Below, in pieces: positions 1 to 64,000 of a DNA stretch of 64,000 bases (positions are counted from its first letter, which is position 1; each line of letters starts with the position of its first letter). The DNA lies in contig OX597814.1 in assembly GCA_951406725.2 (NCBI GenBank), forward strand, positions 74,462,001 to 74,526,000, read 5' to 3'. The position numbers were made by a program, and so were the translations under genes. Origin of the DNA: Octopus vulgaris (taxonomy: Eukaryota). The notes below the pieces were generated by a model. It saw only the letters and a list, made by a program, of their open reading frames with translations, ran no database searches and was not told where the DNA came from.

Positions 1-96
1 TGATGCCTCAGAAATGTTCAGTGACCGGTCGACCAAGCGGCGTTCCGTTTGACCTATGTACAGGGAGTTTTATATATATATATGCGCGCGCACAAG

Positions 97-100
<4 letters not shown>

Positions 101-184
<84 letters not shown>

Positions 185-188
185 CACA
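101..188. repeat. (CA)n microsatellite
   Basis: Direct reading of the sequence. Confidence 0.97.
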
Positions 189-489
189 TGTTATAACGTA
201 GATAATCGTAACCAATTATTGTAGTGTCATCACTATTTATGACGATACTTGTTTACTCTATAATCGTGTAGTAACAATAAAATATTTTACGAAACAGGAT
301 AACGTAACAATCCAATAAACTGTCCACGAACTATACACGAACCAACAAACGATATTCCGAAAAACTACCAAAACGACACCTTACAACTTCTTGCGATTAA
401 CGCCTGCTCTGTTTCAATCAAACCGCTACTATTTATAGTCGTTCGGTCAAGTTTATTCTCGTAGGGGTGTCGTGACTCTCGCCGCAACA
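189..489 (-). repeat. 3' LTR of Gypsy-type retrotransposon
   Basis: TGTT...AACA termini; on the minus strand it directly follows the polypurine tract AAAAGGGGAGA (490-500), downstream of the integrase remnant. Confidence 0.8.
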
Positions 490-2530
490 TCTCCCCTTTT
501 GAGATTTCGACTTCCGTAGGAAATGAAATTTATTTTATTACTTCTTTCTTAGCGAAGGGGGAGGTATTGTTTTCAGTCGTGTTTGTTTGTTTGCTGGTTT
601 ATTCGTAGACAAGATATCTCAAGAACCGCTGGATGGATTCGGATCAAACTTTCAGGGATGTTTGGCTTCATGACTGGCACGAACGGATTAGATTTTGGGA
701 TCGATCCGGTACCGAACAAGGATTCTGGATTATTTTTCCGTTTTTTTTAAACTTAATTTTTAAGAGCGGTCGGGTTCATTTTTAGTATTATCGTTTACGA
801 GAGCAGTCGAGTTTATTTCAAATATTCTCATTTTAAAAATAATTTCTGGCTAATCATTGAGAGGACGTTGGTGTTGCCCTGGCGGAGCTTTGCGCTCTCT
901 GAGTGCTCTTAATATTATTATTTTTCCTTTCTTTCCAACAACTCCTCCTTTTAGAAATTTTGCTCCCTTGAGGAGTTCAGTACCTTTTCCGCTTAGGAAT
1001 TATTTCTAAATGTTCAGTCTATTCATATTTTCTGTTACTGCTCCTTCTAGGCTCAACCTCTTTCAGTGCTGGCACATCGAACATGTCGTAAAACACTTCC
1101 ATTGGAATTTGCTTCCTTTCTTCTGTATGTCTGATTTTTAATTGATTTAGATGACATTAATGCTCCCATCATTGGCCTTTTATAAAATACATCATGTTTC
1201 TAATTCTTTTAGTCACTACACCATCCTGCCAACTTTCTTTACCGTTCTTGTATACTTTGAAATGGACTTTGTCACCGACATCAAAATGTTTAGTCGAATT
1301 TTTTGTATTTTCTCTATACGTTTTTTCCTTTGGCAACAATTTCTCGAAGATCAATTTAATCTTTCGAGCAAACATTAGCTCTGCAGGCAACTTGGCTCGA
1401 CTGGTATTCGGATTGAGCGTTATTCTGTACACCCTTAAGAATTTAGTTAGCACTTCGTCATTTCCTAACTTGTTACTTGTTTTTTTAAGCGCTCGCTTGA
1501 AAGTATCTACGAATCGTTCTACTTGCCTATTTGACATCGGGTGGTAAGGCGGGGTAAACATGTGCTTGATTGCATTTTGCAAAATTTCTTGAATTAGTAT
1601 CTTGTAAATTGTGTTCCATTGTCCAATACTATGGTGTCCAGAACACTGTATCGAACGAAAAGTTCATGCAGGTACTTTATTGTTGCCTTCAGGGTAGGTT
1701 GACTGCACCTACATACTTCCGGCCACTTGATAAAGCTATCAACAAAGATCAAGCAGTACGTGTCATTCACTGGTCCAGCGTAGTCTATATGTACCCTGGA
1801 CCACGGATTATCTGTCTCAGGCTACGATTGGTATTTGACCGGTGGTACCTTGGCTGCTAGCGCACAACCTCTACATGATTTTGCCAAAATTTTCAATGTC
1901 CCGGTCTATTGTCGGCGAGTACACGTACCTCCTCATCAAAGTTTTCATTCTTGACATCCCCGGGTGTCCACTATGAAATTCATGTAATATCCGTTTCTGT
2001 ATTGCAGTTGGTACTACTACTCTTTGTGCGTACAATACTACATTGTCGCAGAGCGAAAAGTGATTTGCATTCGTGTTTCTCTTTTATTTATTTTTCAAGG
2101 TTTCCTTCATTTTTATGATGTATTTGTCCTCCGTTGATTTACTTTTTATATCTTGTGCAGTTACTTGTAACTCCTGAATAACATTACACATAATGTTTTT
2201 AATTTCCTTTTCTGATTGTAATGCGGCTATCACTGTATCTTACAGCGGTTCCGCATCCTTCGGAATTAGCCCAGATAAACAATCTGCATGGCCAATTTTC
2301 TTAGAAGGAATGTACTCGATCTTAAAGTTGTAATTTAACAATATTGTACACCAGCGTTCTACTCCGTTAGCTGTATGGGTAGGAATTCCTTTCTTCGATC
2401 GGAAAATTGTTAGTAACGGTCGGTAGTCCGTTTGAAACCGAAAACTTTTACCGTGGAGAAATCTGTAAAATTTCTTCACGGCAAAAATAATCGCATGCAT
2501 ACGTACATACATACACACACACAGGCACAC
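490..2530 (-). mobile_element. Decayed Ty3/Gypsy pol (RNase H, integrase) with PPT
   Basis: ORF 2240-2530 AIIFAVKKFYRFLHGKSFRFQTDYRPL...HADCLS (RNase H); ORF 1169-1582 TPPYHPMSNRQVERFVDTFKRALKK (integrase core); RH-before-IN order; frameshifts. Confidence 0.9.
535..910 (+). mobile_element. Non-autonomous Helentron/DINE-1-like (HINE-like) element inserted in the Gypsy element
   Basis: GGAGGTATTGTTTT start, GTTT microsatellite, GGCGGAG...CTCTGAGTGCTCTT end; second copy in opposite orientation split at 39752-39848 and 40673-40848. Confidence 0.6.
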
Positions 2531-5500
2531 ACATATATGTGGGTGATGAAATATTAATAATATTACCTTTTAAACTTACTGACACTACTAGTTTAACCTG
2601 TCTTTAATTTCTTTTAGGAAAGTTTTAAAATAGAGGTGTGTTGTGTTACCAAATATTCGAGTGTGAAGATTATAATCTGTAGACATTTTGAAAGACGGGC
2701 CAAGATAATACAATTAATCTCCTGTTCTATCATAAGATTTTTCACTGACAGTTTATAATTATACAGTTCTTTCTGGAGGTCGCTTAGTCTTTCAAAGAAA
2801 ATAAAGTTATTTTGATGTGCTATATAAATGGCTATTTCAGACATTACTATTGTTAAATATTTTTGATAAAGTGTTAATGTTGCATGTGTCAAAACAACTT
2901 GCTTTAGGCAGAGAAAAAATTGCAGTTTAAGAGTGAGTATGTATGTAGTTATATATTTCAATACACTGCGGGATTATTCAATCTATACTTGTAGATATTA
3001 AAATAAATATCTAATGAATATGTTTAGAATTATTACCGAGTATAATGAATCGTTTATCATTCAAAGGGATTACATAAAACGAAGTCTTTAAACCTGTAAT
3101 TAGCAACTATTTTAGATACAATTTTATCGCCAACATAGAAACAAAGATTGTCTGTTATAATCTTATGTTTCTGATGGCATTTCCAGAAATGGCATGTAAT
3201 AATAGGTGGTTGCTTTAATTTTAATTATTTTAAGACTATTGTCTTTTCCTTTTCTCTAATTTCTGCCTGTTGTCTTTGGCTTCAGGCTATTATGTGCAAA
3301 GGAGCCGCACATAGCCGAGTCAATGATATACTAGCCTATTTATGGACGGCTTGATGGTTCACATCCCATCACTGGTATCGTGTTGTGGTCATAATCAATA
3401 CATTTAGCTACCAATAAACCACCCACCTGGTTGTATAACACTATGTATGTACCACAATCCACTGGGAGCAGACATTGTTGATATCAAATCTCTCGTTGTT
3501 GTTTAACTCCTAGTCGGCTTCTATAGACCTATAATCAAAGACATTCTACAAATGGACAACTTGTCTTTTTGAGTAACTAGGAATACATTATATAAGGTCT
3601 TATTTGCTGTTAAGATGGTAGGGTGCAATTGAAAGAAAATATGACTGCTATTTTTAGTAGGCAGAGCGACCATGTAAAGGTTTTGCTCTGGATCGTGAAA
3701 CACCTCAGTGGAATCATCAAATCTCATTGATCCAACTTGGTAAGGGATGGATTCGTTGTCTTCAAAAGGAACAAACTATCAAATGTCCAAATGTGCAATT
3801 AAGCTTAATCACTCCCAGAGTAAATTCCATAAATTTCACCTATGAAGCCTGTAGTTTTTACAAATCTAGCTAATGCCTATTATACAGTACTCCAACTTGT
3901 TACTTCAAATAATTACTATAATATACTTTTAACAACTTTATTTTATGACAAACGAAAAACAGTTATATATAATAGATATAGAAATAAAAAAAGGACATAA
4001 AACAATTCTCCACACATTTACAAATGCAATACAAATACGTATAAATATTATTTTGAAATGAACTCATTCTAATTTAAATACCTGTTTTTGAGCCGTTTGT
4101 ATGAATGATTTTGAACTTCAAATTTAAAACTGCACTGTTTTCAGTTTCCTCCCATTAAAGTCCACAGATTTTCTTGGCTCACTGAAGCTCTCAAATGTGA
4201 TAAGATCAATTCCACCTCACTGAAAAAAGTCACTCACAGCATTTTACAATCCCAAATTTCTTCATAAAGATTGAAGGACGTCCATATCAATATTATTAAA
4301 GTCGTTTAAGCTTGAAACAACTTTTCTAACGATATATTATGAACGCAGTTGCTTTCATCTGAATCAAACAACAATCCTTTAGCATCTAAAAGTAATCCAA
4401 GTTTTAACTCTAAGTCTATGTGAACGGATAAATGTTTCTTCTATTTCATTATGGAGAAGATCAGTAGTTTGTTTCATTATTCTCATCATATCTTTCTTTG
4501 TAGTTAACTCCTACATCCTTGGCATTTTACCAGACACTTATTTCCCTTTTCTATGGCTGTCTTTCTACTTGAATATCTTATCTATTTATCTCTTACATAT
4601 TTTCAGTTCAGCTTCAAGTGATTCAAATGTCAATGGTTATGAACTGCTTCAAAATAACCTTGAACGGCCTTTAAGCCACAAACAGCTACATAAAGGTTCA
4701 TGACATAATCCTGGAATTGTTTTTGAACACAGTCAATCTGCATGAATTTTATTTAAAAAAAAATCAAAGCAGAAAAAAACAAGATATTAAAACTAAAGAA
4801 AAAAAATTAAGCAACTATCCCTCACCATCCCTTTTATCAGAAAATTAAACTTGACCATCAACAATTCCTTACAAAAGTTCCACTGTGATACCAAAGTAAT
4901 TATTAACTGATTTCAATGTTCCTGTTCTGGAACTTCATCAAATTCCAAGTTCAGATTTGACAATTACTGATATAGCACCTTACACTTTTGCCAACGGAGA
5001 ATTGAACAGCACTTAAAAAAGAGAAAAAGGAAAAGAACAAAACATTCGAATTATATGAAAACGATTACACCATCAATACTTAGCGGCACGCATTCCAACT
5101 AAATCAAATAAGTGATTAATTCAGTTTACGAAGACATCATACAATTTTTTTCATTAACCGTCTATTGAACACTACTTTTATAATGAAACCTTAATTGCAG
5201 CATTGATATAGCATTAAGGTCGATAGCTTTCTAATTACTTTTTTTTGTTTTATAAGTTACTTCAAATATTACAGCCAGCATATTTTCTATATTCTTTTGT
5301 AATTAGATAGATACAAGAAAGGATTGTTTTATAAAAATAGTTTTCTTCTTCAACTTAGTACCAACAAAACAAACACTTTCTGCTAGTTCCTCACCATGTG
5401 TTTAATTTGAAGTAGAATTAAACATCTTTCCACTATAATATGAATGCTATATAGTGGTTTCTTGTAAAAGGTAGCAGTTATCAGCTGGATACAACCATTG

Positions 5501-5705
5501 TTCTCTAACGGAGACAAATATAATATTGTCCCAGACTTCTTTGTTACGCTGCGGTGATATTCATTCCTGATATGATTAAAATTTAACAACAGTTTTAAAA
5601 ACTTCAAAAAATTTCCCAAATCCGTTTCCTCGTTTCTTTGTATTGGATTTCTTGTGAGCACACCATGTAAACTTGTTAAAAACTGATAAATGTACACAAA
5701 CGCAG

Positions 5706-5706
<1 letters not shown>

Positions 5707-5778
<72 letters not shown>

Positions 5779-5799
5779 CACACACACACATGCACACAC

Positions 5800-5836
<37 letters not shown>

Positions 5837-6034
5837 GAACATTTAGTTAAACATAGATGAGTGTATGTTTATGTGAGTGTGTACTTGTGTTTATGTAAAG
5901 AAGTGTGTGTATGTGTGTGTTTGTGTGTGTATATATACATATACATACATACACACACACACACACACGCGCATACATATATATATATATATACATACAT
6001 ACATACACACACACACATACATACACACACACAC

Positions 6035-6078
<44 letters not shown>
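5707..6078. repeat. Compound (CA)n/(TG)n/(TA)n microsatellites
   Basis: Direct reading. Confidence 0.95.
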
Positions 6079-6081
<3 letters not shown>

Positions 6082-6620
6082 GGGTGCATAAGGTATTTGA
6101 GGACATACATTTTTGGGGTAATTGCTGCATTTTTTGCTAACTCTGTATAATCTTTGTTTCAGAAAATAATAATGGCAGACCCTCATCTTATTCAAGAAAT
6201 GAAGAGGTATGCTGTTATTGTGATTATAAAGGCTGAGCATATCGATTTAGAAATAGTTTGATTCTTAAAAGTTGCTAGATCTTGCGTCTACAATATTTGT
6301 AAGGAGCTAGAGACTGAAGATGAAAACGTATCACCAATATCAAAGGATAAAAAGCATTCTAAACTCTCTGAAATCATCAGAACACCTGAATTTATTCAGC
6401 AAGTTCAACAGACCATTGATTACAATCCAAGAAAGTCCATGAGGTCAATTGCAAAAGATTTCCATGTTCAGAAGGAAAAGTCAGAATTGTTATCCATGAA
6501 GACATCAGATATAAATTTTTATGATGAGGAAAGATCAGTTTGTCAGAAAAAACAAAAGAAAATCACTTCATCAGATCTAAAACTGAAAACTCCAGCAGAA
6601 GATTTGATTTGTTTTTTTCT
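6079..6620 (+). mobile_element. 5' part of decayed Tc1/mariner-superfamily (maT/DD37D-like) transposon
   Basis: TA|CAGGGTG start; translation ...IRTPEFIQQVQQTIDYNPRKSMRSIAKDFHV resembles the transposase HTH region at 57301. Confidence 0.65.
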
Positions 6621-6635
6621 ATCTATCTATCTGTC

Positions 6636-6637
<2 letters not shown>

Positions 6638-6696
<59 letters not shown>

Positions 6697-6697
6697 G

Positions 6698-6750
<53 letters not shown>
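6638..6750. repeat. (GATA)n microsatellite
   Basis: Direct reading. Confidence 0.97.
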
Positions 6751-6751
<1 letters not shown>

Positions 6752-7749
6752 TGGATCTCGGTCAGAAACTGCAACCATAAGTTTACAGCTGTTCAGTCAA
6801 CTGAACTACCAAGCACATTGAATTAGCGTGTACGTGGATGAGTATTTTACAGATACGTGTACCAATAATATTATTTTCAGGCGGAATCAACGTGGTAGAC
6901 TGAAAAAGCTGAAGAAGATTGAAAATGGACGTTTGCTCAAGATTCGGCCACAGAGTTTCTACATCTACAAAGGAAAGTTAGATGGTTTGAAAGAGGAGCT
7001 CGTCTTTCAAAGCATTCGGCCACACTTCACCAATATACATATCTACGCGCACGCGCACACGCGTATGTTTCTATATCTATATGTAAACAGCGTTAACGAA
7101 ATCGCTGGAAAATCAATACATCGTATTAAGGTGTTAATGGGAATGCGTTCCGGGTATCCAAAAGCTTATAATTTTTTCAATAAAAGCATATTATTATGTT
7201 TTATTAAAAAATATACCATTAATTTTTATACTAAAATATATATAATGTAAATAAATAAATAAACTTAATTTATAAATTTTATCTAAATTATTAAAAAATT
7301 CTGTAAATAGTGTATTGACCGAGTGATTCACTGCAAAGTCGATAATGCGTTGATCTTGTTCATCATTGGCACAGATTACAACAACCAGAATAAACATGGC
7401 TCTGGTTGAAAATCATTCAATGATGACGGGCTTGGTAGAGCGTCTTGTGCCATAAAATATGACCCTAGACTTGTTTACTGTACCTTTCTTTTGTTACTCT
7501 TTAAGAATTTGGTAATAATATACTAAGGCATCATTTAAGCTCCGCCTTACATAATCGATTCCCATTTGCAAGCGTTCTCCATCAATGAGCTAGTATTAGC
7601 GAGAAATTGTTTAAATGTTTTTGTATTTATTATCTTCATACAACATTCTTGTTCGTCTTCGTTCTTCTGTTGGTGCCCTGTCATAGCTACTAATATCATT
7701 TTCTCATTTCCTATCAACACTCAATTCTAAGATGTTTTCCGTAGCCGCA

Positions 7750-8750
7750 TCAAATCTCGCTTTTCCAACAAACCTAAACACCTCTTGTTTGATTTAGCAC
7801 TTTCTTCCGCAACACAAATCTCTCAAAGTCGTCCACTGACTGGTAAAACTTACTTCAAAACTGCATTCAAGTAGTTTGTGTATTCTTTTCCCCAAGAGAT
7901 AGCCAATAAAACAGACGGCACTTAAAATGTAATCATATCCGGACTTACGTCTAACCCTGACCATTTTCTTAGCAGACACTTGCAGGTAGTAATACTTGAA
8001 GTTGTAGGAATTGTTCCATCAGCTGCAGAACAAATACTGTTCCTGGACTCAAGTAAACAACGCTTATTTTTAGTTTCATTTGAACTTCAAGATTTGGCTA
8101 ATGTCCAGAAGAATAGATTTGGGTGGTAAGTTGCACACAAAAGTGCAAAATACTTTGTGTGCCAATCTTAGAACAATTCCTGAGTGACCCACTTCTTATT
8201 CTTCAACTTTCATTAGATAGGCAATTGTAACTTAATCTTTACAGTGCACAGGGTAGACCGATATCGGTTTCAGTTTCAGAGCTTCTGAAATATTCCTACT
8301 GAGTAGAAATTTTAGTCGATGATTGGTAGCTTTAAATATTGCTGCAAAATTTTCTTCAATAGAAGTAAAGGTCCTCGAAAGTAATTTCTTTAAATATAAA
8401 CATGTCTCATCTATATTGAAAATGAAATAAACAGAATATTGCTTGGCTTGAAATTCTGCAAGTACTTTAGCTCCTTCAATATCTGCACTTACTACTCACT
8501 AATTTTCTGACCACTACAGCACTTACTGATGCTTATCTTTTGCAAACCAGCCCTTTGTTACATGCAAATATTTTAGCTCCGCTCCCTTTCTCCTTCAGTT
8601 AAAGAAAAATAGGCTTTGACTTCCTACAAATGAAAGTTTGGCTCAATGGGATATTTTCTGCTGTAAGTCTTCCATTCACAGTATTAATGAGTTCGCTGTT
8701 GGTTACCACGTGAATAACTCAGCTGCGTCGCACTTAATATGGTCGGTTGT
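7750..8750 (-). pseudogene. Highly decayed pogo/Tigger transposase
   Basis: Minus-strand peptides KGWFAK, IFNIDETCLY, KLLSRTFTSIEE, NFKYYYL match Tigger DDE blocks; many stops. Confidence 0.65.
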
Positions 8751-8931
8751 TGCATTAAACTTTACATTACATCTGTATTTTTTATGACTGTCGCAAAATT
8801 ATGGTAGTTTGTGCTGATTCGTGAAAATTGTAGCGGTGGAATAGCAGCGAAGATACGAACAATTTCTGTAAATTTTCAACTGACGTTATTGTCTACGGAC
8901 ATAAATAATGCTGGCGTAAAATCAGGCAGTC

Positions 8932-9035
8932 TATACATACATTCATACATACATACATACATACATACATACATACATACATACATACATACATACATAC
9001 ATACATACATACATACATACATACATACATACATG
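8932..9035. repeat. (TACA)n microsatellite
   Basis: Direct reading. Confidence 0.95.
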
Positions 9036-9453
9036 CATGCATGTATTCATACATATACATTTATATACACACGCGCATACTTGGAGCCGTCTATGTATCA
9101 TGGTTAGTGAATATACGTCGTTGACAGTCAATTTACTTTGGTATTTGTCTGAGATAACATCCTTATGGTTGTGCTATGTTTAAAAAATACAATGTACACG
9201 AAGGGCAACAAAAAGTCATCTCATAAGCGGCTAGCAAAAGCTCCGGATGAATTTCGGCCCAGCTGGTTTTTATCAATGAAAAGTACACACAACCAATTAC
9301 TTGTCAAGCCAAGATCTATCGCGTCTGCTATAGAAAACACTAAATAAAACATTCATTGGTAATGCGAATGGCTGCTCGGCTGAACGAAAATCCAGTATAC
9401 ACAATTAAAGCAGTATTAAATTAAAATAGCCATCTGCTTCCATACTTAATATA

Positions 9454-9493
<40 letters not shown>

Positions 9494-9618
9494 ATACGCA
9501 GTTTCACCTCCATAAAGGGCTTAGCCCTATGGACCTATGGACCGAACCGTCCATAGGGCGAAACCATTGGTCACTCTATGACCGGACATATACTTAACTG
9601 CATATAAATACATTACTG

Positions 9619-9830
<212 letters not shown>

Positions 9831-10129
9831 AACGAACACGGATTTATCCTTTCCAATAATTACAGTGGAATATCCCACACTAAACGGTAATTGATGTTTA
9901 TTACTACTTGATGTGGTTAGCTGGAACCTGGAATACGCCTGAGAGTTATTATGGTTCCTGGGTAATTTATCCCTATATACTCATCTTACACAGACATACA
10001 CACACACACACGCGCATGTATTGATTTCACCCCTTCTTATTGATAACTGAATTTTTTCTTTCCACGTAAACTGACATCTAACTGTTCAAAGGAGACTTCA
10101 AAAGTAATTAGTAGTAACTTGTCCTGAAA

Positions 10130-10465
10130 ATGGACAAAATTTGGCTGAGGCAGTTACGAAAGGCTATCAAGACTAAATGCGCAGGACAAATTAAGAAAGA
10201 GGTCTTGTTTCACCAAGACAATGCTCCAGCACATAAACCCTTGGTCTCAATGGTTGCTGTGCAGGACTAGCTTCCAACTGGTTGACCACCGTCCCTAATC
10301 TCCTATTTTCGCCCCATCTGATTATCAAATGAAAAAACAATTGACTGGGAAGCAGTATCGCAGTAATGATGAATGATGCAAGAGGGACTATGTTGATAAA
10401 TAAACTTCATTTGGTCACGTTCCATGATGGTATCTTGGTCACCCTATGAACTTTTCAACCGACTT
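10130..10465 (+). mobile_element. Mariner (DD34D) transposase 3' fragment
   Basis: VLFHQDNAPAHK and a degenerate SP..APSDY motif. Confidence 0.75.
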
Positions 10466-10547
10466 TCAAAGATATGTCCAAACTCGTACTCACATACACA
10501 CACGTGTGTGCGTGAGTGTGGGGTGAGTGCATATATATGTACATATA

Positions 10548-11802
10548 CACAGACATGACAGAAGTAAATAGACACGCCACAAAACATTGTTTTATGTTTA
10601 TTCTAACTTGTAAAGGTTTATATATTTTTTAATTGACGTCTTTATGTTTCAGGTTGTATATGTAACTGTTTAATCATGCCATGTACAAAAGAAGCATTGG
10701 AATTGTCTGAATTTCAAAGAGGCCGTATTGTGGCCGTATTGTGGATCCCAAGGTTTCCTGCGTAAAATTGCAGGAAACCTTGGGATCCCACTTTCTACAG
10801 TTCATAGAGTGATTGTGCAATTCACCAGTAAGAGGAAAGAGTACACATCACCTCACCCAGATCAACCAGGGCTCTCTGACAGGATCCTTCTCTTTGCTAA
10901 GACAAATGTAAAGGATAATCCGCGTTGCAAGGCCTCTGACACAGCAGAACAAATTTGATGTCAGTCCCAGAACTGATGTCAGGTATCTTCACAAACTTGA
11001 TTACTATGGCAGAGCAGCAAGAAGAAAGCCTCTTCTTCGACCAGCCAACATCAAGCGGACAAAATATTAGGCCAGTGAGATGGTGGAGAGGCCACTAGCA
11101 TTTTGAGATACTGTCTTATTCTCTGATGAGTCCAGATTTGCTGTATTTCCTGACCAGTAGTCGAGTGTGGGTCCGGAGACTATGTGATCAAGAATTTGAT
11201 GTGAAAGGATTGCAACCGACAATGAAACATGGCAGCTATTCTGTGATGGTCTAGAGAGCAATTTGGAGCAATGGTTGACTATAGCTGGTGGAGTATGAGG
11301 GAAACACAAACTCAGATAGCTATGTATCTATATTGCAGAAAGGACTCCTTCCTAGCTTCTCCAGTGGTGAAATGATTAAAGAAGACTTTTTTATTTATGG
11401 AATATGGGGCTCCTTGTAACACGGCTAAAATGACCCAAGATTTATTGATTAAGAATGGCATTAAAAAGCTTCCATAGGCAAGCCAGTCACCAGATATGAA
11501 CCCTATTGAACACCTCTGGGACATAATGGACAGGACACTTCATTAAAAGAACTAGAAAGCATCTTCAAAGCCAGATCTTTTGAGATTACTGCATGAAATT
11601 TGACAAGAAATTCCGCAAGAGAATATTTATCATCTGATCAGTAGCATGCCTAATAGGGTCCTTGCACTGAAAAATGCAAAGGGCATATCTACTAAATATT
11701 AGATATTCACATTATAACAATAAATAATTTGAATGTATAATTTCAGGTTTAAAGAAATTTTGATAATGATAAGGGTGTCTATTTACTTCTGTTATGTCTG
11801 TG
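10548..11802 (+). mobile_element. Full-length decayed Tc1 (DD34E) transposon
   Basis: 28-bp TIRs CACAGACAT(G/A)ACAGAAGTAAATAGACAC with TA on both flanks; transposase from ~10676 (ELSEFQRGRIV...FSDESRF...SQSPDMNPIEHLW) with stops and frameshifts. Confidence 0.93.
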
Positions 11803-13849
11803 TACATAGGTATACACACGCACGCACACACACATAAGTATATATCAAGACATATATACATACATACGCACTCACGTATATATTTATACATACACATACA
11901 TACAGGTAGTGACACCACAAAAACAAATATATTCCGCACAAATATCATTATAAAGATATAGTACTGCTACATGTGCAAACAAGTATTTTTCCACGCCGAT
12001 CAAAAATTATTAATGAGTTTAAACTTTTTGTGTGCAGTGACTTCATTATAAGTTTTCTATGGTCATTTCCTGTTGTACAAGGATACAATTTATTTGTATC
12101 CTTATCTATTTTATAGCAAATTCAGGTTTTATAAAATTTCCGTTTGCATTAAACTACTGCAAATTTCCTGGTTATAAATAACAATTAAGATCTTTGTAAA
12201 GTAGATCGTTTGTCTTTACTATTTGTTACACTGGTGCAGGGCTGCATGTAACTATGAGAAATGTGTAGTAATTTGATTCCTTAGTAGTAAGTGTCTGATA
12301 TTTATGAAATTTGAGACTCTTAGAAGTATGAAATTGATCTCAGAGTTATGAAAGTTGTAACTCTCTACATCTGAAGCTTAAAACATAAACTTTCTTTTAA
12401 ACTAGACACCTCATTGTGTTTATATCAATATCATATTCAAGATTTAAGATATATAAACTTGTTTGAAGAATTGGAAAAAAATGTCGATCAAATATTATTA
12501 ATTTTGAATGTTGTAACTCTAGATTAGGTCCGCTCGAACATATCTTTGTTCAAAGGCTTACAATCAAATACTGTCTTAAACATGGCATATCTAGAACTAC
12601 ATTATCCAATGTGCACATACTTTTAAAAGTGAATTAGAGATTCGGCTGCTATTTCTAGCAAACTGAAAGACAGCATAGAGGCTCCTTCGTTGGCTCGTAC
12701 TTTGGAAAACGATAGTGTTTTGTTCTGTTGATAAACATCATTCTATGTTTAATATGATGAGATATGTTTCGATACTTGTTAAATATATGAAGTAGGAAAC
12801 TTAAGTGATAGCTTTGCTCAAATCAATGTATTACATCTAAGTCTGTCAAAAGTAAATATTTTAGAATCCTTTAAAAATAAACTCAGGTGTTAATATTTAT
12901 TTTCACCATATTGGTTTATTTTGTCAAAGCAAAAGATCACATTTGTAGAGAAGAAATGTATTTGATTGAATCCAACTACCATATTTTTCTAAGCGGTGCA
13001 TTACTATCGCCAAGACAGGAATGAAAAACAAAACGAGGATAATAAAGAACCGAAATTAAATGCTAAAAACCCTTTGTGTGACGTTCTACCATCCTGGGTA
13101 TAGCCATCGTTTTTTTTTTAGAAACAATGGGGACGTTTATATTATTATCAGATACTTAGTGATGTCAGTCAAGTAAAACGGTAACAACTGGGAATCGAAA
13201 CTGGATTGCAGATTCTATTCCATTAAATCACTTAATAACACCAGGGTTTTAAAGGAAAGTTAGGATGTCGACTTAACCCATAATTTCATCAGCCACTGAG
13301 TTTTGCAATACAAAGTCAACTTCGGCGAGTCTTTTACTGCGTCGGAAAATTAATTTTAATTGTTCAGTAGACATCATACACAAATAGTGAGGAAACAGAC
13401 TGTTGGTATAATTTCCTTAAACAAGTCTACGTGTAAACAACTTTATTGTCAGCACTAGTAGTTACAATAAGTATTCTGATAATTTGAGAAGTTAATCACT
13501 TCTACAAAAAAACTAATCAAACTAAATTGTGGACAAAAGATTTCTTATGCAATACAACCTGGTTCTTTCAAAAAAAAAATCATTATTCATTATACAAAAG
13601 TCGTTGCAGCTATTGTATCTTACAACACAGTCTTAGTTTCTTACAGATAAGGCTATTTTTTGGGAAGGAAACATAGTCTATTATATCTATTTCAGTAATC
13701 CAACCTGAAGTGATGAAAAGTAAAGCCAACCATGGTGGAATTTGGATTCAGAACGTAAGGTATCGAAACTTAATTTAGTAATGTATTTGTTTGATATTAC
13801 AATTTCAACCAATTGGCTTCATAATATACGATGAGAACGTTTTAAACGC

Positions 13850-14104
13850 TGTATAATCTGTGAAGAGAAGTTATAGGTTTCAAACGAAGTATCAATAAAT
13901 ATTTTCTTACATTATTTACATTCGACGAATATTTGTCCTCATCTTGTTTGTTGTTAACACAACGTTTCGGCTTATATACCCACCAGCCTTCTTCAGGTGT
14001 CTTGAGGGAAATTTCGAACCTGGGTTCTCATTCCTAAGGTATTTTTCGATGTTATTATTGTTCAAGTCACTACTTGGAATCGAACTCGGAATCTTGGGGT
14101 TAGT
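13850..14104 (-). mobile_element. Hammerhead-bearing tRNA-SINE, copy 1 (head-truncated, with flank)
   Basis: Inverted copy of 14496-14752. Confidence 0.8.
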
Positions 14105-14204
14105 TATAGCTGTTTGAAATAGTCAATTATTTTAGAGGCCAGCTGCCTAGTGATTACCACTGTTCAGTCAAAACTGGAGATAAAGAAAATATTTCAGTTC
14201 TCTA

Positions 14205-14479
14205 TTTAAGAGATGAGGAATTATGTACATTATTTGTATTATTTATATTCGACGGATATTTGTCCTCATCTTGTTTGTTGCTAACACAACGTTTCGGCTG
14301 ATACACCCTCCAGCCTTCTTTAGGTGTCTTGAAGAAATTTCGAACCTGGGTTCTCGTTCCTAAGGTATTTTTCAATGTTATTATTATTATTATTATTATT
14401 GTTCAGATCACTGCTGGAAATCGAATTCGGAATCTTGGGGTTAGTAGCCCGCGCTCTTAACCACTACGCCATCTGCCCG
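14205..14479 (-). mobile_element. Hammerhead-bearing tRNA-SINE, copy 2 (full head)
   Basis: Minus strand: A box TGGCGTAGTGG, B-box-like ATTCGATTTCC, then degenerate CTAAAGA..GGCTG..CAGCC GAAACGTT. Confidence 0.8.
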
Positions 14480-14481
14480 TG

Positions 14482-14752
14482 ATTAAGAGCGCGGACTACT
14501 AACCCCAAGATTCCGAGTTCGATTCCAAGTAGTGACTTGAACAATAATAGCATCGAAAAATACCTTAGGAATGAGAACCCAGGTTCGAAATTTCCCCCAA
14601 GACACCTGAAGAAGGCTGGTGGGTATATCAGCCGAAACGTTGTGTTAACAACAAACAAGATGAGGACAAATATCCGTCGAATGTAAATAATGTAAGAAAA
14701 TATTTATTGATACTTGGTTTGAAACCAATAACTTCTCTTCTCAGATTATACA
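14482..14752 (+). mobile_element. Hammerhead-bearing tRNA-SINE, copy 3
   Basis: B box GTTCGATTCC at ~14516; hammerhead motif at 14601-14646. Confidence 0.8.
14601..14646 (+). ncRNA. Minimal type I hammerhead ribozyme (PLE type)
   Basis: GACAC-CTGAAGA-A-GGCTGG(loop)TCAGCC-GAAAC-GTT-GTGTT: stems I and II pair; palindromic AACGTT could form stem III in a dimer. Confidence 0.75.
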
Positions 14753-14764
14753 CTTACTTCCTGT

Positions 14765-14993
14765 GTTCGTGACGCTTCATCAACCAAGAGGAGGTGGAAG
14801 CTTCAATGAAGGAGTTCTTTGCCTCGAAGGAGAAGAACTGATATCAGCGTGGGATCAAAGAACTGACAGAAATGTGGCTTTAAACGACACAACACGATGG
14901 TCTCTACTTTGAATGCTAGGCTGCTTTTGTTGTAATTTGACGAATAAATCAAATAAGTTACCAAAATATTGCAAACTTTTGACTGAGCACAAT
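14765..14993 (+). mobile_element. Mariner 3' end fragment
   Basis: FINQEEVEASMKEFFASKEKN*YQRGIKEL...DGLYFE, followed by a TIR-like AACTTTTGACTGAGCACAATA. Confidence 0.75.
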
Positions 14994-15859
14994 ATTTTTA
15001 TTTCATTTTTTTTCTATACTGTAATTTTCTTTCTAATTTTTCTTTTCCCAATAGATTTATGAAATACTTTCTGATAATATGGTAAATAACTTACATCATT
15101 TTCCTATTTCTTCAAAAGAAAAGAAACCAATATTTGTATAATATTAATAGACGCAACTACAAGTATGCTCCTGGTGAGACGATTCTGATATACAACTTCG
15201 ATTTCCGTTACTGGAAGCCATTTTAATTCATTTTTATGACTCCGGGAAAAATGAATGCTATTTCATCGCAAACACACACCCACAAAAATACAGAGACCTA
15301 TTCCTAGCGAAAAGGAATTGATATTATTTTAATCACGATTGGTGAAGACAGCTGTAAAAGTAGAAAATCGAACTAAACACATGGCAGTATTGAATCTTAC
15401 CCTTTAACGTTCAACATTTCAAATAACACCAGGGGTGTGGGATTAAATAAGCATCTCGCAGACGATTGAAAGACATAAATATGTTTTTGCGCCGTAAGGT
15501 CGTTGGAGGAGTCAAAACGGTAGAGTGACGGATTAAATGCTTTTCTGCATTTAAGTTCGGTTATATTCTGAGTTAACATTCGACACAATTGGCTATATTC
15601 TGCATACTTTCAGGATCAGTAATGTAATATAGTCAGTCATCTAAATCTCTTTTAAAGAAAATTTTAGAGTTTGGACGGAGTTTCGCTGAGTATGTGTAAT
15701 GTTGTGTTGAGGACAAAGCGAGCTGCAAGTGTGGAGGCTTACTCAGTGAGAGCGAAACTTCTCAAGTCATTTTGGTTGAGAAGTAGTAAGAAGGAAGATT
15801 TTGTAAAGTTTGTGAAGGTCCTCGGGACCAAAAGGTAACATGAAAGTTTTATTAAGAAT

Positions 15860-16012
15860 ATTAGTTTCAAAATTTGGCTCGAGGTCAGTAATTTCGAAGG
15901 ATGAAAGGCAAGGTCGACCCCGACAGCATTTGAACTTAGAACATGAAGTCGGAAGAAATGCTGCTAAGCATTTTGTTTGTTGCAGTAACGATTCTGCCAG
16001 ATCGTCGCCTTG
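15860..16012 (-). mobile_element. Decayed tRNA-derived SINE (Meta-domain-like family)
   Basis: Reverse-complement match to 16661-16800. Confidence 0.75.
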
Positions 16013-16660
16013 TTAAAAATATTAAAAATATTTTTAGTGTTATGGAGATTAGTGGATGATAGAATTAAAGTCTAGACAAAATGCCTCTTAGCATTTAGTT
16101 GCATCCATTTACTTTGTCGTTCATCTTTGTTTTGGTCCAAAACAAAAACAAGTCATGCATCAGGTCAGTTTGACTGTTCATGAGATATGGAGCCAATATC
16201 TGAAATCTCTATTGAAATATGTCAAATGAAATGCAAGTTCCAGGAGAACCTACTCTGCAACACGGTTTCAATTGTTAAGTGAAATCATTCATTTACCTTA
16301 CGCCAATAATACCTGCTGTGCCATGAAACTAGGATGAGATGAAGTTTTCTTTTATAACATCAAAACGATTTAGTTGTTTACTCAAAGACTAACTTTTTAT
16401 AGCCAAATAAAACAACTCCGTTGTTACAGATCAAATTTACCATTCTTTTCTCTTCAAGTCTATTTGTTATGCAGCAAGTATACGAGCTTCCTTTTTTGGT
16501 CTGGGAAAATGCATTTTTTTTTCCCCCCACAGAATAACCTTAAATTATTCATTGACGTTGTTCTTTGTCCTGGATGAGCTATCAACAGAACGCATGCACT
16601 CATGTTGACATTCACATGTACTTCTAAGAGCAAAATTTTCTATTTCATTACTTTCGTCAT

Positions 16661-17276
16661 AAGGCGGCGAGCTGGTAGAAACGTTAGCACGCCGGGCGAA
16701 ATGCTTAGCGATGTTTTGTCTGCCGCTACGTTCTGAGTTCAAATTCCGCCGAGGTCGACTTTGCCTTTCATCCTTTAGTGGTCGATTAAATAAGTACCAG
16801 TTACGAACTGGGGTCGATATAATCGACTTAATCCCTTTGTCTGTCCTTGTTTGTCCCCTCTGTGTTTAGCCCCTTGTGGGTAGTAAAGAAATACGTATTT
16901 CGTCTGCCGTTACGTTCTGAGTTCAAATTCCGCCGAGGTCGACTTTGCCTTTCATCCTTTCGGGGTAGATAAATTAAGTACCAGTTACGCACTGGAGTCG
17001 ATGTAATCGACTTAATCCGTTTGTCTGTCCTTGTTTGTCCCCCCTATGTTTAGCCTCTTGTGGGCAATAAAGAAATAAGGATCGTTAATACGTCGGGCGA
17101 AATGCTTAGCGTATTTCATCTGTCGGTACGTTCTGAGTTTAAATTCCGCCGAGGTCGACTTTGCCTTTCGCCCTTTCGGGGTCGATAAATTAAGTACCAA
17201 TTGTGTACTGGAGTCGATCTAATCGACTGGTCCCCTCCCACCAAATTTCAGGTCTTGTGCCTAGAGTAGAAAAGAT
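16661..17276 (+). mobile_element. Tandem of three tRNA-derived SINEs with Meta-like central domain
   Basis: Head AAGGCGGCGAGCTGGTAGAAACGTTAG, B box GAGTTCAAATTCC, core GCCTTTCATCCTTTCGGGGTCGATAAATTAAGTACC; copies 1-2 end GCCCCTTGTGGG..AAAGAAATA, copy 3 has a different tail. Confidence 0.85.
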
Positions 17277-17505
17277 AACTTTTCATCATCAACTCTTCCG
17301 CTACATCGTAATATTCTTAATAATTTCCTCTTTCTACATTCACTTCCAGTCAGTCTTAATTCTTCCTGGATGTGTATTTATACTGTTCAATGAAATTCAA
17401 TGTTTCTCTACGGATTGGTTTCCGCTCTCAATGTCTCATTGGTGGGGAGTATGTATTTGGTGTGAGCTGTGTAGATTGCGTGTGGATAACACCTTGTGTG
17501 GGAGG

Positions 17506-17700
17506 TCATGGATGAGTGAAGAGTGATATTTTCTGTCTGGTGACAGTTTTGTTATAAATGATAGCGTGAAGGTCGTTAATACAGAGCAGAAAGAGTGTAA
17601 AAGATATTACTGAATACTGGGGTATTGATAGAACGTGGATCAAAAAGTTTGTAGTTACAAGCCTCAATGATGTGTTATTAGAAGCTTTTGATCTCAGGCC
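17506..17700 (-). pseudogene. Ancient non-LTR RT fragment
   Basis: SIPQYSVISFTLFLLCINDL resembles GVPQGSVLSPTLFLLYINDL. Confidence 0.55.
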
Positions 17701-19274
17701 CGAGAGACTGATGGAACCCATGATCCACATAAGAACGTTGATTAGTCAAGATTATTTATCAAAAAGACAATAACTACTGAGAACAGCATTTACCAGAGCT
17801 GGGGATATAAAGTCGGAACTTGGTCTCAAGTCACCTGATGAGATATGCAGCTTATTCTGTCTAGGGTGAATAAAATTCGTTTATCATTAGAAGTAGTAGC
17901 ACAACTCGTTTCTTGCATGTAATAAGGAACTGGTTTAAGGCAGATGTAATTGGATCCATTTACTTGCCATCTTCTCTAAAATGGCCTGTATATACTATTA
18001 TGAATGTCATTGTGCATGCATCTCCGTGTGTGTATAAAGAGAAATTTCTTACAGAGTATAAACCAGCCGTCATTCGTGAGTGAGCATGGTTCGGTAACAT
18101 GTACTTTACTTACACAATTTTTTTTAGGTTCCTATATAATTACAATCAGACATAGGCACCTTTTCAACCCTCCTACTTTTGACCTAAGGAATGACGGCTG
18201 GGAGGAGAGGGCTGGAACTTAATACTACTAATTAGATTTCAAAAACGCGAAATTAAGCGCCTTGCTCAAGAACGTAACTCGCCGCGTGACCAAGGAACTG
18301 AACTCACGACCTTATGAGAACCGAGTATCTTAACCGCTAGGCTATGCAAGGGATTTAAATTAGTCACGTTTATGTATTTTTATTTTCTAAAACATTTCCT
18401 CCAAGGTGTGTGCTTCCGTTTCCCATTGTATATATTATCAAATTAGTAATATCTCAGTATCAGGCATGAGAAAGTTTTAGCAAAATAACTAACTATAGCT
18501 TACATATGATTATTACTTTAATCGGAAGTTCACTGTCACGTTGCCCTATCACATTGTTTGCTGGCGGGACTCTCACCAACCCTTATTCTGCCAATTCCTT
18601 ACTTTAGCAATTGATTATATCATTAGTGCTTTTTTCCTCTACTGTAATATGCTATTTACTGTTGACCATAGCTTTACACACAAACGCAAATTATAGCAAA
18701 CTGCACAAAAGTATCTCACAAACTTTTTATCAAGCATGTATATTTTCCACAGAAAGAAATCGAAAACCATAATATTCCATAAGACCTTTAAGCATCAGAA
18801 GGTCGAGTAAACCTGTGTAACGGTCACATTAAAAAAAAGCAAAAAAAAAGAGGATGATTCCAAACAATAGAAGCGCGGATTTATTTTCATATCCAAGAAA
18901 TCCTTTTACTTCTCAACAACTACTAACACTTTACATTGTACAGATATCCAAGGAGGTTAAAGTACTTCTCAGTCATCTAAGAGGATGCATCCCTTATATA
19001 AGCGCATATCTTTAAATTCTTCCCTTTTTCACTTTCGATCGTCAACTGGATGCCTTTCTTTTAAAGTACATGTCTGAGCAACCAAGAGCGGATCTTTACA
19101 CTAAGTTGAGTCGTGTTATCTGCATACACTGAAAGAATATCAAGTGCAAATACTTGTACACAGATCTGACATTCACCTGATATTGTTTGGGTGTGCAAAT
19201 TAGATCGACCTAACAAAGTGCCTCAATTTAAGTACCTCCGTCTTCCTCTTCTCTTAGACCTTCCTTCGTTGCCT

Positions 19275-19310
19275 GTTTCTGACGAAGAGCTTTGCTCGAA
19301 ACGTAAAAAC
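19275..19310 (+). ncRNA. Minimal hammerhead ribozyme in PLE-type terminal repeat
   Basis: GTTT-CTGACGA-A-GAGC TTT GCTC-GAAAC-GTA-AAAAC. Confidence 0.7.
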
Positions 19311-19595
19311 TACCTTTCTTTCCTTCCCTGAATATCTGCTATTACTTTGCGCGTACCACCTGCCGAATCCTTCAACAATCATGCACCCTCGACCAGGTGA
19401 CCCTGCTGAAATGGGTCAAAACCTAGTTTGTGTCCAGCTAGCGCTACTTCAGGTAGACCTACTCATCCATAAGTCTCATCTCTTAATTCTAAGACAACTT
19501 GAGGTGCCTTCGACTGCCTTAGCTGCGACGCTGCGGCATCCACAGTTTCTGCTGCTCTTCACTTACGCCCTGTCCTGACCTCAATACTAGCCTGA

Positions 19596-19635
<40 letters not shown>

Positions 19636-19695
19636 GATATCTCTCTCCCTATGTGTATGTGTGTGTTTGTGTGTACATATATATGTATGTATGTA

Positions 19696-19751
<56 letters not shown>

Positions 19752-20299
19752 CATCAATCTATCCCCCTTCTCTATATATGTGTGTATATTTGTATGTATT
19801 TATAATGCAGTGTTACCTGCATTTTTATTTAAAAGAGCAATTGGCAAAGCTGAAATTCATTTGATCGTAAGTTTATTTATGCTTGACTAAACAACATTAC
19901 GCAAATGCGGAAATATAGTTCTGGGAGTTATTTTCTTAAAGAGACTCTATTAAATCTTGTACGACGCTATTCTTTCTATTCTTTTATTCTTTCCTTCTTT
20001 CTATCAGTCCTTTCACGCTTACTTCGCTCATTCCACTCTTCGTTCTTTCGTTCCCCTCTCTCACATTTCCTTGCCTCCTCTTTTCACTTCACTGTGTCCC
20101 TGTCATTTTTTCTCGCCCCTCATTATGTTGTCTGTCCCTCTACCTCTCTCTCTTCTCTCCCCACGTGACTGGTGTTCGGCCAAGCCTGACCTTTCTTGGC
20201 TCGGCCGCCGTCCGTGCAACATCTGTATTCCTTCCTGTACCTGTGAAATCTTGTATCCCTACCGTAAGGCTTTATTTCCATACACGCCAGCTTAATCTA

Positions 20300-20836
20300 A
20301 TTCGTCCTTAGTCGAAAGACACCTGTTGTTATGTCTTGTTATTTGCATTTGTATTTGTGTAACATTTCTCCATTTTTTCCGTCCTTGTTTTCGTATACAC
20401 TTGGGAATCTAATGCTCTTAGCTTAGTTTTTCCTTGGGGCGTGCCAGATTGGAATAATCTCGAGTATAACCAGCCGAAATTGCAAAGAAAATCTGGAACT
20501 CGACTGAGGAAAGAAAACTCCGAATGACCCGTCTCCTTGTTTTCTTTGTATCGTCTATCTGGATGTTTTGTTGTCCCTTTTTTGTATCACCTAACTGTCT
20601 GGATGTTTTTCCTTCTTGTCCCATTTTGTATTTTATAAAACGTGACCTCGTGTGTACCGTTGGCGATTTTTTCCTCTGTCTTCCCTTCTCTGGACCTTTC
20701 CTTCTCCTATGTTTCCGATGAAGAGCGCCGCTCGAAACGTTAAACCGTCCTTCTTTCCTGAGCGTCCAATGATACTATATTTGTTCCACGTCCTCGCGTT
20801 GTTGTGTTTTTTTGTGCTTTCTTGTTTGGATTAACC
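20300..20836 (+). mobile_element. Non-autonomous Penelope-like terminal repeat with hammerhead at 20711-20745
   Basis: GTTT-CCGATGA-A-GAGC GCC GCTC-GAAAC-GTT-AAAC; homologous segments at 51289-51470 (+), 51675-51965 (-) and 29481-29690 (-). Confidence 0.7.
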
Positions 20837-20837
20837 T

Positions 20838-20885
<48 letters not shown>

Positions 20886-21486
20886 TGATAAATAAAAATA
20901 TATGCATACATACAAACATATATGTACGTACCTACATCTACATGTATATATACATGCATATATAAATAATTATACGTGAGTACAGGACATCACAATAAGA
21001 CGTAGAAACGGAAAAAACAAAAAAACAATAAACAAGAAAACGAAAAAACAATTACAGGACGAGCTACACAAGGACAAAACCTCCGTCATCAGCTGTCGCT
21101 AGTGGAGTCAAGCATGTTTCGAAGGCAGAGACAGAACACTAATCCAATAGGCCTTCCTGCGAGAGAATTAAAATAAAATTCCAAGCAGCGGGGCAAAATG
21201 AGTACGAACACGAACAAGACGTAACAATAAAACTGCAAAAATAAAAGTACATGTACAAAAAATACAATTAATTACAAAACGAGAAAATAAAAAGAGAATA
21301 CGATACAGGAAATCAAACACACAAGGGGACGAACGAAAAAGCCTTTTTCTGGCGAAGACGAAGGATACTGTATCAGCGCGTGGAGGCAGTCTTTTCAGTA
21401 GTAAGAACCACGTGTAAAAGAAATTTTATTTTATAAGCTGGCATTCCGATTCGTCGTTTCGTTCCACTTCTTGGTTCCTGTTTTTT

Positions 21487-21535
<49 letters not shown>

Positions 21536-21544
21536 TACAAGCGC

Positions 21545-21640
21545 AGGCATGGCTGTGTGGTAAGAAGCTTGCTTCGCCAACCACATGGTTCCAGAAACTG
21601 AAAGAAGTCTGTTGTATATATATATATATATATATATATA
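21545..21640 (+). mobile_element. 5' part of tRNA-derived SINE (continues at 25309-25410)
   Basis: GGCATGGCTGTGTGGTAAGAAGCTTGCTTC head, same family as 45855; ends in (TA)n. Confidence 0.7.
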
Positions 21641-22954
21641 CTAGCAGTATCGCCCGGCGTTGCTCGGGTTTGTAAGGGAAATAACTATATAAGCATTTTT
21701 AGAGAGTTATAGCCAAAAAATGCATTAAAAATGGAAAAAATATGATGGTAAATTTTTTTTTAAATCGTTGACTCATCGTAGACATTTTTAGAGAGTTACT
21801 TCCCTTATATAATAGCGAAAAAATGCATTAAAATGGAAAAAAAAACGATGGTAAATTTTTTTTTAAATCGTAGACTCATGTAGACGCTTTCTTAGCCATT
21901 TCTGTTTTGGTGTCTTCAAGCCATGAAGTCGTTGTTCTAAAAGAACACTGGTCTCCTTGACAACGCATTACGACGTTGATTTCCTTACACTCCCTTCCCC
22001 ACAGGTGCAGGTGTGAGTGTGGACGCCAACTCCGCCGCCATCGACACACGAAAAATTATGCATTAAAATGGAATAAAAAATGATGTTAAATTATTTTTAA
22101 AATCGTAGACTCATCGTAGACGCGCGCTAATATTCAGACGGGCTCGATATGAATCACGACTATAAGCTACCCGAATTTGGTTAAACTGTACCGCAAAATG
22201 TGGGAGTAGTTAGGAATCTAAATCGAAGGGGACAGACACTCACACAACTACAGTTTTATATATATAGATATACATAGCGCAGTAGTGGTGAGATATGGCA
22301 GCAAAGAAAAGCATACATTCACTCTCTGCATGCAATTAGACTCGGAAAGTTCGTGAGGAACCCATTGACCCAATTTGCTGACTTTTCCGATAGCACACAG
22401 GTGTCAATGAATGGTTGAATGACCAAATCCAAGCTTCTCTGCTAGTTCCTCAACAGTTACGATGAGATTTGGTTCCACCAGGGTTTTCAGGATGTCCTTG
22501 TCGAGTTCTACAGATCTTTCAGGATGAGGCTCGTCTTCTAGGCTGTAGTTTATGGCTCGGGATTTCTGGAACCACCATTGACACTGCCTTACGCTTATTG
22601 TCCAATCCCCATATACTGCATTAATATTTCTTGTACTTTGCACACATTTATATTCTGTTATTCTTTTATATGTTTCACCCTTGAGGTTGTGGCCATGCTG
22701 GATCATGTGTGTGTGTGTGTCTATCTGTCTGTCTGTCTGTATGTATATATGTATATGTATGTGTGTGAACAATAATATTTTCAACAGATGTGTTGCAAAT
22801 GTATCTGATTGTTCTCAAGCTTCAATACTGTGTGTGTGTGTATGTGTGTGTGTGTATGTATGTATGTATATGTATGTATGTATGTATATGTATGTATGTA
22901 TGTATGTATGTGTGTGTGTATGTATGTATGTGTGTGTGTATGTATGTGTGTGTG

Positions 22955-22986
<32 letters not shown>

Positions 22987-23430
22987 TGTATGTATGTATG
23001 TATGTATGAGTGTATGTTTACTTTATTACTAATTACTCTCTTCCAAGAACATTTTCACTCACTCTTAGCTCTTAGCTTCCCATACATTTTACTCATGTAT
23101 CTATCAGCGTCATAGACAGAATACTTTCACTTTAGTCTTCCTCAAATCACTCTGTCGCTATTTACTTTCATTTTATTCGTTGCCCACTGTGTGTGTGCGT
23201 TTGCGTGTGGTGTAAACCAGACTAAGAAAAGCATTTGACACACACACCAGAATGTGAGTTTTCTGTAAATTTTGCTTAATTGGAGTTTAAATTTTAAAAA
23301 CTGGACCTGGCATGACGCGATGCATTGTACTCTTAAAACTGCTAGGTAAATTTTAATTGAAGAAATCCTATATTGTAGATTTGTATAACTCCCAAAGGGA
23401 GGCAGATAAAATCTGCCTTTTATAATAAGA
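21641..23430 (-). mobile_element. Composite non-autonomous Helitron, left arm of palindrome
   Basis: Near-identical reverse complement of 23447-25308; 3' CCCG..CGGG hairpin plus CTAG at 21641. Confidence 0.75.
22290..22690 (-). pseudogene. Mariner transposase N-terminal fragment (inside left arm)
   Basis: WFQK...SLEDEP...TVEELAEKLG...GQWVPHEL. Confidence 0.85.
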
Positions 23431-23446
23431 TATATATATATATATA

Positions 23447-25308
23447 TCTCTTATTATAAAAGGCAGATTTTATCTGCCTCCCTTTGGGAGTTATAGAAAT
23501 CTACAATATAGGATTTCTTCAATTACAATTTAACTAGCATTTTTAAGAGTACAATGCATCGCGTCATGCCAGGTCCAGTTTTTAAAATTTAAACTCCAAT
23601 TAAGCAAAATTTACAGAAAACTCACATTCTGGTGTGTGTGTCAAATGCTTTTCTTAGTCTGGTTTACACCACACGCAAACGCACACACACAGTGGGCAAC
23701 GAATAAAATGAAAGTAAATAGCGACAGAGTGATTTGAGGAAGACTAAAGTGAAAGTATTCTGTCTATGACGCTGATAGATACATGAGTAAAATGTATGGG
23801 AAGCTAAGAGCTAAGAGTGAGTGAAAATGTTCTTGGAAGAGAGTAAATAGCGAGAGAGAGAGAGTGATTTGAGGAAGACTTTCATTAAATAACCGTAGTG
23901 GCTTGTGTTAGTAATAAAGTAAACATACACTACATACATACATACATACATACATACATACATACATACATACATACATACATACATACATACACACACA
24001 CACATACACACATACATACATACACACACACATACATACATACATACATGCATATACATACATACATACATATACATACATACATACACACACACACATA
24101 CACACACACACATACACACACACAGTATTGAAGCTTGAGAACAATCAGATACATTTGCAACACATCTGTTGAAAATATTATTGTTCACACACATACATAT
24201 ACATATATACATACAGACAGACAGACAGATAGACACACACACACACATGATCCAGCATGGTCACAACCTCAAGGCTGAAACATAAAAGAATAACAGAATA
24301 TAAATGTGTGCAAAGTACAAGAAATATTAATGCAGTATATGGGGATTGGACAATAAGCGTAAGGCAGTGTCAATGGTGGTTCCAGAAATCCCGAGCCATA
24401 AACTACAGCCTAGAAGACGAGCCTCATCCTGAAAGATCTGTAGAACTCGACAAGGACATCCTGAAAACCCTGGTGGAACCAAATCTCATCGTAACTGTTG
24501 AGGAACTAGCAGAGAAGCTTGGATTTGGTCATTCAACCATTCATTGACACCTGTGTGCTATCGGAAAAGTCAGCAAATTGGGTCAATGGGTTCCTCACGA
24601 ACTTTCCGAGTCTAATTGCATGCAGAGAGTGAATGTATGCTTTTCTTTGCTGCCATATCTCACCACTACTGCGCTATGTATATCTATATATATAAAACTG
24701 TAGTTGTGTGAGTGTCTGTCCCCTTCGATTTAGATTCCTAACTACTCCCACATTTTGCGGTACAGTTTAACCAAATTCGGGTAGCTTATAGTCGTGATTC
24801 ATATCGAGCCCGTCTGAATATTAGCGCGCGTCTACGATGAGTCTACGATTTTAAAAATAATTTAACATCATTTTTTATTCCATTTTAATGCATAATTTTT
24901 CGTGTGTCGATGGCGGCGGAGTTGGCGTCCACACTCACACCTGCACCTGTGGGGAAGGGAGTGTAAGGAAATCAACGTCGTAATGCGTTGTCAAGGAGAC
25001 CAGTGTTCTTTTAGAACAACGACTTCATGGCTTGAAGACACCAAAACAGAAATGGCTAAGAAAGCGTCTACATGAGTCTACGATTTAAAAAAAAATTACC
25101 ATCGTTTTTTTTCCATTTTAATGCATTTTTTCGCTATTATATAAGGGAAGTAACTCTCTAAAAATGTCTACGATGAGTCAACGATTTAAAAAAAAATTTA
25201 CCATCATATTTTTTCCATTTTTAATGCATTTTTTGGCTATAACTCTCTAAAAATGCTTATATAGTTATTTCCCTTACAAACCCGAGCAACGCCGGGCGAT
25301 ACTGCTAG
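23447..25308 (+). mobile_element. Composite non-autonomous Helitron, right arm of palindrome
   Basis: 5' A|TC..TTATTATAAAA, internal second 5' end TCTATATATATAAAA at 24683, 3' hairpin CCCGAGCAACGCCGGG then CTAG|T. Confidence 0.75.
24257..24660 (+). pseudogene. Mariner transposase N-terminal fragment (inside right arm)
   Basis: Same peptide as 22290-22690 including WVPHEL. Confidence 0.85.
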
Positions 25309-26294
25309 TATATATATATATATATATATATACATGTGAGTGTGTGCTTTTCTGTCTCTGTCTCCTCATCACCACTTGACTGCCGGCGTTGGTGTGTTTA
25401 CGTCCCCGTAAATATATATAAATAAAGTGTCAAACATCCTTCCCGAGCTATAATCCGGCTTCCCGGATTCTGTAGCGAAAACACCGCTCCTTGGACGGGA
25501 CCCCTGTTCATCGCAGGATCACTCACCTTTTGCCAGCTAAATGGACTAAAGCAATGTGAAGTGCTTTACGATCATGAGTGCAACACCTAAACCACTAAGC
25601 GATTTACCTCCGTGTGTGTGTGTGTGTGTATGTGTGTGTGTATGTGCGCGCGCGTATGTGCGTAAATTTATCTATCTATTTATCAGTCTGTCTGTCTGTC
25701 TGTCTGCTCACTCACACACACGCTGGATGTCATTTGAGGCATATTCATGTACTATTTCTAGCAGGTTGAGCAACCACCTAGAGGATCTGTGGATGGCTCG
25801 TTAAGCTTTATATAGGACATACCTTAGATATTTCAGCTTTGAACTCCTGCTCACTCTATATTTAAGCTTTTGTATAGATTAAGCAGATACTCAAAGTTGA
25901 AATAGTTTCTTGTACAGATTCAGTTGTAGCTATGTGAATGAAGGTGAGATGTATTATTCATAGACATAATAATCTTTTGTGTATTTAGCAAACATAGACA
26001 GAAATGCAGCAAGAAATGCTCAGTACAATATATAACATAAACAGTAAAGCAGCTAAAAGGAAGTGGGATAAAGCAAGTTTATCTCTGTTGTAAAAAAATA
26101 ATAACCAAGCAAAAAAGAAAGAAAGATAAATAACTTCAATAATAGCATGGAAAAGTTTAACACAAAACTGCAACGTTAACAATAGCAACACTTGTAGGAA
26201 CTTAATTTCGATGTTTCGTGGTTAAATTGAAAGTAAGGCAACTTTGAGGTCTGTGTTGAATTTCTATGTGAAGCCATTTAATTTCAATTATTAA

Positions 26295-26501
26295 TTGGTT
26301 TCAAATTTTGGCTCAAGTCCAGCAATTTTGTGGGAGAAGAAAGTCGCTTACAGCAACCCCAATGTTCAAATGGTCGATATTTTATCGACCCCAAAAGGCA
26401 AAGTCAATCTCGGTGGCATTTGAACTTAGAACGTAAAGTCGAACGAAATGCCGCTAAGCATTTTTCCCGGCGCAGTAACGATTCTGCCAGCTCGCCGCCT
26501 T
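26295..26501 (-). mobile_element. tRNA-derived SINE (Meta-like family)
   Basis: Reverse-complement match to the 16661 head and core. Confidence 0.8.
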
Positions 26502-28129
26502 AATTTCAGTTATTAATTGGGAAGGACATTAAGTTTTGAACTGTCCATTTCCTCTTGTCTATTCTATCGTGTCCATATGTCGATATACTGTTTTGTTAAG
26601 ATTCTAAAATATTATCAGCCGCGTATTAGAGACGAGACTCTAAAGGAAATCACCCACTATATATAGCCTGAGAATTGGTTTGGATTTTCGTTTGGAGTAA
26701 TTTCATTTATATATTTCAGTACTCGAACGACAAACCAACGAAGGAGCTTCTACGTGGTCGCTCGAAATAGCAACTAAACTTATCTAAGCTCGAATCTGAT
26801 TGCTTTAAATCATCGTTTTATTTTCTCTAAGACTGTAGGGTGCAAGTTAAGTAGTATTTGGTTTCTATCTCTCTTGGAGACTGACTATAGGGAGGCTCGA
26901 TTAATATATGTAGTTACATGTTGAGTTCACGCTGACCCAGTCAGGTCAACGTTAGGTTCTTCGAATTCTAGCCAACAATGTAAGCCAACGAGGGAGCCTG
27001 GACCTGCTAGAAATAGCTGCAACGTCTCACTCAAATCACTCCTGTCTTAAAAATAGAAAAAATAAAATAAAAAAAGAACACATTAGACTCATATATATAT
27101 ATATATATCTAAAAGACTGGATATAATTATAAATAATATGTCCAGAAAAACAAAAAAGGAAAAAGACGAGTTAGTCAAAGATAATAGGTTTTCCTTCTTT
27201 TTTTTAACCATAGGTCTGTTCACTCAAGGTCTGTCAGCTCAGGTTTAAAGAGCAATATCAAAATCGTGTGCTTGAGTAAGACTGAAACATAAACGTCCAA
27301 GTATCTCATTTCCTTTCTCCAACGAATTCGATTGAAGAGATTACTCCCAGTAAGGCTATTTGCGGCACCAGTGCCTGAATTGACACTGGGATTCTATGTA
27401 TAACATTTCGGGTGTCTACCACTGACAAGGTCAAGGGAGACCGAAATCATGTGATCAGGCAGTCTCAGTGGCGATAGCGGACAATTATTTCTCGCTAGCG
27501 ATATAAACACGAATGCTTGTATGCATCATATGGGAGGTTCTCTCGGTAAATAACGCAGTATTTTGTGTTCTAACACAATATCCACTTTTAAGTGGGATAA
27601 ATATTAATTAATAGTTTTGGTCAACTCCAGAAGGATAAAAACGTAATATCGATCAGACAAGATATTTGGCTTTGGAAACCTAAGGGACAATATTAAACAT
27701 TTTCAAGCAGGGAGGTGGTGATAGACATGTAAGAAAAAAGTTATGAAGAATTCGGTATAATTTAAATAATTATAAGTGATATAGGGGAAATAGCTCATGT
27801 GACAAATTGTAGGAACGTAGATAATACCTTTAGATGGTGTTATACCAAAGATCATATTCATAATGAATTGAAATTTACCGTTTCTTTGAAGTTATTTCGC
27901 TCTGAATATTGTGAAGATTCCGTCTGAATTCATCTCAAATTTTTAGACATAAGTGGAATACTACAAAGTTATATCGATCGCTATACTTCATTGTATTTTA
28001 TCGACCTAGGAAGGACGAGAGGAATATTCAGCCTTTGTAGGATTTGAACCCTGTACGAAAATGGAACTAGCTAATTCCTGCAAAATGTTTGTCCGACGCT
28101 CTACCGATTTGTGAATTCACTATTCTCTA

Positions 28130-28517
28130 GTAAAACAGACACAGCGACAAAAATTTGGGGATAGGAGAAGAATCAACACTAGTTCTTGGTTCGTATTTTA
28201 TTTTATCGACACCGAAAGGATAAAAAGCAAAGATAACCTCTGTGAGATTTGAACTTAGAACGTAAAGGACCGTAACTAAGACACTTTGACTGACGCTCCT
28301 GATGATTTTGTTAATACAAAATAATGGTTTCTGATTTAGGAACAAAGCTACCAATTTACTGAGTGGAAGAGTTCCCAGTATATGATAAGTACTCATTTTA
28401 TCAACCCCGAAAGGATAAACGGCAACCTTGATCTGGGCGGAATTTGAACGTAAAGACGGACAAAATGCTGCTAAGCAGTGTGCCCTGCGTGCTAACGATT
28501 CTGCCAGCTGACCGCCT
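28130..28517 (-). mobile_element. Two decayed Meta-like SINE copies
   Basis: TTTTATCGAC..GAAAGGATAAA..GCAA core twice; head CTGCCAGCTGACCGCCT. Confidence 0.7.
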
Positions 28518-28596
28518 CACCAATAGCTAAAAGCTATCTTCTTTACCTTTTCTCTAAAACGAAATCGAAAAATAAAAAGGATTTGGGAGAGAAGAA

Positions 28597-28632
<36 letters not shown>

Positions 28633-28957
28633 CTGAGTGTGTGTGATTACAACTTAAATAGCATGATGAGATCGTGCTGAAAAAGAAAAAAATGTCAAGA
28701 AACGATAACGGATATCTAAATAGTTGAAACAATTATCTTCAAAACATAAAGATGATTATTTTTGTTAAACTTGTGATGACGGGTGACTTTTCATTTTAAT
28801 GCAACATAGAGAATTATTAGGACGATTAAAATAATTTCATGTTCGGTGGTAGATACCACTGAACATTTTAGTCACTGAATTAAAATACAAACATGGTGAT
28901 TCTGACGTCATTTGATTAAGATATCTTAGTCTTGACAAAGAGCAGACATGTTGATCA

Positions 28958-29169
28958 TGTATTATAGTTGAATATTCCCTCCTTAGATTAAAAACAAAAT
29001 TCAGAAACAATCTTAAAGATCAGGTACTGATAATGAGAGGCAGTGTTGATATCTACTATAATTGTATTATAGTTGAATATTCCCTCCTTAGATTAAAAAC
29101 AAAATTCAGAAACAATCTTAAAGATCAGGTACTGATAATGAGAGGCAGTGTTGATATCTACTATAATTG
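28958..29169. repeat. Apparently perfect 105-bp tandem duplication
   Basis: TGTATTATAGTTGAATATTCCC...CTACTATAAT occurs twice back to back. Confidence 0.92.
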
Positions 29170-29434
29170 ACCGGAAAGTATTTGACCGCACGGATGACAA
29201 TCCTTCTTCTGTTTTACCCACCTAATATTTTCTTACTCAGGAATGGGTTACAGACGAGCAAATCAGCGAAGCAGCGGATTATTTTCCGACTTTAGATACT
29301 TAAGTTCCCGCAGCACCTGATACTCCTGAACCAGTTTTTGTGTGTCCCACAAGAGGAGTCGATGCTAGATGTATCGAAACAATTGTTGTGATTAATAATA
29401 TATTCTCGTATATTCCATCTTCTGTCTTTCATTT

Positions 29435-29480
<46 letters not shown>

Positions 29481-29484
<4 letters not shown>

Positions 29485-29690
29485 ATCCAAACAAAGAAGA
29501 ACAAGCAAAAAAAAAAAAAACAATAACGCGAGGACGTGGTACAAGTACTGTATTATCAGACGCTCAGGAAAGGAAGGAAAGAGGATTTAATGTTTCGAGC
29601 CTTGCTTTTCTTCAGAAGTAGTGGAAAGTCCAAAGGAAAGGAAAACGTAGGAAGAAAATCTCCAACGATACACATGCGGTTACATTTTGA
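29481..29690 (-). mobile_element. PLE-type terminal repeat with degenerate hammerhead (29585-29618)
   Basis: Minus strand CTGAAGA-AAAGCAAGGCTC-GAAAC-ATT; homologous to 20660-20836. Confidence 0.65.
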
Positions 29691-29749
29691 AATGATCGAA
29701 AGGAATGGGTGAAGAAAAAGTTCTTTCTAAGACAGGAGAGTGCAAGAGG

Positions 29750-31500
29750 AGATATGTGTGTGTATGTGTGGGTATGTGCGTGCGCACAGGCCTGTGTGTG
29801 TGTCTAATAATAGCACGTGTATGTGCGTATGTGTGCGTGTGTGTGTGTGGTTTTTAGCTGTTTATATGTGTGTGAGTGGACTTTGTGTCGCTTAATGTCG
29901 TAGGAAGAATTTACAGTTGGAATTTTAGGTGGGAGTGGCTGTCTTTTGTGTGTCTCCCTTCATATGTGCAGAGGAGAATGGTCAGCAGAAAGGTGTTTAA
30001 CTTATAGTTTGATGTATGTGCGTGTATGTATCTGTTGTGTATGAGTGTGTTCGTGTGCGTGCATGTACCTGTACTTGTGTGTACGTGTGTATGTGTGTAT
30101 GCGTAGGGTTGTGTCTGTGGAGCAAGTGTGTGTTACTCTGTGTGTGTGCGTGTATGTGCGTGTGTGTGTGTATATCCATGTATGAATAATTGTGTGTAAG
30201 TATGTATGTGTGTGTGGGAGGTATGTGTGGATTCATTTGCGTGTGTGTGTGAATGTATGTGCGTGTGTAATTATGTGTGTGCTTGTGAGTGCATGTGTCT
30301 GTGTCCGTGTGTGTGTATGTGTGTGTGTGTGCTTGTGAGTGCATGTGTCTGTGTGTGTGTGTGTGTGATGTGTGTGCATGTGTGTGTGTGCTTGTGAGTG
30401 TGTGTGTGTGCATGTGTGTGAGTGTGAACGAGGGGTTGTGTGTGGAGGTATATGTGCGCTATTTTTTGCGAGTGTATGCGCGTGCGTGTGTGTGTGTATG
30501 TGTGTGTGTTTGTATGTGCGTGTACGAGTGCGTGTGTGTATGTGTCTGTGTGTGCATGTGGGTTTGTGTACGTGTGTGCGTGGGGTGTGAATGTTATGTA
30601 TGTGCTCATTCGTGTGCATGTGTGCGAGTGCGTGTGTGCTCATGTGTGTGTGTGTGTGCATGTATGTATATGTATGAGTGTGTGTGCATGTGTGCGAGTG
30701 CGTGTGTGTGTATGCATATGTGTGTGTGCATGTGTGTGCATGCATGTTTGTGCGCATGTGTGTGCATGTGTGCGTGCGTGTGTGTATGTATGTGTTTGCG
30801 GGTATGTATATATTATGTGTGTACGTGTGTGTGTATGTGTGCGTGTATATGTGTGTGTATGTGAGTTTCTGTATCCGTGTGTGCGTGGCCTTGTGTGGGG
30901 TATATGTGCGTTCCCGTGTGTATGTGCGTGCGTGTGCTTACGTGCGTGTGTGCGTGATATGCGTCTGCACGTGTATGTGCGTCTGTGCTTATGCCCATGT
31001 GTAACTGTGTGCGTGTCTGAGTGTGTGTTGCGTGTGTGGGAGGCATGTGTGCGTACATGTGCGAGTGTGTGTATGTATGTGTGCATGCGTGCGTATATGT
31101 GTATGTGCGTGTGTGTGTATGTACGTGTGTATATGTGTGTGTGTGTGTGTTTGTATGTGCGTATGCGCAAGTGCGTGTATGTGTGTATGTGTGCGTGTGT
31201 GTGTGAACGTGGAGATGTGTGTGAAGTTACGTGTGCGTTTTGTTGTGTGTATGCGCGTGTGTATGTGTGTATGTGTGCGTGTGCGTTTGTGTACATGCGT
31301 GTGTGCGCGCATGTATGTGTATGCTGTATGTGTGGATGTATGTGTGTTGATGTATGTGAGTGTGTATGTGCATGTATGTGTGCTTTATGTGAGTGGTGTG
31401 TGTGGGAGGTGTATGTGCGTTCATGTGTGTTCACGGGTGAGTATATTTCTTCGTATATGTGTATATGTACGTGTGTTGTGTGTATGTGTGCGTGTATACA
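29750..31500. repeat. Cryptic (TG)-rich simple repeat block
   Basis: Degenerate TG/CG/TA dinucleotide array with recurring G-rich sub-motifs. Confidence 0.9.
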
Positions 31501-31639
31501 GTAATAAAATAAAATATAATAAATTATAATAAAAAGCTTGATAGGGGATAAAGACGTTAATACAATATAAAATGGCGCAATAAAGAAACAAAAAAATAAA
31601 TAAAGTTGCTGGTTGCAGGCTGTTGTAGAGGCAGTCATT

Positions 31640-32971
31640 AGGAGGAGGGAGTTGTATTTAGTCCAAAGGGCATAGGTGTTCGTAGATTAAAAATATAACG
31701 TTGTTCCAGGCGGGATCGCGAGTGTGTAGATCCGTGGTGCAGAGTGGGGCCAAAGACGGAGATGTTAGAGGGGGAGTAATTGGCCAAGCGGAAGTGACGG
31801 GCGATGGGGGTGTTCGAACGTAGCCGAACATCCTTTAGATGTTCGGTGAACTGGTCGGCCAGCCGGCGGCCCGTCTGACCTACATATAATTTAGCACAGA
31901 GTTTGCATCTAATATAGTATATGAGACTAGAAGAGGTGCAAGAGAAGAAATTTGTGATGTGAAGAGTGTGCTGGTTGGAACCAGTGAGGGAGGTAGTGTT
32001 GGTGATTAAGGGGCAGGTGTGTCAGCAGGATCTGGAACACGGAAAGGATCCAGGTGGGGCTGGGAGGGGAAGAGGAGAAGGTGCTACGGACCAGTAGATC
32101 GCGTAGGTTCCGGGCGCGTTTAAAGGATGACAAGGGATGGTAGGCGAAAATAGGGTGGGTGGTGGGATCGAGCTGGGGACGACGGAAGGCCCGTAGAATC
32201 CTCCGACGAAGGGGTAGGATGGAGGAGTGGAAAAGGAGGTGAAATGGGTGCGGTTAGGGGATTGGTGCGATCGATTCGACGAGCGCGAGCAAGGATGCAT
32301 GAACAGGCGGGCAAGGTACTGGGACTGAGTCTCGAAATCCTGGTCCCGGCTGCACAAGCGTCGGAGGCGGAGGAACTGGGAGTAGAGGATGGCCCATTTG
32401 GTGTGGAAGGGATGGGAGGAGGAGAAGTTGTAGTAGAGTTGGGAATCTGTGGGTGGTGAGAGAGTGGGAGGGGAGGTCAATGGTAAGAGAGATATCTAGG
32501 AAGTTAACCGAGGTGTTAGAGATGGTAGAAGTAAATTGGAGAGAGGAGTGGAAGTTAGAGAGGAAAGAAATGAAGTGGCCGAGTTGTTCACAGGAGAGGG
32601 AGATGGCACCTATACAGTCGTCTATGTAGCAACCGTATAGTTCTGGGGTCGGCCCAGAGAATTAGGAGAATACTTGGGCCTCCATGTGACCAACAAATAG
32701 GTTGGCGAAATTGGGGCCCTTCCTCGTTCCCATCGCGACCCCAGACATTTGTTGGTAGGTTTCCCAGGCGAACATAAAGCAGTTGAGGGTGAGGACAAGC
32801 TCTGCTAGACGAAGGGTGAAGGTGCTGGGTGTGGGGTCAGGGCAACGGTCGAGGAAGTATTGGAGAGCTAAGAGACCGTCGTTGTGGTGGATCACCGTGT
32901 ATAGGGATTTGATGTCCAAGGTGAAGAGGAGGTGTGAGGGGCCGGGAGGGAAGGAAAAGGAATTGAAGAGG
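31640..32971 (-). mobile_element. 5'-truncated, decayed Penelope-like element (RT plus GIY-YIG)
   Basis: DIKSLYTVI, YQQMSGVAMGT, YIDDC, SHPFHTKWAILYSQFLRLRRLCS, and IYYIRCKLCAKLYVGQTGRRLADQFTEH. Confidence 0.9.
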
Positions 32972-33949
32972 CGTGATCAGTGCCGTGTATGTGGAACGGG
33001 AGGACAACAACTAAAGGGGACAGGATGCGGTCAGTGTAACAGTTTGCTTTGACATACACTTACATTGTGATTTCTGCAATGTGGTGCATAAATTGTCAAG
33101 TAAATGAGAGGTATCTTTGCCTCCACTGATTCAGTTGCAAAGTGTTGAGTAAAGTTATTTGATTGCAGACCTCCTTTCAGTCTTTTTATTATCACTGGGT
33201 CACACATTGTCCCCAGATGGTAACATTGATTTCAAGGCCTTCCCAGGTGAGTGACTGGTTATTCAAAGACATTTATAGATTGTAAATTTATTCTGTCCAG
33301 TTACGCATCATATAGTGGTCATTTGCAAATTCCAGAGGTGAAACTTTAATTTCTCCTTAGCCCTCACGTCACACAGTTGTTAATGTTGATTTCAGTTGGG
33401 TCACACCCTTCCAATTGCTATAGATTCGTAATGCATCTTACGGCTGTGTCTGTCACCTGGATGGTGAGGAATCCTACATTGGGAGTGGTAACGACTAGGG
33501 TAGGGTAACTGACTGCTTATTGTGATCATTCGTCTTTTGGTTTCCTGTAGCTTTGCTCTCTTTTACAAACACAGTGAACATATATTTCCTATTTCAAAGA
33601 AATTCAAACAATAGATATAAGTCCCAAGTTAAAAAGATTCTCAACAATTCAACTTCTCTGGTTGATATTAAGATGCCCATCCCCAACAGGGGCCTTAACT
33701 CTCACATTTTAGAGCACTATGACCTTCATTTTTCAGGAGCAAAATCCTTTTAACAGGTTCAATAAGACTGGAATTTTGGAATATGCGCATAAAAATCAAT
33801 AGTATGGGATACATGTGGCACGATTACAATTTTTTTAGGGTGTTTAAAGAGGGAAATAACCCTCATCTGCAATTTTCATGCAATTCGAAACAGATATTCC
33901 AGTTCATTACAGAAAATATAACAGAAAAGTCTAATTCTTCAATTGAATG

Positions 33950-33979
33950 TAACCGGGCAACGCCGGGTATCTCTGCTAG
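33950..33979 (+). mobile_element. Helitron 3' terminus
   Basis: CCGGGCAACGCCGGG hairpin-like motif followed by CTAG|T. Confidence 0.55.
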
Positions 33980-34299
33980 TACTAATATAAAATTGCGGAA
34001 TAGTATAGAAAAAGAGGGTGGGAAATCGATAATGAATGACAGCATGCTGAGAAAAATTAATCGAACAATAAACAAACACAGAAATTCATAACATTGAAAA
34101 CAAAAAATCGAATTGGACTCAACAATATTAATAAACTAAATAAATTATATTCTTCTTAACTTTAAACAGTAACCTTGTGCAATTCATTTTCGATAATTTG
34201 CTAATTTGCTAGAGAATATCGTTAAAACATTTTACCTATACCTATTCATTTTAAGTATTTTGCCTCTCTATCTCTCTCTTTTCCCTCCCTCTCCTTCAA

Positions 34300-34475
34300 T
34301 CCTTCTCCATCCCAAAATACATAAACCCAACAGCTCTCCCCTCCACCGCTACCAACCTCATCGTCCGAACACCCCGTACCTCCACCATCTATTTCCTTCC
34401 TAAAAACATAAATCCAACAACCCTGGCCGCCCCATTGTTTCTCCCTGCAATTGCCCCACCGAACTCATTTCAAAA
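34300..34475 (+). pseudogene. Penelope RT N-terminal fragment
   Basis: PKIHKPN and NNPGRPIVSPCNCPTELISK. Confidence 0.65.
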
Positions 34476-35142
34476 TTAGAAATAATGCTCAACTTTTATG
34501 CTCGGGTAACCCTACAGCTTCCAAGAGCACAACTGTATTCATTTTTGCTTAGATAAAATGACAAAATTGTGGGTGTTAAGTCCCCATGGAGGGGTCTTTC
34601 TAACTTGTAAGAAGATGAAATTTTATAAATATTACTTTATTTGTGTCTAATATCTATGGTTAAAATATCATCAACAGCAAAATATATGAATTGTCATGGG
34701 GGTTATGGCCCTTATGCATAGAATATAATTTCCAAATTTCATAAAGATCCATTCAGTACTTTTGACCTAGTTTTGGATCATAGAAGAAATTACTAAAATT
34801 TGGGAGTTAAGGCTCCCATTAGTGTGTTTTATATATATATATATAGATAGATAAATATAGATATATACATACACACATACAAAGATAAATTGATAGATAC
34901 AACTGAGTGCGCAAACAAAAATATGAGACACTGCGTAGTGCTTTTTTATGTTGATAAGCCTGGTACTTATTCTATTAGTTTGTTCTTGTGAAGCCAGTAA
35001 GTTATGTGGATGTAAATAAATAAACAGCAGTTGTGAAGCAGTGATGAGGGACAAATACAAAGACACACACATAGACTTACATATATGCATACATATATAT
35101 ACGATTGATTTGTTTTAGTTCCTGTCTACGAAATCCATATAT

Positions 35143-36470
35143 ATTGTTGTTGGCATCCGTTTTGTCTCGGGAGACAATGGAGTTGCGCATAAAATAATCT
35201 AGTCCGGCTTTTACATCATTTCATGTCCTGCTGTGGCTGTGTAGTCCTATCCTGTACAAACATTCTCTCTGGCAGGTGCCGCAAATGTAGCGAAGACTTT
35301 GCCTGGCTGGTTGTAATGTCATAACTTCTTGTTGACGTCTTTTCTTGTCTTTCTATTTCTTTCCTCTCTCTCCATGTCACTCATTTGGGTTCCCTCTTTT
35401 ACGGTACGTCGCCAATCTCCTCGGTTGCTGGCAACTGCTTCCCAGTTGGTAATATTGATGTTGCAGGCATTCATGTCTCTTTTGCAAACATCCTTGTATC
35501 GTAAGAACGGTCTTCCCACAGACCTAGTGCCCCTAGCAATCTCTCCGTTGAGTATGTTCTTGGGGATTCTGCCATCTTCCATACGGCTAACATGTCCAAG
35601 CCATCTCATACGTCTTTGTGTGAGGAGTGCAAACATGCTTGGTATTCCTGCTTGCTTGAGGACATCTTTGTTGGGGACATGACTCTGCCATTTGATGCGA
35701 AGGATTTTCCGGAGGCAGCGCAGGTGAAAAATATTTAGGCGACGCTCTCGGCGTGTGTATGGCGTCCAAATCTCACTTACATACATTTTTGTGGTCTTGG
35801 TCAGCTTATTGTTGTCTCATGCCCGTTTGGAGAGTTGGGCAATCAAAGCAGCTGCCTTGCCAATGCGTATATTGAGTTCAGCATCAAGGGATAGGTTGTA
35901 GGTGACGGTAGAGCCAAAATAGGTAAACTTCTCCACCTCCTGTAGTCTTTGATCTCCAATATGTATGTTTGGGATGTCCGATGTAGCCTGACCCATGATG
36001 TTGGTCTTCTTGAGGCTGATAACTAAGCCAAAGTTGCTACATGCTTGCTCAAAACAGATGATGAGCCTTTGTAGGGCTTCTTCTGTGTGTGATACCGGAG
36101 CGGATCATCAGCAAATAGTCTACCATCACTTCTACTGTGCAGAAATACTCCATCTTCTGATGTCTCAAAGGCATGTGACAGTAGCAGCGAGAAGATGCCA
36201 AATAATGTAGGAGCAATGACACAACATTGCTTTACCCCATTTTCTATTTGGAAGGCAGCTGATGTTGAACCATTGTACTGTATGGTGCCTTGCGTATCAT
36301 AATGGAAAGATTTGATGATCCTCAGCAGCTTTGGTGGACATCCGAGTTTTTGGAGCAGGATGAAGGGGACTTTTCTACTTACCAAGTCAAAGGCCTTTGT
36401 CAGATCAATGAAGGCCATATATAATGGCATTTTCTGCTCTCTGGACGTCTCCTGAAGTTGGCGTATGGAG
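35143..36470 (-). mobile_element. 5'-truncated RTE (BovB-like) LINE
   Basis: FIDLTKAFDLVSR, GVKQCCVIAPTLF, LFADD, RWLGHVSRMEDGRIPK..GRPFLRYKD; 3' tail ..GGATGCCAACAACA. Confidence 0.92.
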
Positions 36471-36471
36471 A

Positions 36472-36511
<40 letters not shown>

Positions 36512-36708
36512 ATATATGTATATACATATATACGTTTAAATATTTGTTGTGCAAGATTTTTTATGTGAAGTCGTGTGTTGAAACAGATATTGTTATATTT
36601 CGGAATGGTCATATTGCCAGTTTAGCCAATAAAAACACACGCACTATATATTTGGTGTTATTTTGCTTCAGTGATATTTATTTTTTACATTAATCTTAAT
36701 CTTATTTC

Positions 36709-36752
36709 GGCCAAAGTTCTTTCGTCACACTCCTGTGACCGCATCAGTGGTC
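36709..36752 (-). ncRNA. Hammerhead-like motif with one core mutation
   Basis: CCA-CTGATGC-G-GTCACA GGAG TGTGAC-GAAAG AA CTT-TGG. Confidence 0.55.
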
Positions 36753-37074
36753 CTTTGTTTTCTTCTCACTTATTTGTATCTCTCCTTACTAACCGTCAGC
36801 CATTTTGTATTTCTATTGTATGTCTTCATTTGCGCATGCTTATATCTCTATGTGCGTCTATGTTTATTTAGTGTGTGTGTGGGGGGGATGCCTGTAATAT
36901 TTGTATCTTCTGTTTATATACATTCTTGTAATTTGTATTTTGTTTTTGTTGTTGTTGCTTTTGTTCTAATTTTGTTCATGTGTTTACATCCACCCATTAT
37001 TATCATTACATATGATTGTATGTATGTATAACAACAATATTAGTAATAATAATAATAAATCTAATCGAAAAAAA

Positions 37075-37139
<65 letters not shown>

Positions 37140-37814
37140 CACATATACAGGATAGAAAATGCTAAAATAATTTTATAAAGAACATTTCAGTACCGGTTTC
37201 AGTCATTGAGACTTTTTCAACTATAACAATTAAATAATTAAATTTAGAAAAATTAAAAGGAAAGTTTTTTAAAAAGAATATTTGTATAGTGTTCAAATAT
37301 AAATGACATTTTCCTTGTTTCTGCCTGTCTGTCTCTCTTGTTTACTCTTGTGGGTTCGAGGTCGTTGTGAATTCTTGGTAGGGAAGAAGAAGAAGGAGGA
37401 GAAGGAGGAGAAGGGGAGGAAGAAAACGAAGAATTTGGGAGTGTCATGATTGTAGTATTTTTGAATGGTCAGTGGAGGCTAGCAGTTGCTGTTCAATTCA
37501 TGACAATATTTCTATTGAATGTTTTATTTATAGAATTTGCGTAGGTGTTATACTAAAACGCATTAGAGATAAAGTTAGGAAGGAGAAGGGGGAGAAGAAG
37601 AAAAAGAAGAAGAAAAAGAAGAAGAATTTGATGATGATGATGATGAAGAAGAAGAGGAAGAAGAAAGAGAAGGGAGAATATGAATGAGTGAAAGTAGTGA
37701 GGTGTTGAATGACATATATATATTGTTGATGTATATATATATATATATATACATCCATATATATATATATATATACATCCATATATATATATACATCCAT
37801 ATATATATATATAT

Positions 37815-37869
<55 letters not shown>

Positions 37870-37895
37870 TATATATATACATCCATATACATATA

Positions 37896-38101
37896 CGTAA
37901 TACTGAAATAGTGGAGAAGATATGATATTGCTGTGGGCTCGCCCTAGGCAAGAAGTTAATATTTTTTGCACATGACACTACATGGACCCTAAGTAAGGCA
38001 TGTGTAAAATTTGAATGAAATTGGTTGTGTAGTTCTCAAGTTTTATGGATTCACACAGACAGACAGACACACACACACATTCTCAGTTTTATATATATAG
38101 A
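37896..38101 (-). mobile_element. 5' fragment of non-autonomous Helitron family B
   Basis: Matches 53860-54200 and 59064-59260; TCTATATATATAAAA 5' end. Confidence 0.75.
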
Positions 38102-38255
38102 TATACGGGGAAGAGTTTTCCTTTCAAATATGTTTTCTGGTTTATTTTTATATAATAGTTAATCTAGAATAAATGAATATTAGCAAAACTCCCTTAAAAC
38201 GGAACTTTAAAATGCACTGTATCAAATGATAAATGAATACTAGTAATATACTATA

Positions 38256-39168
38256 CTAGCAGTATCGCCCGGCGTTGCTCGGGTTTGTAAGGGAAATAAC
38301 TATATAAGCATTTTTAGTGAGTTATAGCAAAAAGATAGCAAAAAATGCATTAAAAATGGAATAAAAAATGATGGTAATTTTTTTTAAATCGTTGACTCAT
38401 CGTAGACATTTTTAGAGAGTTACTTCCCTTATATAATAGCGAAAAAATGCATTAAAATGGAATAAAAAATGATGGTAATTTTTTTTAAAATCGTAGACTC
38501 ATTGTAGACGCGCGCTAATACCCAGAAGGGCTCGATATGAATCACGACTATAAGATACCCGGTTTTGGTTAAACTGCACCGCAAAATGTGGGAGTAGTTA
38601 GGAATCTAAATCGTAGGAGACAGACACACAACTTCACTTTTATATATAAAGATTTGTGCAACAACTAAAACATTCGGTTGTGCAAATTGTTTGCACAGGA
38701 AACCTGCCCTGTGTGGCGGTAATTGCCGTTTTTGTGGATCTGTTTCAGCTTTTTTTAGCGATTTCTGTTTTGGCGACTTCAAGCCATGAAGTCGTTGTTC
38801 TAAAAGAACGCTGGTCTCCTTGACAACGCATTACGACGTTGATTTCCTTACACTCCCTTCCCCACAGCTTCACGAGGGAGGGAAGAAGGGGGAGAAGCAA
38901 ACAGGTGCAGATGTGAGCATGGACGCCAACTCCGCCGCCATCGACACACGAAAAATTATGCATTAAAATGGAATAAAAAATGATGTTAAATTATTTTTAA
39001 AATCGTAGACTCATCGTAGACGCGCGCTAATACCCAGACGGGCTCGATATGAATCACGACTATAAGATACCCGAATTTGGTTAAACTGCACCGCAAAATG
39101 TGGGAGTAGTTAGGAATCTAAATCGAAGGGGACAGACACTCACACAACTACAGTTTTCTATATATAGA
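38256..39168 (-). mobile_element. Non-autonomous Helitron family A with duplicated 5' module
   Basis: Same sequence as 21641-22268; CTAG plus hairpin at 38256; 5' ends near 38652 and 39168. Confidence 0.8.
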
Positions 39169-39751
39169 TAAACATTAATACTAGCAATATTCTACAAAAA
39201 CAATTTAAAATAAAGATCTTATCAACAGTAGACAACAATAATCAAAAACAGCTAATAAGCAATAAATGTGTGAACATTCTAAAAATTATGATTTCAGCTG
39301 TTATGTTGGCGAAGTGTGAGTGTGTGTGTAAAAGAGAGGTATCTAAACATGCGCGCGCGCGCGCGTGTGCGTGTGTGTACAATGGAAATTGGATGGTAAT
39401 GTTTAATGCTGAAAATGTATATGTATGTGCGTGTACAAGAGAACTATGTGAAACTTTACATATACATGTAAAGAAAATATAAAAAATAAACTATTGATAT
39501 TCAAGTACAAAGCACTTACAAGCAAGAGCAATTGCTATTACATCACACAGCATGAAATAAAACAAGACAACAAAACATTAGTCAACAATGCATCAACAAT
39601 CCAGAGAATCCCAGACAAAAATACACTATTGATGTTAGCAACAATAGTTATAGTACGGCACGATGCGAAACACAGGTAACAGACAACAGTCAGAAACAAA
39701 AAATAAACCATCTAACAGATTTCATAAATCTAACAATCACAATTCAAACAA

Positions 39752-40848
39752 AAGCACTCAGAGAGCTCAAAATTCCGCCAAAACAACACCAACATCCTCT
39801 CAACGATTAACCGGAGATGATTTTTAAACTGAGAACATCTGAAATAAAATCCTCCAATGAATATCATGAGACCTTTTGGTTTTCTCTTCTCTTAAATTCC
39901 GGTCTTCCTTTAGTAATCCTGTTGTTTTTATATCGATGTACAGAATTATGCATATATATAAGTATACTGTAAAGTGTTAAAATGTATGAATAATCTCTTA
40001 ATATAATAATGAGCGTTGTCTAATTTTTAATGCCTAAAACCATAATATACTGACATCTTTAGGCAATATAAGTTGAATTGACTCTTGACCATAGGCTGAA
40101 ACAGGTGTAAGGAGTAGTTTATGAATTTCAATAATTTATAATATGACTAATAAAATATGTATTTGTATTATTTTTATTATTATATTACCTATTGATTTAT
40201 ATAATCTTTTGTTTGATTTTGATGTTCCCATTTGTATAATTAATAAATAATGTAAAATGTAATATCTGTAAGTTGATGAACGTGATGAATTTGTTTCTCC
40301 ATTTTCTTATTTGTATATATATATATATATAAGCCGGAGTGAAAGGTGAAGGTAGAGGAGATAAATGGCAAAGAGAGCTTCGTATGAAGGAGAAAAGAAG
40401 GGGTGATAGATGAATAACGAAGGAAGGAGTAAAAGCGACGATAAGCAGCGTTTGAAGTGTGAGTGTATGTATATGTAAAAGAGAGGTATGTATGCATGCA
40501 TGTGCGTGAGTGTCTGTGTGTGTGTGTGTGTGTGTGGGCGTGCGTGCGTGTGTGTACAATGGAAATTGGATGGTAATGTTTAACGCTGAAAATGCGTGAG
40601 TATATGTGTGTATGTGTGTGCGTGCACAAGAGAACTATGTGAAACTGTACATATACATGTAAAGAAAATATAAAAAATAATCCAGAATCCTTGTCCGGTA
40701 CCAGATCGATCCCAAAATCTAATCTAATCAGGCCAAACATCCTGAAAGTTTCATCCAGCGGTTCTTGAGATATCTTGTCCACGGACAAACAAACAAATAA
40801 CCACGACCGAAAACAATACCTCCGCGTTCGCTAAGGCGGAGGTAATTA
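39752..40848 (-). mobile_element. Split HINE-like element (pieces 39752-39848 and 40673-40848)
   Basis: Reverse-complement match to 535-910; terminal hairpin TACCTCCGC..GCGGAGGTA. Confidence 0.65.
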
Positions 40849-41189
40849 TGTCATAATATATATATCAGTCAAATTGGCGTTGACTACTATAAAAGAAAAG
40901 CAATATTTTACCCTAATAATATTTCATCCTTAAACATGAATGATGGATTTATAGATGTGTTGTTTTAAAGACATTGCAAATGACTCATACTGAAATATAA
41001 AAACATAGAAAAATATGCAGCTAGAACACTGACATGTATTCAATGCAAATAGCTAAATAAGAGCTGTTCTTCAAACAGTGTGCGGTGAATAAACTGTCGT
41101 TTGAATAACGTAAAAATGAAAATAACACTGACATCTCATTTTAATAGATATATTTACATGAAAATATCTTGAAATACTAAAGAGTAAAT

Positions 41190-41587
41190 TTATTCAACAA
41201 AACCACCATTGGCTTCAATCACGGCATCCAGACAACTTCGGAATCTCCTGCAACTCTTCTGGTTTAGTTGGTGAATGTTGCCATAATCCTTGCCTTGACT
41301 CCATCTTTGGTGTTACAAGAAGTTTTGTTTGTCTCTCTCGCTCAACTGCGCTCCAGACGTAATAATCAAAGGGATTGCAATCTGGGCAGTTAGATGACCA
41401 GATGTTAGGGGCCTCCGGTGCAAATGCCAAATTTCTGGCAGATTGAATTGCGTTATGGTGCTGTTTTCTCACAGACGGTGCCCAACTGACCCTACAATAC
41501 TAAGTAGTCGATAAAATCAAAAACAATCGATGCACATGCGTGAAATTAAAAATTAAAGTGGCGTTAATTTACCCATCGCATCCTGTA
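41190..41587 (-). mobile_element. Internally deleted maT/DD37D-like transposon
   Basis: 5' end CAGGATGCGATGGGTAAATT resembles 57038; WSSNCPDCNPFDYYVW and AVIEANGGFVE. Confidence 0.75.
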
Positions 41588-41590
41588 TAT

Positions 41591-41835
41591 ACAGGAGGGG
41601 TACCGAAGAGAAAACGGAATTTTGGAGTGTTATTTAATTCACGTAATTTGACATGTTTACACCTTTATCGCCTTCAAAGTATTCTCCATTTGAAGTAATG
41701 CATCGGTCTAGGTGCATTTTCCACTGTTCGAAGCACTGCTGGAACTCTTACGAAGTGATGTCTTTTAACGCGTCCGTCGTTTTTTCTTCACTTCTTCCAC
41801 ATCTACAAATTCCGTAGCACCACCTTTCGTCACCA
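41591..41835 (-). mobile_element. Mariner 3' fragment
   Basis: EFQQCFEQWKMHLDRCITSNGEYFEGD. Confidence 0.75.
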
Positions 41836-42066
41836 GTAATTATATATATATATATATAACTTAGATATGTTTCAACCAAAGATTGGTCCATATATATATA
41901 TGTTTTAATCTAAAATGGAGACAAACACCTATATTTCTTTGTGAATGATCTGAAAAATTAAGACATTTTCCCTCATGAAACCAATGGCAGCCTTAATACA
42001 CAAATAAAGAATCTTTATCTACTAATGCAGTACTGAGCACTCATTCTCATTGTTCGATATTTACGC

Positions 42067-42111
<45 letters not shown>

Positions 42112-44276
42112 CACATATACATACATATATACACACACACACACCCACACACACACATATACGGTCCTGGTAGAGGATAAAGATAAGGTATTTCAATGCA
42201 GCATTCAACCCGTGCTCTAGGTAATCTACACCGTCGAACTCCAGTCTAATTTCGAAATTCTTCGAGAAAATCAAGGTTTCACAAGAGAAAAACCGTTATA
42301 TGGCTTTAGGGAAGAGTAAAATATATTCCAAATAAGACAAAGAAAGATTTTAAATCAGATTTTTAATGACCAGTTGCAACTATTTCTTTGTCAACTCTGC
42401 TTTCAACGTCAGTTCATTAAACCTCCTAAGTGAAAATTTACGTAATATTTGCTGTTTTAAACATTAGGGTGGCACTTCTTCAGACCTGCGTCAAAGGTGT
42501 GCTCTTATATAGTGCGTCTGCCAGGCTTTGTGTTATGCTTATATCGAAAGGAAACAAAAAGTAAGTAACGATAAAAATGTGAATAGATTGTGAAAAGATG
42601 GACACGACAAGTACAGCGTCAATACCAAAATAGATGAAAGTATGGTACCAAAATAGGTGAAAGGATGGTCAGGGGATGATGAAACAGAAGAAGGAGGAAA
42701 AAATGACGAGCGAAGAAGAAGAAGAAGAAGAAGAAGAAGAAGAAGAGTAAAGGATGGAGGGAAATAGAAGGGGGAGTAGAAGGAAAAGATGAGGGTTAGA
42801 TTGGAAAAGAAGAAGGAAGAGAAAGCGAAAACGAATAGTTGGAAAGAAGAAGGGTGATATGCATAGTAATGATCCAACCATCGCCTGTATGAAATTACAA
42901 TAGACAAGAGAATAGTAATTATGGTGTGGCATCATAAAAATATACCTAGTGATAAAATAAAGAAAATAACAAAGAGAAAAAGAAGGATGATACTAAGAAC
43001 AATAGCATCAACGAGAATAATTATGATAAGAAGAAAAAGATTGAACTGATAATAACATAGAGTAAATTGAAAATTAAAATTGAAATAGGCCTAAGAACAC
43101 TGGTATAGGGCCAAGAGAGGGCAGTAGAAATTAGGTGTAAAGTATTAAAAGTAAATACTAAACGCTTAATTCTTGGCGAGTTATAAAGATGTTAGAAATC
43201 ACTGTACAGAGAACGGCAGGAATAACGATAATGTTATAAGTAGAGTGTAAATGTTTAATACACAGCTAGTTATCTACAGGGGTAGGTATTAGAAATTCCT
43301 GCATTGAAGAGGCTAGAAACGATAGAATAAAGTGAATGAAGTAAAGCTGTTAACTCCTATTAGAGGGTAAAAATCATTACGCATAATGAGCAGTAAAATC
43401 CCTGGAGAGGTATAGGTACAGTAGGATATAGTGAATGAAATGATGTTGTTAACCCTTATCAGAGGGTAAAAAGCATTCCGCATAAGGAGTTGCAAAATTC
43501 AGGATAAAGTGTAGTGAAATGAAAATAACAAGAAAATTGCTGCAAAGCTGCGTAACAGCGGTATCAGACGTGGAGTGCAGACCATCATATAACTTGTTTT
43601 ATTCTTTTCTTCCGTTTTATTTTAACATGCGCATTGCGTTTTATCCTTCGCTTCCGCTTTACAAATATAGTGTGCACGTGCACACTTCTTTTTCCAGTTC
43701 CTACTCAAAACTGTTTAGAGATCACAACCATCTCACAAATTGCGTTCGTGAGGAGCGCTTCGCACTCCGATTGCTGTGGATAAGTTCTTTGAGAGAGATC
43801 TTGGGAGAATTACACCCTAGACTAGCCCCCACCAACACCGAGATACACAAAGGCACAAGGAAGAGCATTTAAGAAAGAGTAAGCAAACACTGGATCTAAA
43901 ACACGCTCCGACAGAAAAATATAGGGAAAACTTACTGTTGGTCACGGCAATACACTGTTTTACTACCGAACAGATAGAGTATAAAATATAAAAAGTAAGA
44001 AACAAAAAATAGTGAGATGTGAGAAATAGAACAGTTGCAAAAGATCGATGCCAAGCTTTGGTGTCGAGGTACCAATGATGACAGTAGCACAAGTATTGAA
44101 GTTAAGGAGTTAAAAACTAACAGATATTAACAATTAAAAAGAAATACAGTTTAAAAAAAAAAAGAATTAGAGGAATTAACAAAGAATTACTGGCGATTGT
44201 TAGATCGTTCGTTATTGTCCACATTACTCGTCTTCCTTCCAACTATTTGTCTTCGCTTTCTTTTCCAATATAGCCG

Positions 44277-44323
44277 CCACCACCACCACCACCACCACCA
44301 CCACCACCACCACCACCACCACC
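44277..44323. repeat. (CCA)n microsatellite
   Basis: Direct reading. Confidence 0.95.
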
Positions 44324-44327
44324 AAAG

Positions 44328-44960
44328 GTGGCCTTCAATATAGGTAAATATTTCCTAGCACTGATAGATAGACATTTTCCAGTTAACCATGCTTATAGGA
44401 AACTCTTCAATAGACACAATTTAAAAATTAGTTTTAGTTCAACTACCAATTTTAAAAACATAATCAATCATAACATACAAAAAACACAAGAAGAAAACAG
44501 CTGTTCATGCAGGAATAAAGAATTGTGCCCGCTAAATGGAGCTTGCATGTCCAAGATCATCATATATGAAGCTACCGTAAACTCTACAACCACTAAAGAC
44601 ACCGTTTTGACGAAGAAATACGTGGGCCTGACAGAGGGTAATTTCAAGGCCAGGTTCAATAACCACACTTTGAGCTTTAGGCACTGGAACAAAAGAAAAG
44701 CGACACAATTATCCAATCATATTTGGTCTTTAAGAGATAAAGGTGTCGATTATAACATACAATGGAAGATTTTGGCCAGATGTAAGCCCTATACTAACGG
44801 CAGCGGAAGGTGCGGTTTATGCGACATGGAGAGATGGCTTATCTGGAAAAGCAGCTTAGACCCTACCACATGTCTAAATACAAGGACAGAACTTTTCGGA
44901 TCATGCCCACATGTGACTAAATTTCTGTTACGTTTTTGGTCCCCTAAAGAAAACGGATAG
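44328..44960 (+). CDS. C-terminal part of Penelope-like ORF: Cys-rich linker plus GIY-YIG endonuclease (5'-truncated)
   Basis: KLFNRHNLKISFS, CSCRNKELCPLNGAC, IIYEA...YVGLTEGNFKARFNNH, CGLCDMER, LNTRTELFGSCPH; open for 210 aa. Confidence 0.85.
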   Translation: MAFNIGKYFLALIDRHFPVNHAYRKLFNRHNLKISFSSTTNFKNIINHNIQKTQEENSCSCRNKELCPLNGACMSKIIIYEATVNSTTTKDTVLTKKYVGLTEGNFKARFNNHTLSFRHWNKRKATQLSNHIWSLRDKGVDYNIQWKILARCKPYTNGSGRCGLCDMERWLIWKSSLDPTTCLNTRTELFGSCPHVTKFLLRFWSPKENG

Positions 44961-45154
44961 AACATGCTTTCTGTGTTATGTCCCAAGAAGATTTTATATA
45001 TTTTTATATATTTTTATATATTTTTATGTATTTTTATATAATTTTTATGACGAAAAATGCGAGCGATGTATAAGTACGCAGGCAAAGCAGAGTTATAACA
45101 GAGTAATTTCCCTTCATTTTTAACGGTATTTTTTCATAACGTTTTCAAATAGCC

Positions 45155-45217
45155 AGATAACCGAAGAGATGGTGTTGTGGATTTCCACTTCGGCATCTGA
45201 AACTCAGAGTTTTATCT
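45155..45217 (+). ncRNA. Type I hammerhead-like motif in the 3' repeat of that PLE
   Basis: AGATAA-CCGAAGA-GATG..CATC-TGAAACTC A GAGT-T-TTATCT; stems I, II and III all pair. Confidence 0.6.
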
Positions 45218-45239
45218 TGACTACCGAGTAATGTAACAT

Positions 45240-45283
<44 letters not shown>

Positions 45284-45289
45284 GATATA

Positions 45290-45500
45290 TATTGTTTTAT
45301 TCTTTTACTGATTTCAGTCATTTGACTGCGGCCATGCTGGAGCACCACCTCGAAAGAATTTTTAATCGAACAAATCGACCCCAAGACTTTTTTTAAAAAT
45401 CTAGTACTTATTCTATTATACACACTTATTCTAACGGTGTCTTACGAGGACGTAACACATAACACCGGTTGTGAAGCGGTGATGGGGGCAAACACAGGCA
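45290..45500 (-). mobile_element. SINE 3' half with CR1-derived tail
   Basis: Minus strand GGTGCTCCAGCATGGCCGCAGTCAAATGACTGAAA. Confidence 0.75.
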
Positions 45501-45596
45501 TAAAGGCACATATACATACACACAGACACACACATACACATACACACACACAGACACGCACACACACATATATATACATATATATATACACACATA

Positions 45597-45846
45597 TGCA
45601 GAGTTTCCTCTTTTGTATTCATAAAGCATTATGTGCCGCAGATGCTCTTTGGATACTTCCATGTTAGAAAGGGTTTTAATCAAAGAAATTTTAATTCTAT
45701 TATTCTGTAAAATAATATTTAATTAGTTTAAATGTACACAAATGCATAAAAATAATTTTTAATTCCATTAAGCATTCTAAAATACTGTTAAATTTCATTC
45801 AATTTAAAAAAAGGTAAAATCGGAAAGAACTTATGGGATGACCTTA
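45597..45846 (-). mobile_element. Mariner 5' end
   Basis: TA|TAAGGTCATCCCATAAG TIR-like start; MEVSKEHLRHIMLYEYKRGNSA. Confidence 0.75.
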
Positions 45847-45854
45847 TATATATA

Positions 45855-46024
45855 GGCGTGACTGTGCAGTAAGAAGCTTGCTTCCCAGCCACATAATTTC
45901 GGGTTTAGTCCCACTGCGTAGTACCTTGGGCATGTGTCTCCAATAGCCTCAGGCCGACCAAAGCCTTGTGAGTTGATTTGGTAGACGGAAACTGAAAGAC
46001 ACCCGTCGTATATATATATATATA
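45855..46024 (+). mobile_element. tRNA-derived SINE 5' half (3' half at ~49550-49772)
   Basis: Head GGCGTGACTGTGCAGTAAGAAGCTTGC, ACCTTGGGCA core, ends in (TA)n. Confidence 0.75.
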
Positions 46025-46304
46025 GTACTGGAGGATCCAATGCCACCCAGTACACTTCAGGAAAGAAGAAATCTGGAAGGCACCGAAGAACCTGTAAGTT
46101 CTACCTGCGGGGCAAATGTTGGCATGGTGAGGACGGCAAAAACTGCCGGTTCGCGCACCCGACACCCCGCCAGAACTTCAGGGGACTCAAAGAGAAAAAG
46201 TTTACCGAGGGAACACAAGAAATGTCTCCCAGGAAAACTTTCAAAAACGAAGTGCGCTCCTCAGATATTCTGCGCAACGCAGCAGCTGAGCAAGAGTCTT
46301 TTTT

Positions 46305-47660
46305 ATGCATGGCGGAAAGAATTGTCCGGCAGCTAACCTGGCTACACCAAGCACAGAGAAGGAACCCTGCTCACCACTATGCAAGACCACCACAGTCAAC
46401 AGACACGGGATGGCCTCCCCTAACGCCTGCACAGCCGTCACCCCAATACTTTTACTAAATATTGGGGGCCTGTTGCATCAAAATAGAAACAAAATTTCTT
46501 TCCTGAGAGATCTTACTGCATGCAATCAAGCCCTATGCATAGCACTTGTGGAAACTCACCTCAACCTTGATATAGAGGACGCAGAAGTACACATACCAAA
46601 CTATGCCATACTGCGAACAGACAGAAGGGAAAGGAGCCATGGTGGAGTTGCTGTATACATCCGAGATGACCTCACACCCCAGGTCTTGATGACATACTCA
46701 AATTCGGTATGTGACACCTTAATTATATACATAAGACAACATAATATAGTCATATGCAATACATATTGCCCACCGGATGCCCCAAATCACATAGGCAAGT
46801 TTGAAGATTTCCTCACAAGAATTAAAGAAATCCTCATGAATCTGGAACACGTCGTGGCCATATTTCTTATGGGTGATTTCAACTTCCCCAACGTCAAATG
46901 GCCCGAAGGTCACATACTCTCAGGAATGAATCATTGCAAGCAAGTACAGGTGGAGTCCCTGCTCAACCTCACCAATGCCTTATTCATGGAGCAAGTTGTA
47001 CTCAAGTCAACTAGGGCGAATAACATTCTGGATCTCTGCTTCACGAACAATATGGACATCATTCATGATGTGAAAGTGACACCGACATCAGAGCTGTCTA
47101 TGTTTGGGCCGAAAGTAACCAGAGACATGCAGCCTAAAGGAAGCACCCGAAATCTCTCCAATCTGAACTTCCACAAAGCAGATTGGAAATCGATCCAAAA
47201 AGATATCCTCAGAGAGGACTGGCCGGAATGTCTCTCCACACCAGACATTGATATGAAACTAGAATGTTTCATGTCTTCTGTGCAAGCTGTATGCCAGAAA
47301 TATGTCCCAGAGCACAAGGCCAAAACAAATAGGAGCAAGATTCCAAGAGACAGGAAGATCCTCATGAGACGACGGACGAAGGTTGCAAATCGTCTCAACC
47401 AACATCCTAAAAGTAACGAAGCGTCCCGCCTAAAAACAACACTGATGGAGATCGAAAAAAGGCTGCAACAATCCTATGTGAAGGAGAAAGCAGACAAAGA
47501 AGCCTGGGTTATAAAAAACATTAAATCAAACCCAAAGGCCTTCTTTCATTACGCGAAAGAAACAGTCTCAGTGCACTACAAGATAGGACCCCTCCTCCAA
47601 AAGGATGGCTCCCTCACAGACAGTCCAACTATGATCAGTGAGATGCTGAATGACAAGTGA
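46305..47660 (+). pseudogene. LINE ORF2 apurinic-type endonuclease region
   Basis: LLNIGGL, LVETHL, RTDR..HGGVAVYI, MGDFNFP, TRANNILDLCFTN. Confidence 0.92.
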
Positions 47661-47723
47661 ACGAACCAGTGGACTTCTTCGCCGCTTCACCTATAACCAG
47701 CGAGGCGGTTACAATAGAATGTA

Positions 47724-49323
47724 TTGACATTAGCGAATATCCTACTAGCCATAGATGAAGTGGACACAAACTCAGCTGCTAGTCCAGACGGTTTCCCAGC
47801 CATCCTCCTCAAAGCGTGTAAGCATGCCCTGGCAAAACCCCTCAAGATTCTCTTCCAGAGCTTTCTTGCGAATGGCAAACTGCCAAGCAAGCTGAAGGAG
47901 GGAATAATATGCCCAATACATAAAGGGGGAAGTAGAGCAGATGCTAAAAACTATAGGCCTATCTCTCTGACTTCACACATCAGCAAAGTCATGGAAAGGA
48001 TAGTCAGAAAGAAACTAATCGCATTCCTTGAGGAAAATAACTTGCTGAGTAATACCCAGCATGGTTTTCGACCAGGTAGGAGCTGCCTGACCCAGCTCTT
48101 ACAGCATTATGACTGGGTGTTGAGGCAGTTACTCAACAAATCAGATGTGGACGTAATCTACCTTGATTTTGCAAAAGCTTTTGACAAGGTGGATCATGGT
48201 ATGATATGCCACAAACTACGTGACTTCGGCATAGCTGGAAAACTTGGAGTGTGGTTGCATGACTTCCTGAAAGATAGGAGTCAGGCAGTAGTGGTCAATG
48301 GAGCCACCTCTATGAACACACAAATAGTGAGCTGTGTTCCACAGGACACTGTCTTGGGACCACTGCTTTTTATAGTGGCCCTCTCAGATATGCCCTCAAA
48401 TGCCCGGATAGCCACTCTGGCCAGCTATGCAGACGGTACGAAAGTCTCGCAGAAAATACAGAACCCCAGCGATGTTGCACACCTGCAGCAGGAGTTGGAC
48501 TCAATCTACAGATGGGCTGAGGATAATAATATGCAGTTTAATGCTGAAAAATTCCAGGCCCTGCGCTACCAGCATCCAAAACTTAATATTAAACTTACAG
48601 GATACACCGGTCCACAGGGAATTTCAATCCCAGAGCCTAAGTCTGTGAGGGACCTGGGTATCGACATGAGTGATGATACCTCTTTCCAAGTGCACATTAC
48701 CAGGATGGCGACAAAGTGCAAACGACTGGCTGGGTGGATCCTAAGAACATTCAGAACCAGAGATAAGGAAACCATTCGTCCTCAGTCGCCTGGATTACTG
48801 CTCACAGCTATGGTCACCCACCAGTGTAAAATTAACAGCGGACCTTGAAGCAATCCAGAGAAGATTCACAAAGAAGATCGTCTCTTTGCAACAGCTCAGC
48901 TACTGGGAAAGGTTGAAACAGCTAAGACTCTACTCCCTGGAGAGAAGACGGGAGAGGTATGCAGTAATATATGTCTGGAAGATCCTGGAAGTAATTGTAC
49001 CAAATTTTGGCATTTTAAGCTACACCAATGCTAGAACGGGACGACACTGCATAGTGCCAAAGATCCCAGCAATGCCATCACGATTCAGGACCAGCTTCTG
49101 CAACAGCCTGGGTTTCAAGGGCCCACAGCTTTTTAATATTCTCCCAAAGAGTCTGAGGAACTTGCACAAAGTAGATGTAGCGGTTTTTAAATCAAAGCTG
49201 GACATCTTCCTGTCAAGAGTCCCAGATGAACCTACCTCACGGCAAGAGGTGCAAATGAGAGTAGCTGTATCAAACTCCATTCTTCACCAAGTGCCACATA
49301 TTAGACGAGGTTCGTCATCATAA
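47724..49323 (+). pseudogene. LINE ORF2 reverse transcriptase and C-terminus (frameshifted)
   Basis: NYRPISLTSHISKVMER, QHGFRPGRSC, YLDFAKAFDKVDH, VPQDTVLGPLLF, YADGT (mutated YADD), SYWERLKQLRLYSLERRR. Confidence 0.93.
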
Positions 49324-49431
49324 CAGTGTAGCACAAAACGGCGGTGCATCAGCATGGCCGCAGCTCTGAGCTGAAACTAGAAAAAAAAAATATATATATA
49401 TATCTCAATTTACAACCCCTATCTCAATTTG

Positions 49432-49477
<46 letters not shown>

Positions 49478-49481
49478 CATA

Positions 49482-49517
<36 letters not shown>

Positions 49518-49549
49518 TGTATGTATTTATGTATGTATGTGTGTATTTA

Positions 49550-49772
49550 TGTGTGTGTGTGTCTGTGTTTGTCCCCACCGCTATCGCTCGACAACCGATG
49601 CTGGTGAGTTTATGTCACCGTAACTTAGCGGTTCGGCCAAAGACCGATAGTAGAAGTACTAAGCTTACAAAGAATAAGTCCTTAGGTAGATTTCTTCGAT
49701 TAAAACCCTTTAAGGCGGTTCTCCAGCATAGCCGCAGTCAAATGACTGAAACAAGTAAAAGAATAGAAGAAT
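49550..49772 (+). mobile_element. SINE 3' half with CR1-like tail
   Basis: GACAACCGATGCTGGTG...GGCGGTTCTCCAGCATAGCCGCAGTCAAATGACTGAAACAAGTAAAAG. Confidence 0.8.
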
Positions 49773-50611
49773 ATGCATACATAAACACGCAAGCACAAGC
49801 ACATATACCTACGGTCATACACTAATTCGTGAGTAAATACTTTTTGATGTCAAAATATTCATTGCGTATTATCTCATCGTGATAATGTCTTTTGTTGATA
49901 TTTTCTTCATAAATGCACACTGCCTACGCAGAGTATTTATTCGCGACGCGTGCCGGATATCAGTGGCGTCAGTTGGGTTGATGTCACACAGTGCGGTAAC
50001 AGTGCTATCATCGCCACCGCCCTTGGACGCCCCAAATCTTTTTGAGAGTTTTTGTTTTAATGTTACCCGAAAATTATAAATTCCGAATATCAATGAATAT
50101 CCGAATAACATTCAAATGAGACCTTTAAGCTACAAAATCGTGCATGCAACATAAATCAATGACATAATTTTATGTAATTCAATAATAAACTGCATACAAA
50201 AACTATAGTTTTTCGAATTAAAGTTTACAAACAACAGAGTTATTTTGATTTCAAACTTAAAGTTTATTGTCAAATGAAATGCATTAATAGATTAGCTCTA
50301 CATTTTATATCTAGCGTTTTATTAAGAGACCATATATAAATATTTAATGAATACGATTGGAAAAATGTCAGTTTTCGCAGATTTTATAAACAAATTTGGA
50401 TGTAGAGATAAAATTCATTTGTTTTACGGCTATATTGAAAAAAAAATCATCTCACAAAAATATGAACAACAATCATTTGTTTTGATGATCACTTTTCTGA
50501 TTTAAGCCAGTTTAAAATCAGAATTAATTTGTAAAGACAACAGATAATCAGACATTTGAAATTAAATACTCACACAAAAGTGTGTGTGTGTGTGTGTGTT
50601 TACGTGTATCT

Positions 50612-50825
50612 GTTATCTTTTACTTGTTTGAATCATTGGACTATGGCCATGTTGGAACACCGCCTTGAAGCATTCTAGTAAAGCAAATCGACCGCAAAGC
50701 TTATTTTTTTTGTTAAGCCTGATACTTATTCTATTATCCTCTTTTGCCAAACAGCTACGTTACGGGGACGTGAACACACCAACACCGGTCATCAAGCGGT
50801 GGTGGGGGACAAACTCAGACACATA
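50612..50825 (-). mobile_element. Decayed SINE 3' half (same family as 49550)
   Basis: Reverse-complement similarity. Confidence 0.7.
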
Positions 50826-50859
50826 GGCACGCACATATACATACACAATTTCTTACTGA

Positions 50860-51100
50860 ACAACCTCACAGATGATTTGATTATAGTGATCAAATTTTTG
50901 TGTAGACATAAGCTCACTCCCTCCTTCAGATCTGTACAGGTGCAACGGGTGCCACATGTGAGATGTCGAAATGATCGCAAAGAAACGTGAAATAAAGTGC
51001 TTTGTTCAAGAACACAACGAAACGCCCGGTCTGGGAATCGAACCCACGATCTCGGAATCGTGAATGCAATACCTTAACCATTAAGCCATGCGCCTTCACG
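50860..51100 (-). mobile_element. tRNA-derived SINE
   Basis: Minus strand A box TGGCTTAATGG, B box GGTTCGATTCC, then TTGAACAAAGCACTTTATTTCAC body. Confidence 0.75.
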
Positions 51101-51288
51101 CGTATATACATTTGTGTGTGTGTGTGTGTATCGATTCATTCAACTAAAAAAATTTTCAAGGCAGTGCTCCAGCATGGCCGCAGTCTAATGACTGATACAA
51201 ATAAAAGATAAAAGATACATACATGCCCACACACATACACACACATATGATGGACTTACGGCTATATATATATATATATATATATATA

Positions 51289-51537
51289 TTGGCGATTTTT
51301 TTCCTCTGTCTTCCCTTCTCTGGATTTTTCCTTCTATGTTTCCGACGAAGATCTCCGCTCGAAACGTTAAACCCTCCTTCTTTCCTTCTTTCCTGAGCGT
51401 CGAATAATACTATATTTGTTCCACGTCCTCGCGTTGTTGTGTTTTTTGTGCTTTCTTGTTTGGATTAACTTTATATATATATACACATACATAAGTACTT
51501 ATATATATTTATACACACATACATACATACAAACACA

Positions 51538-51609
<72 letters not shown>

Positions 51610-51965
51610 ATATATATATATTTTATATATAGGTGAGCAAAGGTGCACGTACTCCGCTATATGTATATATAAATATATAAAATGGAACAAGAACGCAATT
51701 GAGGACAATAAAAGAACTCGACAGATAGACGATACAAAGGTGGACAGGAAAAGCAACAATTAGAGGGACAGGAAAAAAAGGACGGGCCATTCATGGCCTT
51801 CTTATGTCATTCAAGTTACCAGATGTCCTTACAGTTTCGGGCAGTTATGCTTGAGACTGTTTGATCTGGTTGCCACCCGCTAAAAGTCTAGGCTAAGAGC
51901 ATTAGATTTTTTGTAAGAAAGCTAGTGAATGTGTGCGACAACAAAGACAAAAAACGGAGAACATT
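51289..51965. mobile_element. PLE-type terminal repeat modules in opposite orientations; hammerhead-like motif at 51338-51372
   Basis: 51289-51470 matches 20660-20836 (+); 51675-51965 matches 20340-20635 (-). Confidence 0.65.
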
Positions 51966-52443
51966 GTAATAATAACTTATGTTATTACCCTTTTTTGATT
52001 ACGTTTACATATTACTTGATAAATTTGTTCGTAAAATTTTTGCCGGCATGCTCTCTGTCGCCGGGTATGTTTTGCGTCTGCGCGGAGGTTTGAAAAGTTA
52101 AGATATACAAACCGTTAGATCTACATGTGCTCTAACGCTCTGTGCATCTAGGATTAAAAAGGCTTCCCACTGACGAACCTTGCCTTGGCAAACATATTCT
52201 GTCTGTTTTGCTAGAAAGAGGTAGAAACTGATCAGTCTGGAATATATCTTTAATGGTAAATGTTTTTGATTTTCATCCTTTCCATGAATTTATCCCTCTT
52301 TGTGTCTCTAGCAATAAGCTTCCTTATTTGGGAGCCTTTTATTATATTTCTATATGAATAATATTTTGTCTAATGACTAATTCGTCTTTTGTGCTAGGCC
52401 ACTGGTTATAATAACTTATGTTATTACACTTTTTGATTATGTT

Positions 52444-52503
<60 letters not shown>

Positions 52504-52504
<1 letters not shown>

Positions 52505-54200
52505 TAGCATTATGACCCGTCGTTGCCGGGTCATAGTGCTAGTGAATGTATATGTGTATATATATGTGTACATATTACATGTACATCTATATATATACAT
52601 CTACACATAAAATACAAAGTTATATCTTGATATCGCTAGTGATAACAATACTCAAAATATATAACAGACTGGAATTGTAGGCCCGTCTCTTGCAATTTCG
52701 ATCAATTGTATCTTGTCCTCCCTCTTGTATAGAAGTGTGGCTACAATCCAGCCTACCTCTACCTCTACCTCTAGGGGGACATTTTAAATTTTTATCCGGG
52801 ACGTCCTTCGTCCCAGATATAAAGGTAAAAATAAAATATTTCCACTTTGCAAGGTTTGAGTCGAGTACTCCCTTGCATGCTCCGTTGACTCGAACCTTGC
52901 TTCTATTGTGGCGAATTTACCGCCTCTTGTTAGATATCTTTCATAGTCGCACCAAGACACTTTTCGATGGTGCTTTCCTCCAGGTGTTCAAATCTTTTTT
53001 TCTCTATATTGTATACTTTATAGACAATAGTCTTTTCTTTAATTTAATTTTTTATTTCGTTTGGTGGTGTTATCCTAGATTCACCGTCTTTGTCGGTGGT
53101 CAATCAATATTTCTTCCATTTTAATTTCAATGAGTTCGCGCCCACCGACGGCTGCAGCGAAATTCATTTTTGGACTTTCTTCTATCGAAGGCATTCTAAC
53201 AAAAATGCTTCCGTGTAAACGGTGAAAATATTGTCAATTTCCCCAAACAGGGACACAATTCAATTTTTAAACAATAACCAAAGCTACTTCTCCCAAAGGG
53301 GGAGGGTTACAGTTTACAATTATTTAACAAATGCAACACAACAATGTTTCCTTTACGAGGAACCAACAAACGTGATAACAATAGTTAAACAGTAATAATA
53401 ATAACAACAAACCTTACGATGAATCAGAAAGCAGTAAGCAGTTGAAGCTTTAGTCCTTTATGTGTAAGAAATAAACCAACAGCAGTATTCTGTAGAGCCG
53501 GCTGTTCGAGAAAACAGATATTGCATACAGCTAAACTTCCTGTAGATACTTAATGCTAGCTAATTAGCAGATAATCTAATGTAAAAGCACAGCTCCATCT
53601 GGACTATTCCATTTCTGCACGCTAATTTTATTTTTAATTTATTCTCATTCATGTGAAACCACTTATTCAAGTTCAAGTCATTGATGCAATTTTATACCAA
53701 TTGCTATTTTTATTTTTATTTTTATGTTACGATTATATTATACTTTAGTTTGATTTTAATTATTACTTACTACATATAATTCAATTGTTATTATTATTTT
53801 ATTGTTAAAGTGAAAGTATCTGACATAAAATAGAGAAATGTTTTTGTTTCACTTTTAACACGTAATACTGAAATAGTGGAGAAGATATGATATTGCTATG
53901 GGCTCGCTCTAGGCAAGAAATTGAACATTTTTTTTGCTCATGAAACTACATGGACCCTAAGTAAGGCACGTGTAAAATTTGAATGAAATTGGTTGTGTAG
54001 TTCTCAAGTTTTAGGGAATCGTAGTTGAGATTCTGTGGGCTCGACCTAGGCAAAAAGTAAAAAAAATTTTTTGCCGATGACACTCCCCGGACCCTAAGTA
54101 AGGCATTTGTAAAATTTGAATGAAATTAGTTGTGTAGTTCTCATGTTTTAGGGAAACACACAGACAGACAGACACACATTCTCAGTTTTATATATATAGA
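52504..54200 (-). mobile_element. Full-length non-autonomous Helitron family B (1.7 kb)
   Basis: 5' TCTATATATATAAAA at 54200; 3' long hairpin CTAGCATTATGACCCG..CGGGTCATAGTGCTAG ending CTAG|T at 52504. Confidence 0.75.
52770..53050 (-). pseudogene. Fragment of ORF1-like gene inside the Helitron
   Basis: EKTIVYKVYNIEKKRFE..IEKCL / LTRGGKFATIEARFES / PLYLGRRTSRIKI aligns by eye to ORFs 59711 and 61537. Confidence 0.75.
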
Positions 54201-54349
54201 GATATATATGGTGAATCCAAACAATGAAGAACAAACATGAAAGCTCTTCTTCAGAAATAGAGAAAAGTCCAAAAGGTGGGAAGACGGAGGAAGAACGAGT
54301 GAGTAAGACAAACGAAAGAAAGGCACTCAACACATTTACTCATTTATAC

Positions 54350-54553
54350 TATAGGCACAATGCCTGAAATTTGAGGGAGGAGTATAGTCGATTTCATCAA
54401 CTCCAGTGCGTAGCTGGTACTTATTTCATCGATCCCGAAAAGATGAAAGGCAAGGTCGACCTCGGCGGAGTTTGAACTCAGAACGTAGCGATGGCCGAAA
54501 TACCGCTAAGCATTTCGTCCAGCGTGCTAACGATTCTGCCAGCTCGCTGCCTT
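54350..54553 (-). mobile_element. tRNA-derived SINE (Meta-like family, TTGTGCC tail)
   Basis: Reverse-complement match to the 16661 head/core and the 17240-17276 tail. Confidence 0.85.
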
Positions 54554-54635
54554 ACTCAACATAATTACTGGGTGTTTCATGTATAGATCAAAACAGTTTG
54601 ATTCAGACTCCTTGATACTCTGAGTTTCAAGCGAG

Positions 54636-54710
<75 letters not shown>

Positions 54711-54823
54711 ACATGCACATATATTGTGCGTGTATATGCATGAATGTATATGTATAAATATGTATATATACATATATAAAAACTTAATATATGTATATAC
54801 ACACACCTTAGCGAACATGCGGA

Positions 54824-54857
<34 letters not shown>

Positions 54858-55321
54858 TGTATGTTGACACATGTTAATTGTAATACTGTTTTTAGAGGTT
54901 TTTGTTTGTTTTATTTTTTATCGCGGAATCTTGAAGCAATCCCATGCTGTTGCACGAAGAAGTTTGCTTCAATGCAACAGATCAATCACTTGGAAAGTTA
55001 AGACTCCATTCCTTAAAGCAAAGACAGGAAAGATAGTAGTAATATAGTTATTGAGAGTGTAGTTTTGTGTTTCGGAGCACTTTTATTTGTTGTTTAATCC
55101 TTGGTCAACTTTGATCAGGTATATCTTTGATCAAACACTTTTTATACGTGACCATCCCATCTTTTTCCCAGGCGCAGTGCGTCAAGAATCATATCATCCC
55201 ATGCGTTTTTCTTCTCCATAATGTAGGTAGTAATTTGAGAGATATCAATTTTATTTGATAAAGATCTAAGAGCCCCCTTCATGAGCTAATATCACTGAGT
55301 AAAAGAACCCAACCAAAGAAG

Positions 55322-55401
55322 TGTATGTATGTATGTATGTATGTATGTATGTATGTATGTATGTATGTATGTATGTATGTATGTATGTATGTATGTATGT
55401 A

Positions 55402-55425
<24 letters not shown>
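55322..55425. repeat. (TATG)n(TG)n microsatellite
   Basis: Direct reading. Confidence 0.95.
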
Positions 55426-55433
<8 letters not shown>

Positions 55434-56226
55434 CATAGATGTATATATGTGTCTGTGTATTTCTTTAGCATTTAAGTCCATGGCAAAATTCAAGCCGGTT
55501 ACTAATAGAGAATAAGTATGCGCGCATCTGTGTGTGTGTTTGTATGCATGCGCGCGCGTGTTTGAGTGTAATCCTTTATCTTTAACTTGCTTCAGATCGT
55601 AAGCTGTGGCCATGCTGGGGGCATAGTCATTGATGGTTTTCTGTACTCTTGCCCTAAATGTTCTTACACTCCTTCCGGCTTGCAGTTTGCATGTATATGT
55701 ATGTGCAGATGTGTGTGTGTATGTATGTTTAATAACGTACCTAACGCGGAAACACATACAGTTAGAGAGACATGCACATTGACACACCAACACATAGAGA
55801 CACGTGACGTCATCGTTGTCGTGGTATAAAATGCCCTTTACTATCTCGTACGTATCGAACGCACGAACACACACATAAAGTGAAAATATATTATAGTTTT
55901 ATTACATTAGAATTAAATTTTATATGAATAAAAGTGAAACAATATTATATCCCAAGGAAGTCAATTTGTAGACAGGAATTACAAACCCCATTTCGGCGTA
56001 TAAAGCTGTAGAAGAAAAGAAGTTGAGTGAAAAAACTTGAGCCATTTTAGGATATCTTTCTCTAACGCATGAACACTCAGTGGCATGGTTGAATTTTCAT
56101 TGGTTAGTAATGAAGGCTTATCGGCTGTATCACAACGGTTTTCGATAAAAATGTAAATAGTGTATTTAAAAAGACGGAGTGCAAAACATTTAAAACAAGT
56201 AATGTTGTAGGGAGAACGTACAACGC

Positions 56227-56267
<41 letters not shown>

Positions 56268-56574
56268 GGGAAGAGAGAGGGAGGGAGGGAGGGAGAGAGA
56301 GAGAGAGTGAGTGAATGGAAGAAACAGACATAGACCGAGTATTGAAGAGGGTGTAAGTGAGAAAGAAAAGAGATAAATAAACAAAGAGAAAAGAGAGAGA
56401 ATCACCTGAAAACTGTAGAAGTCAAAGGGAGAGAATCGGTTGAAAACTGCAGCTTTTACAGAAAATCTCACGTGAAAAGCCTGATCGGTTTCATGCATTA
56501 CGCGGGAGCTCTAGGCAAAATGACCATCCTTGACACATAAGTAATGTGTGTGTAAAATTTGGTACTACACACAC

Positions 56575-56576
56575 AG

Positions 56577-56664
<88 letters not shown>

Positions 56665-56665
56665 A
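56575..56665. repeat. (CA)n microsatellite
   Basis: Direct reading. Confidence 0.95.
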
Positions 56666-56995
56666 TGATTTGTTTTATATATATAGATTACCAAGCGAAT
56701 CAGAGATGAAATCAAAAGTGTGAGCTTGAAGCAGGCCTTTTCTCACACGACGTTCACAAAGGTTTCTAACCGAAAGAACATAATGATAAGCGTTTTTCTC
56801 AAACTTTCATTTCCTATTTCAAAAAATTTCAGACAATGAATGCTCAATAGAAAACCAAAGTCGGTTTACCATCTGATGATTGGAAACGATCAACTCTGAG
56901 TACTGGAAATAGGAGCCTTTCAGTTATAATGTATCAAAGAATACTCTACATTTGCATTGAGTCCTGTAATTTATTGCTTCTGGTGAAATCAACAG

Positions 56996-57037
<42 letters not shown>

Positions 57038-57038
<1 letters not shown>

Positions 57039-57850
57039 GGTGTGCAATGGGTAAATCGTTGCCACTCTATAGTTTTAATTTCGCGCATTCGCATGGTTTG
57101 TTTTGTATTTTGCTGACCATAGTATGGTCAGTTGGGCACTGTCAGTGAGAAAAACAACACCATGAAGCAATTCACTCTGCCAGAAATTTGGAAACGACAT
57201 GCTGTACTACTTGACATTCGCGCACGAAGGTCCAATACGAACATTTCAGAGTGTTTGAGTATCAATCTGAGGACAGTGCAGAGGATTCAGAAAGAGATGG
57301 ATGAGTCTAATGGTGTTTACAAAGGTACGGCAGATCGAAAAACTTACTCATTTTGATAAGAAAAGAACTCCTGAATTTGTTGGTGAGATCCAGACCATGC
57401 TTGACATCGATCCCTCCAAGTCAATCACGGCCATCGCCTGGGACATAGAAGTGTATGAACTTCTTATCAGGCAGGTAGTGCATGAAGAATTTCGGTATAT
57501 TTCATGCAAGATGAGAAAAGGCCAAATTTTATCCCAAGAAATAAAGGTCATGAAGAAAGACCACGCCACGATGCTTTTGAACAAACTCAAGCATCTCCTC
57601 AAACCGAACATGGTTTGGTTTTTCTGCCAAGATCAGATGGTGAACATACAGAACAACCGTTGGCATGCCGTGTCCCCAAACATGTACCGAGAGGGATAAA
57701 AATCAAACATCCAGTCAACATTATGGTGTTTGGAGTGATCACTAGTGATGGCAACATTATACCTCCATTCATCTTCCCACACAGCCTCAGACTCAACACG
57801 GAGACATACATCAAGTGCCTGGAAAAGGAAGTGCTGCCCTGTGTCAATAG
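57038..57850 (+). mobile_element. 3'-truncated maT/DD37D-like transposon
   Basis: Frameshifted transposase: SINLRTVQRIQKE, KRTPEFVGEIQ, QNNRW, KHPVNIMVFGVITSDG..PPFIFP. Confidence 0.8.
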
Positions 57851-57863
57851 GTATGTATATATA

Positions 57864-57929
<66 letters not shown>

Positions 57930-57962
57930 TAAGAAAGTTTGTTTGGTAAAGCACGTGGGTGA

Positions 57963-58919
57963 ATATATAAGAGAATAGTAAAGAGTGAAAAAACGACAGA
58001 AGGCTTAAATGTTAAAAAATATATATATTTGCGTCAAAATGTCTGGAGAATATTGGAAAAATTGTTTTCCTCCTTAAAATGACATAATTTTATAATTTTT
58101 AAAGAAATACCGGTTTCGCAGTTAGCTCTTCAAATTTCTTGTGACTTAATGTTTATTTTTAATAACGTAATCCTTGTATTTTTGCTACGGAGAGTTCTAA
58201 ATAAGGGAAAGTAGTGAGTGATTTCTTCCGGTGTAAGGGCGATAATCGCTTAAAAAAAATTTTTTTCCTTTAGTGTGAATTTCTCTGTATTATTGAGTTC
58301 GGATAGTTGAGTCTGGGTTTGTACTTTTCAATGAAGAATGTTTCCATATGAAGAATGTTTCCACGGGACTATCACTCAGACGTAGATGCACACTGCATCG
58401 ACAACAGATTGCATTCCCAGAATATAGAATGATACCTTTTAGTGAACACATTGAGAAATGCGCAAAGCAACTACAACCACAATTTTTAATCTTTCCATTT
58501 TACCAATGTGCTTTCAGATCATCATCACAAATTAGACTAAATAAGGAAACATTCTTCATTGAAAAGTACAAACCCAGACTCAACTATCCGAACTCAATAA
58601 TACAGAGAAATTCACACTAAAGGAAAAAAAAAATTTTTTAAGCGATTATCGCCCTTACACCGGAAGAAATCACTCACTGCTTTCCCTTATTTAGAACTCT
58701 CCGTAGCAAAAATACAAGGATTACGTTATTAAAAATAAACATTAAGTCACAAGAAATTTGAAGAGCTAACTGTGAAACCGGTATTTCTTTAAAAATTATA
58801 AAATTATGTCATTTTAAGGAGGAAAACAATTTTTCCAATATTCTCCAGACATTTTGACGCAAATATATATATTTTTTAACATTTAAGCCTTCTGTCGTTT
58901 TTTCACTCTTTACTATTCT

Positions 58920-58925
<6 letters not shown>
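57963..58925 (+). mobile_element. 5'-truncated Penelope-like element with inverted terminal repeat
   Basis: Arms 57963-58345 and 58545-58925 are near-perfect inverted repeats; the spacer plus right arm encode a GIY-YIG C-terminus TGLSLRRRCTLHRQQI...RLNKETFFIEKYKPRLN. Confidence 0.85.
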
Positions 58926-58962
<37 letters not shown>

Positions 58963-58963
58963 T

Positions 58964-59033
<70 letters not shown>

Positions 59034-59063
59034 CGTATATATAAATACATACATATACGGATA

Positions 59064-59587
59064 TCTTTATATAAAACTGAGAATGTGTCTGTCTGTGTGT
59101 TTCCCTAAAACTCGAGAACTACACAACCAATTTCATTCAAATTTTACACATGCCTTACTTAGGGTTCATGTAGTTTCATGGACAAAAACATGTTCAACTT
59201 CTTGCCTAGAGCGAGCCCATAGCAATATCATATCTTCTCCACTATTTCAGTATTACGTGTTAAAAGTGAAACAAAAACATTTCTCTATTTTATGTCAGAT
59301 ACTTTCACTTTAACAATAAAAATAATAATAACAATTGGATTATATGTAGTAAGTAATAATTAAAATCAAACTAAAGTATAATATAATCGTAACATAAAAA
59401 TAAAAATAAAAATAGCAATTGGTATAAAATTGCATCAATGACTTGAACTTGAATAAGTGGTTTCACATGAATGAGAATAAATTAAAAGTAAAATTAGCGT
59501 GCAGAAATGGAATAGTCCAGATGGATAATAAAAAATTAAATTAAAGAAAAGACTATTGTCTATAAAGTATACAATGTAGAGGAAAAA
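59064..59587 (+). mobile_element. Helitron family B 5' part, internally deleted and interrupted by the ORF1-only array
   Basis: Reverse-complement match to 54200-53600, then jumps to 53056-53000. Confidence 0.8.
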
Positions 59588-61372
59588 GGGTCGCGTTTTT
59601 TCGGCTCCCGTGTTTTTTTGAGTTAGTTAGTTGGAGTTATTCTGGTGTGTTTATTTCGAGTAAAGAGGTTGTGAGTTCGAGTTCGTTGGAGGACGTGGAA
59701 AAATTTTTTCTTGAAAATGCAAGAGCAGACTTACGCGCGAGCGGCAGGCAGAGGCCTGGTTGCCGGTGAACTGGAAATGGAGGAGGTGATGGTCGAACAG
59801 AAGACTTTACAGAAGTATTTCGACAGTTTAAAGAGGGAGGGTGACTGTGTGATAGTCACACCGTCCGAGGAGGAGGAAAGCAGTGCAGAGAAGCGTACTA
59901 TAACGTACAGGACGTGGTGCGTGGAGTCGAAGAAGATTGAAGTAGCGGAAATGGAAGAAGTGGAAAGGTGTCTGAAGGAAATTGAGGGTGAACCAGCATT
60001 TTTTAAAAGAGGAAGGAAGTATGCCACGGTAGTGGTGTATTTTAAAACAGAAGAGGAGGCAAAAAAGAACGCTACAAGAATTTTGAAATCGGATAAGTGG
60101 ACTTTGCTACCAAGTTACTGCGGAAGGAGAGCAGTGAGGATGAGAATCAATAGAATCTCACCCGAATTTAATATGGAAAGGTTGCTGGCAGCAGTGCTGT
60201 TTAACTGCAAGGATGATGTGGAGGTACTGAAGGTGGAGAAGTCAGCAGAGGTGAAGTGGTGGGGATATACGGTGCAGGTTCTGGCACACATAACCGTGCG
60301 AGACCTGTACAACATCCCGGAGGAGTTGGTCTACCCTGACGAAACACGGCTCCGAGTTGTGGTAGAGGGAAGACCCCCAATTTGCTATAACTGTAAATCG
60401 AGGGGCCACATGAAGGATGTGTGCCCGCGAGAAAAAACAAAAGCACCAGAGGTTGTGATAGAGGAGTGTAAAGAAGCGTGTGTGGAGGAAGCGAAAGCGG
60501 AGGAAACACAAATGGAGGAGCAGTTAAATGAGGAAGAACGAGCAAGTGCAGAAGAGGAAAAAACAGAAGACAAGAAGAGATCAAGGGTGGAATCACCACC
60601 GAAAGATATAAAAAAGAAAAAAATCAAAAGCAAGATAGCAGAAGAGAGAGAAGAGAAAAAAGAACAGGAAGTAAAAGAAAAGGTGAGAGAGCGACCAAGG
60701 ACAGAGTTTGAACAAGAATGGGAGACAAGAGTGAACGAACAATTGGAATCGTGTAAATATGGAAGAAGGCCTACAGGAAAAAACTTGAAGGCAGTTGTGA
60801 TGTATATCAAGAATACAGAAGTGGAAAAGAGACTTGTAGGTAAGAAAGGGTTGGTCAGGGTGAAGGTGAACCCAAAACTGTATGGTGAAGATGTAAAAGG
60901 CGTCATTATAGACAAGGAGACATACACAAAATTAAAAAAGATATATCATGCTATGCATATAATGCATTATGTACGGTATGATAAATTACCAGATGTAATA
61001 GATCAAACGGACCTATTGGATTATATGACGGACGAGTGTCTAATGTAAAAGAATTAGAATTGTTACTTGTAAAATTATTTGATGTAAAGTTGTGTTTTTG
61101 AACAGGAATATATGTAATGTTAACATGTAAAATTGTAAAATTATTGTACTGTGAACTGGAATATATGTAACTGTAAAATTGTATTTTGAACTGGAATATA
61201 TGAAATGTATAATTGTATTTTAAACGGAACTGCGAGTTGGGGGTTCGTAAGCCGTTCCATCTCATTACATATAAATTCATCTTTTACTTCATATTTTATT
61301 TTTACTTTATGTACCCCATGTCCCGTCTTGTAATGTCCCCCTCTTCGTGGCCCCTTGTGGGTAATAAAAAAA
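59588..61372 (+). mobile_element. ORF1-only non-LTR retroelement unit A
   Basis: TCGCGTTTTTT start, single ORF, 3' UTR, tail GCCCCTTGTGGGTAATAAA plus A run. Confidence 0.7.
59717..61048 (+). CDS. L1/Tx1 ORF1-like (gag-like) protein with RRM-like region and CCHC zinc knuckle
   Basis: Open for ~443 aa; TYARAA motif; GRPPICYNCKSRGHMKDVCP (CX2CX4HX4C); E/K-rich linker. Confidence 0.85.
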   Translation: MQEQTYARAAGRGLVAGELEMEEVMVEQKTLQKYFDSLKREGDCVIVTPSEEEESSAEKRTITYRTWCVESKKIEVAEMEEVERCLKEIEGEPAFFKRGRKYATVVVYFKTEEEAKKNATRILKSDKWTLLPSYCGRRAVRMRINRISPEFNMERLLAAVLFNCKDDVEVLKVEKSAEVKWWGYTVQVLAHITVRDLYNIPEELVYPDETRLRVVVEGRPPICYNCKSRGHMKDVCPREKTKAPEVVIEECKEACVEEAKAEETQMEEQLNEEERASAEEEKTEDKKRSRVESPPKDIKKKKIKSKIAEEREEKKEQEVKEKVRERPRTEFEQEWETRVNEQLESCKYGRRPTGKNLKAVVMYIKNTEVEKRLVGKKGLVRVKVNPKLYGEDVKGVIIDKETYTKLKKIYHAMHIMHYVRYDKLPDVIDQTDLLDYMTDECLM

Positions 61373-63106
61373 TCGCGTTTTTTTGCGCTCTGTAAAATTC
61401 GGTAAAAAAGAACAAAAAGCGTTGTTGTTGTTGTGGAAATTCTGAACGGCGTTGACGCGGTTTCGCGTTTCGCTCGTTCAGCGCGTTACACTTTTTCTGT
61501 TTTGGCGGCCGTTTTCGGTCTGTCAGACAGAAGGAGATGGACTATGAGTCTCTAACAGACTTGTCCACGACAGATGAGGAACTGGAACAGGCAATTGCAA
61601 TGAAGCTGATGGAAGAAAAGGCTGGAGTTTTCGAGTCTTTATCAGACTTGTCTACATCTGAGGAGGAGCTAGAAATAGCAGTGAGGAAAATGGATCAGAA
61701 GCTGGGTTATACCTATGCCGGTGTAACCAAGAAGGCGGAAGAGAAAGGGGTCGACATGGCCAAGTTGCCAAGTTACCAGAAATACATGAAAAAGGAAAGC
61801 GGTGAGGTGGAACTATCACCGACACCCAGGAGAAAAGAATGGTATGATAAGAGGACCATTGTTTACAGGGTGTTCGCAAACGAAAGGAAGAGGGTAGAAG
61901 TTGTAACCATGGAATGGATAGAGGAAGCCCTGCGAAGAACTGAGGAGGAAATAAATTTTCTGACTCGAGGATCCAAGTACGGGACCGTAGTTGTGCACTT
62001 TAAAAGTGAATCTGTAGCGAGGAAGATGGCAGCGAAGGCGGTGAAGTCGGAAAAGGTAACACTGTTACCTACGTATTTAAACAGGAGGATTACACGAATA
62101 AGGGTGGAGGGAGTGCCACCAAACGTGGAGGCAGAATGGATTGTGGCGGCTGTGATCAGCGGCCACGAGGACGAAGTGGATATTCTCCATGCCTCGGTTA
62201 AGTCCGAGGGCTGGAGAGGCGTAACAGTGGAGCTGAACGTACAGGCAGAGACCGAGGTACTGGTGGACCTGACGGAAAGCATCAGACTGGGAGAAGTGAT
62301 CATGAGAGTGTGGGTGGAGGGCAGGGCTCCACGTTGTTACAAGTGTGGCCTGAGGGGTCACATAAGAGCCTTCTGCCCTCCCCCAGGGAAAGAAATGGAT
62401 CCCGAACCAGAGAGAGAGAAGCAGAAACCAGAGGAGAAGGAAACAGAGGAAGAGAATACACAGAAATGGAAGGAAGCTGGAAGTAAGAGGAAGAGAAGAA
62501 TATGTGGAAAAAAAGAAAATAATATGGAACTCCAATCTACCCCAAAACCTCCCACACCCTCTGAGTCCCACCCTATCCATGCAGACATTGAACCCACCCG
62601 CTCCCCCCAACAAGAAAACAAAAGAAAAAAAGAATACACACACACAAGAGATTGAAATCGAACCCAGGCCGTACATTTGTACTATGACTGAACAGAGGGA
62701 AGTTAAAAGTCTAATGGAAGAGTATAAACGGTATGATGTTGGAGAGACTAGGTATGCTGTGATTGAAAAAAAGAACATAGGTGAGTTTATGGGGAGGTGT
62801 GAAAGGGAGAATTGGGAGGTGAAAGATATAAGAATGAGCGATGAATTCGTGGAAAATATGAATGAGTATTTCGGAGTAAGAATGGATATGGAATTTATTC
62901 GTATTGGCAAAGAACATTCAAGTGACTATGAAAAACAAAGGACAGGTAAGTGATGCTGACGGACGGGGCCGTTGGTATCGCTTTCATTTTATCATTTTTT
63001 TCGTTTAACACTTCATGTTCATATAGTTTAATTATAATGTTCTATGTCCCCATGTTTTGTGATGTCCGGCACTCTTCGTAGCCCCTTAGTGGGTAATAAA
63101 GAAATA
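61373..63106 (+). mobile_element. ORF1-only non-LTR retroelement unit B1
   Basis: TCGCGTTTTTTT start, CpG-rich 5' UTR, ORF, tail GCCCCTTAGTGGGTAATAAAGAAATA. Confidence 0.7.
61537..62953 (+). CDS. Paralogous ORF1-like CCHC protein (61537-62655, probably continuing via a frameshift to 62953)
   Basis: KRTIVYR, LTRGSKYGTVVVHFK, LLPTYLNRR, GRAPRCYKCGLRGHIRAFCP; overlapping ORF 62504-62953 supplies a plausible C-terminus. Confidence 0.8.
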
Positions 63107-63309
63107 CGTATTGGCAAAGAACATTCAAGTGACTATGAAAAACAAAGGACAGGTAAGTGATGCTGACGGACGGGGCCGTTGGTATCGCTTTCATTTTATC
63201 ATTTTTTTTCGTTTAACAATACATGTTCATAAAGTTTAATTATAATGTTCTATGTCCCCATGTCTTTTGTTGTCCCCCTCTGTGTCGCCCCTTAGTGGGT
63301 AATAAAAAA
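63107..63309 (+). repeat. Second copy of the unit B 3' end (5'-truncated unit)
   Basis: Repeats 62900-63106 with a diverged tail. Confidence 0.85.
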
Positions 63310-64000
63310 TCATCTCGTTTTTTTGCGCTCTGTAAAATTCGGTAAAAAAGAACAAAAAGCGTTGTTGTTGTTGTGGAAATTCTGAACGGCGTTGACGCGG
63401 TTTCGCGTTTCGCTCGTTCAGCGCGTTACACTTTTTCTGTTTTGGCGGCCGTTTTCGGTCTGTCAGACAGAAGGAGATGGACTATGAGTCTCTAACAGAC
63501 TTGTCCACGACAGATGAGGAACTGGAACAGGCAATTGCAATGAAGCTGATGGAAGAAAAGGCTGGAGTTTTCGAGTCTTTATCAGACTTGTCTACATCTG
63601 AGGAGGAGCTAGAAATAGCAGTGAGGAAAATGGATCAGAAGCTGGGTTATACCTATGCCGGTGTAACCAAGAAGGCGGAAGAGAAAGGGGTCGACATGGC
63701 CAAGTTGCCAAGTTACCATAAATACATGAAAAAGGAAAGCGGTGAGGTGGAACTATCACCGACACCCAGGAGAAAAGAATGGTATGATAAGAGGACCATT
63801 ATTTACAGGGTGTTCGCAAACGAAAGGAAGAGGGTAGAAGTTGTAACCATGGAATGGATAGAGGAAGCCCTGCGAAGAACTGAGGAGGAAATAAATTTTC
63901 TGACTCGAGGACCTAAGTACGGGACCGTAGTTGTGCATTTCAAAACTGAGTCTGCAGCGAGGAAGATGGCGGCGAAGGCGGTGAAGTCAGAAAAGGTAAC
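63310..64000 (+). mobile_element. ORF1-only unit B2 (runs off window)
   Basis: Near-identical to 61373-62060. Confidence 0.8.
63477..64000 (+). CDS. ORF1-like protein of unit B2 (partial, open to window end)
   Basis: MDYESLTDLSTTDEELEQ..., no stop seen. Confidence 0.8.
   Translation, partial: MDYESLTDLSTTDEELEQAIAMKLMEEKAGVFESLSDLSTSEEELEIAVRKMDQKLGYTYAGVTKKAEEKGVDMAKLPSYHKYMKKESGEVELSPTPRRKEWYDKRTIIYRVFANERKRVEVVTMEWIEEALRRTEEEINFLTRGPKYGTVVVHFKTESAARKMAAKAVKSEKV

What the first reader, a model, noticed from the sequence alone, without database searches (positions are those of the whole stretch)
61305..61372. ORF1-only units share their 3' tail with a tRNA-SINE family 45 kb away
Seen: tails TGTCCCCCTCTTCGTGGCCCCTTGTGGGTAATAAA (A), GCCCCTTAGTGGGTAATAAAGAAATA (B1) and TGTCCCCCTCTGTGTCGCCCCTTAGTGGGTAATAAA (63271-63309) match SINE tails TGTCCCCTCTGTGTTTAGCCCCTTGTGGGTAGTAAAGAAATA (16852-16893) and 17036-17077. 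All keep a CCC-loop-GGG hairpin before an AATAAA-like signal. Known: SINEs share 3' tails with the LINE whose RT mobilises them. Inference: coding ORF1-only units and non-coding SINEs both parasitise one unseen stringent-type partner RT.
Basis: partly seen in the sequence, partly recalled or inferred. Interest (0 to 1): 0.8.

Follow-up and report, generated by a model that had tools for sequence, protein, structure and literature searches.

The report
Octopus half-LINEs share a SINE's tail
In what is likely octopus DNA, two families of jumping genes that carry only an RNA-binding-type gene end in the same short sequence as one version of a common small repeat, so all three likely borrow one copying enzyme from a complete jumping gene, probably of the Tx1 type, that is not in this window.

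Summary
The shared tail is real (z 10-16 against shuffles). Units A and B are distantly related (38% protein identity), multi-copy ORF1-only retroposons. Each encodes a predicted two-RRM + CCHC protein, has no room for ORF2, and has octopus relatives. They resemble each other over about 90 terminal bases, and 2 of 9 local SINE copies over about 70. The tails are not separate SINE insertions: no SINE body precedes them, and one listed multi-copy contig joins B's UTR to its tail (not shown for A). Three corrections. The third tail is a 207-bp duplicate of B1's end. The hairpin is not CCC/GGG-specific but a weak 4-bp stem around CTTGT, with compensatory changes across SINE tail types. The 45-kb distance is irrelevant. 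The units stand head to tail inside a Helitron-like element whose empty copy is in the window. I could not find the autonomous partner (no genome held). Tx1 identity rests on ORF1 type and on unchecked earlier notes. This scan has already found the same system many times on other DNA of this and other genomes. ORF1-only LINEs are known (HAL1, HeT-A, Ag-Sponge); tail-sharing with a SINE in an animal L1/Tx1 context would be the new part.

The parts
59591..61372 (+). Unit A: ORF1-only retroposon, about 1.78 kb; head TCGCG+T-run, ORF 59717-61048 (443 aa), 3' UTR, tail
   Evidence: 329- and 313-nt identical contigs at depth 342 and 357 in run X3 against 11-21 for divergent contigs
61288..61372 (+). 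Tail of A (about 85 nt shared with B, last about 70 nt shared with SINE S1/S2); hairpin 61350-61362, AATAAA, short A-run
61373..63106 (+). Unit B1: second ORF1-only family, about 1.73 kb; ORF 61537-62655 (372 aa) with a further open stretch in the next frame to 62953; tail about 63018-63106, hairpin 63081-63094
   Evidence: (extra base at 62602 and at 62624 in many contigs of all 4 runs; 280-nt contig at depth 4736 in X3)
63107..63311 (+). 207-bp second copy of B's 3' end (end of ORF, UTR, variant tail; hairpin 63287-63300); not a separate full unit
63312..64000 (+). Unit B2, 98% identical to B1, cut by the window end
   Evidence: 5 synonymous and 5 non-synonymous codon differences in 174 codons
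16661..16894 (+). SINE copy S1 with the shared tail (hairpin 16869-16881)
16895..17078 (+). SINE copy S2, 5'-truncated, 91% to S1, shared tail (hairpin 17053-17065)
17080..17272 (+). SINE copy S3: same head and body, different tail that keeps a 4-bp stem around CTTGT with another stem sequence (17250-17262)
59060..59587 (+). 5' part of the Helitron-like host element, ending inside a captured ORF1-family scrap at the landing site of the train
   Evidence: 59101-59525 = 54018-53594 (97%), 59527-59587 = 53056-52996 (97%)
52505..54208 (-). Empty copy of the Helitron-like host; carries the ORF1-family scrap (53091-52685) and ends in a hairpin plus CTAG
   Evidence: the Helitron label rests on recalled end hallmarks

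Best explanation
Units A and B are two multi-copy retroposon families of a likely octopus genome that encode only an ORF1-type protein (predicted two RRMs plus a CCHC knuckle) and end in the same tail as one variant of a local SINE, and all three likely use that tail, with its small predicted CUUGU-loop hairpin, to be copied in trans by the reverse transcriptase of an autonomous LINE, probably of the Tx1/L1 group, that is not in this window. Shown: the layout, the shared tail, its greater conservation than the rest of the units, multi-copy status, attachment of the tail to B's UTR in a multi-copy contig, covariation of the 4-bp stem across SINE tail types, and that A and B both join the same site in a Helitron-like element. 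Inferred: Pol II transcription of the units, packaging by their own ORF1p, recruitment of a partner ORF2p through the tail, origin of the units by loss of ORF2 from LINE ancestors, capture of the tail by the SINE through template switching, and growth of the train by repeated insertion or template jumping at one site.
For: Tail similarity far above chance. A and B proteins are 38% identical in the core and each groups with a different octopus gene-model protein (97/82 and 97/91 support); their 5' UTRs and upstream 3' UTRs align no better than shuffles, yet their last about 90 nt share 72 of 93 columns. AlphaFold model pLDDT 95, best matches tandem-RRM proteins; ESM Atlas neighbours are CCHC and ZCCHC3-like two-RBD proteins: a Type I ORF1 (PMC5203782, passages). 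712 related clusters; all 13 named representatives of 20 looked up are Octopus or Argonauta gene models. No SINE body lies before any unit tail. X3 contig 63204-63308 (depth 350) bridges B's UTR and tail; B-type tail contigs reach depth 848-1447. Stem test on 8 tails: 27 of 32 cells paired, 9 cells changed on both sides, 0 of 500 shuffles as high, slid controls 22-50% paired. Contigs join the Helitron-like flank straight to a B head without A (X14 59588 to 61373, depth 107; X3 59589 to 63316, depth 178).
Against: No autonomous element with this tail was seen: none of the RT-bearing relics in the window ends in it. For A no listed contig bridges UTR and tail (32 of about 26,900 records shown); for B only 1 of 16 listed records meets the 31-letters-each-side rule (158 not shown), and in run X2 depth falls from about 2,000 to about 330 inside the tail, where a loose end matches B1's other tail variant. 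Type I ORF1 is not specific to Tx1 (PMC5203782, passages). No target-site duplication lies between the units and the far end of the train is outside the window.
Confidence: 0.68

Rival explanations
1. Shared ancestry without stringent recognition: the partner is a relaxed L1-type RT that primes on any A-rich end; A and B keep the tail as a Pol II 3'-end signal, and the SINE merely captured a LINE end.
For: AATAAA and an A-run end the tails; the hairpin is weak; few L1-clade LINEs share tails with SINEs (3 among over 800; PMC3747384, passages).
Against: Conservation extends 60-80 nt upstream of AATAAA; S1 reads AGTAAA; a Pol III-type SINE has no evident need for a poly(A) signal; the stem covaries across SINE tail types.
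Confidence: 0.14
2. The partner is a stringent LINE of another clade (I/Nimb, L2 or CR1 group) rather than Tx1/L1.
For: Mollusc SINE partners described so far are CR1, CR1-Zenon, L2 and Nimb (PMC11481361, PMC4824008, passages); RRM+CCHC ORF1s also occur in the Jockey superfamily (PMC5203782, passages); I saw no RT.
Against: The window's CR1-like element has a different ORF1 knuckle (CCCH) and an unrelated 3' end; repeated use of one site inside another transposon is typical of Tx1 (PMC4494074, passages); unchecked notes name a Tx1.
Confidence: 0.09
3. The tails are SINE-derived: 5'-truncated SINE insertions or template switches put a SINE end on decayed LINE 5' halves.
For: The tail matches the SINE, which is abundant (9 copies in 64 kb); bridging of UTR and tail is not shown for A.
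Against: A and B tails resemble each other more and further upstream than either resembles the SINE (scores 65-70 vs 36-49); no SINE body precedes them; B's tail variants are multi-copy and joined to its UTR.
Confidence: 0.04
4. The units are mostly passengers of DNA-level events (Helitron copying, tandem duplication) and no longer retrotranspose; the tail is a relic.
For: The train lies in a Helitron-like element; B1, its 207-bp duplicate and B2 are adjacent, with no target duplication between them.
Against: Loose ends show B tails and heads joined to unrelated flanks, and B at the site without A; ORFs are largely intact in high-depth contigs.
Confidence: 0.05

Closest known systems
ORF1-present non-autonomous LINEs: HAL1 (L1 clade), HeT-A (Jockey clade), Ag-Sponge (CR1 clade) (PMC5786205 and PMC5753468, passages; primary HAL1 paper not held)
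   Same: One ORF1-type gene, no ORF2, LINE-like 3' end, multi-copy, dependent on a partner RT; HeT-A also forms head-to-tail arrays (recalled).
   Different: Type I ORF1 (two RRMs + CCHC) in a likely octopus; two deeply diverged families with one conserved tail that a SINE also carries; arrays sit in a dispersed Helitron-like element, not at telomeres.
Stringent SINE/LINE pairs: bivalve CORE/V/Meta SINEs with CR1, CR1-Zenon, L2, Nimb (PMC4824008, PMC11481361); in the L1 clade maize ZmSINE2/3 with LINE1-1_ZM and Chlamydomonas SINEX-3_CR with L1-1_CR (PMC3747384) (passages)
   Same: 35-80-nt shared 3' tail, small stem-loop with compensatory changes, several tail types on one SINE body.
   Different: Here the visible partners are ORF1-only units, the autonomous LINE is unseen, and a Tx1/L1 partner in an animal is not among the pairs in the passages read.
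Tx1-Mar LINEs with SINEU in Mariner-N4_AMi; Tx1 in Tx1D (PMC4494074, passages)
   Same: Retroposons that land repeatedly, often in tandem, at set places inside a non-autonomous DNA transposon.
   Different: No LINE sharing the SINEU-1 3' terminus was found there, and no ORF1-only passengers appear in the passages read; here the link is a shared tail and the host is Helitron-like.

Membership tests
ORF1-present non-autonomous LINE (HAL1/HeT-A/Ag-Sponge type) | Encodes an ORF1p-like RNA-binding protein | tested here: met
   Predicted tandem RRM + CCHC fold, zf-CCHC, ZCCHC3-like neighbours
ORF1-present non-autonomous LINE (HAL1/HeT-A/Ag-Sponge type) | No ORF2 between ORF1 and the 3' end | tested here: met
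   324 nt (A) and 153 nt (B) from stop codon to tail end; A's stop is bridged by a 204-nt identical contig at depth 843; for B continuous cover but no single listed bridging record
ORF1-present non-autonomous LINE (HAL1/HeT-A/Ag-Sponge type) | Multi-copy family | tested here: met
   X3 contig depths 342-357 (A) and 4736 (B) vs 11-21 for divergent contigs; rough, depth is not a copy count
ORF1-present non-autonomous LINE (HAL1/HeT-A/Ag-Sponge type) | Shares ends with an autonomous LINE that supplies ORF2p | not testable with these tools
   No genome held; reported only in unchecked earlier notes
ORF1-present non-autonomous LINE (HAL1/HeT-A/Ag-Sponge type) | Target-site duplication / TPRT footprint | tested here: inconclusive
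   None between units; far end of the train lies outside the window
HAL1 in the strict sense (mammalian L1-derived) | Type II ORF1 (Transposase_22) in a mammal | tested here: not met
   0 of 55 family members hit Transposase_22 at E 0.05, 10 hit zf-CCHC; relatives are octopods
Tx1 clade | RT phylogeny | not testable with these tools
   No RT linked to the tail was recovered
Tx1 clade | Type I ORF1 (RRM + CCHC); typical, not diagnostic | tested here: met
   PMC5203782 passages
Tx1 clade | Target-sequence preference | tested here: inconclusive
   A here and B in two runs join the same Helitron-like site, but B ends also join other flanks; no genome-wide count
Stringent SINE/LINE pair | SINE 3' tail homologous to a LINE-derived 3' end | tested here: met
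   With the ORF1-only units only:
Stringent SINE/LINE pair | Conserved 3' stem-loop with compensatory changes | tested here: inconclusive
   Covariation in 3 of 4 pairs over 8 tails but weak energy and low pairing probability in context
Stringent SINE/LINE pair | Tail required for retrotransposition | not testable with these tools
   Needs a cell assay
tRNA-derived SINE (SINE2) | tRNA-like head with A and B boxes | tested here: inconclusive
   ARAGORN and Rfam find nothing; a recalled A-box pattern matched 3 of 3 heads, a recalled B-box pattern 0 of 3, though a near match is visible
tRNA-derived SINE (SINE2) | Short, dispersed, non-coding, modular head-body-tail | tested here: met
   9 copies on both strands with one body and at least three tail types
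Octopus SINEs OK/OR1/OR2 (Ohshima and Okada 1994) | Sequence identity to the published families | not tested
   Paper seen only as a citation; sequences not available

The most novel reading that the evidence does not exclude
An animal Tx1/L1-clade reverse transcriptase picks its RNA by a tiny CUUGU-loop hairpin near the 3' end instead of by poly(A), and feeds a whole community through it: several ORF1-only families that stack at one Helitron-borne landing site, and a major octopus SINE whose different tail types are all stem-swapped versions of the same hairpin.
Probability: 0.45. Interest if true: 0.65.

Novelty: new variant of a known kind. Interest (0 to 1): 0.45.

Why it matters
SINE-LINE tail sharing is rare in the L1 clade (3 pairs among over 800 LINEs, in plants and a green alga, per PMC3747384). 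If the partner is a Tx1, octopus gives an animal test of whether stringent 3'-end recognition is ancestral in L1-clade elements, with natural tail variants and young, largely intact ORF1-only families as ready substrates. It would also name the engine behind part of the SINE load of octopus (11.6% of the O. vulgaris assembly; L1-Tx1 has 13 recently active families; PMC13282606). Each component is known from other animals, so the gain is a new combination and a test system, not a new mechanism.

Tried and rejected
Whole genome not held. Search for the autonomous partner outside the window found nothing: tail pattern in metagenome, viral and prokaryote contigs 0 matches each, ORF1 relatives in metagenome contigs 0 of 543 candidates; these collections are not where octopus DNA is expected, so this is no evidence. 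Three word-index protein searches gave no hit although HMMER found 712 clusters; the index is insensitive here. 0 of 24 homologs scanned carry an EN or RT Pfam domain (the top hit P0003 is only a zinc-knuckle repeat, P0044 and P0106 are fused to unrelated host domains), and 1 of 152 proteins had a YxDD-like string outside any RT context; since ORF2 is a separate frame this says little. A 25-position covariance model run over the window with filters off returned its 8 training tails, both B tails (E 0.5, 0.9) and 7 weak hits; two checked were unrelated and none lay at the end of the CR1, RTE or Penelope relics. No RNA holder listed on record. The SINE-head landing site of earlier notes does not apply to this train: the 5' flank is Helitron-like. 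Sequence look-ups in earlier findings returned nothing. PDB sequence search matched only zinc knuckles. A host ZCCHC3-like gene cluster was rejected: no introns, high copy number, shared tail with a SINE, position inside a transposon.

Full report
Observation. The five tails are in the sequence. Two patterns give 3 and 5 matches against 0.02 and 0.01 by chance. Local alignment scores of the unit tails against SINE copies S1 and S2 are 36-49, z 9.6-16.2; against three other SINE tails and the CR1 end they are at chance level. The shared part is about 70 nt with the SINE (51-62 identities over four pairs) and about 90 nt between A and B (72 of 93 and 70 of 90 columns). The tail at 63271-63309 belongs to a 207-bp second copy of B1's end, not to a third unit. 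Only 2 of 9 SINE copies in the window carry this tail.

Host and units. A profile of the two ORF cores finds 712 clusters at E 0.001. Of 20 representatives looked up, 13 carry names, all Octopus bimaculoides, O. vulgaris, O. sinensis or Argonauta gene models; 7 are unnamed. The window is therefore likely octopus. A (59591-61372) has a 443-aa ORF, B1 (61373-63106) a 372-aa ORF plus an open stretch in the next frame; contigs of all four runs show an extra base at 62602 and at 62624 (in X3, 8660 of 10185 and 4736 of 5880 depth), so this copy probably lost two bases that many copies have. The cores are 38% identical and each is sister to a different octopus protein, so the families are old lineages. 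The model (pLDDT 95, 55 sequences) matches tandem-RRM proteins (Foldseek E 4e-5, TM about 0.3; VIA Z 9.1, rmsd 2.8, 83 residues to La RRM) and ends in a CCHC knuckle. That is a Type I ORF1, seen in Tx1-type L1s of non-mammalian animals but also in other clades (PMC5203782, passages). Only 324 and 153 nt separate the stop codons from the tail ends, so there is no ORF2. In run X3, identical contigs of 313-329 nt in A have depth 342-357 and a 280-nt contig in B depth 4736, against 11-21 for divergent contigs: roughly tens of near-identical A and hundreds of B copies, with the tool's warning that depth is not a copy count.

Is the tail part of the unit? No SINE body lies in 59.5-64 kb. A and B tails are closer to each other than to the SINE, while their 5' UTRs and upstream 3' UTRs align no better than shuffles. 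One of 16 listed records (158 not shown) bridges B's UTR and tail with 31 or more letters each side (X3, 63204-63308, depth 350); others carry B-type tails at depth 848-1447. X3 depth does not fall across the border; X2 depth falls from about 2,000 to about 330 within the tail, where a loose end matches B1's other tail variant. For A no bridging record was listed.

The hairpin. Whole-tail folds are unremarkable in 4 of 5 cases. Following a lead from notes e1-10350414 and e1-9982348, I scanned all 168 CTTGT/CTTAGT loops in the window: 7 have a stem of 4 bp or more, 6 of them at these tails including S3, whose stem has another sequence (by my rough base-frequency estimate, not from a call, 3-4 of 168 would arise by chance, so the count alone is weak). 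Across 8 tails (A, S1, S2, S3 and four other SINE copies; the two B tails were left out because their loop has one extra base) 27 of 32 cells pair, 9 cells change on both sides, none of 500 shuffles reaches the score, slid controls pair 22-50%, while two measures that count pairs or types do not exceed shuffles (267 and 117 of 500). The copies are related and fall into about three tail types, so this is suggestive only. The stem is weak (-3 to -4 kcal/mol) and would need a protein to hold it.

Surroundings. After notes raised the question of a landing site, I found that the 5' flank of A is a deleted copy of an element present whole at 52.5-54.2 kb (97% identity). That copy ends in a hairpin plus CTAG (Helitron label from recalled hallmarks), carries a scrap of an ORF1 of this same family and is empty at the site. 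Contigs join this flank directly to a B head in two runs, so A and B use the same site independently. B ends also join unrelated flanks. Units join tail to head without target duplication, which fits template jumping or repeated insertion; I cannot tell these apart.

The partner. Not seen. The window's CR1, RTE and Penelope relics do not end in the tail. No genome is held. Earlier notes from other pieces of this genome report an intact Tx1 LINE with the tail and in the same trains; they are unchecked AI notes and I count them as leads. My odds for Tx1/L1 rest on ORF1 type, the transposon-internal landing site typical of Tx1 (PMC4494074, passages) and the presence of young L1-Tx1 families in O. 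vulgaris (PMC13282606, parts 1-2 of 3 and its one supplement searched).

Known or new. ORF1-present non-autonomous LINEs are an established class (PMC5786205, PMC5753468, passages), as are SINE-LINE tail pairs in molluscs (PMC4824008, PMC11481361, PMC4758252, passages). L1-clade tail pairs are rare and were listed for maize, sorghum and Chlamydomonas (PMC3747384, passages). Ten full-text searches (listings read, passages of the papers named here plus PMC8967140 and PMC10886601) showed no description of octopus ORF1-only elements or of a Tx1-tailed octopus SINE. Not seen: Ohshima and Okada 1994, Bao and Jurka 2010, Repbase, Dfam, SINEBase, the Zenodo library of PMC13282606 and one supplement of PMC4824008; any may already hold these families. 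Within this scan the system has been reported many times on other DNA.

Verdict. Observation confirmed with corrections; interpretation partly supported; new variant of a known kind; interest 0.45.

Noticed in passing
window 52505-54208 (-) and 59060-59587 (+): Helitron-like non-autonomous family that carries a scrap of the same ORF1 family; one copy is empty, the other holds the A-B train at a site inside the scrap.
   Followed up: partly
window 16885-16905, 63097-63117, 63303-63320, 52985-53000 (-): Tail ends look complementary to the bases just downstream of the junction (GAAATA before CGTATT at both S1/S2 and B1/duplicate; AAAATC of B-type tails against GATTT at the empty Helitron site). 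Matches of 5-7 bases in a few cases; in line with note e1-8667107, not tested statistically.
   Followed up: no
window 16661-17272: Three SINE copies in tandem; S2 starts at the same head position where S1's body starts, as if the SINE inserts into its own head; a 12-base near-repeat flanks the cluster (10 of 12 bases alike).
   Followed up: partly
window 59636-60003 (X1 record 1): A low-depth DNA contig differs from A at 49 of about 370 places with clustered A>G changes, and A>G is the commonest change in all 4 runs: possible RNA-editing marks fixed by retrotransposition.
   Followed up: no
window 63237 (loose ends): Two X3 contigs share B's tail from 63237 on but have about 144 unrelated bases upstream: a further tail-sharing family, possibly the autonomous partner; only 30 letters shown.
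   Followed up: no
window 57963-58928: Near-perfect inverted repeat (309-nt arms, 98%, with a second 98-nt pair inside): fold-back element or assembly artefact, next to a Tc1/mariner relic at 57.1-57.85 kb.
   Followed up: no
window 45985-49370 (+): Near-complete CR1-like LINE (CCCH knuckle, endonuclease, RT, several frameshifts) whose 3' end is unrelated to the shared tail.
   Followed up: partly
window 35.1-36.5 kb (-), 31.6-32.7 kb (-), 44.3-45.0 kb (+), 1.2-1.7 kb (-), 22.4-22.8 kb (-): Relics of RTE-like, Penelope-like (GIY-YIG), integrase and mariner elements.
   Followed up: no
window 61083-61217: A's 3' UTR holds three imperfect 34-nt repeats absent from B.
   Followed up: no
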